A stretch of DNA of 61,900 nt, from the NCBI GenBank assembly GCA_020724865.1, contig DYGA01000003.1, positions 1 to 61,900 on the forward strand, given 5' to 3'. The DNA comes from Candidatus Paceibacter sp. Its GTDB lineage: Bacteria; Patescibacteriota; Patescibacteriia; S139-126. The notes under the pieces are model-generated. The model was not told the DNA's origin, searched no databases, and saw nothing but the letters and a program-made list of their open reading frames with translations. The position numbers and the translations under genes are program-made. Position 1 is the stretch's first letter. Every line of letters begins with the position of its first letter. Positions 1-61,900 of the stretch are shown here, in pieces.

Positions 1-76
1 AACAGGTTCTGCTGATTGGGCTAGTGGTCTATATGTGAAGACTTTACCATCTGATAAACAAACTCTACAGAAATAA
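1..76 (+). CDS. 3' end of an unidentified CDS entering from upstream of the window
   Basis: The frame is open from the window edge to TAA at 74-76 (...TGSADWASGLYVKTLPSDKQTLQK*). An intrinsic terminator follows at 124-161. Too short to name. Confidence 0.3.
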   Translation, partial: TGSADWASGLYVKTLPSDKQTLQK

Positions 77-123
77 TATTTTTTAGTTGATTGTATTATC
101 AGAAGTTTAGTACTTCCAAACTT

Positions 124-161
124 CCACCCCCTGTTCCTATGGCAGGGGGTGGATTGTTTTT
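124..161 (+). terminator. Rho-independent terminator
   Basis: A 10-bp GC-rich stem, CCACCCCCTG (124-133) with CAGGGGGTGG (143-152), has a 9-nt loop and is followed by ATTGTTTTT. Confidence 0.75.
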
Positions 162-241
162 GGGTAGGATTTAGGATATAGGAGAAAGGGTATATGGTAG
201 ATAAAATTATTACTATATCCTAGTTCCTATATCCTAGCCCC
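162..241. repeat. Imperfect palindromic spacer, word family TAGGAT(A/T)T | ATATCCTA
   Basis: The left arm GGGTAGGATTTAGGATATAGGA faces the right arm TCCTATATCCTAGCCCC. Inner GGTATATGGTAG / TACTATATCC also face each other. Confidence 0.5.
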
Positions 242-365
242 TGTTTTTAATTAGTATTTTTTATAAGTTTTTGTTATAATTTTTATAGTTTTTTAACCAT
301 AAAATAACCTTATTGGATAAGTCATGATTATAAAATTAACAGTGTAAGGAAGGTAAGTTTGTGTA

Positions 366-466
366 TTAAATCAAAAGTCAAAACTTAAAATGCAAAAATA
401 CAATTCAAAAATAAAAAATAGTTTTAAGTTTTAAGTTGTAGTTTTGAGTTTTTATTTTTGATTTTT
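366..466. repeat. Imperfect AT-rich palindromic spacer, words CAAAAC/TTAAAA | GTTTTR/TTTTAA
   Basis: AAATCAAAAGTCAAAACTTAAAATGC... is mirrored by ...GTTTTAAGTTTTAAGTTGTAGTTTTGAG...TTTTGATTT. The 62-aa minus-strand ORF here (405..593) is low-complexity translation of this tract. Confidence 0.45.
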
Positions 467-498
467 TACTTAAATAATAATTTTTAATTATAATAAAT

Positions 499-1302
499 AT
501 GGAAAACCAAACAGAAAATATCCCAACCAACCCACCAATAAGTGAAAATACAAACAAAAACCGCGCTTGGTATTTGGTGATAATTATTGCCATTTTGGCA
601 GTAGTTTCTTTTTTGGTTTACAGCAATACTAAAGATAAAACTCCGCAGATCAGTGAAAAGCCAACCAATGGCGATGTATTGTTGGGAGATGAAGAATTGT
701 CACAATATTTTAAAAATGAAGAAAAAAAATTGGCACCAGACGTTTTACCACCCGCAGAAATCAAGGCTAGGTTTGAAGCAGATTTAGCTGCCGCCAAACA
801 ATATATAATTGATGAAGAAAATAAAGAGATGGGCAGTCCTTATCAAGGTTATATGGGAGTTGCCAATACTTTGCGGGCTTTAGGAAAATATGAAGAAGCA
901 GAACAAGCATATCTTGATATGATAGCCAAATTTCCTGATGATGAGCTTATCTATCACAATCTTGGTGTTTTGTATGAAGATATGCATCAGTATTTGGAGG
1001 CGGCCAAAGCTTACACTACTTCTATTGCCAAAAAACCACAAGAATTGATTGCTTATATGAAGTTGGCTGATCTTTATGTAAAACATTCTACTCAACCAGA
1101 CAAGGCCAAAGAAGTGTATCTGAAAGCTTTGGAAGCAACCAACAATCATCCTGAAATGCTCAAAGCTTTTGCCAATTATTTAGAAACAGTAGAAAAAAAC
1201 TTACCCCAAGCCTTGCTGTACTGGAAAGAAGTGTTGAAAGCTTATCCTGAAAACCAAGCAGTCAAAGAGAGAGTAGAAGAACTTGAAAAAAAGACTAATT
1301 AA
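499..1302 (+). CDS. Membrane-anchored TPR-repeat protein
   Basis: It has an N-terminal TM helix (AWYLVIIIAILAVVSFLVY). TPR-like 34-aa repeats follow (YMGVANTLRALGKYEEAEQAYLDMIAKFPDD, YHNLGVLYEDMHQYLEAAKAY...). Confidence 0.8.
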   Translation: MENQTENIPTNPPISENTNKNRAWYLVIIIAILAVVSFLVYSNTKDKTPQISEKPTNGDVLLGDEELSQYFKNEEKKLAPDVLPPAEIKARFEADLAAAKQYIIDEENKEMGSPYQGYMGVANTLRALGKYEEAEQAYLDMIAKFPDDELIYHNLGVLYEDMHQYLEAAKAYTTSIAKKPQELIAYMKLADLYVKHSTQPDKAKEVYLKALEATNNHPEMLKAFANYLETVEKNLPQALLYWKEVLKAYPENQAVKERVEELEKKTN

Positions 1303-1357
1303 TTTTAAATTTTAAATTATAAATTTTAAATCAATTTTTAATTTTTAATTAAAATAT

Positions 1358-1717
1358 ATGAGGAGAGAGAGTGCTAATTTTGACCTTGAAGAAAGGACAG
1401 CTAAGTTTGGTGAAGATGTATTAAAATTTTTAAAAGAAATAAAAATAACATTAAAAAATCAGTCAATTGTTCAGCAGCTTATAAAATCAGCAACTTCTAT
1501 AGGTGCTAACTATATGGAGGCATCAGGTGCAGAGTCAAAAAAAGACTTGAAACACAAAATAAGTATATGTAAAAAAGAAACCAGAGAAACAAAACATTGG
1601 CTCAGAATGATAGCTATTTTGCACTCTGATAGGAAAGCGCCAATAAAAATACTATGGCAAGAAGCACATGAACTTACTTTAATATTTTGTAAGATTATAA
1701 GAACTTGTAAAAATTAA
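1358..1717 (+). CDS. Four-helix-bundle protein (TIGR02436 / 23S rRNA intervening-sequence protein family, Avd-like)
   Basis: The 119-aa product carries the family core SATSIGANYMEASGAESKKDLKHKISICKKETRETKHWLRM. The gene is bracketed by inverted AAATTATAAATTT-type arms. Confidence 0.85.
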   Translation: MRRESANFDLEERTAKFGEDVLKFLKEIKITLKNQSIVQQLIKSATSIGANYMEASGAESKKDLKHKISICKKETRETKHWLRMIAILHSDRKAPIKILWQEAHELTLIFCKIIRTCKN

Positions 1718-1761
1718 ATAATTTATAATTTAAACTTTATAATTTATAATTTCTAAATCAA

Positions 1762-3954
1762 ATGTCCCAAAACACCTTAAAACGAATCATCCAAATAGGT
1801 CTGGCAGCAGTGCTGTTTGTCCCCATCCTGATCAGTGGCAAATTTTTGTTTCCTTATATTCATCTCAAAAACGCTTCATTTCGTGTGATAGTCACAGTTT
1901 TATTGGTATTGGCAATCTGGTATTTGTGGCGGCAAGGTCAGATTTATGGCAAGAAAAATTATGTATTGTATTCTTTTGCAGGTTTGTTTTTGATTGAAGT
2001 TATTGCCGGGGTGTTTGGGGTAAATCCATACAACAGTTTTTGGAGCAATTATGAACGGATGGACGGGATAGTTTTATTTTTTCATTTACTTGTTTTTTTG
2101 TGGTTACTGATACAATTTTTTCAAACCAGAGAAGAGTGGTTGTGGCTTTTGCGTTCGTCACTGGTAGTGGCTTTGATTTTGTCTATTTACGGACTTTTAC
2201 AGCGGGCCGGAGTTAGTAATGCTTGGATTTTGCCCAATGATGCTCCCCGCATTGCCTCAACCATTGGCAATCCGGCCTATTTTGGCGGGTATTTGTTGTT
2301 CCATGTATTTTTTTCTGGGATTTTACTTTATTTAGATAGGGTTAAGTGGCGCCAAGTGATTTATGCTTTGGGCATAATATTTTTTACCTATATGATGTAT
2401 ACTACTGGCACCAGAGGCCCTTTTTTGGGTTTTATTTTTGGTTTGGGAGTGATGGGGGTGATGTATTTCAAACACGCCAGTAAAAATTTAAAAGTCGGCA
2501 TAGCTATTGGGTTGTTGTTGATTCCTTTGTCAGGATTATTTTTGTATTCACAGCGCAATTCTGAATGGCTAAAAAATTATTCTACTTTTCACCGTATTGC
2601 CAATATCAATTTGAAAGATTTGACTACCATTGATCGTATCAATACTTATGTCACTTCTTGGCATGCTTATACTGACAGACCATTGCTTGGTTATGGGCCG
2701 GAAAATTATCGTTATGGTTTCAATAAATACTACAATCCCGAATTGCATGAGCAGTGGTTTGATCGAGCCCACAGTGTAATTTTTGACTATCTAAATTTGG
2801 GCGGTCCTTTGGCGTTGCTATTTTATTTAGCACTGTTAGGATCAGCAGTATATTATCTGTGGCAGGCAAGAAGAGATGATTATTTTTTGAGTGTGTTATT
2901 AATTGGTTTGATTTCGGCTTATTTTTTCCAAAATTTATTTGTGTTTGATTCATTGAATACATATTTGCCGTTGTTGGTGACATTAGCTATGTCGGCTTGG
3001 TTGTATAAGCGGCAGAAAAATGAAGTTTGGACTTTGCCGGCAAGTGTGCAGTCACTAATGATGCCGATATTGGGTTTGGCAGTAGTTTTGGTTGTATTTA
3101 GTAATTATTTTATTGTGATCAAACCCGCTCGAGCCAATTTGACTGCTATTGAAGCTTTCCGTTATACGCAAGCAGATCCCGCTAAATCTTTGGAACTTTT
3201 CCAGCAAGCTATAGATATGAACACTTATGGTAGCAGAGAAATAATGTTACAATTGAACAATTTTGCTTCACAAATTGCGCGCGATCAAAAACAAACTGCA
3301 GAGTTCAGAAAAAAAGTATTTGATGTTAATCGGCGTTATGCCTTATCTCATTTAGAAAAAGATCCAGCTGATATTCAATTTCGTATGCTGCTGGCAAATA
3401 CTTATCTCAACTACGCTGTGATTGATGGAACTTATTTACAAAAAACCGTTGATTTATTGGAACCGCATATTGTTGATTCGCCGGATCGATTGGAACTTTA
3501 TTTTACTTTGGTACAGGCTTATTTGGGGATGAACAATTTAGATAAGGCCGGTCAATATGCGAAAACTGCATTTGCCAAAACGCAAAACAAACCTTCAGTT
3601 TATTTGAATCTCATGAATTATTATGCCGCCGTCCGCGATCAAGAAAATTTTACTCGTCTAGCTGATGAATATGAAGTTAAATTTGATTTGGGATTTGCCG
3701 ACTGGCAGCAGTTGTCAGAGTTTTATTATAATGTTGGTTTATACGACCGCGCTGAGCGAATTTTGCGGGACAAAATCATTAGCCAAGATCCTAACAATTT
3801 ACAAAATTATGCCGGACTAGTAGCAGTTTTACGCGCTCAAGGTAGGTTGGATGAGGCTATAGCGCTATTAAATGAATTAAAAATCGCCTTTCCATCTGCT
3901 GCCCAAGATATTGAGAGTTATAAGAAGCAGTTGGAAGGAGAGAGGGATCAATAA
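1762..3954 (+). CDS. O-antigen ligase/Wzy_C-like polytopic membrane protein with a C-terminal TPR domain
   Basis: About 12 TM segments include a GTRGPFLGFIFGLGV loop region typical of O-antigen ligase-like proteins. The C-terminal ~270 aa are soluble and TPR-like. Confidence 0.75.
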   Translation: MSQNTLKRIIQIGLAAVLFVPILISGKFLFPYIHLKNASFRVIVTVLLVLAIWYLWRQGQIYGKKNYVLYSFAGLFLIEVIAGVFGVNPYNSFWSNYERMDGIVLFFHLLVFLWLLIQFFQTREEWLWLLRSSLVVALILSIYGLLQRAGVSNAWILPNDAPRIASTIGNPAYFGGYLLFHVFFSGILLYLDRVKWRQVIYALGIIFFTYMMYTTGTRGPFLGFIFGLGVMGVMYFKHASKNLKVGIAIGLLLIPLSGLFLYSQRNSEWLKNYSTFHRIANINLKDLTTIDRINTYVTSWHAYTDRPLLGYGPENYRYGFNKYYNPELHEQWFDRAHSVIFDYLNLGGPLALLFYLALLGSAVYYLWQARRDDYFLSVLLIGLISAYFFQNLFVFDSLNTYLPLLVTLAMSAWLYKRQKNEVWTLPASVQSLMMPILGLAVVLVVFSNYFIVIKPARANLTAIEAFRYTQADPAKSLELFQQAIDMNTYGSREIMLQLNNFASQIARDQKQTAEFRKKVFDVNRRYALSHLEKDPADIQFRMLLANTYLNYAVIDGTYLQKTVDLLEPHIVDSPDRLELYFTLVQAYLGMNNLDKAGQYAKTAFAKTQNKPSVYLNLMNYYAAVRDQENFTRLADEYEVKFDLGFADWQQLSEFYYNVGLYDRAERILRDKIISQDPNNLQNYAGLVAVLRAQGRLDEAIALLNELKIAFPSAAQDIESYKKQLEGERDQ

Positions 3955-4052
3955 TTACTAATAACTAATTTCTAATTACTAATGAATTACTAATTAATTA
4001 ATTTATTAAATTAAAACATTGATTAGTTATTCGTAATTAGTAATTAATAATT
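3955..4052. repeat. Imperfect palindromic spacer, word family TTACTAAT | ATTAGTAA
   Basis: TTACTAATAACTAATTTCTAATTACTAATGAATTACTAATTAATTAA ... ATTGATTAGTTATTCGTAATTAGTAATTAATAATT. The tract starts directly after the stop codon at 3952-3954. Confidence 0.55.
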
Positions 4053-4218
4053 GACCAAAAAGTTATCCACTTGTCATCTAGAAGAATGTTTTTATAATAA
4101 AAATAAAGATAAATAATACTAGAAAGGAGGAAAATTAGTTAAAAGTTTATCTTGTTGAATTGTACCGCACCATCAGTGGCGGGTTTAACAAGAATTAAAA
4201 TTTGTAAAGTTAAAATCT

Positions 4219-4323
4219 TTGTCATGCTGAACTTGGTTCAGCATCTAAAAATAGACCATGAAACAAGTTCAGGGTGACAAAGATAAGTTCAGAGTGACAA
4301 AAGTAGATAAGTCCAGGGTGAGA
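4219..4323. repeat. Hairpin-module repeat, locus A
   Basis: GTC-ATGCTGAAC-TTG-GTTCAGCAT-C forms a perfect 9-bp hairpin at 4224-4244. Three tandem degenerate AAGTTCAGGGTGACAAAG units follow (4258-4323). Confidence 0.6.
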
Positions 4324-4443
4324 TACTAATAAATGGAAAATTAAAATTAATAATAATATCTATAAGTTTATTAAAAATACTACTAATTTTACCCTGTGGA
4401 AAAGTTATTATTCAAGGTAGTTAATATTTGGTATAATTTTAGC

Positions 4444-4527
4444 GAAAAAGTTATTTCGATTTTATTGATTAGTTTTGTTTATAACTCTTAGGGGAGAGGA
4501 ACGCCGCGCTGCAGCACGGCGTTTTTT
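4444..4527 (+). ncRNA. Candidate small RNA (about 84 nt) between an extended -10 promoter and a strong terminator
   Basis: TGGTATAAT (TGn + TATAAT, 4429-4437) lies about 7 nt upstream. There is no ATG/GTG ORF in the interval, and it ends at the 4500-4527 terminator. Internal 5' hairpin CGAAA-AAGTTA-TTTCG. The 5' end is inferred only. Confidence 0.4.
4500..4527 (+). terminator. Rho-independent terminator
   Basis: AACGCCGCGC-TGCA-GCACGGCGTT forms a 9-bp stem with one mismatch, followed by TTTTTT (4522-4527). Confidence 0.8.
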
Positions 4528-4555
4528 GATACAAAAAAACAGACCAAGGCCTGAA

Positions 4556-4650
4556 ATTACTAATGATTAATAACTAGTAACTAATCAATGATTTAATTTA
4601 AAAATTAATTAATTAGAAACTCATTAGTAATTATAAATTAGTAATTAATA
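4556..4650. repeat. Imperfect palindromic spacer, word family TTACTAAT | ATTAGTAA
   Basis: ATTACTAATGATTAATAACTAGTAACTAATCAATGATTT ... AATTAGAAACTCATTAGTAATTATAAATTAGTAATTAATAATT. The tract abuts the stop codon of the GT4 gene. Confidence 0.5.
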
Positions 4651-4651
4651 A

Positions 4652-5785
4652 TTAATTGAAGTATATTTCCTTAGTTTTATTTATCATGTTGGCTATGTCA
4701 ATTTGTTTTCTCACTCGATCAAGTTGTTTTTGTTCTAGAGGAGTTTGATTTATAAGTTCAGAGATAGCTTGAATCAAGGCATTGGTATCATTTGACTCTA
4801 CCAACCGATAGTGGGTTTGCGGATAAAATTCCAGCATTTCAAAAATACCTCCTACCCGGGTAGCAACAATTGGCAGTCCTTGAGCCATTGCTTCCAATAA
4901 AGTATAAGGTAAACCTTCCTTGACTGATGGTAAAACAAAAACATTGAAAGCGGAAATAAATTTTTTAGCTCCTTGAATACTGCCTAACAAAAATACTTTG
5001 TTAGTTAATTTTTTTTGTTTAATCATGTCTTGTAAATAATTTTTTTCTGGCCCCTCGCCGATAATGGTAAAAATTGTGTCAGAGTTTGTTTTAACAATTT
5101 GTTCGGCAGCAGTAATAAGTGCCGGGAGGTTTTTGGTGGGGTAGAGGTTGGCTATTGAGCCGATGATATAATTGTTTGTTGTAATTGCTATGTTGGAGGT
5201 AAAATTCGCCAGTTTTTCTCGGGCTGATTGTTGGGAAAGATTGTCTGAATTATTTATATCAATACCGTTGTGGATAGTAACAATTTTATCCATAGGGAAT
5301 TTGTTGAGTCTGGCGGCTGAACGATCGTATTCGGATACGCAAATAACTTTGTTTTTATATTTGGCAGAAAGCTTTTCTGCCCACAAATAAATTTTTTTCG
5401 CAATATCAGACAATGGTTCCAAAAACACCCAACCGTGGGCAGTGTAGATAACTTTTTTATTTAAACCCCAAGCCGCTAGGGATCCCAAAATGCTAATTTT
5501 ACTACTGTTTAAGTGGATGATATCAGGGTTTAGTTTTTTGATCAGTTTTCTGATTGCAAAAATTGCCGCCAGGTCATAATGAGGTAAAATTGAACGTTTT
5601 ACATATTTTAGCTCATACCAAGGTATGCCGGCATCTTTTAGTTTCAAAGGCAGCCAATCAGTGTTGATACCTCCCGAGGCAACAGAAATATCAAATTCAG
5701 TTTGCAAATGAGTGGCCAAATCCAAAACATAAGCTTGGGCGCCGCCCGCTTCGGGTAAAGTGATTAGATAGAGAATTTTTTGCAT
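4652..5785 (-). CDS. Glycosyltransferase family 4 (GT-B, Glycos_transf_1)
   Basis: The 377-aa product has an N-terminal GGAQAYV motif and the C-terminal EX7E region PSVKEGLPYTLLEAMAQGLPIVATRVGG. Confidence 0.85.
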   Translation of the reverse strand: MQKILYLITLPEAGGAQAYVLDLATHLQTEFDISVASGGINTDWLPLKLKDAGIPWYELKYVKRSILPHYDLAAIFAIRKLIKKLNPDIIHLNSSKISILGSLAAWGLNKKVIYTAHGWVFLEPLSDIAKKIYLWAEKLSAKYKNKVICVSEYDRSAARLNKFPMDKIVTIHNGIDINNSDNLSQQSAREKLANFTSNIAITTNNYIIGSIANLYPTKNLPALITAAEQIVKTNSDTIFTIIGEGPEKNYLQDMIKQKKLTNKVFLLGSIQGAKKFISAFNVFVLPSVKEGLPYTLLEAMAQGLPIVATRVGGIFEMLEFYPQTHYRLVESNDTNALIQAISELINQTPLEQKQLDRVRKQIDIANMINKTKEIYFN

Positions 5786-5805
5786 AGCAAAAAAAGACTT
5801 ATGAT

Positions 5806-6201
5806 TTATGAGGTATGATTTAAGAATTCTTTTGTTTTTGTTAGAAACCCTTGCAGTAGAGCATGTGTAACATTTGCTTGTTCTACTAACGATTTTAAAT
5901 TTGTTTCATTTAAATAACCAACATCTTTAGCAATCAATATTTGGTCTTTCAATTCAGTTAGAGAACCTTGGGCTTGATAATAAAAACGTAGTTTATCTTT
6001 ATAACCTTGTCTACCAAATCCTTCAGCGATATTACTGGTTACGGAGCTAGATGACCTTCTCATCTGATCAACCAATGAATAAGTTTCTTCTTTAGGAAAA
6101 TTTTTGGTTATAGAAAATATTAATATGACTAGTTTATGTCCTTCCTGCCAAACTTTTAAATCAGTAAAAGATTTTATTTTATTGTTTTCTGAATTATTCA
6201 T
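5806..6201 (-). CDS. Four-helix-bundle protein (TIGR02436 / 23S rRNA IVS protein family)
   Basis: SFTDLKVWQEGHKLVILIFSITKNFPKEETYSLVDQMRRSSSSVTSNIAEGFGRQGYKDKLRFYYQAQGSLTEL is the textbook family signature. The gene is wedged between two GT genes with about 20-nt inverted flanks. Confidence 0.9.
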   Translation of the reverse strand: MNNSENNKIKSFTDLKVWQEGHKLVILIFSITKNFPKEETYSLVDQMRRSSSSVTSNIAEGFGRQGYKDKLRFYYQAQGSLTELKDQILIAKDVGYLNETNLKSLVEQANVTHALLQGFLTKTKEFLNHTS

Positions 6202-6220
6202 AAATCTTAAATCATAAATC

Positions 6221-6997
6221 TTATTTACTAATTATTAATTTTTTAACCAAGTATCTCGCTGTTCTTCGCGCATATGCCCCCAAAAATCCAGGATAATCTC
6301 GTCGGTATTTTACCACCAATCTAATATTCATTTTCATCATAGCAAGTAATTTTTTTTTGGTCACGTTGGTTTCGTGTTTCCGATATTTTGTAAAATAATC
6401 TGGTAAATTTGCTATTTTCCACATCACGGCCATACGTAACCATAGATCATAATCTTCCAAAAAAGGTAAAGATTCATCATAACCTTTTAAGTGGGCAATT
6501 CCTGCCGTTCGCATCAAAACACTGGAATGGGCTAGGGGGTTTTTGTAAAGAATTGTTTTTTTGATTTGTTTAGAATCTGTGGGATTTTGGTATCTGCTTA
6601 TTTCTTTACCTTCGGTATCAATTACAATTACGCCAGTGCCTACCACCGCACAATCTGTATGAGTATTTAAATATTCAATTTGTTTTTTCAATTTTTCTTT
6701 ATCTGCCCATAAGTCATCACTATCAAGAATTGCCAAAAATTCACCTCGCGCTGCTTTTAATCCTTGATTGCGGGCGGCGCTAATCCCAGGATCATTTACA
6801 TTTTTTATATACACAAATCTTTTGTCGTCTGCTGCCAATTCGCCAATTATTTTGGCAGTAGTTTCATAGTCACCATTATCCACCACGATCAATTCCCAAT
6901 CAGTGACGGTTTGGTTTAATACAGATTGAATCATCTCGGGAAGGAATTTTTCCCGTCCTTGGTGGGTAAGGGTGATGATGGATACTTTTGGAATCAT
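6221..6997 (-). CDS. Glycosyltransferase family 2
   Basis: VSIITLTHQG...NQTVTDWELIVVDNG and the DSDD motif (LAILDSDDLW) are typical of GT-A/GT2 enzymes. Confidence 0.85.
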   Translation of the reverse strand: MIPKVSIITLTHQGREKFLPEMIQSVLNQTVTDWELIVVDNGDYETTAKIIGELAADDKRFVYIKNVNDPGISAARNQGLKAARGEFLAILDSDDLWADKEKLKKQIEYLNTHTDCAVVGTGVIVIDTEGKEISRYQNPTDSKQIKKTILYKNPLAHSSVLMRTAGIAHLKGYDESLPFLEDYDLWLRMAVMWKIANLPDYFTKYRKHETNVTKKKLLAMMKMNIRLVVKYRRDYPGFLGAYARRTARYLVKKLIISK

Positions 6998-7071
6998 TCA
7001 AAAAGATTTAGGATTTAAGATTTAGGATTTAAGAATGATTTTCATAAATCATAAATATCATACTTCATAAA
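6998..7071. repeat. Imperfect palindromic spacer, words GATTTAGGATTTAAG | CATAAATCATAAAT
   Basis: AGATTTAGGATTTAAGATTTAGGATTTAAGAATGATTTT faces CATAAATCATAAATATCATACTTCATAAATCAT. It fills the whole gap between two co-directional GT genes. Confidence 0.45.
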
Positions 7072-7911
7072 TCATATAGTTTGCCAATCTTTAGGTAGTA
7101 AGTCGCGATAGTGCTGCTGATATTTATTGTTCCATTTTTTGGGAGCAATGACAATTTTGTTTTGATTTTGATTTATGTAAGCCGCCCACCAAGAAAAAGT
7201 GCTGTTGGCAATTATTTGGTGTTGACATTGACTCATCAATATCAGTTCTTGGGCAGAATCACTGTTTTTTTCAGCTGCTACATAAATGGTTGGTTTATCG
7301 GTAATTAAATTTTTTTGTGCCCAAGCAATATCATCAGAAAAAACAAAATAAACCGGATTGCTAAGTTTATTCTTTATTAAATCCAAAGCTTGCTGATAAT
7401 AATTTATATCTATTGTCTGATGAATTGATTTAATTTTTTGGTTATAAGCAAAATCTCCGCGTCGGATATGAACTGCTACTGATTGATTAGATATTATTTG
7501 GTTACTGATATTTTGGTAATAATTATCCAGCGGTTTTTTTAAAGTGATTTCAGTAAGTAATTTATCTCGGATTGGATCTAGGTATTTATAGGATTGGAAA
7601 TAACCTTCAAAATAATGTCTTTTACTAGAAAGCAAAGAGGGGATATAGCCAATATTAAATTGCCGGAAAAGTTTTTGTTTGATAAATCTGGCATATGGTG
7701 GGGGAGTATATTTTTTTAGCTCATCTGGGGTGGCAATATCTGCTTGGATGTTGAATTTAGACAAATCAAAGTCACGTTTAGTGTCTTTGCCTTTCCCCAA
7801 AGCTGAAATATCCAATTTTAGTTGTTCATTTCTTTGTGTAGTCAAAAGTCTGCCAAATCCGTATTGGAATAGTTGATTGCCTAGGCCCCCTTTTAGTTTG
7901 ATGATTATCAT
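7072..7911 (-). CDS. Alpha-1,2-fucosyltransferase (GT11 family)
   Basis: The N-terminal LKGGLGNQLFQYGFG, HIRRGDF and FSDD motifs are the GT11 (FutC/WbsJ-like) signatures. Confidence 0.8.
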   Translation of the reverse strand: MIIIKLKGGLGNQLFQYGFGRLLTTQRNEQLKLDISALGKGKDTKRDFDLSKFNIQADIATPDELKKYTPPPYARFIKQKLFRQFNIGYIPSLLSSKRHYFEGYFQSYKYLDPIRDKLLTEITLKKPLDNYYQNISNQIISNQSVAVHIRRGDFAYNQKIKSIHQTIDINYYQQALDLIKNKLSNPVYFVFSDDIAWAQKNLITDKPTIYVAAEKNSDSAQELILMSQCQHQIIANSTFSWWAAYINQNQNKIVIAPKKWNNKYQQHYRDLLPKDWQTI

Positions 7912-7928
7912 TTAATTATTTATTTTTT

Positions 7929-8139
7929 TGTCATCCAGACGTGTCATCCTGAATTTATTTCAGGATCTATTTTAGATTCCGAAACAAGTTCGTAATGACA
8001 TTTATATTTTATTATCATTCTGACTTGCTTGTCACGTCACTCTGATTTATTTATCTTTGTCACCCTGATTCGTTTGTTTATGTAATCCTGAATTTATTTC
8101 AGGATCTATTTTAGATTCCGAAACAAGTTCGGAATGACA
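7929..8139. repeat. Hairpin-module repeat, locus B (two direct 59-nt units plus an inverted middle segment)
   Basis: Units 7942-8000 and 8081-8139 differ at 2 of 59 positions. Each holds ATCCTGAA-TTTAT-TTCAGGAT and ATTCCGAA-ACAAG-TTCGGAAT hairpins. Sites 8055-8068 and 8036-8045 are exact reverse complements of 4269-4282 and 4289-4298. Confidence 0.7.
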
Positions 8140-8180
8140 ATTATTTAAATCATAAATCTTACTTCTTCAATCATACTTTT

Positions 8181-9116
8181 TCATTTTATCAACTCTTTTA
8201 ACAGAAAAATTTTTTCTTTAGGTACGGCAATTAGATTATCGTAATTTGATATATCAGGAATAAATTTAGGATTTTTTAAATTGCCATTCAGGTCAGCTTC
8301 AAAAATTTGGTAATTATTTTCCCTCAATATAGCAATAGAGGTGTTTTTATTTTTTTCCCACTCTTTTTCAAAGGTTATTTCAATACTAATTAATGGGCGA
8401 TTTTTTGAAGCTAATATCTGTTTCATTCCTTGTAATATTTTATATTCAGCACCTTCCGCATCGATTTTTATAAAATCAGGGGTAATTTTATTTTCTTGAC
8501 AAAAGTTATCAATATCTGTAGTCGGTACAGTAATATGTTTTTCTTCTTTGTGCAGAAAAGCATAATTATTTTCTTGACGATTTTTAAAAGTATTGAAAGC
8601 ACTATATTTTGGTCCATAATCCAAAAAATCGATTGAGGTTTTTTTATCCAGTGCAGCTAGATTGAAATGATAAATGTTTTTGTTTTTTGCTAGTTGGCTG
8701 TTTAGTTGCAAAGAATAAAATGTCCTTGGTGTTGGTTCTAAAGCATATACTTTACCTTGCGATTCAACCAAGTGTGAGGCTAGCATTGAATAGTAGCCAA
8801 CATGAGCACCTATATCCAAAAATGTATAACCTGGTTTTAGAAAATTAATCAAAAAATTGGTTAAATTGGCTTCAAAAAATCCGTAATACTGTAAAGCATT
8901 TGCTTCTGGTAGGTAGTAGGTCATCTTTTGTCCCCAAAGTGTTTTTTTATAAACGCGATAAGGTTTTATGTAGGCGAGTAGAGCCATAATATAAAAAATG
9001 CCTGTTCGTATCGGGTCTTTGATTAGTCTTTTTAACCGATTATTGTTCAATTTATATAACTCATAACGATGTAATATTTTGAATTTTAAATTATTTTTAT
9101 CTATAGTAGTTGGCAT
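8181..9116 (-). CDS. FkbM-family SAM-dependent methyltransferase
   Basis: FLDIGAHVGYYS...VYALEPTPRTF...IKIDAEGAEYKIL matches the Methyltransf_21/FkbM pattern. Confidence 0.8.
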   Translation of the reverse strand: MPTTIDKNNLKFKILHRYELYKLNNNRLKRLIKDPIRTGIFYIMALLAYIKPYRVYKKTLWGQKMTYYLPEANALQYYGFFEANLTNFLINFLKPGYTFLDIGAHVGYYSMLASHLVESQGKVYALEPTPRTFYSLQLNSQLAKNKNIYHFNLAALDKKTSIDFLDYGPKYSAFNTFKNRQENNYAFLHKEEKHITVPTTDIDNFCQENKITPDFIKIDAEGAEYKILQGMKQILASKNRPLISIEITFEKEWEKNKNTSIAILRENNYQIFEADLNGNLKNPKFIPDISNYDNLIAVPKEKIFLLKELIK

Positions 9117-10019
9117 TTATTTAGTATTAATTATATCTAAAAATATACTAGCACTTTTTTTATTAGTAAAATTAGTTAACGCGTATTGTCGTGGAGTAAA
9201 GTTAGTTAGATTGTTTAACATTTCATTTAGTTTATCGATAAAATCATTTAATGAGCTAAAGAATTTACCACATTCATTTGTTAGATAAGGGCTTGATAAT
9301 TTAGTATCAGTTATTATATGTTCTTTGTATTGTATTTTACCTTGGTTCCAAACCAGTGTGGGGACATCTCGCATCCACGCTTCTTGCTGGGCAATGCCTT
9401 GGCTTTCTGATTGGGTCAGGAATATTGCCAGTTTAGTTTTGTTTAATTTAGTAAAATAATTAGCTTGTTTGTATTTCCCGTATTTAATTATATCTACTTT
9501 ATAATTTTTTAACTTTACACTTTCAACCAGACGATTTAATAAATCGTCTGGTGAATTTTTTTGATAAACTAAAATTGTGTCTCTTTGAGCTAAAGGTGTT
9601 GGCTCTCCTGGGTCGTCAACCCCAGCTGGCCAAATATATATTTTATCTTTGATAATAGGGGACAGGGAGGAATAAAAATTTTTAGTCCATTCACTAGGTA
9701 ATATTATTTTATCAATCAAAGGATGTTCATAGATAGCATTTGCTTCTTTTGGAGTTACTACAATATTTGGACCAGCAAGTAAAGTTTTTATTTTACCTTG
9801 TTGTTTTTGCTTTATAGCATAGCGTAGGGCTTTGTGATTTTGCAAAACCGCTACTGTATCAGTAGGATATTTTGGATTCAATACATATTTATAACCCAAC
9901 TCAGCCAATCCTTTTTGCAAACTTATAGCCACCATTTGCGGTCCTCGCGCTGGCCTCAAGGTTTCCTTTATATAATCAATTGGGGAGAAGGGTGGTTTAG
10001 TGAGTAGTGTGAGAGTCAT
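9117..10019 (-). CDS. Hypothetical protein, possibly a GT-B-fold glycosyltransferase
   Basis: Only the C-terminal segment FLTQSESQGIAQQEAWMRDVPTLVW resembles the GT-B sugar-donor region. Operon context is consistent. Weak call. Confidence 0.35.
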   Translation of the reverse strand: MTLTLLTKPPFSPIDYIKETLRPARGPQMVAISLQKGLAELGYKYVLNPKYPTDTVAVLQNHKALRYAIKQKQQGKIKTLLAGPNIVVTPKEANAIYEHPLIDKIILPSEWTKNFYSSLSPIIKDKIYIWPAGVDDPGEPTPLAQRDTILVYQKNSPDDLLNRLVESVKLKNYKVDIIKYGKYKQANYFTKLNKTKLAIFLTQSESQGIAQQEAWMRDVPTLVWNQGKIQYKEHIITDTKLSSPYLTNECGKFFSSLNDFIDKLNEMLNNLTNFTPRQYALTNFTNKKSASIFLDIINTK

Positions 10020-10022
10020 TTT

Positions 10023-10826
10023 TTAAGTTTTAATTAAACAAATAGTTTTATTTGTTCCTTGGCGCACAAATTCTTCTTTATTTAATTTAAGGTCATAAGT
10101 TTGTTGTAGATTAGGAAAATTAATTTTTATCCAATTAATCCATTGATTAGTATTCATTTGTGTCTGATGTAATTCAATACCATTTCTGATATCAGAAGTA
10201 TGTGTTGTAGAAAAAATAAAGTACCCCCCCTTAATTAAATGTTTATTAATCATTTTAAAAGTATTATAAAGATCTTTTTTATTAATATGTTCCATTACCT
10301 CCCATGCCGTAATGCAGTGAAAAAGATGTGTTTTGCCATTAATGTATATTTGATAATCTTTTACAATATCACAAGTAAATAAATTTTTATTTGATAATTT
10401 TTCCCAGCTGGCGCGTTTATGTTTTAATGAAAAGTCAGAGCCTTCAAGACCTACAGCAAGGTATCCTATATTTACAAAATCGTTGACCATACTACCACCT
10501 GCACATCCAAGATCAAGTATACTTAAAATTTGGTTAGGAAATTTTTTTTCCAAAATATTATTTATTTTTATTACAAATATTTTATTTGTGTTATTATCGT
10601 TTTTTGTTCCGGTAGGAACAATATGATCGGGAGATTCATAAGCTACTGGGTTTTCTGTAAGTACTTGAATTTTTGCATCTATTATATTTTTTTTCTTGAT
10701 GTCATAAATTAAACCATATACTAGCAGTTTGAATAACTTGATAATTTTATTAAAAAGTAAATTATATTTTTTTACTCTTATTAATTCTAATCCTGCTAAG
10801 ATATAGTTATAAATCTTTTTTATCAT
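10023..10826 (-). CDS. Class I SAM-dependent methyltransferase
   Basis: SAM motif I ILDLGCAGGSMVNDF and a downstream acidic loop (AVGLEGSD). Confidence 0.7.
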   Translation of the reverse strand: MIKKIYNYILAGLELIRVKKYNLLFNKIIKLFKLLVYGLIYDIKKKNIIDAKIQVLTENPVAYESPDHIVPTGTKNDNNTNKIFVIKINNILEKKFPNQILSILDLGCAGGSMVNDFVNIGYLAVGLEGSDFSLKHKRASWEKLSNKNLFTCDIVKDYQIYINGKTHLFHCITAWEVMEHINKKDLYNTFKMINKHLIKGGYFIFSTTHTSDIRNGIELHQTQMNTNQWINWIKINFPNLQQTYDLKLNKEEFVRQGTNKTICLIKT

Positions 10827-12052
10827 AATTTTATTCTATATTTTTTAAATTTAAAGAAAAAATAAATTGTTCCTAAAATAGGTCTAATAGTTTGAGTATA
10901 GTGGAGAGAGTAGAAAAATCTTCTTATTTTATTTGGGAAAGGATTTTCTATAACGTCAAAATAAATATTTTCTATTTTTTTTATTTGATTTTTAAGATCA
11001 TAATTATTTAAAAAGTTTTTTTTAGCATTGATGGACCTCATTGTATAATACTCTTTGTTGTATTGTAATTTTTTCATTTCCTCAGCATATTCATTTGCAG
11101 TTTTTACCACAATGCCAGCATTTCCAATTGTTTCAATGTGACCATTATTTATCTCGGAAAAATGGCTGATTATTGGTTTACCAAAATGCATTGCTTCTGC
11201 AATTGCTTGCGAGTTGTTTTCACCATCTTTCCTACCATGAGCAAAAACATTTAGAGTATTTAAAAATTTAAATATTTTATCTTTATCACCAGTTGGTGGT
11301 AAGAAATATATATTTTTTATTTTCAGTTCCTCTGCTTGTTTTCTGTATCTATCTGAACCTCCTAGTATAATAAAATAATTGTTTTCTTTTTCAATTTTTT
11401 TATATGCATCCAGAGGAATAGAGGAAAAAATTTTATCATCAGGTCTTTGGTGAAAGCCAAAAATAAATTTGTCTTTAATATTTAATTCATGCTTATAGTC
11501 TCCATATTCTTTATTAGGTATTTCTATGGGCAATGAAACACGAACAATTCTTTTTTTGTCACCACCCTTTTTTATCCATTGTTTAGCCATATAGTCAGTT
11601 ATATGCATAACTCTTGAAATATTATATTGATTGTCAGCGCCTGCGTTTAAATGAATTGAGTCTACTATGGGAGTATTTTTAATTTTATTGAAGGGGTATT
11701 CCATCCTACCTGGTTTTCCAGTTTGAATTATGTCATACTTTTTTTCGTCAAAAATTTGCCAAAAATCCGTATTAATCCATTTATGTGTATAAGTAGAGAG
11801 ATCAATACTGCCAATATTGAATTTAATTAAATTTACCCCATGTTCCTTCATAAATTTTATTCTCTCTGGGTCGGTGTCAAGATAATTTAAATCAGAGTAT
11901 AATACTTGTGTTTTATCAGAATAGTAGTAATCTACCGCAAATTTATCTTTTGATAAGTTGGCAGCAATAGTTTGTAAAAATTTTTCTGTTCCTCCAATTG
12001 AAAGACCTCCTGATTTAACAAAAGCGATTTTTATTTTTTTTGTTTTATCCAT
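10823..12052 (-). CDS. GT-B-fold glycosyltransferase (GT4-like)
   Basis: N-terminal SGGLSIGGTEKFLQTIA and C-terminal GENNSQAIAEAMHFGKPIISH (an EX7E-like region). It overlaps both neighbours by 4 nt or lies in tight spacing with them. Confidence 0.6.
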   Translation of the reverse strand: MDKTKKIKIAFVKSGGLSIGGTEKFLQTIAANLSKDKFAVDYYYSDKTQVLYSDLNYLDTDPERIKFMKEHGVNLIKFNIGSIDLSTYTHKWINTDFWQIFDEKKYDIIQTGKPGRMEYPFNKIKNTPIVDSIHLNAGADNQYNISRVMHITDYMAKQWIKKGGDKKRIVRVSLPIEIPNKEYGDYKHELNIKDKFIFGFHQRPDDKIFSSIPLDAYKKIEKENNYFIILGGSDRYRKQAEELKIKNIYFLPPTGDKDKIFKFLNTLNVFAHGRKDGENNSQAIAEAMHFGKPIISHFSEINNGHIETIGNAGIVVKTANEYAEEMKKLQYNKEYYTMRSINAKKNFLNNYDLKNQIKKIENIYFDVIENPFPNKIRRFFYSLHYTQTIRPILGTIYFFFKFKKYRIKL

Positions 12053-12066
12053 CTTTATTGTTTGGG

Positions 12067-12849
12067 TTATTTTATATGTAAGTTTAAAAAATCTAGCATT
12101 CTTTTGAAAAAAGGTATAATTTTTTTAAGTATTTTATATGGTAATACTTTTATTACTAATTTTACTATTTTCTGTTTTTTATTTATTCTTATTTTTCTAT
12201 CCCAATTTATATTTAAAATATCTCCTTTAAATCCATCATGATTTTCGTCATTGAAATTTATTTGTTGAGGTAGAAGACCTGCTTCATAGAGGGTTCGAAT
12301 ATCACCGCCATCCCTTCTTAATTGAGGTAATAAAAAATTGCCATTCTGGACGATAGCAGCGACATTATAACCATATTGAATGAATTTTCCTGTTTTTACA
12401 TTGAAGCCGTTAAGTAACAATACATAGATTAGTTGTCCAACATTCCAACCTGTTGTCGCATGACCAGAAATAACATAATTTGAATATGGGGGTACAAATA
12501 TAAGTAAATAACCATCATTTTTCAATACTCTTTTTATCTCTTGTAATACAATACCTACATCTAGACAATGTTCCAACACATGACTAAGTACAACAGCATC
12601 AAAAGATTTATCTGGGAAAGGCATTTTTTCAACATAGCAGTCAATAATTGATATATTATTCTCAGTAAATTTTTTTTTGTTAATATTATAGGAATCTATT
12701 TCGATACCAGTTGCTGTTACCTTTTTACCTTTGTTTGCAAACCAAAGGGATATTTCACCGTCGCCTACGCCTATATCAAGTACAGTATTTATTTTATCAA
12801 GAGGAGCGTCTTCTAATAGAGTAAGTATATCTAACATTCTTTGGTCCAT
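12067..12849 (-). CDS. Class I SAM-dependent methyltransferase
   Basis: VLDIGVGDGEISLWFANKGKKVTATGIE and FDAVVLSHVLEH are Methyltransf_11-type motifs. Confidence 0.75.
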   Translation of the reverse strand: MDQRMLDILTLLEDAPLDKINTVLDIGVGDGEISLWFANKGKKVTATGIEIDSYNINKKKFTENNISIIDCYVEKMPFPDKSFDAVVLSHVLEHCLDVGIVLQEIKRVLKNDGYLLIFVPPYSNYVISGHATTGWNVGQLIYVLLLNGFNVKTGKFIQYGYNVAAIVQNGNFLLPQLRRDGGDIRTLYEAGLLPQQINFNDENHDGFKGDILNINWDRKIRINKKQKIVKLVIKVLPYKILKKIIPFFKRMLDFLNLHIK

Positions 12850-12892
12850 ATTTTATAAATTAAATTTTTTAATAAAATAATGTTTGCCTTGT

Positions 12893-13349
12893 TTAATAAT
12901 TTATAATAAGATAATTATTTTTTATATCACATTTTATCACCATTTTCACGTCTTTAGGGGGATCGCTTATTAAGATTGATTGTTTGAGATCAATGTTATA
13001 TTTTTACTTGCTTGTATAAGTTGTTTTGATTTTCGGCAATTACATTAATTTTTATTGTATGGGTAGTAAAATATATCCAGTATATCGTTTTTCTTTTTAA
13101 CTTTTTTCAACATAAAGGCATATATAGTTTAAAGTTTTTTCCAGTTAAAATTCCTCTGGCTATACCGCGTTTGTTTGTAATTATAGTAATTTTGTATCTT
13201 TTTTGAATAAGCATGACAAGCAGTTCAAAAATTCCTTTGTTGAATTTAAAATCATTTAATTTAGTGATATATTCATGAGGTTTAGAATTTTTATTTATCA
13301 CTATATTCCTGTCAATAAAAGCAATTTTTATTTTATTATTTAGCATCAA
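12893..13349 (-). pseudogene. gmhB: Decayed D-glycero-D-manno-heptose 1,7-bisphosphate phosphatase (HAD family)
   Basis: The 80-aa ORF (13107..13349) aligns to the GmhB N-terminus (KIAFIDRNIVIN..ITIITNKRGIARG). The rest of the gene is readable downstream across a frameshift and in-frame stops: ILDIFYYPYNKN*, CNCRKSKQLIQASKNITLISNNQS**, ISDPPKDVKMVIKC. Motif I DxD has become DRN. Confidence 0.65.
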
Positions 13350-13920
13350 AATAATCTTTAAAATAGTTGGTTAGTAAGTGTAGTAATAATCCGTGTGCGC
13401 TTTCAACTACACCATATTCTCCTTTATCGGTAGGTATGTGTAGTTTTGCATCGGCTATTTTGTATAGTCTTCCACCATCAAAACCAGTTAGACCAATAAC
13501 TGGAATATTGTTTTTCTTGCATAAGTCGACGGCTTTGATAATATTTTCTGAATTTCCAGAGCTGCTAATTGCTATAACACAATCTGTTTCTTTGAGATAA
13601 TTTTTTAAAGGTCCAGCAAAAACCATATCATAACCAACGTCATTTGCCCAAGCAGTAAGTTCTTCTTCCGTGGTTGGTATTCTAATAGCTTGAAAGCGTT
13701 TTATATTTTTTTCTAAGTTGTGACTAAAAACAGTTTTATTGAAATCACTAACCCAATGTGTTGCTAGTGCCAATGAGCCACCATTGCCAAATATATATAT
13801 TCTGCCGTCGCGTTCATATGTTTCTTCAATTATATGTATAGCTTTGGCTATTTCTTGATTAGATATTTTTTTTATTGCTACTTCTGTTTTTTTTATAAAA
13901 TTTTCAATATATTTATCCAT
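13336..13920 (-). CDS. gmhA: D-sedoheptulose 7-phosphate isomerase (SIS domain)
   Basis: IYIFGNGGSLALATHWVSDF and AISSSGNSENI are SIS/GmhA motifs. I prefer the internal Met (MDKYIENF), which leaves a 4-nt gap to hddA. The track ORF extends to 13992. Confidence 0.8.
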   Translation of the reverse strand: MDKYIENFIKKTEVAIKKISNQEIAKAIHIIEETYERDGRIYIFGNGGSLALATHWVSDFNKTVFSHNLEKNIKRFQAIRIPTTEEELTAWANDVGYDMVFAGPLKNYLKETDCVIAISSSGNSENIIKAVDLCKKNNIPVIGLTGFDGGRLYKIADAKLHIPTDKGEYGVVESAHGLLLHLLTNYFKDYFDAK

Positions 13921-13924
13921 ATTT

Positions 13925-14932
13925 TTATGAATTATTGAATAAAATGTCAGTTCCCGATTGGGTAAATCTAAATGGAATTTCTTCGAATTCATATAACCCT
14001 AGTGATTTAGTAAAGTTTTCTAGATTTTTTTTAAGTTCATTTTTTTTATTTGGTTCAGATATAAATAGTAAACATCCGCCATTGCCAGCTCCTAGTATTT
14101 TACCGCCCCAAGCTCCATTTTTAAGAGCAAATTGATAAATTTTATCTATTTGTGAGTTGGAGATATTTTCGGATAAACTTTTTTTTCTGAGCCAGCTTTC
14201 ATGTAGCATTTCAGCAATTTTTTTGTAGTCAGATTTTAAAAGATATTTTTTGAAGTCATATACTGAGTCTGACATTTTTTTGTAAGTTTCTAATTGATTT
14301 GGCAATTTTTGTTGTTGTTTGGCTAGTACATCTGAGGCATTTCTAGTCATGCCTGTGTAAAATAATGATAAATGTGAGTTGAAGTTATTAAGTTGTTTGA
14401 AATCCATTAATACAGGTTCCACGTTCACAGATTCATCTGGGTTGAATTGAATTATATTTAATCCACCATAAGCAGCAGCGTATTGATCTTGTTTTCCAAT
14501 TGGTTCTTTTAAAATTTCAATTTCTAAACGGCTGGCTTCTTTAGCAATTTTTTCTTTACTAGCATTTTCTCCTTGCAAAGCGTAAATTGCTTTGATCAGA
14601 GCACAACTAAAACTAGAAGAAGATCCTAAACCAGTTTTACTTGGTAAGTCAGCAATACTGCTTATTTCTAAAGGTTTATCAGAATTTTTATAATACTCTT
14701 GTATAGCAGCCCGAAAACGAGTATTTTTTATTTCATTTGGGGACCGAACTATTTCTGTTAAACTATATTTTAAAATAAAATCTTTGTTAAAAACATTTTT
14801 ATTTAAAGCAATATAGACATATTTATCTATAGTGGTTGATATAACTCTTCCTGGATATTGATGATAAAATTTAGGTAGATCTGTACCTCCGCCAACGAAA
14901 CTTATTCGCAATGAAGCTCTGGTTATTATCAT
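13925..14932 (-). CDS. hddA: GHMP kinase, D-glycero-alpha-D-manno-heptose 7-phosphate kinase type
   Basis: RISFVGGGTDLPKFY at the N-terminus and the GHMP motif PSKTGLGSSSSF. The gene sits between hddC-like and gmhA genes. Confidence 0.7.
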   Translation of the reverse strand: MIITRASLRISFVGGGTDLPKFYHQYPGRVISTTIDKYVYIALNKNVFNKDFILKYSLTEIVRSPNEIKNTRFRAAIQEYYKNSDKPLEISSIADLPSKTGLGSSSSFSCALIKAIYALQGENASKEKIAKEASRLEIEILKEPIGKQDQYAAAYGGLNIIQFNPDESVNVEPVLMDFKQLNNFNSHLSLFYTGMTRNASDVLAKQQQKLPNQLETYKKMSDSVYDFKKYLLKSDYKKIAEMLHESWLRKKSLSENISNSQIDKIYQFALKNGAWGGKILGAGNGGCLLFISEPNKKNELKKNLENFTKSLGLYEFEEIPFRFTQSGTDILFNNS

Positions 14933-15660
14933 AATATTTTAAATAATTTATTAATTTTTTTCTTAGCTTGATTGTATGAATCTATGGTACCAATATCAAT
15001 AAAATAATCGTTCATAATATATATATAAACATTTGTTTTTTTTATTAGTATAGGTAAAATATCTTTTGCAAAATCAATTGGGTATTTTTTATAATTTTTT
15101 AAAAAAGAAAATACTTGATTGTTAAAGACATAAATACCGGCGTTGGCGTAGTGGCTTTTTATTTCTTCTGGTTTAGGTTTTTCTTTGAGTAACTTAATTT
15201 TTTTATTTCGGTCAAACTCTATTATTCCCTTGCTTTCAGGATTTTTTTCATAATAACTGACAATGGTTGCTACCCCATTTTTTTGTCTATGAAAGTTCAA
15301 TACTTTTTTAATATTAACATTAGTAAGATTATCTCCGTAGTAAACTAAAAAAGTTTTTTCTTTGACAAAGTAGTTTTTATTTTTAAGCAGAGTGCCTCCG
15401 CTGCCTAGAAGTGTGGGTTCGTAAGTTACTTTTATTTTTATATCAGTATGTTTTTTTTCATAATTACTTGCAAATTTTTTAATTTTATTTGACAAATAAT
15501 GAGAATTTATTAGGAATTTATCAAAACCATACTTATTTAGATAAGTTAAAGTATGTTCCAATAATGGTTTATTTCCGACTTTTATCAATGGTTTTGGCAC
15601 TTTGTTAGTAAGTGGTCGTAATCTAGTACCTAAGCCAGCAGCTAGTATCAAAGCTTTCAT
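14929..15660 (-). CDS. hddC: Sugar-1-phosphate nucleotidyltransferase, heptose 1-phosphate guanylyltransferase type
   Basis: MKALILAAGLGTRLRPLTNKVPKPLIKV is the NTP_transferase signature. Its position in the heptose gene set supports the call; substrate is inferred from context. Confidence 0.65.
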   Translation of the reverse strand: MKALILAAGLGTRLRPLTNKVPKPLIKVGNKPLLEHTLTYLNKYGFDKFLINSHYLSNKIKKFASNYEKKHTDIKIKVTYEPTLLGSGGTLLKNKNYFVKEKTFLVYYGDNLTNVNIKKVLNFHRQKNGVATIVSYYEKNPESKGIIEFDRNKKIKLLKEKPKPEEIKSHYANAGIYVFNNQVFSFLKNYKKYPIDFAKDILPILIKKTNVYIYIMNDYFIDIGTIDSYNQAKKKINKLFKIL

Positions 15661-16661
15661 GTTGTGTTTTTTAATTTATAATCAAAGGTGGTTTTAATAA
15701 TTTGTTCTATTTTTCTGTATTTTGGTTGCCATCCCAATTTTTTATATGCTAAAGATGAGTCGGCAATTAGTTGTGAAGGGTCTCCTGGTCTACGATTAAC
15801 AAATTCGTATTTAATTTTTAGGCCGGTAATTTTTTCTGTTGTTTTTATTAAATCTAATACACTATAACCTTTGTTGATGCCTAAGTTATAAAATTCACAT
15901 ATATTTTTTGTTTGTAATTTTTTTATCGCTAAAATATGTGCTTCAGCCAAATCATTTACATGTATATAATCTCTAATACCCGTACCATCTTTGGTAGGAA
16001 AGTTATGTCCATAAACATAAAATTTTTTTCTTAATCCTAAGGCAGTTTCAATTAATACAGGTATAATATGATTTTCCGGATTATGATATTCGCCTATAGT
16101 TTGTGATTCATCAACTCCTGACGCACAAAAATATCTAAACGAAATTGAATTTAATCCGTAAGCTTTATTATAATCGATTAAAAAATTTTCAAAAACTAAT
16201 TTAGTATACCCATAGGGATTAGTTGGATTTTTTGGATGATTTTCTTTGATAAATTTTGTTTTTGGTTCTCCGTAAATAGCCGCTGAAGATGAAAATATTA
16301 TTTTATTAATATTATTTTTTATCATCGCTTCTAATAAATTTAACCCCCCTATAATATTGTTTGCATAATAGTCAGCAGGATTTTTTACTGAATCAGGTAC
16401 ACTAGCTAGAGCAGCAAAATGTGCAACCAGATCTACTTTTTTTGATTTAAAGAATTTATTTAATTTATTTTTGTTTTTCAAATCAATATTATAATAATTA
16501 ATGTTTTTGTCTTTGATTATATTTTTTTTACCTTGCTGAAAATTGTCTAATACATATATATAAAATTTTTTAGTTAGATTTAGTTTATTTACAAAATGAG
16601 CGCCAATATATCCAGCACCTCCAGTTACACAAATATTTTTAATTAATTTTTTATTCTTCAT
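15657..16661 (-). CDS. NAD-dependent sugar-nucleotide 4-epimerase (GalE-like SDR)
   Basis: VTGGAGYIGAHF Rossmann motif, SSAAIYG, catalytic YGYTK, and a DYIHVNDLAEAH segment. Confidence 0.75.
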   Translation of the reverse strand: MKNKKLIKNICVTGGAGYIGAHFVNKLNLTKKFYIYVLDNFQQGKKNIIKDKNINYYNIDLKNKNKLNKFFKSKKVDLVAHFAALASVPDSVKNPADYYANNIIGGLNLLEAMIKNNINKIIFSSSAAIYGEPKTKFIKENHPKNPTNPYGYTKLVFENFLIDYNKAYGLNSISFRYFCASGVDESQTIGEYHNPENHIIPVLIETALGLRKKFYVYGHNFPTKDGTGIRDYIHVNDLAEAHILAIKKLQTKNICEFYNLGINKGYSVLDLIKTTEKITGLKIKYEFVNRRPGDPSQLIADSSLAYKKLGWQPKYRKIEQIIKTTFDYKLKNTT

Positions 16662-17617
16662 ATTGAAAAAATTTTATTTATCTTCCTTTTAATTTTTATT
16701 ATGGGTTGTAAATAGATATGTAACTTTGATGATTTTGGTTTTCTTCCTGTTCTTTTTATAAATTCATTTTCTAACTCTTTTATATCCCAAATTTCAAGAG
16801 GTTCAAAAAATTCTATGCCGTATAAATCAAAAAATTTTAAGAGTGCTGGTAAGTGCCAATCAAGTGGCAATTTTTCAACATTTTTTGGAAGATCAATCCC
16901 TTCTAACCATTCAGCAGGTGTATCTGAAAGATGAAATTGTTTTTTTTCAGCTGGATTATAGTATCGATTATTTATTTTAGCATAACTTTCTTGTTTTTCT
17001 ATAAGGTCAGAACATCTTACCCATGCTTGTTTTAGCATTAGATTTTTCCAGTTAACAGATGTAAAATGTAGACATACGCCTTGATTATTATTTATTTTAA
17101 TTATGTTTTCTTGTTTATTTTCACCTGGTGTTCTTCCAACGTGCATAAAATTATATTCGTGCTGCATCCCCGGTTTATCAAAAAAAATAAAATCTTTAAA
17201 ATTATCTTTAAATAGTGATCTCTTGTCATCTAGATATTGTAAATGATTTTTCCAAAGATAAATCCATTGCATAGAAATTTTTTGACCTGGCCGCAATTTT
17301 TTTATAATATCTTTTCCGTTTTTTAAAAAATTGGCAGATAAAACTTCATCAGCATCTAAGCATATAAAATGTGTTCCACCATGCTCACGCCCCAATTTTA
17401 ATAAATTTTGTCTTATAGAGTATTCTGGCCATCCACTTTTTAATTTTTCCTTATTTTCATATACAAAAGCACCAGCATCACATAATATTTGTTTTGAATT
17501 GTCAGTTGAACCGTCGTCAATTGCAATTATCTCATCAGCTATTTTTTTCATTGATGATAAATAGGTAGGAAGTATCCAAGACTCGTTTTTTACTGGAAGA
17601 AGGGCAATTATTTTCAT
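16658..17617 (-). CDS. Glycosyltransferase family 2
   Basis: LLPVKNESWILPTYL...IIAIDDGSTDNS and LDADE (DxD-type) motifs. Confidence 0.7.
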   Translation of the reverse strand: MKIIALLPVKNESWILPTYLSSMKKIADEIIAIDDGSTDNSKQILCDAGAFVYENKEKLKSGWPEYSIRQNLLKLGREHGGTHFICLDADEVLSANFLKNGKDIIKKLRPGQKISMQWIYLWKNHLQYLDDKRSLFKDNFKDFIFFDKPGMQHEYNFMHVGRTPGENKQENIIKINNNQGVCLHFTSVNWKNLMLKQAWVRCSDLIEKQESYAKINNRYYNPAEKKQFHLSDTPAEWLEGIDLPKNVEKLPLDWHLPALLKFFDLYGIEFFEPLEIWDIKELENEFIKRTGRKPKSSKLHIYLQPIIKIKRKINKIFSI

Positions 17618-18549
17618 TTATAAATAATTAATTTTTTTATAAAAAATTTAAAATTTATCCACCATTTTCTTATTTTTATATTAAGTAGGTTTTTACCACG
17701 AAGAAAATACTGATTATATCTATCTTTCATCAGTTGTTCATAATTGGGAACAAAATTACTTACATGCATCCATTGATTTTGTTGTAACAAGTAAGGAATA
17801 TTATATCGAGTTGCTTGGGGGTATAAAAATTTATCTATTTTATTATATAAACCATAACGAGAAAATATAACAACATTTTCCACTGGTCGGAGAGAGTCTG
17901 GTTTGGTACTTGCTCCTTTTCCTTCATCAAGATAATAACCAAGTAAACCAGGTGCCATAACTGCTTTACCATTGAGTGCTAGACGTAAAGCTAAGTCAAA
18001 ATCAGGCCCTTGTTTTAACTGTTCATCAAAATAACCAGCTTTTTCACATAAAGATTTTTTAAACATAAAAAATGGCCCAAGTATCATAGCAGTTGTCAGG
18101 TATGAACTTGGAAAATTCTTATGGGAAACTAATTTGCCTTTTTTAGATCCAAACGATCGGACAATCAAAAAATCACCATAGACTATATCTATGTCGGGAT
18201 TATTTTCCATAAGTTCAGCTTGTTGTTCTATAGAGTCAGGTGTTCTCAGATCATCAACATTCCAGATAGTTACGTATTTACCGCTAGCTTCTCTGATACA
18301 GTGATTCATAGAAGTGCCAATAGGTTCTACAGGAGTAGTAATTATATGTTTTAGTTTTCCTGGATATTTAGATTGGAATTCTTTTACCCAAGAAATTTCT
18401 TCTTCATCTGGTTCATTGTGATCAAGAACAATTTCCAACTTGTCAAAATAAGTTTGTTTAGGAAGTTCCTCAAGAAAAAGTTTAAGGTAACGTTTCATTC
18501 TAAAACAGGGGGTGATGGTACTTACTAGGGGAGTCATATATTTAAGCAT
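17614..18549 (-). CDS. Glycosyltransferase family 2-like
   Basis: VSTITPCFRMKRYLKLFLEEL...LEIVLDHNEP and WNVDDLR have the GT-A fold pattern. 4-nt and 8-nt overlaps with neighbours. Confidence 0.65.
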   Translation of the reverse strand: MLKYMTPLVSTITPCFRMKRYLKLFLEELPKQTYFDKLEIVLDHNEPDEEEISWVKEFQSKYPGKLKHIITTPVEPIGTSMNHCIREASGKYVTIWNVDDLRTPDSIEQQAELMENNPDIDIVYGDFLIVRSFGSKKGKLVSHKNFPSSYLTTAMILGPFFMFKKSLCEKAGYFDEQLKQGPDFDLALRLALNGKAVMAPGLLGYYLDEGKGASTKPDSLRPVENVVIFSRYGLYNKIDKFLYPQATRYNIPYLLQQNQWMHVSNFVPNYEQLMKDRYNQYFLRGKNLLNIKIRKWWINFKFFIKKLIIYK

Positions 18550-19486
18550 TATAATAAGGATTTTCTATATTTATAATTTCACAAATTTTGATTAGTTCAT
18601 CAATGCCTTGTTCCATAGATATAGTATTGTGAAAACCTAAATTGTGTATTTTGTCATAAGAAACCATATAATCACGCTGATCTAAATCGTGACCAACATC
18701 AGCAAAGTGTAAATAATAATCAACCTTTTCTTTAATCATTAAACAAATTTGTTCTTTACTATAATTCATTTTATTATCACCGACATTGTAAACCTCACCG
18801 TTCATTTTTTCATAATTTTCTAAAGCAAATATAAATGCTTTCCCCATGTCACGTACATGAATAAATGTACGCATAAAATGTTTTTCATAGACAATTAGAG
18901 TTTTTTCTTTTACAGCTTTGTAGGTGAAATCATTTGGCAATAGATCAAATCTCATTCTAGGAGAGATGCCAAAAGCCGTAGCAAAGCGATAAATAACAAA
19001 CTGTTCATTGGTTTTTATAATATTTTCTGCTTCTACTTTTTGTTCCGCGTAGTTACTTAAAGGATTTAACGGTGTTGTTTCCGTGCAGTATTTTTCAATC
19101 AGTTTTCCGTATGTACTACCAGTAGAAGCAAAAAGTATAGGAATTTTTTTATTTACACAATCAACTAAATTTTTTGTACCATTTACATTTATGTCTCGTG
19201 ACAGTTCTGGTTCTTTGCGGCAGGCGGGATAACCAACAATTGCCGCCAGATGAATAATAGCGTCTATTCCATTTAGAGCTTGGGTGACATTTTCCTTGCT
19301 TCTTACATCACCTTTAATAAAAGTAAAATTTGGATTACCAAAAAAATGCATAATACTTTGCGGACCCCAACGTAAAGTATCAAGGATAGTTACTTTGTAA
19401 CCTTGTTGTAATAGCATTTCTGTGAGGGGAGTACCTACATAACCAGCTCCACCCGTGATAAGAATATGGTTAAATTTTTTTGTCAT
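18542..19486 (-). CDS. NAD-dependent epimerase/dehydratase (extended SDR)
   Basis: ILITGGAGYVGTPL Rossmann motif, STGSTYG, catalytic YAEQK. Confidence 0.75.
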   Translation of the reverse strand: MTKKFNHILITGGAGYVGTPLTEMLLQQGYKVTILDTLRWGPQSIMHFFGNPNFTFIKGDVRSKENVTQALNGIDAIIHLAAIVGYPACRKEPELSRDINVNGTKNLVDCVNKKIPILFASTGSTYGKLIEKYCTETTPLNPLSNYAEQKVEAENIIKTNEQFVIYRFATAFGISPRMRFDLLPNDFTYKAVKEKTLIVYEKHFMRTFIHVRDMGKAFIFALENYEKMNGEVYNVGDNKMNYSKEQICLMIKEKVDYYLHFADVGHDLDQRDYMVSYDKIHNLGFHNTISMEQGIDELIKICEIINIENPYYNA

Positions 19487-19495
19487 ATAATTATT

Positions 19496-20290
19496 CTAAA
19501 TGTTTAGTTGTAAATATTCTTCCAAATATTCTTGTGAATTTTTTAAAGGATAAATTGTGTGTAGTTTATTTACATTCATTTCGTATTCTTGTTTTTGTGC
19601 GTTTGCTTTTATGACTAACGGTTCGTTTAAAATTGCAGCAATTTCTTCTACTTCTATATGTCCAATACCTCCGCAATTGTATATCTCATTTTTTATGTTA
19701 TTTAAAATCATATATTCAATTATTTCTGCAATAGCAAAGGTTGTTATAAATTGAATATAAGAATCCTTAGTAACAAAAAGTTCTTGTTTATTTTTTAAAT
19801 CATATATTATGCCTTTTTTCAATTTTTTCCCCAGCATGGCGCTGCAGCGTAAAATTAAATAAGAAGGGAGTTTATTTATATAGTTTTCTGCTTGATATTT
19901 GTGCAAGCCATAAGGCTCTAATTTTTTTTCATCTATAATGGTCAATTCTGTATTTTTTTGAGGATTACCATGGTCGGGATAAACATCTGAAGAAGAGATA
20001 AATATATAATGATTAAATTTAAAATCCTCTAAACTATTTATGACAGATTGCACAGAAGCAATATAATCTTCTTTTGGGTTTTGATTTGCCCAAAATCTGC
20101 GACTATTGCCATTGGCATTTATCAAAACATCAAAATTGTTACCTATAAATTTCTGATAATTTTCTCTAGTGATTCCAGTTACATCAAATGTTTGTGATAG
20201 ATAATCGTAAAGGTCGTTACCTAGCATGCCATTGGCACCGATAATTGCTATTTTTTTAATGTTTAATTGCATATTCATAATTTTTATCAA
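19496..20290 (-). CDS. NAD(P)-dependent sugar-nucleotide reductase-like protein (RmlD-like fold)
   Basis: IAIIGANGMLGNDL glycine-rich motif, ISSSDVY, YGLHK (YxxxK). Substrate unknown. The start is ambiguous (Met1/5/7). Confidence 0.5.
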   Translation of the reverse strand: MIKIMNMQLNIKKIAIIGANGMLGNDLYDYLSQTFDVTGITRENYQKFIGNNFDVLINANGNSRRFWANQNPKEDYIASVQSVINSLEDFKFNHYIFISSSDVYPDHGNPQKNTELTIIDEKKLEPYGLHKYQAENYINKLPSYLILRCSAMLGKKLKKGIIYDLKNKQELFVTKDSYIQFITTFAIAEIIEYMILNNIKNEIYNCGGIGHIEVEEIAAILNEPLVIKANAQKQEYEMNVNKLHTIYPLKNSQEYLEEYLQLNI

Positions 20291-21218
20291 ACCAATCTAT
20301 AGTTTCTTTAATTCCTTGTTCTAAAGAGGTTGTGGGCAGCCAATTAAGTTCTTTTTCCATTTTTTTTGTACTAAATATTTTTTTCATAGCGCCGTCTGGT
20401 TTTTCTAGATTGTATTTAAATTCACCTTCGTAACCAATTATTTTTTTTATAGTTGTGGCTAAATCTGTAACCGATATGCCAAAGCCAGATCCAATATTGA
20501 GCGGAGAAATGTCATTGTATATTTCTGTTGCTCGCAGTATCGCTTCAGCCCCATCTTTAACATATAACCAATCGCGTATAGGTTTGCCGCTACCCCAAAT
20601 TTCTATATAAGGCAGATTGTCTCTTTTAGCTTCATATATTTTTTTAATCATAGCAGCTAAGGCCTTACTTTGTTCGGGATTAAAATGTTCTCCGGGACCA
20701 TACATATTTGCCAAGATTAAATGAATAGATTTAAATCCATACTGTTGGAAAAGTGCTTTACCATAAATAACCGATGTTTTTCTGGCAAAACCATAGCTAT
20801 AAATAGAATCGTGAATTTCACCATCCCAGTATTCATCTTCTTTTAGTTCTTCTTTTTCTGTATAACCGGGATAGGAGCAGCCAGCGACAATGTTTACAAA
20901 TTTTTTTACGCCCGTTTCATAAGCTGCTTTAAGTAAAAAATTACCCATTAGTAAATTGTCCATATACAATTCTGCTTGTCGGCCTTTGTGAAAACCAATA
21001 CCGCCTTGATTGGCAGCACAATTGATGACAATATCAGGTTTTGTTTCTTTGAAGTAATTTAAACAATCTTCATAACGTCTAAAATCAAGACCAGTTTTTC
21101 TGTCTGGTATAAATATTTTTGCTTCAGTTAATTTTAATTTTTCGTGTATGTGTTTACCAAAAAAACCATTTCCGCCAGTTATAACTATTTTTTTATTTTG
21201 GAAAAATTCTTTATTCAT
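20256..21218 (-). CDS. GDP-sugar 3,5-epimerase/4-reductase, GDP-L-fucose synthase (Fcl/WcaG) family
   Basis: VITGGNGFFG, NCAANQGGI, GCSYP, YGFARK, ANMYGPGEHF and EIWGSGKPIRDWLYVKD align along the whole length with Fcl-family motifs. Confidence 0.65.
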   Translation of the reverse strand: MNKEFFQNKKIVITGGNGFFGKHIHEKLKLTEAKIFIPDRKTGLDFRRYEDCLNYFKETKPDIVINCAANQGGIGFHKGRQAELYMDNLLMGNFLLKAAYETGVKKFVNIVAGCSYPGYTEKEELKEDEYWDGEIHDSIYSYGFARKTSVIYGKALFQQYGFKSIHLILANMYGPGEHFNPEQSKALAAMIKKIYEAKRDNLPYIEIWGSGKPIRDWLYVKDGAEAILRATEIYNDISPLNIGSGFGISVTDLATTIKKIIGYEGEFKYNLEKPDGAMKKIFSTKKMEKELNWLPTTSLEQGIKETIDWFDKNYEYAIKH

Positions 21219-22509
21219 AATTTAATAATAATTTATATCTTACTTTTTTAAATAAAAGTATTGAAATAGGCAATAAGGTATATGATGTTAATGTAGCCCA
21301 AGCAGCACCGTTTAGGCCAATAGATTTTATAAGGATAACATTTAAAAATACATTGACTACCATACTAATAAGTGTACTAAAAAATATTATTTTAGTGTAA
21401 TTTTCTGTAACCAGAAATTGATTAACTGCAAAAAACAGTGTATAACCTATTCCACCCCAAACATATATTTGTAGAATTGAAGTAGCAGTGATAAAAGCAA
21501 CACCAAAAATTATATACATTATAAAATATGCTAGTAGGGAAATAGACAAAGAAAATCCTAAACCTAATATAAAAATTAAAATAAATAAATCAATCAATCT
21601 TTTTCTGTATAGTGATTCGTTTTGTTTCTTGGCATTTACTAGGGCAGGAAATACTGATGACACAATAATTCCTGGTACCAAATACCAAATTTCAGCAATA
21701 CGAACTGCTGCGTCATATAATCCAACTGCAGTTTGGTTGAAATAGTGCATAATCATTACTTGGTCAATACGAGAATATATAAGAGTAAAGACAGTTGAAA
21801 AAATAAGCGGCCATGAATCCTTCATTAAATTTTTTGCAATTTGTTTATCAAATTTCCAGTTGAAAATACTGAATCCAAGTTTTTTGTAAAAAAATAAATA
21901 AAATATTGCATAAAAAAATGTTTCCAATACAGATATAAATGCAAAATAAATTATTCCTTTATCCAGTAGGACAATACCAATTTTAATAAATGATAATAAT
22001 ATAGTAACTCCAATGGTTGCCAGAGAAGCGTATTTTGATTGGACTCGTGACTGAAAAAAATAATTTAAAACATTGAAAGGTTGAAAAATAAAAGAAAAAG
22101 CTATTATCAAAATAAGAATATTTGTTATATCATCACCATTGGTTTGAAAAGAAATAATTGATACAGTAATAAAGGCAACTATTGCACCAGTTAATCTTAA
22201 AATAAATGAAGTTCCTAGGTGTTGATCTTTTTTGTCAAGTTCTGAAATTAAATTTCTGAATAAAATATGATCTATGCCGAGATTTACTATAAAAACAAAT
22301 AAGCTGACAAAACTTATGGCATAACTAAGCAAGCCGTAATTGGCAGGTCCAAGGTATCTAGCTACATATGCCGTGACAAAAAAAGCAAAAACTAGATTTA
22401 TAAATCTAGCCATAAAAAGCCATCCGGTATTTTTGAAATACTTTTTAAACCCTTCATGGTAAAAGTATTGTTTGAGGTCTAGAATTCTTTTGTAAGTGGT
22501 TGATAACAT
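21211..22509 (-). CDS. wzx: Oligosaccharide flippase (Wzx, MOP/polysaccharide biosynthesis protein family)
   Basis: A 432-aa protein with about 12 TM segments, first gene of the glycan operon. N-terminal FKNTGWLFMARFINLVFAFFVTAYVARYLGPANYG is typical of Wzx. Confidence 0.8.
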   Translation of the reverse strand: MLSTTYKRILDLKQYFYHEGFKKYFKNTGWLFMARFINLVFAFFVTAYVARYLGPANYGLLSYAISFVSLFVFIVNLGIDHILFRNLISELDKKDQHLGTSFILRLTGAIVAFITVSIISFQTNGDDITNILILIIAFSFIFQPFNVLNYFFQSRVQSKYASLATIGVTILLSFIKIGIVLLDKGIIYFAFISVLETFFYAIFYLFFYKKLGFSIFNWKFDKQIAKNLMKDSWPLIFSTVFTLIYSRIDQVMIMHYFNQTAVGLYDAAVRIAEIWYLVPGIIVSSVFPALVNAKKQNESLYRKRLIDLFILIFILGLGFSLSISLLAYFIMYIIFGVAFITATSILQIYVWGGIGYTLFFAVNQFLVTENYTKIIFFSTLISMVVNVFLNVILIKSIGLNGAAWATLTSYTLLPISILLFKKVRYKLLLNYE

Positions 22510-22596
22510 TGAAAGAGTTAGAAATTTTATAAAGTTGAAAGTTTGTAAAGTTAGAAAGTAAAATACTTTATAAACTTTTTACTTTCTACTTTTAAC
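22510..22596. repeat. Imperfect palindromic spacer, words AAAGTT(G/A)/GTAAAG | CTTT/AACTTT
   Basis: GTTAGAAATTTTATAAAGTTGAAAGTTTGTAAAGTTAGAAAGTAAAA faces TACTTTATAAACTTTTTACTTTCTACTTTTAAC. Confidence 0.45.
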
Positions 22597-22872
22597 TTAC
22601 TTGTCCCAATCTTTCATCACTTCAATTGCTTTCATTTTCAGTTTCAAATATTTATCTACGGCTTTTTTTTCTAGTTCCGGCGAAACTAATCGCAACAACT
22701 CTAATCCCAAAATCCGGTATTGTTTGCCGATTTTGTTGGCTTTAAGTATCCCGCGTTTGATCAACCGTTTCATTGTGCTGTTGGAAATTTTTAAGATTTT
22801 TTCTGCCTCACCTGTGGTATAGACGGCGTGGGGGAGTATTTCTTCAGTTTTGTTTGGTTTTGGTTCAGTCAT
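22597..22872 (-). CDS. Small helix-turn-helix DNA-binding protein (excisionase/MerR-type HTH_17)
   Basis: YTTGEAEKILKISNSTMKRLIKRGILKANKIGKQYRILGLEL matches the HTH_17 pattern. It sits at the head of the minus-strand glycan operon. Confidence 0.7.
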   Translation of the reverse strand: MTEPKPNKTEEILPHAVYTTGEAEKILKISNSTMKRLIKRGILKANKIGKQYRILGLELLRLVSPELEKKAVDKYLKLKMKAIEVMKDWDK

Positions 22873-22912
22873 AATATTTTATGTTGAATAAAAACTAGGA
22901 ATTAAGAATAAT

Positions 22913-23010
22913 GATTAATTACTATTTATTAATAACTAATGAATTTTTAATTGTTTAATTAAAAATTTAATCATTGATTAGTAATTAGAAATTCGTTATT
23001 AGTAATTAAT
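22913..23010. repeat. Imperfect palindromic spacer, word family TTACTAAT | ATTAGTAA
   Basis: GATTAATTACTATTTATTAATAACTAATGAATTT ... AATCATTGATTAGTAATTAGAAATTCGTTATTAGTAATTAAT. Confidence 0.45.
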
Positions 23011-23231
23011 TTATATTTTTATTATAATTTAGGTGTCATTGGGTGTCAATAGAGACCAAAATGAGTCAAAAATACCCAAATTATAAATTATAAAATGTAA
23101 ATTTTAAGTTAATTTATTAATTATTTAATTTTAAAATTCTATAATTCATTTATAATTGATAATTTAAAATTTAAAATTAATTTCAAGGTTTGCTTTTTTA
23201 ACATCCAAAATATAGAATAAAAATATAATTT

Positions 23232-24557
23232 ATGGGAAACTTTTGGTTAAAAACAAGAAATTGGTTTTTGCTCTTGGGTGATGTTTTACTACTTTACTCA
23301 AGCTTAGCTTTGGCTTTGTTTATTCGTTATCGGGAACAGTTTTTTTCCGCTTGGTGGCTGCACTTTGTTCCATTTACTCTGATTTTTTGGTTGTGGGTAA
23401 TAATTTTTTATATCAGCGGTTTTTATGATTTGCGGCGGGCTCGCAATCAGGCGCAATTTTTTATTCAGTTGCTACTTATAATATCACTGGCTGGTCTTGT
23501 TGGTATGGCGGTTTTTTATCTGTGGCCGTCTTTAGGAATTTCCCCCAAAACCAATTTAGCCCTGACTTTACTATTGGCTACTATATTTTTGTTTTTATGG
23601 AGACTAATTTTCAATGCTTTAATTTCTCAACCGCAAAGGAAAATATTATTAATCGGCGAACATACTCAAAGCATTGAGCTGGCCACCCAGCTCAATAACC
23701 ATCCGCAGTGGGGTTATCAGGTGGCGGCTATAATCACTCCGGAGAAGTTTTTTGAGTATAAAGATAAATTAAATAGTTTGGGAATTTCCACTTTGGTAAT
23801 TTCTGACGATCTGTATCAAACTCAAGCTTTGACCGATGCTTTGTATGACAGCTTATCATCACGGGTAGAAATGTTTACTTTGACTAAATTTTACGAACAA
23901 TTGGTAAAAAAAATTCCTTTGTCAGTGATTTCCAAAGTTTGGTTTTTGGAAAATTTGACCGAAAGAGATAAGCTGGCTTTTGATAAAATTAAAAGGTTGA
24001 TAGATATAGTTTTGAGTTTATTGGGATTGGTTTTGACTTTACCTTTTTATCCTTTACTTTATTTGGCGGTAAAAATTGATTCGCCGGGTCCATTTTTCTA
24101 TACTCAAGTGCGATTAGGAAAATTGGGCAAGCCGTTTGTAATTGTGAAAATCAGATCTATGGTTCAAGATGCCGAAAAAAAAGGCGCTGAGTGGGCAATA
24201 CCGGGAGATGTCCGGGTGACTAGAGTGGGAAAATTTTTCCGCAAAATCCGTTTGGATGAACTTCCGCAATTATTTAATATCTTATGGGGAGATATGAGTT
24301 TTGTTGGCCCGCGGCCTGAGCGGCCTGAATTTATTAGTCAACTTGAACAAGAAATTCCTTATTATAAACAACGTTTATTGGTTAAACCCGGACTTACAGG
24401 TTGGGCACAAGTCAATTTTAAATACTCATCTGATGTGGCTGGAGCTTTGGAAAAATTACAATTGGATCTCTATTATATAAAAAATCGGTCTCTGTTTTTG
24501 GATCTCACCATCTTACTCAAAACCGTAAGTATGGTTTTAAAAGGAGGAGGACATTAG
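23232..24557 (+). CDS. Polyprenyl-phosphate glycosyl-1-phosphate transferase (bacterial sugar transferase, WbaP/EpsL-like)
   Basis: The C-terminal domain KRLIDIVLSLLGLVLTLPF...PGPFFYTQVRLGKLGKPFVIVKIRSM...DELPQLFNILWGDMSFVGPRPERPEF is the PF02397 signature. The N-terminus has 4-5 TM segments. Confidence 0.85.
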   Translation: MGNFWLKTRNWFLLLGDVLLLYSSLALALFIRYREQFFSAWWLHFVPFTLIFWLWVIIFYISGFYDLRRARNQAQFFIQLLLIISLAGLVGMAVFYLWPSLGISPKTNLALTLLLATIFLFLWRLIFNALISQPQRKILLIGEHTQSIELATQLNNHPQWGYQVAAIITPEKFFEYKDKLNSLGISTLVISDDLYQTQALTDALYDSLSSRVEMFTLTKFYEQLVKKIPLSVISKVWFLENLTERDKLAFDKIKRLIDIVLSLLGLVLTLPFYPLLYLAVKIDSPGPFFYTQVRLGKLGKPFVIVKIRSMVQDAEKKGAEWAIPGDVRVTRVGKFFRKIRLDELPQLFNILWGDMSFVGPRPERPEFISQLEQEIPYYKQRLLVKPGLTGWAQVNFKYSSDVAGALEKLQLDLYYIKNRSLFLDLTILLKTVSMVLKGGGH

Positions 24558-24684
24558 AAATTATAAATTTTAAATTATAAATTATAAAAAAATAAAGAAT
24601 TATAGAATAATTTATAATTTTAAATTTTATATTTTTATTTAAAATTAAAATATTGTATAATAATCTTACTAAATTAATCATTTG

Positions 24685-26898
24685 ATGAAAAAAACTTTAC
24701 ATATTTTTCTTGGGTTGATAGTCACGTTGGGCGTGATGAATTTTTTTGTTATACGGACCAAGGCCAGTGCAGTTGAAATAAACAAATCAAGTACTTCCGA
24801 AGTTATAGTAAAAATGAAACACAGCGATAAACTTTATAAACTATCAGCTGCTCAGGGTATTGATACAGAATATTTGTTGGCTAATTATAATTTAAATTCA
24901 CAAATTGAATACGTAGAACCAAATTTTAAATTTTCTGCCGCTGTCACCACTCCCAATGACCCGGATTTTATTCAACAGTATTATTTAGGCCAAGTGCAGG
25001 CGCAAGCTGGGTGGGATATTTCTACTGGACGACCAGAAATTGTTGTGGCAGTTTTGGATAGTGGTGTGGATATTGATAATCTTGATTTGAAACACAATAT
25101 TTGGGTCAATGTTCATGAAAAACCATTTGATCTCATAGACAATGACGGCAATGGCAAAGTTGATGATTTTTATGGATGGAATTTTGTTGATGACAATAAC
25201 GATGTTAAACCAAGTTTTATAAATTTTACTGAATTAGGAGTAAATCACGGAACAATCGTTGCTGGTATTTTAGGAGCCAGAGGGAACAATGGTATCGGTA
25301 TAACTGGCGCGGCTTGGCAGATTAAAATTATGCCGTTGAAAGTTTTAGATAGTTCTGGCATGGGAGATTCACTGACTTTAGTGCGGGCAATTGATTATGC
25401 TATTAGTAAAAAAGTTGATGTGATCAATTTATCAGTGGTGGGGCATAGTTATAGTCAGGCCTTGCAGGATGCAATTTCCCGGGCATGGCAAGCAGGTATT
25501 GTGATTGTAGCGGCAGCTGGCAATGAAGTGGGTTTAGGTCAAAACATGGATATTTATCCAGCTTATCCAGTCTGTAACGATGGTGAAGATAATATGGTAT
25601 TAGGGGTAGTAGCTCTTGATCGTTATAGTCGTCTGGCCAGTTTTTCCAATTTTGGCAGTCGTTGTAGTGACGTATCAGCGCCGGGAGTAAATTTTTATTC
25701 TACGGTTGCTTATCATGAGTCTTTTCCTGGTTTTAATCATTATTATAAAGCTGGTTTTTCTGGAACTTCAGTAGCCACACCTTTGGTATCTGCTTTGGCG
25801 GCGTTGATTAAATCAGTAAATCCCAGTTTAACCAATATTCAGATACGCAATATTATTTTAAATACTGCCAGTGATGTTGATTTTTTGAATCCAAATTATA
25901 AAGGTAAATTGGGGAGTGGTTTAGTTGATTTTGGTAAAGCTTTGGGAGCGGCTAAGGCCACTTTGTCTGGTACTAGCCAGCCTATTAGCCAGGATTGGTT
26001 GGTAGTGGGCGCAGGACCCGGCGGCAGTCCGCATGTAAGAATTTTTGACTGGCAAGGCAATGTTTTAGCCCAGTGGTTTGCTTATGATGAAAAATTTAGG
26101 GGCGGGGTAAATGTGGCTGCCGGCGATGTTAATGGTGATGGTAAAAAAGATATAATTACTGCGCCTGGCGCGGGCGGTGGACCTCATATCAGAATCTTCG
26201 ATCATCAAGGCAATGTTTTAGCCCAGTGGTTTGCTTATGATGAAAAATTTAGGGGCGGGGTAAATGTGGCTGCCGGTGATATTGATAATGACGGTTTAGC
26301 AGAAATTATAGTTGCTCCCGCCAGTGGTATGGAAACTTTGGTAAAAATTTTTGATTTTACCGGACATATGCGTTTTAAGTTTTTAGCTTATGCGGATAAT
26401 TTTACAGGTGGCGCCAGTCTGGCGGTTGGCGATGTTGATGGCGACTCGCAAGCAGATATTGTGACTGGAGCAGGTTTTGGGGGCGGTCCGCATGTTCGTA
26501 TATTTAATCGCCAAGGTCAAATTAAACAGCAGTGGTTTGCTTATGATGCCAAGTTTCGGGGCGGGGTAAATGTGGCTGTTGGTAATTTGTCTGGTGATAT
26601 AAATAAAGAAATAGTTACCACTCCTGGACCGGGCGGTGGTCCGCACACACGGGTGTTTAACTGGCAGGGTAAAGTTCAAGCCCAGTGGTTTGCATACGAA
26701 CCAGAAAATCGAACTGGACTAAAAGTTGCAGTTGGGGACATGACCGGAGACGGTAAAAATGAAGTGCTCGTGGCTTTGCAAAAAGGGTCAAGTCCAAATG
26801 TGCGGATATTTAATTCCAATTATCAACTAAGCAAAGAATTGGTCGTTTTTCCCCCAGCTTTTATTGGTGGAGTTAATTTGCAAATTTTAGGTAGATAG
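24685..26898 (+). CDS. Secreted subtilisin-like serine protease (S8) with a C-terminal array of six FG-GAP-type repeats
   Basis: Signal peptide MKKTLHIFLGLIVTLGVMNFFVIRTKASA. Catalytic D (VAVLDSGVD), H (HGTIVAGIL) and S (GTSVATPLV). Six ~51-aa repeats (GGGPHxRIFxxQG..QWFAYD..FRGGVNVAAGDxxGDG). The track ORF starts at TTG 24682; I prefer ATG 24685. Confidence 0.85.
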   Translation: MKKTLHIFLGLIVTLGVMNFFVIRTKASAVEINKSSTSEVIVKMKHSDKLYKLSAAQGIDTEYLLANYNLNSQIEYVEPNFKFSAAVTTPNDPDFIQQYYLGQVQAQAGWDISTGRPEIVVAVLDSGVDIDNLDLKHNIWVNVHEKPFDLIDNDGNGKVDDFYGWNFVDDNNDVKPSFINFTELGVNHGTIVAGILGARGNNGIGITGAAWQIKIMPLKVLDSSGMGDSLTLVRAIDYAISKKVDVINLSVVGHSYSQALQDAISRAWQAGIVIVAAAGNEVGLGQNMDIYPAYPVCNDGEDNMVLGVVALDRYSRLASFSNFGSRCSDVSAPGVNFYSTVAYHESFPGFNHYYKAGFSGTSVATPLVSALAALIKSVNPSLTNIQIRNIILNTASDVDFLNPNYKGKLGSGLVDFGKALGAAKATLSGTSQPISQDWLVVGAGPGGSPHVRIFDWQGNVLAQWFAYDEKFRGGVNVAAGDVNGDGKKDIITAPGAGGGPHIRIFDHQGNVLAQWFAYDEKFRGGVNVAAGDIDNDGLAEIIVAPASGMETLVKIFDFTGHMRFKFLAYADNFTGGASLAVGDVDGDSQADIVTGAGFGGGPHVRIFNRQGQIKQQWFAYDAKFRGGVNVAVGNLSGDINKEIVTTPGPGGGPHTRVFNWQGKVQAQWFAYEPENRTGLKVAVGDMTGDGKNEVLVALQKGSSPNVRIFNSNYQLSKELVVFPPAFIGGVNLQILGR

Positions 26899-26901
26899 TT
26901 T

Positions 26902-27390
26902 ATGTCTGATGTCAATCGACTATCTTCAAATTTACAAAAAATTTTATTTTCGGTATTCAATCGTTTGATAAATTTTTTTACGGCTTTGCCGGGATTGCGT
27001 CGTTTTGCGCTTTTACCCCAATTTTTACGTTTTGTGACAGTCGGAATTTTCAACACCACAATTGATTTTACAGTTTATGTCGTTTTAACCAGAGGTTTAA
27101 CTTTTTTTAGTCACCATTATTTACAAGCTAATTTTTTGGCATTTTTATCCGCCAATTTATTTAGTTTTTGGGCCAACAAAAACTGGACTTTTCAAAATGA
27201 CAATCGGCGTAAAATTTTTCAGTATAGTAAATTTTTTATTATCAGTGTTTTAGCGTTACTTACAATCCAATTGACTATGTTTGTTGGAGTATCAATTTTT
27301 GGTTGGTGGGATTTGGCTAGTAAAATTTTAGCCCTGTTATTTAGTGTGTTTATTAATTTTTTTGGCTCCAAATTTTGGGCGTTTAAGTGA
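26902..27390 (+). CDS. GtrA-family membrane protein
   Basis: FLRFVTVGIFNTTIDFTVYVVL and FWANKNWTF are GtrA-like motifs. Four TM segments. Confidence 0.8.
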   Translation: MSDVNRLSSNLQKILFSVFNRLINFFTALPGLRRFALLPQFLRFVTVGIFNTTIDFTVYVVLTRGLTFFSHHYLQANFLAFLSANLFSFWANKNWTFQNDNRRKIFQYSKFFIISVLALLTIQLTMFVGVSIFGWWDLASKILALLFSVFINFFGSKFWAFK

Positions 27391-27406
27391 GCATATAATT
27401 AAAGTC

Positions 27407-27610
27407 AATTATTAATTACTAATAACTAATTACTATTTAATTAATCAATTAATAATACCTTGTTATACTGAACTTGGTTCAGCATCTACAACGAGATCCC
27501 GAAACAAGTTCGGGATGACAAAGATAAACAAGTTCGGGATGACAAATGAAAGTTTAAAATTTGTTAATTAGAAAATTCATTAGTTATTAATAATTAGTAA
27601 TTAGTTATTT
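27407..27610. repeat. Composite element: TTACTAAT arm, hairpin-module core (locus C), ATTAGTAA arm
   Basis: Left arm 27407-27457 and right arm 27561-27610 are inverted versions of one word family. The core 27466-27547 holds TACTGAAC-TTG-GTTCAGCA and ATCCCGAA-ACAAG-TTCGGGAT-GACAAAG, plus a half unit AAACAAGTTCGGGATGACAAATG. Confidence 0.6.
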
Positions 27611-28333
27611 ATGATCTTAGTTATCCCAGCGAAAAATGAAGAATACAGAATTGGACCTACTTTGCAGGCTTATTTAGATTGGTTTGATAATTTAAAAATA
27701 GTAGTGGTGATAACCCCGGGGACTGACAATACCGAAAGTGTCATTAAAAGTTATCAAACTAAATATCAGGGGAAAATAGACTATTTTTTATTGGAAAAAT
27801 TTATAGGTAATAGTAAAGGTAAAGCAATTAGAGCTGGTTTAAAATATGCTTTGGAAAATTATCCCACCGAAAATTTGATTGGTTTTGTAGATGCCGATAA
27901 TTCTTTGGAACCTTCCGAATTTAATAAATTGGTAAAAAATATTTCTAAAGCTGATTTGACTATTGCCTCGCGGTATTTACCAGATTCAGTTTTGACTGAC
28001 CGAGATTCAAATTTACGAGTATTGGCCTCATTGTTGTTTCGTTATTTAGTCAAAATTTTGTTTAGGTTGAAAGTGGCAGATACTCAGTGTGGCGGGAAGT
28101 TGTTTAAAAGGGGCGTGGTTGAAGAAATTTTGCCAAGATTAAAAATTGATGATATGGCTATTGATGTAGAAATTTTGTATTACTGCCAAAAACTGAATAA
28201 AGTTATTAAAGAAATTTCTGTGGTGTGGCGGGAAAAAAAAGCATCAACAATTTCAACTTCGCCAATACAATTTATCAAAACCAGTTGGCAGATGTTTAAA
28301 TCACTGATTAGGTTAAAAGTTAAAAGTTTATAA
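27611..28333 (+). CDS. GT2 polyprenyl-phosphate glycosyltransferase (GtrB/dolichyl-phosphate glucosyltransferase-like)
   Basis: LVIPAKNEEYRIGPTLQAY, FVDADNS (DxD) and a QCGGKLF segment. It pairs with the upstream gtrA-like gene. Confidence 0.8.
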   Translation: MILVIPAKNEEYRIGPTLQAYLDWFDNLKIVVVITPGTDNTESVIKSYQTKYQGKIDYFLLEKFIGNSKGKAIRAGLKYALENYPTENLIGFVDADNSLEPSEFNKLVKNISKADLTIASRYLPDSVLTDRDSNLRVLASLLFRYLVKILFRLKVADTQCGGKLFKRGVVEEILPRLKIDDMAIDVEILYYCQKLNKVIKEISVVWREKKASTISTSPIQFIKTSWQMFKSLIRLKVKSL

Positions 28334-28392
28334 AGTTGAAAGTTTTAAATAATATAAAGTATTAAGCATAAATACTAAATTCTAAATAATAT

Positions 28393-28470
28393 CTAAATTC
28401 AAATTTATCAAATTCAAAACAAAATAAAAGATATCCGTTTTGAAAATTTGAATTGATAATTTTAAATTTA
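28393..28470. repeat. Imperfect palindromic spacer, words AAATTCAAA/CAAAAC | GTTTTG/TTTGAATT
   Basis: CTAAATTCAAATTTATCAAATTCAAAAC ... GTTTTGAAAATTTGAATTGATAATTTTAAATTTA. The core TTCAAAAC/GTTTTGAA is a perfect 8 bp; outer pairing has ambiguous register. Confidence 0.4.
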
Positions 28471-28539
28471 TTTAGGATTGAGTGTTTCGTGTTTAGTATT
28501 TTTTTTATAATTTAAAAATTTTTTGTATCTTGTTTGTGC

Positions 28540-28600
28540 ATCTTAAATTAGATCTTGAAATAAAATCAGGATGACAACCAAGATGACACCAGATGATAAT
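28540..28600. repeat. Degenerate hairpin-module repeat, locus D
   Basis: AAATCAGGATGACAACCAAGATGACACCAGATGATAAT holds tandem decayed ...CAGGATGACA-type tails like those at loci A-C, without intact hairpins. Confidence 0.35.
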
Positions 28601-28672
28601 AGATTTTTTTACATTTGATTATTTTGTAAATTTATGTTATAGTCATTGAATTGAATTAACTAAATATAAATT

Positions 28673-30409
28673 ATGAAGTTTTTAAAATCAAAGATTTTTT
28701 GGGTGATAATTGTTTTATTGGTTGGTGGAGGAAGTTATTTAATTTTTAAACCAAAACCCGGTCCAGTTTATACCACAGAAAAAGTAAAAAGAGGAACTAT
28801 AGAACAAACCGTATCAGTTACCGGATCGGTCAAGGGTGCTAGTGAGATTAATTTAAATTTTGAATCTATGGGGACAATTGCCAAGATTAATGTTGTCAAA
28901 GGTGAACAGGTAACCAGGGGTCAGATTTTAGCCGAATTATCAGCTCAAGCCCAACAAAACGCCGTAGCTGAAGCTCTGGCCAATTTACAGGCCAGTGAAG
29001 CTCAATTGAATAAATTGATTGCAGGAGCTTCAAGCGTGGAAATAAAAATTAGCGCCGAGAGTTTAAAAAATGCTGAAATTAATTATCAAAATCGATTGAA
29101 TGATTTGAATAATTTGAAAATAAAATTGGCGGCTGATGAAAAACAGTATGAAAACAGTTTACAAACCAGCCAAGTTTCATTGACCAATGCTCGCGATGCC
29201 GCTTTAGCTAGTATGACCAACGAGTTATTTGATGGGGAAATTGCTGTAAACAGGATCAAAGAAATCTTAGATCGTGATGACGCTAAATATACCTTGGGAG
29301 CTAAAAATATTTATACCAAAACAACAGCCGAAATATCTAGAAATCAAGCTGCCAATAATATTGCTGCGGCAAAACAAAAATTAAATACTGCCAAAATATC
29401 TTTGGCTGATAATGATATTGCCACAGCTTTACAAGAATCAATCAGTGGATTATTGGATGTATCAGAGGCTTTATCTGATATTTATGAAGTATTGATAAAT
29501 ACACCTGCTAGCACTGATTATACTCAGACTGAAATTGATACTGATAAAGCTAATATTAGAACTGATCAAGCAACCATTAGTGCCAGTATTAGTGGGGTGC
29601 AAACTGCCAGAAGTAATTGGGAAAGTGCTCAAGCCGCAGTGGCTACTGCTCAAAATAATTTAAATTCATTTTTAGCCAGTAAAGATTCACAAGTGGCAAC
29701 TGCCGAAGGTGCGGTAAATAGTGCCAAAGGGGCGTGGGATTTAGCCAAGGCTCAGCATGAACAACTTTTATCACCAGCGCGTAGTGAAGATATTGATTTA
29801 CAAAGAGCCAGAGTTGCCCAAAGTAGAGCTGCTTTACAACGGGCACAAGTAGCCCTCGATCAAATGCTCATTAAAGCCCCGGTTGATGGTACTATCACTA
29901 GAGTAAATTATGAGGTAGGGGAAAAAGTTGATTTAACTAAACCAGTTTTTTCTTTATTAGGAAATTCTGGACTGGAAATAGAAGTTGATATCCCGGAATC
30001 AGATATAGCCAAAATTGCTTTAGGGCAAATGGCTCATATAACTTTGGATGCTTTTGGTGAACAAGAATTTATTGGTCATGTAACAATGATTGATCCAGCC
30101 GAAACCAGAATTTCTGATGTGGTGTATTATAAGGTTAAAGTTACCTTTGATGAAGCAAAGGAAGAGATAAAACCCGGTATGACAGCCAACATTGATATTG
30201 CTACTGCCAGTGTAGATAATGCATTGTATATACCTGCACGCGCTGTCAAAGAAAACGGTGGCAAATATGTAGAGGTTTTACAAAACAATAATGAAGTTGT
30301 CCGAAAAACTGTGGAAACTGGTTTGCGCGGTGATGGTGGGGTAATTGAAATTGTCAGTGGTTTAAATGAAGGGGAAGAGGTAATCACTTTTAAACAAGAG
30401 GCAAAATAA
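28673..30409 (+). CDS. HlyD/MacA-family membrane-fusion (periplasmic adaptor) protein with an extended coiled-coil region
   Basis: N-terminal TM, then lipoyl/barrel-sandwich motifs (GTIAKINVVKGEQVTRGQILAEL ... LIKAPVDGTITRVNYEVGEKV). Between them lie about 300 aa of A/Q/N/L-rich helical sequence. A C-terminal beta-barrel follows. Confidence 0.8.
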   Translation: MKFLKSKIFWVIIVLLVGGGSYLIFKPKPGPVYTTEKVKRGTIEQTVSVTGSVKGASEINLNFESMGTIAKINVVKGEQVTRGQILAELSAQAQQNAVAEALANLQASEAQLNKLIAGASSVEIKISAESLKNAEINYQNRLNDLNNLKIKLAADEKQYENSLQTSQVSLTNARDAALASMTNELFDGEIAVNRIKEILDRDDAKYTLGAKNIYTKTTAEISRNQAANNIAAAKQKLNTAKISLADNDIATALQESISGLLDVSEALSDIYEVLINTPASTDYTQTEIDTDKANIRTDQATISASISGVQTARSNWESAQAAVATAQNNLNSFLASKDSQVATAEGAVNSAKGAWDLAKAQHEQLLSPARSEDIDLQRARVAQSRAALQRAQVALDQMLIKAPVDGTITRVNYEVGEKVDLTKPVFSLLGNSGLEIEVDIPESDIAKIALGQMAHITLDAFGEQEFIGHVTMIDPAETRISDVVYYKVKVTFDEAKEEIKPGMTANIDIATASVDNALYIPARAVKENGGKYVEVLQNNNEVVRKTVETGLRGDGGVIEIVSGLNEGEEVITFKQEAK

Positions 30410-30411
30410 AC

Positions 30412-31128
30412 ATGCCTTTGATCAGAATCAAAGATATTAAGCGTGAATTTCAAACTGGCGAGGTTGTCACCAAAGTTCTACATGGTGTCAGTTTTGAAAT
30501 TGCAGAGGGTGAGTTTGTGGCAATTATGGGCCCATCCGGTAGTGGTAAATCTACTTTGATGCACATTTTAGGATTTTTGGACAAAGCTTCCAGTGGCCAA
30601 TATTTTTATAAAGATAAAGATGTTTCCATACTGAATGACGACCAACTTGCCCAAATGCGCAATCAGGAAATTGGTTTTGTTTTTCAAGCGTTTCATTTAT
30701 TGCCCAAATTGTCAGTGCTAGACAATGTAAAATTACCACTTTTATATAGTTCCAGAAAAAATAAAGATGAGGCAGCAAAAAAAGCTTTGGAACAAGTTGG
30801 TTTATCGCATCGGCTTGATTATTATCCCAATCAAATTTCTGGCGGAGAAAAACAAAGAGTAGCTATTGCGCGGGCATTGGTAAATGAACCAGCAGTTGTT
30901 TTTGCCGATGAACCAACTGGTAATTTGGATTCAAAGTCCGGGCAACAAGTGATGTCAATTTTACAAAATTTAAATGATCAGGGCAGGACTATTATTTTGG
31001 TTACTCATGAGAAATATACTTCTCAGCATGCCAAAAGAATTTTGCATATCAAAGATGGTTTATTGGAGAGTGATGAACCGGTTACTGATAGATTGATTGC
31101 TAGTGAGCAAGCTGGGTTAATGAAGTAA
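30412..31128 (+). CDS. ABC transporter ATP-binding protein (MacB/LolD/FtsE-like)
   Basis: Walker [11 protein letters not shown]-loop, signature [15 protein letters not shown], Walker [14 protein letters not shown]-loop VTHE. Confidence 0.9.
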
Positions 31129-31132
31129 TTTT

Positions 31133-32368
31133 ATGAATATATTTGATCACGCCCAAATTTCTTTGCGGGCTTTGTCGGCTAACCGTAACCGATCTTTTTT
31201 AACGATGTTGGGAATTATTATTGGTATTGCTGCGGTAATAATAATTATTTCAGTTGGTAAAGGTGCAGAAAGTTTGTTGTATAGTCAAATTTCAGCAATC
31301 GGCTCGGATTTGATTGGTATTTTGCCCGGAGCAAGTGATGAAGATGGTCCGCCAGCAGCGGCAATGGGAATAACTATAACCACTCTAAAAAATAATGATA
31401 TTAGAGAAGTTGAGAAACAGGTACCGGGGGTTATTGCTGCTAGTGGTTATATACGCGGCCAAGATACCATCACTTATGAAAATCAAAAATTTGACGCGGC
31501 GTTTATGGGTGTTGAAGCAACTTATACAGTTGTAGAAAATGTTCAAGTTGAGTCAGGCAGATTTTTTACTAAGGAAGAAGATAATTCACTGGTTAGAGTA
31601 GCGGTTTTGGGCAGTAAGGTTTATGATGAATTATTTCATGGCGATCCGGCAATAGGTAAAAAAATAAAAATTAGAAAAGAATCTTTTACTGTTATTGGAG
31701 TTATGCCTCCGCGAGGTACGGCGGGATTTTTAAACCAAGATACTCAAGTTTTTATACCTTTGCAAACTGCCCAAAAAATTATGTTGGGTGTTGATCATTT
31801 GGCTTTTGCTCGGGTACGGGTAGCCAAAAATGTAGTAATTGATGATGTATTGGAACAAATCAGGCAGGTATTACGTGAGCAGCACAATTTAACTTCCAGC
31901 GAGGTGGATGATTTTTCGGTTCGCAGCGCTACCCAAGCTTTGGATTTATTATCAACTTTAACTTCAGCTTTAGCTTTCTTTTTGGCAGCGATTGCTGGGA
32001 TAAGTTTATTGGTTGGTGGAGTGGGCATTATGAATATTATGTTGATTGCCGTAAATGAACGTATTCAAGAAATTGGTTTGCGAAAAAGCTTGGGAGCCAA
32101 AACCAAAGATATTATCACTCAGTTTTTAGTAGAAGCAATGATTTTAACTTTGTTGGGGGCTATTATTGGCATTTTGGCAGGCAGTATTATTTCTTTTTTA
32201 ATTGCCGTGGTTGCTAATCAGTTGGATTATAAATGGGATTTTGTTATAACTCCATTTTCAATTATTTTATCTTGTTCCATTGCTTTATTGATCGGATTAA
32301 TTTTTGGGTATTATCCAGCCAAAAAAGCTGCCAGTCTTGATCCGATCGAGGCCTTGCGTTATGAATAA
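31133..32368 (+). CDS. ABC transporter permease, MacB/FtsX type (paralog 1)
   Basis: MacB_PCD-type extracytoplasmic domain after TM1 (NRSFLTMLGIIIGIAAVI). The C-terminal FtsX domain has the VGGVGIMNIMLIAVNERIQEIGLRKSLGA motif. Confidence 0.85.
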   Translation: MNIFDHAQISLRALSANRNRSFLTMLGIIIGIAAVIIIISVGKGAESLLYSQISAIGSDLIGILPGASDEDGPPAAAMGITITTLKNNDIREVEKQVPGVIAASGYIRGQDTITYENQKFDAAFMGVEATYTVVENVQVESGRFFTKEEDNSLVRVAVLGSKVYDELFHGDPAIGKKIKIRKESFTVIGVMPPRGTAGFLNQDTQVFIPLQTAQKIMLGVDHLAFARVRVAKNVVIDDVLEQIRQVLREQHNLTSSEVDDFSVRSATQALDLLSTLTSALAFFLAAIAGISLLVGGVGIMNIMLIAVNERIQEIGLRKSLGAKTKDIITQFLVEAMILTLLGAIIGILAGSIISFLIAVVANQLDYKWDFVITPFSIILSCSIALLIGLIFGYYPAKKAASLDPIEALRYE

Positions 32369-32374
32369 TATTTT

Positions 32375-33619
32375 ATGAATTTATTATTACCAGTAAAACA
32401 AGCCTATGCAGCCATGCGGGCCAACCGCATCAGGTCATTTTTGACTATGTTGGGAGTGATTATTGGTATTTCTTCAGTAATTGTTATTTTGTCAGCCGGT
32501 GAAGCTTTGAAGGGTTTTGTTTATAACGAAGTTAATTCTTTTGGTAATAACATTATTCAAGCGGAGGTAAAGGTTCCTTCGACCAATCAGCAATCAGCCG
32601 ATAATGCCGCTGGTATGGCTATGGGTATTACCATCACCACTATGAAAGATAGTGATGCTGAAGCTGTAAGAAAATTGGACAATATTGATAAGGTTTATTC
32701 TGCGGTTTTAGGACAAGGGGTAGCATCTTATCGCAATGAAAATAAAATAGTTACTATTTATGGAGTTACACCAGATTTTATAGAGATTGATCAAGCGCGA
32801 ATTGATTATGGACGATTTTTTACCAACGAAGAAAACCGTTCCCAGTCTCAGGTAGTAGTTTTAGGTTCAGATCTTAAGAAAACTTTATTTGGTGATGATG
32901 AAGCTTTGGGAAAACAGATTAAAATTGGCAATTTAAAATATGAAGTGATCGGAGTTTTTAAACCAAGAGGCTCTTCATTATTTTTCAATATGGATGATAT
33001 GGTAGTGATGCCGCTTTATACTTTACAAAAAAAAGTTATGGGTATAGATCACGTGATGTATTTTTTAGCTACCATGAAAGATATATCTAAAGATGATTTA
33101 ACCAAAGCTCAAATTGAAGATTTATTGCGGGAACGTCATGATATCAGTGATCCCAAAAAAGATGATTTTGCCGTTACTACTCAAGAAGAGATGCAGGATA
33201 TGCTCAATGTAATCTTGGGTGGAGTCCAGCTATTGTTGATTGCAATTGCCAGTATTAGTTTGATTGTGGGTGGGGTAGGGATAATGAATATAATGTATGT
33301 TTCAGTTGCCGAGCGTACTTTTGAAATTGGACTACGTAAAAGTGTGGGTGCAACCAAAAGTAATATCTTATGGCAATTTTTGTGGGAGTCAGTCTTTGTC
33401 ACTCTTTTAGGGGGTATCGTGGGAATAATAATTGGCATTATCTTGACCCAGTTATTTAGTTGGTTAGCAAAATATTTGGCAATTGATTTTGTTTTTACTA
33501 TACCACTGTGGGCGATTGCTTTGGCCGTTGGTTTTGCCGTTAGTGTTGGCTTAATTTTTGGTATTTATCCAGCCAAAAAAGCTGCTGAACTTGATCCCAT
33601 TGAGGCTTTACGGAGGTAG
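32375..33619 (+). CDS. ABC transporter permease, MacB/FtsX type (paralog 2)
   Basis: Same architecture as 31133..32368 (IRSFLTMLGVIIGISSVI ... VGGVGIMNIMYVSVAERTFEIGLRKSVGA), but a clearly diverged paralog. Confidence 0.85.
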   Translation: MNLLLPVKQAYAAMRANRIRSFLTMLGVIIGISSVIVILSAGEALKGFVYNEVNSFGNNIIQAEVKVPSTNQQSADNAAGMAMGITITTMKDSDAEAVRKLDNIDKVYSAVLGQGVASYRNENKIVTIYGVTPDFIEIDQARIDYGRFFTNEENRSQSQVVVLGSDLKKTLFGDDEALGKQIKIGNLKYEVIGVFKPRGSSLFFNMDDMVVMPLYTLQKKVMGIDHVMYFLATMKDISKDDLTKAQIEDLLRERHDISDPKKDDFAVTTQEEMQDMLNVILGGVQLLLIAIASISLIVGGVGIMNIMYVSVAERTFEIGLRKSVGATKSNILWQFLWESVFVTLLGGIVGIIIGIILTQLFSWLAKYLAIDFVFTIPLWAIALAVGFAVSVGLIFGIYPAKKAAELDPIEALRR

Positions 33620-33662
33620 TTAGCTTGATAAGAATCATAAATTGAGGGTAAATTATTAGTTT

Positions 33663-33689
33663 TTAGCACTCTTGACAGGAGAGTGCTAA
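33663..33689. promoter_or_regulatory. CIRCE operator (HrcA binding site)
   Basis: TTAGCACTC-N9-GAGTGCTAA is an exact match to the CIRCE consensus inverted repeat, 52 nt upstream of hrcA. Confidence 0.9.
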
Positions 33690-33701
33690 TTTATCTATAA
33701 T
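33672..33701 (+). promoter_or_regulatory. Sigma70-type promoter of the hrcA operon, overlapping CIRCE
   Basis: TTGACA (33672-33677, inside the CIRCE spacer), an 18-nt spacer, then TATAAT (33696-33701). Confidence 0.6.
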
Positions 33702-33740
33702 GTTATTAGGGTGGTAAAAAATAAGTAATTTTAGGCAAAA

Positions 33741-34433
33741 ATGCTTACTAACCGACAAAATCAAATATTTAAAGAGATTGTGGAAAACTATGTTTCTAAT
33801 GTTCAACCGATTAGTTCTAAATTGTTGACTGATAGTTTAAATGTATCTTCGGCCACAATTCGTAATGAAATGTCAGCTTTGGAAGATAAAGGTTTGATTT
33901 TTCAACCTCATACTTCAGCTGGTCGAGTACCTACAGCAGCAGGTTATAAGTATTATTTTGATAATTTTGTTGATAAGGAAAAATTATTAAATAAACACGA
34001 TCAACAGTTGGTAGAGGCTGCTTGGCAAAAAAATAAGCATGATTATAACCAGTCTTTTAAAAATTTAGCCAAAGTATTAGCTGATATTTCTCAACATGCT
34101 GTATTGGTTGGTTTTTCGGAAAAATATTTTTATTATACTGGACTGGCAAATTTATTTAATCAGCCGGAATTTACAGCTGTTGATTTAGTGCGAGCGATGG
34201 GTTATTTAGTTGATCATTTGGACGAAGTGGTGAGTAAAATTTTTCCTTACATCGAAGATTTATCAGTAAAGATTGGTGAGGAAAATCCGTTTAGTAATGA
34301 ATGTTCCGTTTTTTTGACAAAGTTTTCCAATCCAGCTGGCGAAGGGTTATTGGGAATTTTAGGTCCGATGCGGATGGATTATCAACAAAATTATTCTTTA
34401 ATTAATTATTCTAGAAACTTAATTAATAAATAA
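33741..34433 (+). CDS. hrcA: Heat-inducible transcription repressor HrcA (short form, 230 aa)
   Basis: N-terminal winged-helix LTNRQNQIFKEIVENYVSNVQPISSKLL...SSATIRNEMSALEDKGLIFQPHTSAGRVPT. A CIRCE site lies directly upstream. Confidence 0.85.
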   Translation: MLTNRQNQIFKEIVENYVSNVQPISSKLLTDSLNVSSATIRNEMSALEDKGLIFQPHTSAGRVPTAAGYKYYFDNFVDKEKLLNKHDQQLVEAAWQKNKHDYNQSFKNLAKVLADISQHAVLVGFSEKYFYYTGLANLFNQPEFTAVDLVRAMGYLVDHLDEVVSKIFPYIEDLSVKIGEENPFSNECSVFLTKFSNPAGEGLLGILGPMRMDYQQNYSLINYSRNLINK

Positions 34434-35018
34434 ATGACAAAAAAAATAGATTCAATTAATGATGATAAAAAAGACGAAATTGTCGATAAATCAGTTGAGC
34501 TCAAAACTGATGAAAAATCAGATGATTTATCTGCCGCTGATTTAACCAGACAAAATCAAGAATATTTAGCTGGTTGGCAGAGAGCTAAAGCTGATTATAT
34601 CAATTTGAAGAGAGAGACAGATGAAATGATAAGTAAGTTAAGGCAAATTGTTAGAGGCGAGCTATTTGTAGAATTTTTGCCTTATTGGCAGAATTTGGTT
34701 ACCGCCATAAAACACATACCTCAAGATTTGTTAGAGGCGGATTGGGTGCAAGGTTTTATTCATACTCAAAGACAGATAGAAGATTGGTTGGATAAAAATG
34801 GCGTTAAAAAAATGAAAACTGTAGGTGAAAAATTCGATTACAATAAGCATGAAGCAGTGGAAACAGTTTGGGATGAAAAAGTTGCAGTGGATGAAATTGT
34901 GGCCGAAAAATCAGCTGGTTATGAATATGATGGTCAGGTTATAATCCACCCTCGGGTAGTGGTAAATACATTACCAGCTCACCAAGATGAAAATAAAAAT
35001 AATCAAGTTAATAAATAA
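34434..35018 (+). CDS. grpE: Nucleotide exchange factor GrpE
   Basis: LAGWQRAKADYINLKRE and C-terminal FDYNKHEAV..GYEYDGQVIIHPRVVV are GrpE motifs. The gene abuts the hrcA stop with no gap. Confidence 0.85.
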   Translation: MTKKIDSINDDKKDEIVDKSVELKTDEKSDDLSAADLTRQNQEYLAGWQRAKADYINLKRETDEMISKLRQIVRGELFVEFLPYWQNLVTAIKHIPQDLLEADWVQGFIHTQRQIEDWLDKNGVKKMKTVGEKFDYNKHEAVETVWDEKVAVDEIVAEKSAGYEYDGQVIIHPRVVVNTLPAHQDENKNNQVNK

Positions 35019-35091
35019 TTTTTAATTAATAATTAATTTTTCTTGTTTGGGTTAGTCAGTAATCTAAACAAGAAAAAAGAGGAGAAAATAT

Positions 35092-35511
35092 ATGGCTATA
35101 GTAAAATGGACACCATGGCAAGATCCTTTTGAAGAATTTGAAAAAATGCTGCAAGAATGGCCGGGTTATCAAAACGTCAGGTCGTTTGTGCCAGCAGTTG
35201 ATGTTTATCAGGATAATGATAATGTATATATTGAGACCCCATTACCGGGGGTAAATATCAATGACGTTACCATTTCGGTAGAAAATGATGTGTTAACCAT
35301 TCAAGGGAAACGTGAACACAAGACTGAAGTTGATGAAAAAAATTATTACCGTCAAGAAGTGCGTTATGGTAGTTTTTACAGAAGTATAGCATTGCCCACT
35401 AGTGTAAATGGTGATAAAGCTGAAGCTGAATATAAAGATGGTATTTTAAAGGTCACAATTCCTAAAGAAGAAAAAGCCAAACCAAAAAAGATTACTATCA
35501 AAACAAAATAA
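35092..35511 (+). CDS. Hsp20/alpha-crystallin small heat-shock protein
   Basis: PAVDVYQDNDNVYIETPLPGV...LTIQGKRE...FYRSIALP...AEYKDGILKVTIPK is the ACD signature. SD AAGAGGAG lies 7 nt upstream. Confidence 0.9.
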   Translation: MAIVKWTPWQDPFEEFEKMLQEWPGYQNVRSFVPAVDVYQDNDNVYIETPLPGVNINDVTISVENDVLTIQGKREHKTEVDEKNYYRQEVRYGSFYRSIALPTSVNGDKAEAEYKDGILKVTIPKEEKAKPKKITIKTK

Positions 35512-35831
35512 TGGAATTACCACTTTCCTCACTACCAAGAAAATTAAATCATCATTGCCCTTTGTGCGGTCGGATTTTAGTCAATGATGATGTTGAAATT
35601 ATTAGTTTGCACAACAACCAGATGATGGTTTATACCACCTGTGGCAGCTGTGGAGTGGGTTTAATTGCTAAGGTTTCCTGGCTGCCACAAGGTTTGGTGG
35701 GACTAGGAGTTTTGACTGATTTGACTAGAGATGAAGTCAAGCAGACGGCTAATTTATCTCCGATCACTGCGGATGATGTGTTGGCCATAAAAATGTTAAC
35801 TGATAAAGGTTATTTAGAAATTAAAGTATAA
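35511..35831 (+). CDS. Hypothetical zinc-ribbon protein (CxxC...CxxC)
   Basis: The 106-aa product has HHCPLCGRIL and TTCGSCGVGL. Its ATG overlaps the hsp20 TAA by 1 nt (TAATG). No family recognised. Confidence 0.55.
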   Translation: MELPLSSLPRKLNHHCPLCGRILVNDDVEIISLHNNQMMVYTTCGSCGVGLIAKVSWLPQGLVGLGVLTDLTRDEVKQTANLSPITADDVLAIKMLTDKGYLEIKV

Positions 35832-35848
35832 TAATTAAATTAATATAA

Positions 35849-37759
<1,911 letters not shown>

Positions 37760-37837
37760 ACCAAAGGTTAGACTAATAATTAATTAAACCTGGGGTGCAG
37801 GCTTATAACTCACTGCAGGTAACTAATAAAAAAATTT

Positions 37838-38134
37838 ATGGACAATCAAAATCAACAACAAACAATGCAAATTAAAATTGATGACACAGTATTGAAAGGT
37901 GTTTATGCTAATGCTCTCCAGGTTGGGCACACTAAAGAAGAATTTATTTTAGATTTTATGAATTTAGTACCCCCTCAAGGTATAGCCGTAGCTAGAATTT
38001 TTTTAAGTCCGGGTCATATGAAAAGAATAGCCGCTGCTTTATTAGATAATCTAAAAAAATATGAACAACAATTCGGTAAAATTGCAGAAGCCCAACCACC
38101 AAAAAACGAACAAAAATTGGGATTTAATGGCTAG
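37838..38134 (+). CDS. DUF3467 domain protein
   Basis: GVYANALQVGHTKEEFILDFMNLVPPQG..ARIFLSPGHMKRIAAALLDNLKKYEQQFG matches my recollection of the DUF3467 pattern. Confidence 0.7.
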   Translation: MDNQNQQQTMQIKIDDTVLKGVYANALQVGHTKEEFILDFMNLVPPQGIAVARIFLSPGHMKRIAAALLDNLKKYEQQFGKIAEAQPPKNEQKLGFNG

Positions 38135-38270
38135 ATACACGAGACACGTAGCATGTAACACATAACACTAAGCACATAAATAATTATTAAAATTTTATTA
38201 TGATAAAATACAACAATCCAGATGAAGAAAAGTGTGGTTGCGAAGGTTGCGATTGTGGAAAATAATTTAT

Positions 38271-38325
38271 ATTTTACCCTGTTAAATTGATTTTTGATCA
38301 GAGTAAAAATTTAACAGGGTAAAAT
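38271..38325. repeat. Perfect 18-bp inverted repeat (hairpin) upstream of dnaJ
   Basis: ATTTTACCCTGTTAAATT (38271-38288) pairs with AATTTAACAGGGTAAAAT (38308-38325), with a 19-nt loop. No T-run follows. Confidence 0.8.
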
Positions 38326-38388
38326 ATTATAATTATTAATTATTAATAAAATAAATATTAGTAATTAATAATTGCTAACCAATCAATT

Positions 38389-39510
38389 ATGTCCAAGGAT
38401 TACTACGAAATTTTGGGTGTAAAAAAAGACGCTTCAGCAGATGAAATAAAAAAAGCGTTTCGTAAATTAGCACATCAATATCATCCTGACAAAGGTGGCG
38501 GAGACGAACAAAAATTCAAAGAAATAAACGAAGCTTATCAGGTTTTGGGTAATGCGGAAAAAAGAAAACAATATGATCAGTTTGGTCAAAGTTTTTCTGG
38601 CGCCGGACCTGGAGGGATGAATTGGCAGGATTTTGCCCGAGCTCAACAGTCGGGTGGTTTTGATTTTTCCCAAGGTTTTCAGGGAGTAAATTTTGATTTT
38701 GGTGATATAGGAGATATTGAAGATTTATTTTCAGGAATTTTTGGCGGTTCTTTTCGTCAAAGTGGAAAAAATCGTCGGAGTCGTAAGGGGCGAGATATAC
38801 AATTGGAATTGACAATTGATTTTTTTGAAGCAGTTTTTGGAACAAAAAAAACAATTACTATAGAACGTGATGATATCTGTACGGTTTGTCAAGGTAGTGG
38901 CGCTAAACCAGGCAGCAAAGTAAAAACCTGCGAACAGTGTCAAGGCGCAGGACAAATTGATACGGTTACCAGATCATTTTTTGGCATGGTGAGATCAACT
39001 CAAGTTTGTCCTACCTGCCATGGTGATGGAACTGTTATCATTGAGAAATGTTCCAATTGTCATGGTTCAGGTAAATCTAAAAAGCGAGAGAATATAGATG
39101 TAGAAATTCCAGCCGGAGCCGATGATGGCGTAACTTTGAAATTTGCCGGTAAAGGTGATGTATTGACTAAAAATGGGACTCCCGGCGATTTGTATATTAC
39201 TCTAAGAGTTTTGCCTGATAAAAGATTTGAACGTCACGGTAGTGATGTACATCAGCAAATAAAGATAACTTTTTCTCAAGCAGCTCTGGGCGATAAGGTG
39301 ACAATCAATACAGTTGATGGGCAAGTTAAGCTCAAAATTCCGGCTGGTATTGCCTCTGGAACGGTGCTTAAACTTTCCGGTCAAGGCATACCACACATGA
39401 ATAAACGCGGTCGCGGCGATCATTTTGTTAAAGTCATAGTTGATGTACCAAAAACATTAACTCGTAAACAGAAACAGTTATTAACCGAATTAAGAGAAAA
39501 CGGTTTGTAA
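38389..39510 (+). CDS. dnaJ: Molecular chaperone DnaJ (Hsp40, type I)
   Basis: J domain [11 protein letters not shown], a G/F region, and four CxxCxGxG zinc-finger repeats ([32 protein letters not shown]). Confidence 0.95.
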
Positions 39511-39512
39511 TT

Positions 39513-40247
39513 ATGAAAATAATACCTGTTCATTCTCGTATTTTACAACCGCCGCAGGATGATTTGTTGGCGGTTTTATCTTCATTGCCAATCAAAAATC
39601 AAGATATATTGGTTATTACTTCGAAAGTAGTCAGCATTCACCAAGGCAGATGTGTAAAAATAGATGAAAGTAGGAAAGAACAACAAAAGCAAGAATTAAT
39701 CCTGCAAGAGGCCGAGGCAATAGTCCCTCTGACAGCAACTGGCAATTTAAAACAATCTCCTCTAACTAAAAAATATGGTGTCGTGGTTGGCAGTTCTGGT
39801 ATAGACGAATCAAATGGTCATGGTTATTTTATCTTGTGGCCAGTTGATTTAGCTAAATGGGTTAAAGATATATACCAGTGGTTAAAAGCTACTTATAATT
39901 TAACAGATTTAGGAATTATTATTTCCGATACTGTTAAGCGGCCATTTAGGCGAGGCGCTATTGGTATAGCCATTGCTCATTATGGTTTTAAAGCTTTGCG
40001 TAGTTATCGAGGCTCAAAAGATATTTTTGGGAGAAAATTTAAAAATGAACAGGTTAATTTAGCTGATGCTCTGGCGGCCAGTGCGGTTATGGTTATGGGA
40101 GAAGGGGGTGAACAAACACCTTTGGCTATTATTTCTGATTTAAAAAATATAGAATTTTTTCCTGGAACTGAGGAAATTACAGTGGCAGGCGAAGATGATT
40201 ATTTTGCTGGTTTGATTGATAATAATAAATGGAAGAAAAGAAGTTAG
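39513..40247 (+). CDS. CofE-like (F420-0:gamma-glutamyl ligase family) protein
   Basis: ITSKVVSIHQGRCV, GSSGIDESNG and VMVMGEGGEQTPLAI resemble the PF01996 family. Function in this organism is unknown. Confidence 0.5.
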   Translation: MKIIPVHSRILQPPQDDLLAVLSSLPIKNQDILVITSKVVSIHQGRCVKIDESRKEQQKQELILQEAEAIVPLTATGNLKQSPLTKKYGVVVGSSGIDESNGHGYFILWPVDLAKWVKDIYQWLKATYNLTDLGIIISDTVKRPFRRGAIGIAIAHYGFKALRSYRGSKDIFGRKFKNEQVNLADALAASAVMVMGEGGEQTPLAIISDLKNIEFFPGTEEITVAGEDDYFAGLIDNNKWKKRS

Positions 40248-40355
40248 TAATTTTGAATTTTAAATTATAAATTTTAAATTAATTTTAAATTTTAGTAACT
40301 AGTAATTTATTATTAATTCTTTATTCTTTAAAGCAAAAGGTGTTATAATTATATT

Positions 40356-40919
40356 ATGATATCAATATTAACTACCACCGCTGCGCAAATTGACTTCAAT
40401 AGTTGGTTAAATAGTTTTGACTGGACAAGGCCCAGTTGGGATTTGTTTGTAATTTTATTTATAGTTTTTGGCGGTTTAGTTTATGGTATGAGTTTAGGTA
40501 GAGATAGATTAGCTTTAACCACTATTGCCATCTATATTTCTTTAGCCTTAGTCAATGCCGCTCCGTTTGTTGGACATGAATTTGCTGCTAATGTCCATTT
40601 TGCAGATTATGCAATTGATATCAAAGTAGTTGCCTTTTTAGGATTATTGGTTTTGATTATGTTTTTGCTGGCTAGAGGGGCTTTGTTTAGAAGTTTATTG
40701 AGCAATAATTCAGGCAGTGGTTTTTTACAATCAGTTTTTTTAAGTTTTGTTCACACTGGATTGATTGTAGCAATTGTAATAAATTATCTGCCAGTTGTCG
40801 CAGTAAATAATTTTTCACCAGTTATTAAAGATATTTTTTATGGTCAGTGGCAGTTATTTTGGTGGTTATTAGCGCCAATTATGATAATGATAATTTTTAA
40901 AATAAAAAAGAAAGATTAA
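40356..40919 (+). CDS. Hypothetical integral membrane protein
   Basis: 187 aa with 5 hydrophobic segments. The ATG lies 6 nt after a TGTTATAAT box (possible leaderless mRNA). Confidence 0.55.
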   Translation: MISILTTTAAQIDFNSWLNSFDWTRPSWDLFVILFIVFGGLVYGMSLGRDRLALTTIAIYISLALVNAAPFVGHEFAANVHFADYAIDIKVVAFLGLLVLIMFLLARGALFRSLLSNNSGSGFLQSVFLSFVHTGLIVAIVINYLPVVAVNNFSPVIKDIFYGQWQLFWWLLAPIMIMIIFKIKKKD

Positions 40920-40940
40920 ATATTTTTTTAAATTATATTT

Positions 40941-40957
40941 GCCTGCCGGCAGGCAGG
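40941..40957. terminator. GC-rich hairpin between convergent genes (possible bidirectional terminator)
   Basis: GCCTGCC-GGCAGGC palindrome, or CCTGCC-GGCA-GGCAGG, lies in an AT-rich gap between 40356..40919 (+) and the dus gene (-). Flanking T/A runs are weak. Confidence 0.5.
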
Positions 40958-40976
40958 TATTAATTATACAATACTC

Positions 40977-42017
40977 TTAGTTGAGTATTTTTTTTATTTC
41001 TGCAATTGAATTTATTTTCACCAGTTGATCGCGCAATTGTTTGGCTTGAGGCCAACCCTTAACATACCAGGATAAATGTTTTCTGAGTTCAATCAGTCCA
41101 CGTTGACCTTTTTCTCGCCAGGCAATATCAGCATGTTGCATAATAAAATTTTTTATTTCTGATTCAGAGTAAGCAGAATATTTTCCAGTTTTTAAAAAAT
41201 CTTTTGTTTGTTGAAACAACCAAGGTTTGCCCCAGGCACCACGGGCTATGCCAACACCATCAGCGCCAGTTTCAACAAGCATTGCTTGGGCAATTTCGGG
41301 AGTAGTCACTCCGCCATTATATAAAAGAATACGATCCCATATTTTTCTGACTTGTTTAACTATGTCAATATTCGGCACACCATCAAATGGTCTTTCAAAA
41401 CTACGGGCGTGCAGCATTAAAGCTGCTACCGGAAATTTGATAATATGTTGAACTAAGTCTACAGCTGTTACTTCATCCAAATCACTATTTGGTCCACAGT
41501 CTGTCGGATCAGTAATTAATGGTCCCTCAATAAATCCATGATCACTGGTGCGTTTAATTTTTTTGGCTGAAGAATTTTTTTTGATGCTGGCTCTAATTTT
41601 TATAGAAACTGGTATTTTGACACTTTCTGTCAAAGCTTGTACCAGCTCGGCGCAGCGGGCTGGTTCTTTCATTAAAGACACGCCACCACCGTGTCTGACT
41701 ACTTTGTAAGCCGGACAACCAAAATTTATATCAATTCCATCAAAACCTAATTCTTCCAAAATTTTTCCAGCTTTTTGAAATATTTCAGGTTTATTGCCAA
41801 AAATTTGCACGACTATTGGTTTTTCTGATTGGTCAAACTTTATCATTTCCAAAGTTTTTTTGGCATTGTGGACCAAAGCATCAGCAGAAGCAAATTCAGT
41901 ATAAATAACATCCGCGCCAAAATGTTTGCACATTTGTCGAAAAGCAATATCCGTCACCCCAGCCATCGGTGCTAGAGCTAAAATAGGTTTGTCTAATTTT
42001 TGCCAAAAATTGTTCAT
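40977..42017 (-). CDS. dus: tRNA-dihydrouridine synthase (Dus family)
   Basis: LALAPMAGVTDIAFRQMCKHFGADVIYTEF, DINFGCP and HARSF motifs. The track ORF reaches 42053, but its first 12 codons (MNNIVFYNIITR) read like promoter DNA (TATAAT), so I prefer Met13. Confidence 0.85.
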   Translation of the reverse strand: MNNFWQKLDKPILALAPMAGVTDIAFRQMCKHFGADVIYTEFASADALVHNAKKTLEMIKFDQSEKPIVVQIFGNKPEIFQKAGKILEELGFDGIDINFGCPAYKVVRHGGGVSLMKEPARCAELVQALTESVKIPVSIKIRASIKKNSSAKKIKRTSDHGFIEGPLITDPTDCGPNSDLDEVTAVDLVQHIIKFPVAALMLHARSFERPFDGVPNIDIVKQVRKIWDRILLYNGGVTTPEIAQAMLVETGADGVGIARGAWGKPWLFQQTKDFLKTGKYSAYSESEIKNFIMQHADIAWREKGQRGLIELRKHLSWYVKGWPQAKQLRDQLVKINSIAEIKKILN

Positions 42018-42355
42018 CCGTGTGATTATATTATAAAATACAATATTATTCAATTATAAATAATAAATTTTAGCTATATCTAATTTCTTAATTTGTGTGA
42101 ATAGTGTAATGTGTTATATTTAAATATAAATTATAAGCCAGCGGAAAAAAACTATAAAATTTGCCAATCAACGGCGAATAAGAATTATTAAATATTTAAC
42201 AATAGAAGACCATTTTTCTGATATAGTTGGTAGTTATAAATACAGGATATGAAATGTTTATCTTTTTAGTGGATATGAAAAAAATATTTTGCTGAACTGA
42301 TATTATAAGGGATAAACCCTACAATTATCTCAATTGATTTTTTTATCTGCTGTCA

Positions 42356-43300
42356 ATGAGATTAGTAAATATGAAAACCAAAATATTTAATCGAAAACAA
42401 TTAAAACAAGCCGGGGAGCTAATTAAAAAAGGAGAATTAATCGCTTTTCCAACTGAAACTGTTTATGGATTAGGGGCAAACGCATTAAATCCGAAAGCAG
42501 TCAAAAAAATTTTTGTTGTCAAAGGAAGACCATCAAACAATCCTTTAATTATTCATGTTTGTAATTTAAAACAAGTTGAAGAAATTGCATATCTCAATCC
42601 ATTAGCTAAAAAATTAATTAAAAAATTTTGGCCAGGGCCATTAACTATTATTTTGAAAAAGAAAAAAATTGTTCCAAAAGAGGTCACCGCAGGGCTTAGA
42701 ACTGTTGCTATTAGAATGCCTGATAATAAAACTGCTCTGGCATTAATTAAATATTCTAATTGTCCAATAGCTGCACCATCTGCAAATATTTCTGGTAAGC
42801 CTTCGGGAACATGTTTTGAACATGTCTACGAAGATTTTGGTGGAAAAATCGCTGGGATTATTAAATCTCGGCAATGTAAAATTGGAATCGAATCCACTGT
42901 TTTAGACTTAACTCAAAAAATTCCTGAAATATTAAGGCCTGGCAAAATTATAAAAAAACAAATAGAAAAGATCATTGGCAGAGTTAGAGAAAGTAAAGGG
43001 CATGTATCAAAACCAAAATCTCCTGGTATGGCATATAAACATTATTCACCTAATGCAAAAGTTATTATTGTAAAAAATAAGTCACAAATTAAAGAGGTAT
43101 TTAAAAAATATTCTGGAAAAAAAATAAAATTATTAATATATAAAAATGCTATAAACATGGCACACAATTTATTTAAAGATTTTAGAGATGCAGATAAAAA
43201 AGGGTTTGATATAATAATAGTAAAATCAATTCAGGAAAAAAGTTTAGGAAATGCTATTATGAACAGATTAAGAAAAGGTGGAAAAATTTATCAATCTTGA
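42356..43300 (+). CDS. tsaC: L-threonylcarbamoyladenylate synthase (YrdC + Sua5 domains)
   Basis: IAFPTETVYGLGANAL, KGRPSNNPLIIHV, SANISGKPS and a C-terminal Sua5 domain. The start could instead be Met6 (42371). Confidence 0.85.
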   Translation: MRLVNMKTKIFNRKQLKQAGELIKKGELIAFPTETVYGLGANALNPKAVKKIFVVKGRPSNNPLIIHVCNLKQVEEIAYLNPLAKKLIKKFWPGPLTIILKKKKIVPKEVTAGLRTVAIRMPDNKTALALIKYSNCPIAAPSANISGKPSGTCFEHVYEDFGGKIAGIIKSRQCKIGIESTVLDLTQKIPEILRPGKIIKKQIEKIIGRVRESKGHVSKPKSPGMAYKHYSPNAKVIIVKNKSQIKEVFKKYSGKKIKLLIYKNAINMAHNLFKDFRDADKKGFDIIIVKSIQEKSLGNAIMNRLRKGGKIYQS

Positions 43301-43437
43301 AAAATCATATTTTGAATCACAAAATGTGAATAAATGGTTAAATCAAATTTGAAGTTCAAAAAAATAGAGTAAAAGATATGTTCCCCAGAGCTTTTGGAAA
43401 AGTTTTTATATTAATACAAATCTTGTCTTAGATTATT

Positions 43438-43608
43438 ATGGAGAAAATTTTTGTTTATGGAAGTCTAAAAAAACCAAAAGTGCAAAAATTTGTTTTTGGA
43501 AGGATAGCGAAATCTTATTTTGATATTCTATCAATTCTCAAATTTCATTTCGTGAAATTTCAGATAATCACGATGTTTAATGAAAAAGTTTTCTCGACTA
43601 ATTCCTGA
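43438..43608 (+). pseudogene. Short ORF resembling the N-terminus of a gamma-glutamylcyclotransferase (AIG2/GGCT-like) protein; probable remnant
   Basis: MEKIFVYGSLKKPKVQKFVFGR matches the GGCT-like N-terminal motif (FVYGTLK), but the ORF is only 56 codons and the rest does not resemble the family. A terminator overlaps its stop. Confidence 0.3.
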
Positions 43609-43627
43609 GTTGATTCAGGAATTTTTT
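43601..43627 (+). terminator. Rho-independent terminator
   Basis: ATTCCTGA (43601-43608) pairs with TCAGGAAT (43615-43622), with a 6-nt loop, followed by TTTTTT. Confidence 0.65.
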
Positions 43628-43693
43628 ATTTATAAATAATTTAACTTTTTTTATTGGTTTTTATTTAAGTAAAATATATAGTATAATTATATT

Positions 43694-44686
43694 ATGAAGA
43701 AATTTGATTGTTTAGTAATTGGCGGGTCAACCGAAGATTTGATGTTTTATACTGATGAATCGGTGATAATAAAAAACCCCAATGCTAAAGATATTACCAG
43801 ACAAAAGTTAATTGCTTTTGAGTACGGTGCAAAGATTCCTTCACAAGCCGCTTATTTTACTATGGGCGGAGGAGGACAAAATGTTGCTGTGTCTTTAGCT
43901 AAATTGGGATTGAAAGTCAGCTTACTTACAGCTGTTGGTGGCGATGGTGTTAGTCAGGAAATTATACAGAATTTAAAAATAAATGGCGTTGATCAAAGTT
44001 TGGTAAAAGTTTATCCCAAAGATCGTTCCAGTTTTTCTTTTATTGTTAATACCGGTACTTTCAAGGAGCATGTAATTTTTACTTATCGCGGAGCAAATTA
44101 TGTCATGCAAATAAATCTGTCTGATTTAAAAAAAATAAAAACCAATTGGTTTTATTTAACTTCTTTACAAGGTGATTATTGGAAGAGTAATTTACAAAAT
44201 ATTTTTAAAGTGGTAAGTGCCAATAATATTAAAATTTCTTGGAATCCGGGCGGCACACAATTGGCCAGCGGTTACAAATATTTGAGCAGGTATTTGAAAC
44301 AGACTGAAATTTTACATCTCAATAAAGATGAAGCCATAGAATTAGTTTTGTCTTATGGTAAAAAAGTTAACAATATTGAAAAATTATTACTGACTATCAA
44401 AGCTTGGGGCCCGCAGTTGGTGGTGATTACTGACGGACCGAACGGCGCTTATGCTTTTGATGGTAAAAAAATATATTATCGCAGAGCTCCCAACACTAAA
44501 GGTATAAATACCACGGGCGCCGGGGATAGTTTTTGTTCAGCTTTTGTTTGGGGGATTATAAAATATAATGATATTAGACTGGCTTTGCAAGCTGGAATTA
44601 TCAATAGCAATAGTGTCATTACTGAAATTGGCGCTCAAAATGGTTTATTGACCAGTAAACAAATAAAAAAAGAATTAAAATTATGA
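43694..44686 (+). CDS. PfkB-family carbohydrate kinase (ribokinase-like)
   Basis: GGGGQNVAVSLAKLG near the N-terminus and the C-terminal TTGAGDSF motif. Confidence 0.8.
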   Translation: MKKFDCLVIGGSTEDLMFYTDESVIIKNPNAKDITRQKLIAFEYGAKIPSQAAYFTMGGGGQNVAVSLAKLGLKVSLLTAVGGDGVSQEIIQNLKINGVDQSLVKVYPKDRSSFSFIVNTGTFKEHVIFTYRGANYVMQINLSDLKKIKTNWFYLTSLQGDYWKSNLQNIFKVVSANNIKISWNPGGTQLASGYKYLSRYLKQTEILHLNKDEAIELVLSYGKKVNNIEKLLLTIKAWGPQLVVITDGPNGAYAFDGKKIYYRRAPNTKGINTTGAGDSFCSAFVWGIIKYNDIRLALQAGIINSNSVITEIGAQNGLLTSKQIKKELKL

Positions 44687-45264
44687 ACACTATCAAAGTA
44701 ATAGTAGAAGTATCAGCTAGACATATTCATTTATCACGCCGTGATATTAATAGATTATTTGGCAGGGGATATCAATTACAAGTTAAAAATAGTATTTCCC
44801 AAACAGGACAATTTGCCACAGTGGAAACCGTTGGTTTAAAAGGACCGAAAAACGAATTTAAAAAAATTCGGATCGTCGGGCCAGAAAGAAAAAAATCACA
44901 AATTGAATTGGCAGTAACTGATTGTTTTTATTTGGGCATTAAACCGGTTTATCATATTTCTGGCGATACAAAAGGCGCACCAAAGTTAGAAATTATTGGT
45001 CCTAAAGGTAGTGTGAAAATTCCAGCAATTGTTCCTCTTAGACATATCCATATAAGTGATCAGGAAGCAAAAAAATATGGTTTGAAAAATAAACAAAAAG
45101 TAAAAGTTAAAATTTCAGGCCAACGAGCGGTGATTTTTGATAAGGTGGTTGTTAGGGTCCATCCAACTTTTCGGTTTCGCTTACATTTAGAAACTGACGA
45201 AGGTAATGCCGCTGGCGTAAAAACAGGTGATAAAGGTTTAGTGATAAAAAATTTTAAGTTATAA
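44683..45264 (+). CDS. pduL: Phosphate acyltransferase PduL
   Basis: Duplicated signature VEVSARHIHLSRRD and PLRHIHISDQE. About 190 aa, with a 4-nt overlap with the upstream kinase. Confidence 0.85.
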   Translation: MNTIKVIVEVSARHIHLSRRDINRLFGRGYQLQVKNSISQTGQFATVETVGLKGPKNEFKKIRIVGPERKKSQIELAVTDCFYLGIKPVYHISGDTKGAPKLEIIGPKGSVKIPAIVPLRHIHISDQEAKKYGLKNKQKVKVKISGQRAVIFDKVVVRVHPTFRFRLHLETDEGNAAGVKTGDKGLVIKNFKL

Positions 45265-45272
45265 ATTTTAAA

Positions 45273-46409
45273 ATGATTTTAGTTTTTAATTCTGGGAGTT
45301 CAAGTTTGAAGTTCGCTTTATTCAATCAGACCGCTAACCGTAAGTTAATAGCTGGTAATATTGAGCGTATCGGACTTGATAAAAATATTATTAGTTTTAG
45401 TATTGGTAATAAATATTATCAAGAAATTTTATCTAAGCGGATAAAAAATCATATCGAAGCGGTTCAAGTAGTTTGTTTATTTTTAATCTGGCAAGGGTAT
45501 AATTTATCAGCCATAAAAAAAATTGGCCATCGGGTGGTGCACGGCGGCGGCAAATTTTGGCAGCCAGTTAAATTAAATGCAAAAATAATTAAGCAATTAG
45601 TCAAATTTAATAGTTTAGCTCCTTTGCACAATCCGATAAATTTAGAAGTAATAAAAATTTGTCAAAAATATTTTCCCAAAATAGATCAATACGCGTGTTT
45701 TGATACTGAGTGGTACCAAAACATGCCACCAGAAAATTATTTGTATTCTTTGCCCGAAAAATTGTTTAAAGAATATGGCATTCGTCAGTTTGGTTTTCAT
45801 GGTTTGTCCCATGAATATGCAGCTAAACAGGCAGCTGCTTTGTTAGGTAAACCATTGAAAAAATTAAATCTTATTACTTGTCATTTAGGTTCAGGTGGAT
45901 CAATTACGGCTGTAAAAAATGGCCAAGCCATTGAAACTTCAATGGGTTTTACTCCTTTAGCTGGGCTTTCTATGAGTAGTCGGGCAGGGGACGTTGATGC
46001 CAATATTCCATTGTATTTAATAAGAGAAAAAAAATTAAGTCCTGACAAAGTGTTTAATATTTTAAACAAAGAATCTGGATGGCAGGCTTTGAGCGGCGTA
46101 TCAGATTTTCGTCAAATAATGGTCGATGGAGGTTTTAAAGTCCCTGGTTTTTCTCCACGGAAAAGTAAAGATCAAAGAATGAAATCCAAATTGGTTTTGT
46201 ACCGCTACGTTAGGGAAGTTAAATTTTATATTGGCGGTTTTTTGGCTTTATTAGATAATCAAGTGGATGCTTTGGTTTTTACTGGAGCTATTGGCGGGGC
46301 AAACGCTGATTTTAGAAAATTGGTTTTAAATAAATTATTAGTTAAAAAAATAAAAGTTTTTAATTTTATTACTGATGAGGAAACAGTTATAGCCCATAAG
46401 TTAAAATAG
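45273..46409 (+). CDS. ackA: Acetate (propionate) kinase
   Basis: ILVFNSGSSSLKF, HRVVHGG, FDTEWYQNMP, FGFHGLSH and CHLGSGGS motifs. Confidence 0.9.
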   Translation: MILVFNSGSSSLKFALFNQTANRKLIAGNIERIGLDKNIISFSIGNKYYQEILSKRIKNHIEAVQVVCLFLIWQGYNLSAIKKIGHRVVHGGGKFWQPVKLNAKIIKQLVKFNSLAPLHNPINLEVIKICQKYFPKIDQYACFDTEWYQNMPPENYLYSLPEKLFKEYGIRQFGFHGLSHEYAAKQAAALLGKPLKKLNLITCHLGSGGSITAVKNGQAIETSMGFTPLAGLSMSSRAGDVDANIPLYLIREKKLSPDKVFNILNKESGWQALSGVSDFRQIMVDGGFKVPGFSPRKSKDQRMKSKLVLYRYVREVKFYIGGFLALLDNQVDALVFTGAIGGANADFRKLVLNKLLVKKIKVFNFITDEETVIAHKLK

Positions 46410-46438
46410 TTTTTACTTTTAGTCTTTACATTTTTTAA

Positions 46439-46469
46439 GTTTACCAGTAAAATGGTAAACGTTTTTTTT
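46439..46469 (+). terminator. Rho-independent terminator of the pfkB-pduL-ackA unit
   Basis: GTTTACC-AGTAAAAT-GGTAAAC followed by GTTTTTTTT. Confidence 0.8.
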
Positions 46470-46492
46470 GTACATTTATAAAGGAGCTAAAA

Positions 46493-47077
46493 ATGACAAC
46501 TGAACAATTCGTTTATTTAAGGGAAAAAGCTGTTACTATTTTTGGAGGGCAACTACTGGACAAGAAATCTTATCAACTTTTAAAAAAGGTTGTTAATTAT
46601 TTAGTAAAAAGAAATTTTTATATAATAACCGGCGGTTTATCTGTAAAAAAATCAGTAATGTACGAACCAATTAGATTGGCCGACAATAAAGTTATTTCTT
46701 TATATAGTGAGGATGACAATACTACCAGTCGAGAATTAATTATTACTGATCGTGAACTTAGTTATACTGCCAAAAATTTTGGTGACCAGATATATCAAAT
46801 GATTCAAAGTCAAGCTTTAATTATATTTGACGGCGGTTTGTCAACCTTAGCTGAGTTAACCTTAGCTTTAGATTATTGGAAGCGTTATCAAAAACAGGGC
46901 GCTAAAAAACCAGTCATTTTATTTTTTAGCCGCAAGTGGTTGGCTTACCGTGAAAATATGATTGAAGATGGTTTAATTGATAAAGATTTGGTTAGGCATT
47001 ATTGTTTATATTGTCATGGTTATGCCAGATTTGTTGCTCATTTTGAAAGTTTTTTCCCAAAAAACACCCCAAGATAA
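46493..47077 (+). CDS. LOG/TIGR00725-like Rossmann-fold protein
   Basis: VTIFGG...YIITGGLS and IIFDGGLSTLAELTLAL resemble the LOG (PGGxGTxxE) family, but the motif is degenerate. SD AAAGGAG is upstream. Confidence 0.45.
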   Translation: MTTEQFVYLREKAVTIFGGQLLDKKSYQLLKKVVNYLVKRNFYIITGGLSVKKSVMYEPIRLADNKVISLYSEDDNTTSRELIITDRELSYTAKNFGDQIYQMIQSQALIIFDGGLSTLAELTLALDYWKRYQKQGAKKPVILFFSRKWLAYRENMIEDGLIDKDLVRHYCLYCHGYARFVAHFESFFPKNTPR

Positions 47078-47094
47078 TACTGGGGTGATTTTTT
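47065..47094 (+). terminator. Rho-independent terminator overlapping the stop codon
   Basis: CACCCCA (47065-47071) pairs with TGGGGTG (47081-87), with a 9-nt loop, followed by ATTTTTT. Confidence 0.7.
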
Positions 47095-47135
47095 AATATA
47101 AAATTGATATAATTTGATTGAGTTAGATTAAACTT

Positions 47136-47999
47136 ATGCTTGAAAATGGACAATTTAAAAATAAAGAAGCTTGGCAGGAAAATGCAAAATTGTGGCAAAC
47201 CTACGAACCGCCGTTACGACCATCGCCAGGTGATTTGTTGATTTATGATTTAGCCTTACAAACTTTTAAAGGGGAGCCTTTTAGTAAGAAGGCTTTATTA
47301 CTTGGGGATTGCCCGGAATTACGTGATTTACTTGCTGAACATCAGTATAATACAACAGTAGTGGCTAATAATCCCATAGCGATTATAGCTATGAACGAAC
47401 TGTTGACATTCACCGGAGAAAAAAAAGAAAAGGTGATAATAATGAATTGGCAGGATATTGATTTTGAACCAAATAGTTATGACTTGGTTTTAAGTGATTG
47501 GGGATTGAACAGTTTGACTGAATGGCTTGATTACACATTGGTATTATATAAAGTGGCACAAGTAATGAAAAATAACGCCAATTTTATTTGTAGAATCAAT
47601 ATTTACAAACCGGAAAGAAAAATTAGATCAGTAAAACAGATTATGTCTGATTTTGCTGCTTTGCCACAACATAAATTTAGTTTTTTATTGGAGTTAGAAA
47701 TGTATAGTACTATATCAACCTACAATGAAAAGACCTTTCAAATTGATTTGGGTAAATTTTATCGTGATGAAGTAACCGCTGCTTATCATAATGGGCAAAT
47801 GACTTTTGCTGAATGGCAAGAATTTTATTATCCGTTCTTTGATGTGGTAATGACATACCCCCGACAGGCTGATTGGGAAAATTTATTGCATAAGTTTTTT
47901 ACCATCACAGCAGTAAAATATGGCGGTGATTATTTAGCTTCAGATAATAATCCCATATATATTTGTCAAAAGAATATTAACCAAAAAATTTATGGATGA
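47136..47999 (+). CDS. Hypothetical protein (possibly a degenerate class I methyltransferase fold)
   Basis: The 287-aa ORF has normal composition. LLLGDCPELRDLL and DLVLSDWGLNSL loosely resemble SAM-MTase motifs I and post-II. Not assignable. Confidence 0.45.
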   Translation: MLENGQFKNKEAWQENAKLWQTYEPPLRPSPGDLLIYDLALQTFKGEPFSKKALLLGDCPELRDLLAEHQYNTTVVANNPIAIIAMNELLTFTGEKKEKVIIMNWQDIDFEPNSYDLVLSDWGLNSLTEWLDYTLVLYKVAQVMKNNANFICRINIYKPERKIRSVKQIMSDFAALPQHKFSFLLELEMYSTISTYNEKTFQIDLGKFYRDEVTAAYHNGQMTFAEWQEFYYPFFDVVMTYPRQADWENLLHKFFTITAVKYGGDYLASDNNPIYICQKNINQKIYG

Positions 48000-48276
48000 A
48001 TTAAAAAATAAAGCAAAAAAATTACAACTTGAAATTTTAGAAAAATTATCACAATTGGTTACTGCTGGACTAGGGTTGGTTGCGGCGCTTGCTTGGAATA
48101 CTTTTATCCAAGATTTATTTAAAAAAATATTTGGCACCCAATCAGATTTATGGGCTAAATTTGGTTACGCGGTGGTGGTCACAGTGATTGTGGTAGTTTT
48201 AACTCTACAAATTAGCCGGACTGTCAATCGATTGAAAGAAGAAATTAAAGTGGAAAATATTGAAGATAAAAAATAA
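47992..48276 (+). CDS. Small membrane protein, DUF5654-like
   Basis: AGLGLVAALAWNTFIQDLFKKIFG followed by one TM (FGYAVVVTVIVVVLTL). The pattern recalled for DUF5654. 8-nt overlap with the upstream gene. Confidence 0.55.
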   Translation: MDELKNKAKKLQLEILEKLSQLVTAGLGLVAALAWNTFIQDLFKKIFGTQSDLWAKFGYAVVVTVIVVVLTLQISRTVNRLKEEIKVENIEDKK

Positions 48277-48292
48277 TATTTTATATTAAACA

Positions 48293-50032
48293 ATGGCAGA
48301 AACTAATAATGAAAAGTTTTGGTTCATACAACCCGCAGCACCAGATTTTTTGGCCAATAAATTTCCCGAAATAAATCCGATAATTAGACAATTGTTATTC
48401 AATCGCAAACTGGATACTCAAGAAAAAATTGATGAATTTTTATATCCAGACTATTCTCAGGATTTATTTGATCCTTTTTTATTTAAAGAGATGGAAATAG
48501 CTTGTCAACGTATTTGGCGAGCAGTAAGAAATCAGGAAAAAGTTTTGATTTATGGAGATTATGATGCAGATGGTGTCTGTTCAACTACGCTATTGGTAGA
48601 ATGGTTTAAATTTGTTAAGTTGCCGGTTGAAGTTTACATTCCACATAGAGAAATTGAAGGTTACGGTTTAAATCAAGATGCGGTTAAAGAATTTATTGAA
48701 AAAAAAGTTGATCTGTTGATTACTGTTGACTGTGGAACTACTAATATCAGTGAAGTAGAAACCTTAGGAGCTGCTGGAATTGATGTCATAATTACTGATC
48801 ATCATCATGTTCCGACAGATAGAGTAAGACCGTTGGCTTTTTTAAATTGCTCAAATCCTGATGATAATTACCCTTTTCCTTATTTAGCTGGGGTAGGTAT
48901 GGCTTTTAAATTAGTGCAGGGTTTAATAATTTATGGACAGAGAAATAATTATTCTCCACAATTTCCCAGTGGATGGGAAAAATGGTTGCTCGACCTAGTT
49001 GCTATTGCAACAGTTACTGATGTAATGCCTTTACAGGGCGAAAATCATACTTTGGTAAAATACGGTTTGTTGGTTTTGAATAAAACTAGAAGAGTGGGAC
49101 TTAAAGAATTATTTAATATAGCTGGGATTAAAAATATTATAGATACTTGGCAGATTGGTTTTATTATTGGTCCAAGATTAAATGCCGCTGGTCGTATTGA
49201 TCATGCTAATCAGGCCTATGCTTTATTGAACGAAACAAATTCAGACCAGGCAAAAAATTTAGCGATTGAACTTCAGGCGACCAATGCCAAACGTCAAGCT
49301 TTAACCGAACAGTTTGTCAAGGAAGCAAAACAACAAATTGAACCACAATTTTATCAAGGTGACTGTATTTTAACCGCTTATTCGCCTAATTGGGATTTAG
49401 GTTTGGTTGGTTTGGTGGCGGGTAGAATAACTGAATTATATCGACGTCCGACTTTGATCATGACTTTAAATCAAGGGAAAATTATGGGATCAGGTAGATC
49501 ATTGGCCGATTTTAGTATAATTGCTGCGCTGGAAAAGCAGAAAAAATATTTAGCCAGATTTGGTGGTCATGAGGGTGCTTGTGGTTTTACCCTGCAAAAT
49601 AATAATGATTTAGAAAACTTTGTGTCTAGTATAAAAGAGGCAAATAAAGATATTGATATTGATCAATTTAAGCCATATTTAAACATAGATGCTGTGGTTA
49701 AGTTGTCAGATATTGACTGGTCTTTAGTTGATGATTTGCAGAAATTTGAACCATTTGGCGAAGATAATCCTGTACCTCGTTTTGTAACTTATCAGGTACA
49801 AGTTTTGGGTATTGAGTTTGTCGGCGAAGAGCAAAAACATTTGCGACTTTTGGTAGGTGATGAGATGGGATTGGTTCGCAAGACAATTGGTTTTGGTTTA
49901 GGAAAAAATTGGGGAAATTTAAAAATGGGTGATAAAATCGATATTGTTTACGAAGCTGGTGTAAATCAGTGGAACGGCAATAAAGAGTTACAGTTGAAAA
50001 TAATTGATTTAAAAATAAATGAAACAAAATAA
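48293..50032 (+). CDS. recJ: Single-stranded-DNA-specific exonuclease RecJ
   Basis: DHH motifs IYGDYDADGVCS, ITVDCG and ITDHHH, and DHHA1 FGGHEGACG. Confidence 0.9.
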   Translation: MAETNNEKFWFIQPAAPDFLANKFPEINPIIRQLLFNRKLDTQEKIDEFLYPDYSQDLFDPFLFKEMEIACQRIWRAVRNQEKVLIYGDYDADGVCSTTLLVEWFKFVKLPVEVYIPHREIEGYGLNQDAVKEFIEKKVDLLITVDCGTTNISEVETLGAAGIDVIITDHHHVPTDRVRPLAFLNCSNPDDNYPFPYLAGVGMAFKLVQGLIIYGQRNNYSPQFPSGWEKWLLDLVAIATVTDVMPLQGENHTLVKYGLLVLNKTRRVGLKELFNIAGIKNIIDTWQIGFIIGPRLNAAGRIDHANQAYALLNETNSDQAKNLAIELQATNAKRQALTEQFVKEAKQQIEPQFYQGDCILTAYSPNWDLGLVGLVAGRITELYRRPTLIMTLNQGKIMGSGRSLADFSIIAALEKQKKYLARFGGHEGACGFTLQNNNDLENFVSSIKEANKDIDIDQFKPYLNIDAVVKLSDIDWSLVDDLQKFEPFGEDNPVPRFVTYQVQVLGIEFVGEEQKHLRLLVGDEMGLVRKTIGFGLGKNWGNLKMGDKIDIVYEAGVNQWNGNKELQLKIIDLKINETK

Positions 50033-50450
50033 GAAAGGAATAATTTTTACAGATGGTGGAGCGCGGGGCAATCCGGGACCTGCCGGAATTGGTTATGTTA
50101 TTTATGATGAAAAAAATAATATCATATCCAGTATTGGTTTGTATATTGGTGAAACAACTAACAATCAAGCCGAGTATCAAGCGGTTTGGCAGGCTTTAAA
50201 CAAAGCTAAAGATTTAGGTTTTCATGAATTGAATTTATATTTAGATAGCGAATTAGTAGTTAATCAGTTGAATCAAAAATTTAAAATAAAAAATTCTGAA
50301 CTGGCTAAAATGTTTGTTAAAATTTGGAATATAAGTCAAGAATTTAAAAATATAAAATATAATTATATACCCAGAGAAAAAAATAAATTGGCAGATAAGT
50401 TGGTAAATCAAGCAATAGATCAAGCTTTAAAACAAAAACCCCGCCTGTAA
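50019..50450 (+). CDS. rnhA: Ribonuclease HI
   Basis: IFTDGGARGNPGPAGIGYVI, NNQAEYQAV, DSELVVNQL and NKLADKLVNQA give the DEDD catalytic pattern of RNase H type 1. Confidence 0.85.
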   Translation: MKQNKKGIIFTDGGARGNPGPAGIGYVIYDEKNNIISSIGLYIGETTNNQAEYQAVWQALNKAKDLGFHELNLYLDSELVVNQLNQKFKIKNSELAKMFVKIWNISQEFKNIKYNYIPREKNKLADKLVNQAIDQALKQKPRL

Positions 50451-50472
50451 AGGCAGGGCTTTTGATAAAATT

Positions 50473-50851
50473 GCTAAATAAATCTATAAGCCGAATTCTG
50501 TTTTCCGCCGTTAGGCGGAACGATAGTCATCTATCTGGTTTTAGTGTTACCACTAAAATCTAGCTACCAACCCGTCTGCTTTTAGAGCAGAACCTATTTG
50601 GTATTGCACCGGTTAGAGTTTGCCTCTTTTCCCATATCACTATGGGAACGCGTAAATTAGTTAATTTACGATTTCACCCTTATTCCGCAAAAGCGGAAAG
50701 GAATACTTTCTGTTGCACTTGTCCTGACTTTATTGTCACCAATAAAGTCGGTCGGCGTTACCGATTAACCACCCGAAAAAGTCGGGCCGCTGTGGTGTTC
50801 GGACTTTCCTCCCAGCTAATATAAGCTGAGCGACTATCTAATTTATTTAGC
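50473..50851 (-). ncRNA. rnpB: RNase P RNA, bacterial type A
   Basis: The reverse complement contains GGGAGGAAAGTCCGAACACCACAG, GGTAACGCC, AGTGCAACAGAAAG, AAGGGTGAAA and ACAGAATTCGGCTTATAG in canonical order. P1 pairs GCTAAATAAATT (5') with AGATTTATTTAGC (3'). A promoter places +1 at 50851. Confidence 0.9.
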
Positions 50852-50858
50852 GTATACA

Positions 50859-50887
50859 AATATATATATAAATTAAGCAGATGTCAA
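50859..50887 (-). promoter_or_regulatory. Sigma70-type promoter of rnpB
   Basis: On the minus strand: TTGACA (50887-50882), a 17-nt spacer, TATATT (50864-50859), then 7 nt to the G that starts the P1 helix. Confidence 0.65.
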
Positions 50888-50950
50888 GATTTAACTTGAA
50901 AATAATGCTAAAATTAGATAAGATTTATTTATATAATATTTAAATAATCA

Positions 50951-52357
50951 ATGAAAAAATTAGAACTTACATTCGCGGTTATTTCTGTACCGGTAGATTA
51001 TATTATGTTAGTTTGTGCTGGGATTAGCGCTTATTGGTTACGTTATGCCGATTGGGTGCAAGCTATAAGACCAATTATTTTTGATTTAGACTATTATCAA
51101 TATTTGCGAGTTGTTTTTTTTATAGGTTTAATTTGGTTATTGGTTTTTGCGCTTCAAGGACTTTATACTATAAATATACATAAACGCTTAATTGATGAGT
51201 TAACAAAAATTATTTTTGCCTGTTCAACCGGATTGATGATAATAATTGTTTATATTTTTTGGCAGCGTGAATTTTTTGATTCTCGTTTTATAATTTTAGC
51301 CGGCTGGTTGTTGGCAATATTTTATGTCAGTCTGGCAAGGATTATTTTGAGATTTATACGCCGACGTTTATTAATTCACAATCGCGGAGTGACTAATATT
51401 GTTTTAATAGGTAATGATAGTTCCAGTGATAATTTGGCGGCTACTTTGTATCGACAACCGGAATTAGGTTACCGTATATTAGAAAGATTAAATGATTTTT
51501 CTCCCGAACGATTATTACAAATTTTAGCTGAAAAAAATATCGATGAGGTAATTTTATCTGATAGTAATTTATCCAAAGAAATTAGGTCTGATATATTAAA
51601 CTTTTGTCATAGTCATCATCTTGGTTTTCAATATGTTGCAGATATATTTGATGCTCAGTCACATAACGTTGAAGTTCATTCTATCGCCGGCATGCCTTTG
51701 ATTGAAATTAAAAAAACTTCGTTGGATGGTTGGGGTAGAATTTATAAAAGATTGTTTGATATTATTTTTAGTTTAGTTTTTATAATTTTAATTTTTCCCC
51801 TCGGTTTGATTTTGTCTTTATTGATTGTATTAGATTCTTATGGTCCAGCGATAGTTAAATTACGTCGTGTCGGTAAAGAGGGTAAAGTATTTATGATGTA
51901 TAAGTTTCGTTCGATGATAAAAGATGCCCATTTACTTAAATATGATAAAGATGGCAATTTAAAGCCTGATTTAGCCAAACAAAATTTGCGTTCTGACGGA
52001 CCGTTATTTAAAAATGAAAATGACAGCCGTATTACTAGATTTGGTAAATTTTTACGTCGTTCTAGTTTGGACGAATTACCGCAGCTAATCAATGTTCTTC
52101 GCGGCGAAATGAGTTTAGTTGGCCCTAGACCACATGAACCAGAAGAGGTTAATAAGTATCAACAACACCAAAAAAAATTACTTTCGATAAAACCAGGTAT
52201 GACCGGCTTAGCTCAGATATCTGGCCGATCAAATTTATCATTTTCTGAAGAAGTAAAATTGGATTTATATTATATTGAAAATTGGTCGTTAAAAAATGAT
52301 TTACAAATAATTTTTAAAACCTTTTGGGTGGTAATTAAAAAACAAGGAGTTGCTTAA
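50951..52357 (+). CDS. Polyprenyl-phosphate glycosyl-1-phosphate transferase (bacterial sugar transferase), second paralog
   Basis: KRLFDIIFSLVFIILIFP...MYKFRSM...DELPQLINVLRGEMSLVGPRPHEPEE is the PF02397 signature. The N-terminus has 4-5 TM segments. Confidence 0.85.
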   Translation: MKKLELTFAVISVPVDYIMLVCAGISAYWLRYADWVQAIRPIIFDLDYYQYLRVVFFIGLIWLLVFALQGLYTINIHKRLIDELTKIIFACSTGLMIIIVYIFWQREFFDSRFIILAGWLLAIFYVSLARIILRFIRRRLLIHNRGVTNIVLIGNDSSSDNLAATLYRQPELGYRILERLNDFSPERLLQILAEKNIDEVILSDSNLSKEIRSDILNFCHSHHLGFQYVADIFDAQSHNVEVHSIAGMPLIEIKKTSLDGWGRIYKRLFDIIFSLVFIILIFPLGLILSLLIVLDSYGPAIVKLRRVGKEGKVFMMYKFRSMIKDAHLLKYDKDGNLKPDLAKQNLRSDGPLFKNENDSRITRFGKFLRRSSLDELPQLINVLRGEMSLVGPRPHEPEEVNKYQQHQKKLLSIKPGMTGLAQISGRSNLSFSEEVKLDLYYIENWSLKNDLQIIFKTFWVVIKKQGVA

Positions 52358-52359
52358 AC

Positions 52360-53484
52360 ATGAAAATTGCTTTAATTCATGATCATTTAAATCAATTTGG
52401 CGGGGCAGAGCGCGTTTTACTTAATATGCGTGCAATTTGGCCACAAAGTCCAATATACACTTTGATTTATGATGAGAAAAAAATGGGCAAATGGTTTAAA
52501 GATAGCCAGATTATTGAATCTTTTATAAAAAAATTACCGGCCAGCCGCAAACATTTTAAGTGGTATTTACCTTTAATGCCAGCAGCCTTTGAACAATTTA
52601 ATTTATCACAATACGATGTTGTATTATCATCGGTCTCGGGACTGGCTAAAAGTGTTATTGTTAACCCCGAAGCTTTACATATTTGTTATTGTCATACTCC
52701 TACTAGATATTTATGGTCTGATACACACAGTTATACTGAAGAGTTACATCAGCCTTGGTTAGTAAAAAAATTATTACCTCCTTTGCTTACTTATTTACGC
52801 ATGTGTGATTACAATGCTGCTCAGCGGGTTGATATTTTTTTAGCTAATTCGCAGTTTGTTGCTCGCAGAATAAAAAAATATTATCGACGGGAAGCGCAAG
52901 TGTTATATCCGCCGGTAGAAACATCACAATTTAGTATAAGTAAAGAAATTGATAAATATTTTTTAATCGTTTCTCGTTTGCGGCCTTATAAACGAGTTGA
53001 TATTGCTGTTCGTGCTTTCAATAAATTAGGATTACCTTTAAAAATAATCGGAGTCGGAGAGGAAGCTGAACGCTTACGCAAGCTGGCTAAACCTAATATA
53101 GAATTTTTGGGAGCGGTGTCAGACGAATTAAGAAATAAGTATTATGCAAGAGCCAGAGCTTTTATAAATCCACAAGAAGAAGATTTTGGTATTACTGCTG
53201 TAGAAGCTATGGCAGCTGGTCGTCCCGTAATTGCTTATCGTTCGGGAGGAGCCGTAGAAAGTATAGTGGATGAAATAACCGGAACTTTTTTTGAGGAACA
53301 AAGTTGGGAAGCATTGGCCGATGCAGTAATTCGTTTTGATGAAAAACAATTTGATCCTCAAGTTATTAGAGCTCACGCCCAAAAATTTGATTCCCAACAG
53401 TTTCGGATTTCTTTGCAAAATATTGTAGAAAAAGAATGGGAAAAATTTTATAATTATTCCCGTGGTTATGAAAATCGGAATTGA
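52360..53484 (+). CDS. Glycosyltransferase family 4
   Basis: MKIALIHDHLNQFGGAERV at the N-terminus and C-terminal EEDFGITAVEAMAAGRPVIAYRSGG (EX7E). Confidence 0.85.
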   Translation: MKIALIHDHLNQFGGAERVLLNMRAIWPQSPIYTLIYDEKKMGKWFKDSQIIESFIKKLPASRKHFKWYLPLMPAAFEQFNLSQYDVVLSSVSGLAKSVIVNPEALHICYCHTPTRYLWSDTHSYTEELHQPWLVKKLLPPLLTYLRMCDYNAAQRVDIFLANSQFVARRIKKYYRREAQVLYPPVETSQFSISKEIDKYFLIVSRLRPYKRVDIAVRAFNKLGLPLKIIGVGEEAERLRKLAKPNIEFLGAVSDELRNKYYARARAFINPQEEDFGITAVEAMAAGRPVIAYRSGGAVESIVDEITGTFFEEQSWEALADAVIRFDEKQFDPQVIRAHAQKFDSQQFRISLQNIVEKEWEKFYNYSRGYENRN

Positions 53485-54592
53485 TGCCAGATGTTTTTTA
53501 GAAAAAAATTATTCTGGGGTAAGTTTTTATACCAGTAATTTATTAAGCTCGTGGGCAGAAATATCTCCTCACGATAAATTTATTTTACATGTCAATAGTT
53601 TTTTTAAGCCCCAACATTGGCCAAATTTAAAATCGCCCAACATATTTAAGTTGATTACCAATTATCCAAGTAAATTAATCAGTCTGAGCACTTTTTTGTT
53701 TAATCGTCCTTATTTTGATAAGTGGCTTGATTCACCTGATGCCTATTGGGTTCCAGGTAACAATTTTATCAGTTTATCTAATCAAGTTAAAAAAGTTTAT
53801 ACCTGTCATGATCTGTCTTGGTTGGTATTTCCTGAATTTTATTCTTTGAAAGGAAAGATTTGGCATCAAGCATTGCAATTAACAAAAAAATTTTTACAGG
53901 CCGATAAAATAATAGCCGTCAGTGAATATACCAAAAGTGATTTATTACGTTTTTATCCGCAAATAGATGAAAAAAAAATCGTTGTTATTCATTCTGGAGT
54001 AAATTTAAAAAAATTAACTGAAGAACAGATTGATTATTATGCTAAAAATTTATCTTTGCCCGAAGATTATATTTTATATTTGGGTAATATTGAACCAAGA
54101 AAGAATGTTTTAAATTTAATATTGGCTTTTAATAAAATTTATAAAGATTTTCCTGGATTAAATTTAATTATTGCTGGCGGGAGCGGTTGGCACTATGGTT
54201 ATAGCCGTTTAGTATTAAATGTTAGTAAAAAAAATCCTCAAATCAGATATTTGGGTTATGTCAATGAAGAACAAAAGTCAGTTTTATATAAAAAAGCAAA
54301 AATTTTTGTTTTTCCATCATATTACGAAGGTTTTGGTTTTCCTCCTCTGGAGGCCATGCAGTATGCCTGTCCGGTTATTACCAGTCAGACAACTTCATTG
54401 CCAGAAATTGTTGGTCGGGCGGCGGTTTTAATAAATCCTTTTGATATTAATGATATTGCCAGCGCTATAGCTGAGGTATTGAAAAATACAAGTTGGCAAA
54501 CCGAATTGATAAAACGTGGTCAAAAGCAAGTACAAAATTTTACTTGGCAAAAAACTGCTTTACAAATGAAAGAATTATTTTCACAATTATGA
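53468..54592 (+). CDS. Glycosyltransferase family 4
   Basis: MKIGIDARCF start (the track ORF begins at GTG 53462) and C-terminal YEGFGFPPLEAMQYACPVITSQTTSLPE. Confidence 0.85.
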   Translation: MKIGIDARCFLEKNYSGVSFYTSNLLSSWAEISPHDKFILHVNSFFKPQHWPNLKSPNIFKLITNYPSKLISLSTFLFNRPYFDKWLDSPDAYWVPGNNFISLSNQVKKVYTCHDLSWLVFPEFYSLKGKIWHQALQLTKKFLQADKIIAVSEYTKSDLLRFYPQIDEKKIVVIHSGVNLKKLTEEQIDYYAKNLSLPEDYILYLGNIEPRKNVLNLILAFNKIYKDFPGLNLIIAGGSGWHYGYSRLVLNVSKKNPQIRYLGYVNEEQKSVLYKKAKIFVFPSYYEGFGFPPLEAMQYACPVITSQTTSLPEIVGRAAVLINPFDINDIASAIAEVLKNTSWQTELIKRGQKQVQNFTWQKTALQMKELFSQL

Positions 54593-55698
54593 AAATCGGC
54601 ATTGACGCTCGTCTTTATGGGGCACAAAAAAATCGAGGTATTGGTCGTTATATTGAAAAATTATTATATCATTTACAAAATATTGATACCACTAATCAAT
54701 ATTATATTTTTTTATTGCCAGAAAATTATGAATTATTTTCCATTACAGCAAAAAATTTTCATAAAATAAAAGTAAATATTCCGTGGTATTCTTGGCGGGA
54801 ACAATTATTGTGGCCTTTTATTTTGTATTTTTATAATTTTGATTTGGTGCATTTTACTCATTTTAATGTGCCGATTATTTATGGTAGAAAATATATTATC
54901 ACTTTACATGATTTAATAATGACACATTATACTGATGATCGCAGTACTACCAAAAATAAATATATTTATAAAATAAAGATATGTCTGGCTAGATTTATGG
55001 TGAATTTTACGGCTCGCAAGGCAAAAGGTATAATTTGTCCGTCACAATACACCCGCTCAGATGTGGTTAAACATTTAAAGATTAAAAAAGAAAATTGTTA
55101 CGTTATTTATGAAGCTGTTGAATCACAGCCCGCGCAAATATTAACTGATGATTTTGATAAACGTTTAATTCCTGGTAAATTTTTTTTGTATGTAGGAGCG
55201 GCTTATCCTCATAAAAATTTAGAACGAATGATAAATGGTTTTTTAAAATTTAACAAATCAGATCATTATTATTTGGTTTTGGTTGGCCGTCAGGATTATT
55301 TTTATTCTCGCTTACGAGAAAAGTATAAAAATAAAAACAAAATAATTTTTATCGGTCCGGTCAGTGATAGGGAATTAGCCTACTTGTATAGTCAGGCGAT
55401 TGCTTTTATTTTTCCTTCGTTGATTGAAGGTTTTGGCTTACCACCTTTAGAGGCAATGCAATATAATTGCCCAGTAATTAGTAGTAACAGTAGTTGTTTA
55501 CCAGAGGTATTAGGTGAAGCAGCTCTGTTTTTTAATCCCAGTCAAGAGGAAGAAATTAGTGCTTGTTTAAACAAAATTATTACTGATAAAGTCCTTGGAG
55601 AAAATCTTAGATCAAAAGGCAAAATGCTTTTACAAAAATATTCTTGGATTAAAATGGCCACAGAAACCGCTCAGTTATATAAACGATTTGGTAAATAA
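54589..55698 (+). CDS. Glycosyltransferase family 4 (tandem paralog of the preceding gene)
   Basis: MKIGIDARLYG start in an ATGA overlap with the upstream stop (the track ORF extends to 54493). C-terminal IEGFGLPPLEAMQYNCPVISSNSSCLPE. Confidence 0.85.
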   Translation: MKIGIDARLYGAQKNRGIGRYIEKLLYHLQNIDTTNQYYIFLLPENYELFSITAKNFHKIKVNIPWYSWREQLLWPFILYFYNFDLVHFTHFNVPIIYGRKYIITLHDLIMTHYTDDRSTTKNKYIYKIKICLARFMVNFTARKAKGIICPSQYTRSDVVKHLKIKKENCYVIYEAVESQPAQILTDDFDKRLIPGKFFLYVGAAYPHKNLERMINGFLKFNKSDHYYLVLVGRQDYFYSRLREKYKNKNKIIFIGPVSDRELAYLYSQAIAFIFPSLIEGFGLPPLEAMQYNCPVISSNSSCLPEVLGEAALFFNPSQEEEISACLNKIITDKVLGENLRSKGKMLLQKYSWIKMATETAQLYKRFGK

Positions 55699-55739
55699 CA
55701 AATTTTGTTGTATAATTTTTATGTCTAAATATTTTTCCA

Positions 55740-61900: not shown

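Follow-up and report, generated by a model that had tools for sequence, protein, structure and literature searches.

Four intergenic loci in a stretch of 61,900 nucleotides from Candidatus Paceibacter sp. (the whole stretch is called the window below) carry short hairpins that resemble one another. An earlier note on this DNA described them as a dispersed family and could not name a known one to which they belong. What is this hairpin, has it been seen elsewhere, and which enzyme might act on it?

The window result in itself is an ordinary repeat family of an already described kind. Taken as a whole, the evidence makes it probable that the four loci are CGTC/TGTC-tagged REPs, that these are the same as the Ssn-related motifs, and that they are linked to the GIY-YIG Ssn system.

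One oriented hairpin at four loci

The four repeat loci (A to D) are real and intergenic, and every sequence and coordinate quoted for them was reproduced. Two kinds of module had been distinguished. Module X was quoted as ATGCTGAACTTGGTTCAGCAT at 4224-4244 and as ATCCTGAATTTATTTCAGGAT at 7946-7966 and 8085-8105, and module Y as ATCCCGAAACAAGTTCGGGAT at 27496-27516 and ATTCCGAAACAAGTTCGGAAT at 8115-8135. The 59-nt units at 7942-8000 and 8081-8139 do differ at 2 positions, and 8055-8068 and 8036-8045 are exact reverse complements of 4269-4282 and 4289-4298, respectively. The division into X and Y has to be given up: they are instead one oriented unit and its own reverse complement, with the tags facing outward. 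The tails that follow Y are truncated 5' arms of a unit on the opposite strand.

Nine copies of this oriented 25-nt hairpin are spread over the four loci (Table 1). The layout of the unit is 5'-(T)GTCAY-[8-bp stem ending GAA]-5-nt loop-[TTC stem]-RTC-3', and the stems in the window are 8-9 bp long. The tag is intact (GTCAT or GTCAC) in 7 of the 9 copies, the others having GTAAT (B3) and GTTAT (C1), and a C lies directly 3' of the stem in all copies. Folded as single-stranded DNA (ssDNA), six of the nine single units reach z scores of -3.6 to -5.0 at -6.2 to -7.9 kcal/mol; the remaining three have a stem mismatch or are decayed. Five copies combine a perfect hairpin with an intact tag.

All dimers in the window have their tags outside, with 7-9 nt between the units and partners that are unlike in stem or loop. 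Because the units are inverted in this way, each DNA strand holds one correctly oriented unit. The dimer of A1 and A2, with its 8-nt spacer, folds as a whole at -21.9 kcal/mol (z -8.6). Loci A and B bracket a glycosyltransferase cassette at about 4652-7911, and loci C and D bracket one at about 27611-28333. The genes next to the loci are convergent or co-directional. The window genome is AT-rich, with about 32% GC.

Table 1. Hairpin units and truncated copies in the window, with scores from covariance model R1 and ssDNA folding.
Feature	Position	Strand	Structure or sequence	Evidence and remarks
Hairpin A1	4216..4249	+	TGTCAT-GCTGAAC-TTG-GTTCAGC-ATC; 9-bp stem, 3-nt loop	R1 41.4 bits, E 8.7e-9; -7.9 kcal/mol, z -4.9
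Hairpin A2 (module Y of the earlier note)	4250..4283	-	TGTCAC-CCTGAA-CTTGT-TTCATG-GTC; one stem mismatch	R1 38.6 bits, E 5e-8
Two truncated 5'-arm copies	4279..4322	-	GTCACTCTGAACTTATCTTT, CTCACCCTGGACTTATCTACTTTT	Directly 5' of A2 tag; period 20-24 nt, 14-nt prefix match
Truncated 5'-arm copy	7930..7942	+	GTCATCCAGACGT	5' of B1
Hairpin B1	7938..7971	+	GTCAT-CCTGAA-TTTAT-TTCAGG-ATC	R1 32.5 bits, E 2.4e-6; z -4.7
Hairpin B2, dimer partner of B1	7971..8004	-	GTCAT-TACGAA-CTTGT-TTCGGA-ATC; one mismatch	R1 43.7 bits, E 2e-9
Two truncated 5'-arm copies	8036..8081	+	GTCACTCTGATTTATTTATCTTT, GTCACCCTGATTCGTTTGTTTAT	5' of B3; the reverse-complement tails of the earlier note
Hairpin B3	8077..8110	+	Mutated tag GTAAT	R1 23.9 bits, E 5e-4; z -5.0
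Hairpin B4, dimer partner of B3	8110..8143	-	GTCAT-TCCGAA-CTTGT-TTCGGA-ATC	R1 50.7 bits, E 2.6e-11
Hairpin C1	27457..27490	+	Tag GTTAT; one stem mismatch	R1 24.3 bits, E 4e-4
Hairpin C2, dimer partner of C1	27491..27524	-	GTCAT-CCCGAA-CTTGT-TTCGGG-ATC	R1 51.2 bits, E 1.9e-11; z -4.3
Truncated copy	27520..27543	-	GTCATCCCGAACTTGTTTATCTTT; 19-nt prefix, without 3' arm	5' of C2 tag
Locus D, decayed dimer	28516..28600	.	Without stable fold	63% alike to locus A
Locus D, best remnant	28547-28580	-	GTCATCCTGATTTTATTTCAAGATC, then ATGACA-type remnants	R1 16.5 bits, E 0.053

Short motifs in an AT-rich genome could also be unrelated AT/GC words that match by chance, a reading that the earlier note had itself considered. 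It had proposed a scan with a covariance model. Such a model (R1) was trained on 147 copies, all of them from other genomes and none from the window. It recovered 9 oriented matches in the window, every one at loci A-D and none elsewhere, with E-values of 1.9e-11 to 5e-4 for eight copies and 0.053 for locus D. Allowing at most one mismatch, GAAACAAGTTC has 8 matches in the window where 1.5 are expected, and none of 100 shuffles reached 8. Besides the shuffles and the R1 E-values, which go down to 2e-11, there are the covariation of the stems and the hundreds of homologous copies found in other genomes. Chance matching is therefore hardly credible.

Searches of general collections gave the hairpin no name. 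RNase P is the only Rfam family that reaches its gathering threshold in the window, and permissive searches at the loci returned only weak matches to miRNA precursors, which score as generic hairpins (E 0.15-7). A full-text literature search with the literal sequence words found only primers and unrelated matches.

Several other identities were rejected. Hammerhead and other ribozymes lack their conserved core here, with nothing in Rfam; the flank consensus is wrong for integron attC sites; the spacing is too irregular for CRISPR; and ARAGORN finds no tRNA-like stem-loops. A likeness to relaxase nic sites and the phiX origin (ATCCTG, AACTTG) is coincidental, since the stems vary.

Conservation of the hairpin across genomes

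The stem positions pair in 97.1% of cases across the 147 copies, which come from more than 12 phyla. There are 130 double-sided changes, a number reached in none of 500 shuffles. This bears out the view of a REP/MITE-like family of dispersed hairpins whose stem changes compensate one another. Among pattern matches in genome contigs, 129 of 150 extend the stem perfectly by 3 nt that the search left unconstrained, compared to 1/64 by chance.

The stem changes had been taken to mean selection on the hairpin rather than on the sequence. Selection on the hairpin stands. The exclusion of the sequence does not, because conservation extends to the letters of the tag, of the GAA/TTC top of the stem and of the C next to the stem. 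This C (column 30) is at least 90% conserved, though it was left unconstrained in the search. In the 3' tail it is followed by a second base that is mostly T and a third that is variable. The first stem pair is A:T in 141 of 147 copies, and the second is T:A in 124 and C:G in 15. At 120 hairpin loci, a 5-nt loop is seen in 219 of 220 copies.

Most dimers have their tags outside (61, against 21 with tags inside and 9 in tandem). Their spacers range from 6 to 415 nt, and those of 281-415 nt hold the GIY-YIG gene described below. The lengths of the spacers form a continuous series, and the short dimers, which have no gene, stand at one end of it. Truncated 5'-arm copies also occur and are concentrated on the 5' side of the tag (29 versus 6), an indirect hint of a cut on that side.

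Known families and a likely GIY-YIG partner

Two published descriptions cover this hairpin. The first is that of the CGTC-tagged REPs by Di Nocera, De Gregorio and Rocco in 2013 (PMC3733652), which include Rickettsia RPE-4/RPE-6. In these repeats TGTC variants of the tag are common and CCTC is a further form, the stems are 8-9 bp long and start with AT, and the loops have 4-5 nt. Dimers are chiefly tags-outside (HH), and heterodimers predominate in the CGTC-2 group (PMC3733652). The window hairpin shares with CGTC-2 the CGTC/TGTC tag, an 8-bp stem starting from A-T pairs, the 5-nt loop, the HH heterodimers and the lack of a RAYT. Both also occur in Bacteroidetes, Chlorobi, Spirochaetes and Proteobacteria. 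The 3' tail may differ, the CGTC-2 consensus being CCA where C and then mostly T is found here.

The earlier note mentioned similar hairpins that are translated as spurious small ORFs in other phyla. The hairpin does occur in many phyla, and copies that lie within genes are translated. For instance, the peptide RHSELVSGS in the supplement of Di Nocera et al. (PMC3733652), a CGTC-2 insert of Sulfurovum, back-translates to the GAA/TTC hairpin CGTCATTCTGAACTTGTTTCAGGATCT. By geometry and this one translated example, the hairpin matches CGTC-2.

The second description is that of the Ssn-related motifs (SRM) by Chenal et al. in 2025 (PMC11893778); the type of these motifs is the NTS/dRS3 repeat of Neisseria. 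The nuclease SsnA is a single-domain GIY-YIG protein of about 94 amino acids. It binds the hairpin solely as ssDNA and in one orientation, and makes its cut a few nucleotides to the 5' side of the tag (PMC11893778). Two inverted motifs typically enclose the ssn gene. In N. meningitidis, SsnA and the motif together reduce recombination of incoming transforming ssDNA that bears the motif (PMC11893778).

The NTS sequence, CGTCAT-TCCCGCG-MAV-GCGGGA-ATC-YRG (PMC11893778), has the same oriented frame as the window units: GTCAT, an imperfect palindrome, and ATC. Both are imperfect palindromes of 20-50 nt capable of forming a hairpin, with GTCAT on the 5' side and C on the 3' side. Both are intergenic, high in copy number and clustered around surface-structure genes. 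In other genomes the subtype seen in the window also shares the inverted motifs around a single-domain GIY-YIG gene of about 90 amino acids. The 5-nt-loop geometry in the window resembles NTSvar (CGTCATACTCGGGNNNNNCCCGAGTATC).

The window subtype differs in having an AT-richer stem (AYBCYGAA/TTCRGVRT) and in its tag, which is TGTC where SRM/NTS have CGTC. The published SRM string HGTCWYN(0-2)YYVSBRHN(0-5)WNVSBRGN(0-2)RNCYNB has 0 matches on either strand of the window, and the NTS positive control does match. Canonical SRM matches coexist with the GAA type in L009, L060, L065 and L078. Because a large subtype with AT-richer stems escapes the published string, the Ssn system has probably been taken to reach less far than it does, and it would extend into the tiny CPR genomes. 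Patescibacteria are unmentioned in that paper (PMC11893778).

The family is thus already catalogued, and by the earlier note's own standard its novelty lapses. What is new beyond both papers is the patescibacterial host, the subtype that fails the SRM string, and the truncated 5'-arm copies on the tag side. The two literatures, which do not cite each other, probably describe one thing: the CGTC-REPs of 2013 had no enzyme, and the Ssn nuclease of 2025 would fill this gap.

The neighbouring genes agree. When all ORFs around the 120 hairpin loci were clustered all against all, a small GIY-YIG protein was the only recurrent family next to the hairpin. These proteins of about 90 amino acids match Pfam GIY-YIG with E 3e-15 to 4e-13 and are candidate members of the Ssn clade (CDD cd10448). 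Among solved structures, the UPF0213 protein 1zg2 alone is related (E 1e-5). For the GAA/TTC subtype, the gene lies between two hairpins in L114, L113 and L098. L072 and L016 each have a hairpin upstream only, since their contigs end; in L016, from a CPR genome (Kerfeldbacteria), 21 nt separate it from the start codon.

In a search that started from the protein, 6 distinct loci were compared, and 5 of them have tagged hairpins on either side of the gene. Four of these carry the GAA type: L127 (Formosa), L139, L144 and L140. The unit of L139 is inserted between carA and carB, and that of L144 between cydA and cydB. In the locus set L121-125, no flanking hairpins were found. The same layout of hairpin, gene and hairpin is present in several phyla, including a CPR genome.

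REPs of a different kind are moved by a REP-associated tyrosine (HUH/Y1) transposase, and the earlier note suggested looking for such a link. The general appearance would fit REPIN-type elements: short tagged palindromes in intergenic inverted dimers that can fold into one long hairpin, gene-less derivatives of a hairpin-flanked gene, and recognition of an ssDNA hairpin. The tag, however, is (T)GTC and not GTAG, and no RAYT or transposase gene flanked by CGTC repeats, nor any dedicated enzyme, was found in 2013 (PMC3733652). With GIY-YIG as the sole recurrent neighbour in 120 loci, the likely partner is a GIY-YIG ssDNA nuclease instead of HUH/Y1, and a REPIN identity is very improbable. REPs are also lineage-specific, whereas the GAA/TTC hairpin is nearly identical over more than 12 phyla.

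Similarly, IS200/IS605 elements and PATEs resemble the hairpin-ssn units: in both, subterminal hairpins enclose a small gene, recognition is specific for ssDNA, and insertion is intergenic. The hairpin-ssn units differ in having neither Y1 TnpA nor TnpB. For Ssn, neither a cleavage tetranucleotide nor a circular intermediate is known, and transposition is only a hypothesis.

The hairpins might instead act mainly in RNA, as terminators or as stabilisers of mRNA 3' ends, which has been proposed for E. coli REPs. Their place between convergent or co-directional genes would suit this, and B1 and B3 were flagged as terminator-like, the hairpin being followed by CTATTTTAGA. Yet both lie on the + strand and both neighbouring genes on the - strand, most copies have no T-run, and a true GC-rich terminator stands apart at 4506-4522. 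Termination also leaves unexplained why tag, loop and stem top are kept across phyla with differing transcription machineries. SsnA neither binds RNA nor acts on it (PMC11893778), and the hairpins would therefore not be expected to serve in RNA processing. A mainly RNA-level role is consequently improbable, although termination could coexist as a side effect.

Signs of recent activity and a possible mechanism

The copies could be inert relics, left to decay after an Ssn element invaded in the past, with neither a cognate nuclease nor a present function. No ssn gene was found in the window, by tblastn with three GIY-YIG proteins, or in 17 kb of added flanks (about 79 kb in all). The mutated tags of B3 and C1, the stem mismatches of A2, B2 and C1 and the decay of D point the same way, and it has been proposed that CGTC families are possibly heading for extinction (PMC3733652). 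The 79 kb are only about one tenth of a typical CPR genome, however, and five perfect hairpins keep intact tags.

Comparison with relatives also argues against relics. A related genome (L202, with a DnaK 90% identical) is without locus C, and its counterpart of the decayed locus D is an intact dimer. It also carries one more dimer, placed between two genes; in the window and in L203 these genes overlap. Copies are thus gained and lost between close relatives of the window organism, which at about 90% relatedness implies recent activity. The two B dimers, 2/59 apart, indicate a recent duplication. That the whole family in the window is inert is therefore unlikely, but some of the copies may be relics.

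In contigs of four metagenomes, assemblies break at the hairpins and foreign copies stack to depths of up to about 3,200, so strain-level presence or absence is uninformative. A scan of metagenomes for relatives of the GT2 gene between C and D found only homologues of 27-28% identity and no orthologous spacers; relatives identified through DnaK allowed the comparison instead. Searching the source metagenome (run X1) with a CPR ssn locus gave a 366-nt ssn-like contig at depth 381, compared to 89.7 for the window genome. It has TGA at the expected glycine of the GIY motif, so that it may come from an organism with code 25 or represent a pseudogene, and it is not assignable to the window organism.

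The unit is an oriented DNA hairpin in which the tag (T)GTC at the 5' end stays unpaired; its 8-bp stem runs from A-T to G-A-A, the loop has 5 nt, and the C directly after the stem is unpaired as well. If the hairpins belong to the Ssn system, the dimers in the window would be non-autonomous, MITE-like derivatives or targets of an Ssn element. They would be nicked at their outer edges when exposed as ssDNA, during replication or DNA uptake. The predicted substrate of the hairpin-flanked GIY-YIG proteins (e.g. those of L139, L144 and L016) is TGTCATCCTGAACTTGTTTCAGGATCT in ssDNA. Since glycosyltransferase cassettes lie between the dimers, the exchange of these cassettes by recombination may be gated or promoted by them. 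The transformation phenotype of Neisseria may not carry over to CPR bacteria.

A bolder proposal is that the GAA/TTC hairpin-ssn-hairpin unit is a true mobile element, spread across phyla as ssDNA by its GIY-YIG protein, with the window dimers as its MITEs. The 5'-arm stutters on the tag side would then be footprints of nicking and mis-repair, or alternative half-sites for one intact 3' arm, and the dimers would control cassette exchange via DNA uptake. This is offered tentatively, as a possibility with the odds somewhat against it. The insertions in carAB and cydAB, the gain and loss of copies in CPR genomes and the one-sided truncated copies provide material on GIY-YIG-driven mobilisation.

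Viral contigs in IMG/VR contain 58 matches, 47 of them with perfect stems, and one ssn-like gene. This is suggestive of phage or prophage DNA as a carrier of the hairpins, in contigs that can include host flanks.

For annotation, a hairpin that litters intergenic DNA now has a name and a likely protein partner. It breaks assemblies and yields spurious small ORFs in Bacteroidota, Ignavibacteriota, Spirochaetota, Melainabacteria, Nitrospirota, Patescibacteria and others.

Anatomy of the window repeats

The hairpin repeats of the window lie at four loci, A to D, and the earlier note described their sequences correctly: every coordinate it quoted was verified, the two 59-nt units of locus B differ at 2 of 59 positions, loci A and B share two exact reverse-complement matches, and all four loci fall between open reading frames. 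Its division into two modules, X and Y, does not hold, since Y is X reverse-complemented. There is a single oriented unit, 5'-(T)GTCAY / 8-bp stem A-Y-B-C-Y-G-A-A / 5-nt loop / T-T-C-R-G-V-R-T / C-3', called here the GAA/TTC type after its stem top. The units form convergent pairs with the GTCAY tags outermost (tags-outside dimers) and 7-9 nt between partners. The tails that follow Y repeat the tag and 5' arm in truncated form and directly adjoin, on its 5' side, a full unit of the same strand.

That the repeats are chance word matches is excluded. The pattern GAAACAAGTTC, with at most one mismatch, occurs 8 times in the window where 1.5 occurrences are expected, a count that none of the shuffles attains. 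A covariance model trained only on copies from foreign genomes finds nine oriented matches, all at the four loci, with E values of 1.9e-11 to 5e-4 for eight copies and 0.053 for locus D. Folded as single-stranded DNA (ssDNA), six copies have z scores of -3.6 to -5.0, and the locus A dimer can fold into a single long hairpin (-21.9 kcal/mol). An Rfam search returned no family for these hairpins. A role as terminator or mRNA stabiliser is not supported, since the strand and the T-runs at the hairpins do not fit and conservation of tag and loop across phyla would be left unexplained; such an activity could be a side effect.

Positions of repeats and other features (window coordinates unless another locus is named; L-numbers are DNA loci from other genomes)
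Feature	Position	Strand	Remarks
Hairpin-repeat loci A, B, C, D	4219-4323, 7929-8139, 27460-27547, 28516-28600		all between ORFs
Hairpin dimers, L202	2644-2709, 18662-18729		covariance model
Hairpin-GIY-YIG-hairpin unit	L139 1001-1273		short carA/carB spacer, inside conserved operon
Hairpin-GIY-YIG-hairpin unit	L144 1001-1264		short cydA/cydB spacer, inside conserved operon
Other-type hairpins, e.g. GTCATTCTGAACGCAGTGAAGAATC, GATTGCTTCGCTCCACTCGCAATGACA	L038 ~3300-3990; L148 ~970-1500; L019, L023, L078 flanks		
AT-rich ~7-nt repeat	3952-4063, 4555-4657, 22910-23013, 27404-27456, 27548-27615, 38323-38388		
TTTTAAATTATAAATTTTAAAT motif	1288-1345, 23066-23191, 24546-24653, 40236-40293, 45230-45287		
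PF05635 (23S_rRNA_IVP four-helix bundle) genes	1358-1717, 5806-6201	+, -	in glycan cluster
Bacterial RNase P RNA, class A	50471-50849	-	Rfam, 214.6 bits
GC-rich hairpin and T-run terminators	4506-4522, 4553-4540	+, -	locus A intergenic region, apart from the repeat hairpins
Three internal direct repeats, 179 nt, 73% identity	26008-26645		S8 peptidase gene; its FG-GAP repeats

Spread and covariation in other genomes

The pattern GAAACAAGTTCNNNRTGACA was scanned over one genome per prokaryotic species and found at least 120 loci. About 140 chance matches were expected across the collection (our own estimate, from the information content of the pattern and the collection size), so the bases that the pattern leaves free were tested. 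In 129 of the 150 matches listed, the trinucleotide preceding GAA is exactly complementary to NNN, for which chance gives 1/64. Among the matches listed, 841 kb of these loci hold 209 perfect hairpins with stems CCT, GCT, CCC, TCC, TCT and GCC, closed by T:A in 169 cases and C:G in 37 and unpaired in 3.

An alignment was made of 147 distinct foreign copies, with the 3' arm free of search constraint. In it 97.1% of stem cells are paired, and changes on both sides occur in four of the five variable pairs (130 cells), bearing out the compensatory stem change that had been proposed; none of 500 shuffles and no slid register comes near the observed covariation.

By record name, hosts among the matches listed include Bacteroidota, Ignavibacteriota, Rhodothermales, Treponema, Melainabacteria, Nitrospirota, Nitrospinota, Elusimicrobia, many Patescibacteria, Alpha- and Gammaproteobacteria, a few Firmicutes MAGs, Caldiserica and one Nanoarchaeota MAG. 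Dimers among them are tags-outside in 61 cases, tags-inside in 21 and tandem in 9. The spacers of tags-outside dimers grade from 6 nt up to 281-415 nt, the long ones holding a gene, and the window dimers are the gene-less extreme of this series. Other hairpin types in a GTCAT...ATC / GAT...ATGAC frame flank GIY-YIG genes or adjoin GAA-type copies, which suggests that several classes of stem make up a larger superfamily.

GIY-YIG nuclease genes and the described family

When the open reading frames of the 120 loci listed were clustered all-vs-all, the only recurrent family adjoining the hairpins there was that of a small protein (91-105 aa) of the GIY-YIG type. At L114, L113 and L098 its gene is framed exactly by a GTCAY...RTC hairpin upstream and an inverted one downstream; at L072 the upstream hairpin is present and the contig ends before the downstream side. 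At L016 (CPR, Kerfeldbacteria) the start codon is preceded, at a distance of 21 nt, by a full hairpin together with two truncated arms. By the reverse route, a protein database was searched with two GIY-YIG proteins and the DNA around six different hits was examined. Five of the six have tagged hairpins on both sides, of the GAA/TTC type at four (L127, from Formosa, L140, L139 and L144) and of a different type with the same tags at L148 (Ignavibacteria). The GIY-YIG loci L121-125 have no flanking hairpins. The GAA/TTC subtype thus flanks Ssn-like genes, forms gene-less dimers and sits within operons.

The earlier note had suggested looking for a RAYT transposase. REPINs driven by RAYT fail as an explanation, as the tag differs and the gene association is absent, GIY-YIG being the only recurrent neighbour family among the matches listed (see also PMC3733652); the partner is a GIY-YIG nuclease.

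The window repeats belong to an already described family. They were catalogued as CGTC-tagged REPs, the tag often being TGTC, with 8-9 bp stems that begin with A-T pairs, 4-5 nt loops, and dimers that are mainly tags-outside (HH), those of CGTC-2 being predominantly heterodimers (Di Nocera et al. 2013, PMC3733652). The same paper names Proteobacteria, Chlorobi, Bacteroidetes, Spirochaetes and Thermotogae as hosts, regards the repeats as counterparts of Neisseria dRS3 and Rickettsia RPE-4/6, and found no dedicated transposase. Among the entries of its supplement is a CGTC-2 insert from Sulfurovum whose translation is given as RHSELVSGS; CGTCATTCTGAACTTGTTTCAGGATCT, the GAA/TTC hairpin of the window, translates to this peptide. 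The Neisseria type motif (NTS), CGTCATTCCCGCGMAVGCGGGAATCYRG, was later generalised to Ssn-related motifs (SRM), with 71% of ssnA homologues having motifs nearby and 42% on both sides (Chenal et al. 2025, PMC11893778). The earlier note was right about a REP/MITE-like kind under selection on the hairpin, and missed the existing descriptions of the family (PMC11893778, PMC3733652) and its GIY-YIG partner.

The published degenerate SRM string matches none of the window copies, because their stem is too AT-rich, while it does match the NTS control; canonical NTS-like copies stand beside the GAA type in four loci. The window host belongs to Patescibacteria, a group that, like Bacteroidetes, is unmentioned in PMC11893778, which does not cite Di Nocera 2013. 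As by-products, the 2013 and 2025 literatures are now linked, and an abundant GAA/TTC subtype missed by the published string is seen to be present in CPR genomes; the one-sided truncated copies are a further by-product.

Others have shown that hairpins of the GTCAT...ATC frame are ssDNA-specific, orientation-specific sites of Ssn binding and cutting. SsnA, a 94-aa single-domain GIY-YIG protein (CDD cd10448), binds the hairpin in a single orientation and solely in ssDNA form, and cuts a few nt 5' of the motif; it acts on neither dsDNA nor RNA (PMC11893778). Cutting is set by the three bases before the palindrome and binding by the C after it; split hairpins are cut and loop extensions tolerated. 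The authors liken NTS-ssnA-NTS to an insertion sequence, and N. meningitidis SsnA reduces integration of motif-carrying transforming DNA (PMC11893778). The window dimers are probably targets of an element of this sort or non-autonomous derivatives of one. Since a tags-outside dimer has one correctly oriented unit per strand, exposed ssDNA would be nicked at the outer edge of the dimer on either strand.

Truncated tag and 5'-arm copies number 29 on the 5' side of full units against 6 on the 3' side (16 against 5 with a stricter arm pattern), and no such skew appears in a reverse-complement control (19 against 22). The period of the truncated copies is 20-24 nt in most cases, with a conserved prefix of 9-19 nt, and they stand on the side where SsnA cuts. 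They may be footprints of nick and repair, slippage products, or alternative half-sites pairing with a single intact 3' arm; the cutting of split hairpins and the tolerance of loop extensions (PMC11893778) bear on the last of these.

Four genes lie between loci A and B (4652-7911: GT4, a small four-helix-bundle gene, GT2 and a GT11 fucosyltransferase), and a single GT2 gene between loci C and D (27611-28333). By analogy with Neisseria, where the same motif-gene-motif layout reduces transformation, it is plausible that the window dimers gate exchange of surface-glycan cassettes.

No ssn gene is present in the 79 kb of this genome examined (window and flanks). Fragments resembling ssn do occur in the source metagenome but cannot be attributed to the window organism. 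Comparing contigs of that metagenome run with L016 1071-1106 gave one such fragment, a 366-nt contig with a depth of 381, the window genome having 89.7. In its GIY motif, LYI-TGA-VTNN, TGA takes the place of the expected glycine, so that its source is either an organism using code 25 (Gracilibacteria/SR1-type) or a pseudogene.

Turnover and other features of the window

The best named DnaK relatives of the window are Komeilibacteria, at no more than 80% identity; DUF4012 is present, GC is ~32%, and the window begins at position 23 of the 152-kb JGI contig Ga0246236_1000050. A closer relative, L202 (CAZUKA010000001.1, DnaK 90% identical), is syntenic from S8 peptidase to acetate kinase. The covariance model finds no copy in its GtrA-GT2 spacer, the site of locus C in the window. 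The GT2-HlyD spacer of L202, which corresponds to the decayed locus D, holds an intact dimer (46.8 and 38.9 bits). L202 also has an additional dimer in the 113 nt that separate pfkB from the gene after it; in the window (44683-44686) and in a second relative, L203 (9622-9625), these two genes share a 4-nt overlap. Both gains and losses of copies have thus occurred within the time in which these genomes diverged, and the GAA/TTC subtype turns over among close relatives. Mutated tags and the decay of locus D would also fit inert relics in this genome, a reading considered unlikely.

The tag read outward (GTGACA/ATGACA) resembles a -35 hexamer, with promoter-like matches at 8035-8006 (-) and 7934-7907 (-), the latter just upstream of the gene starting at 7911; a match at the tag reads GTGACA-18-TAAAAT (10/12). 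In total, promoter-like sites are not above shuffles.

A second repeat family is AT-rich with a ~7-nt period (TAATTAC TAATAAC TAATT...), and its copies flank locus A (3952-4014 and 4592-4654, 86% complementary) and locus C (27407-27455 and 27561-27609, 76%) as inverted pairs; the counterpart spacer in L202 has different short periodic repeats. One of the two PF05635 genes also has a weak bAvd match. The TTTTAAATTATAAATTTTAAAT motif is repeated just upstream of gene starts at 1358, 23232, 24682, 40356 and 45273, and is possibly a lineage promoter or UP-like element.
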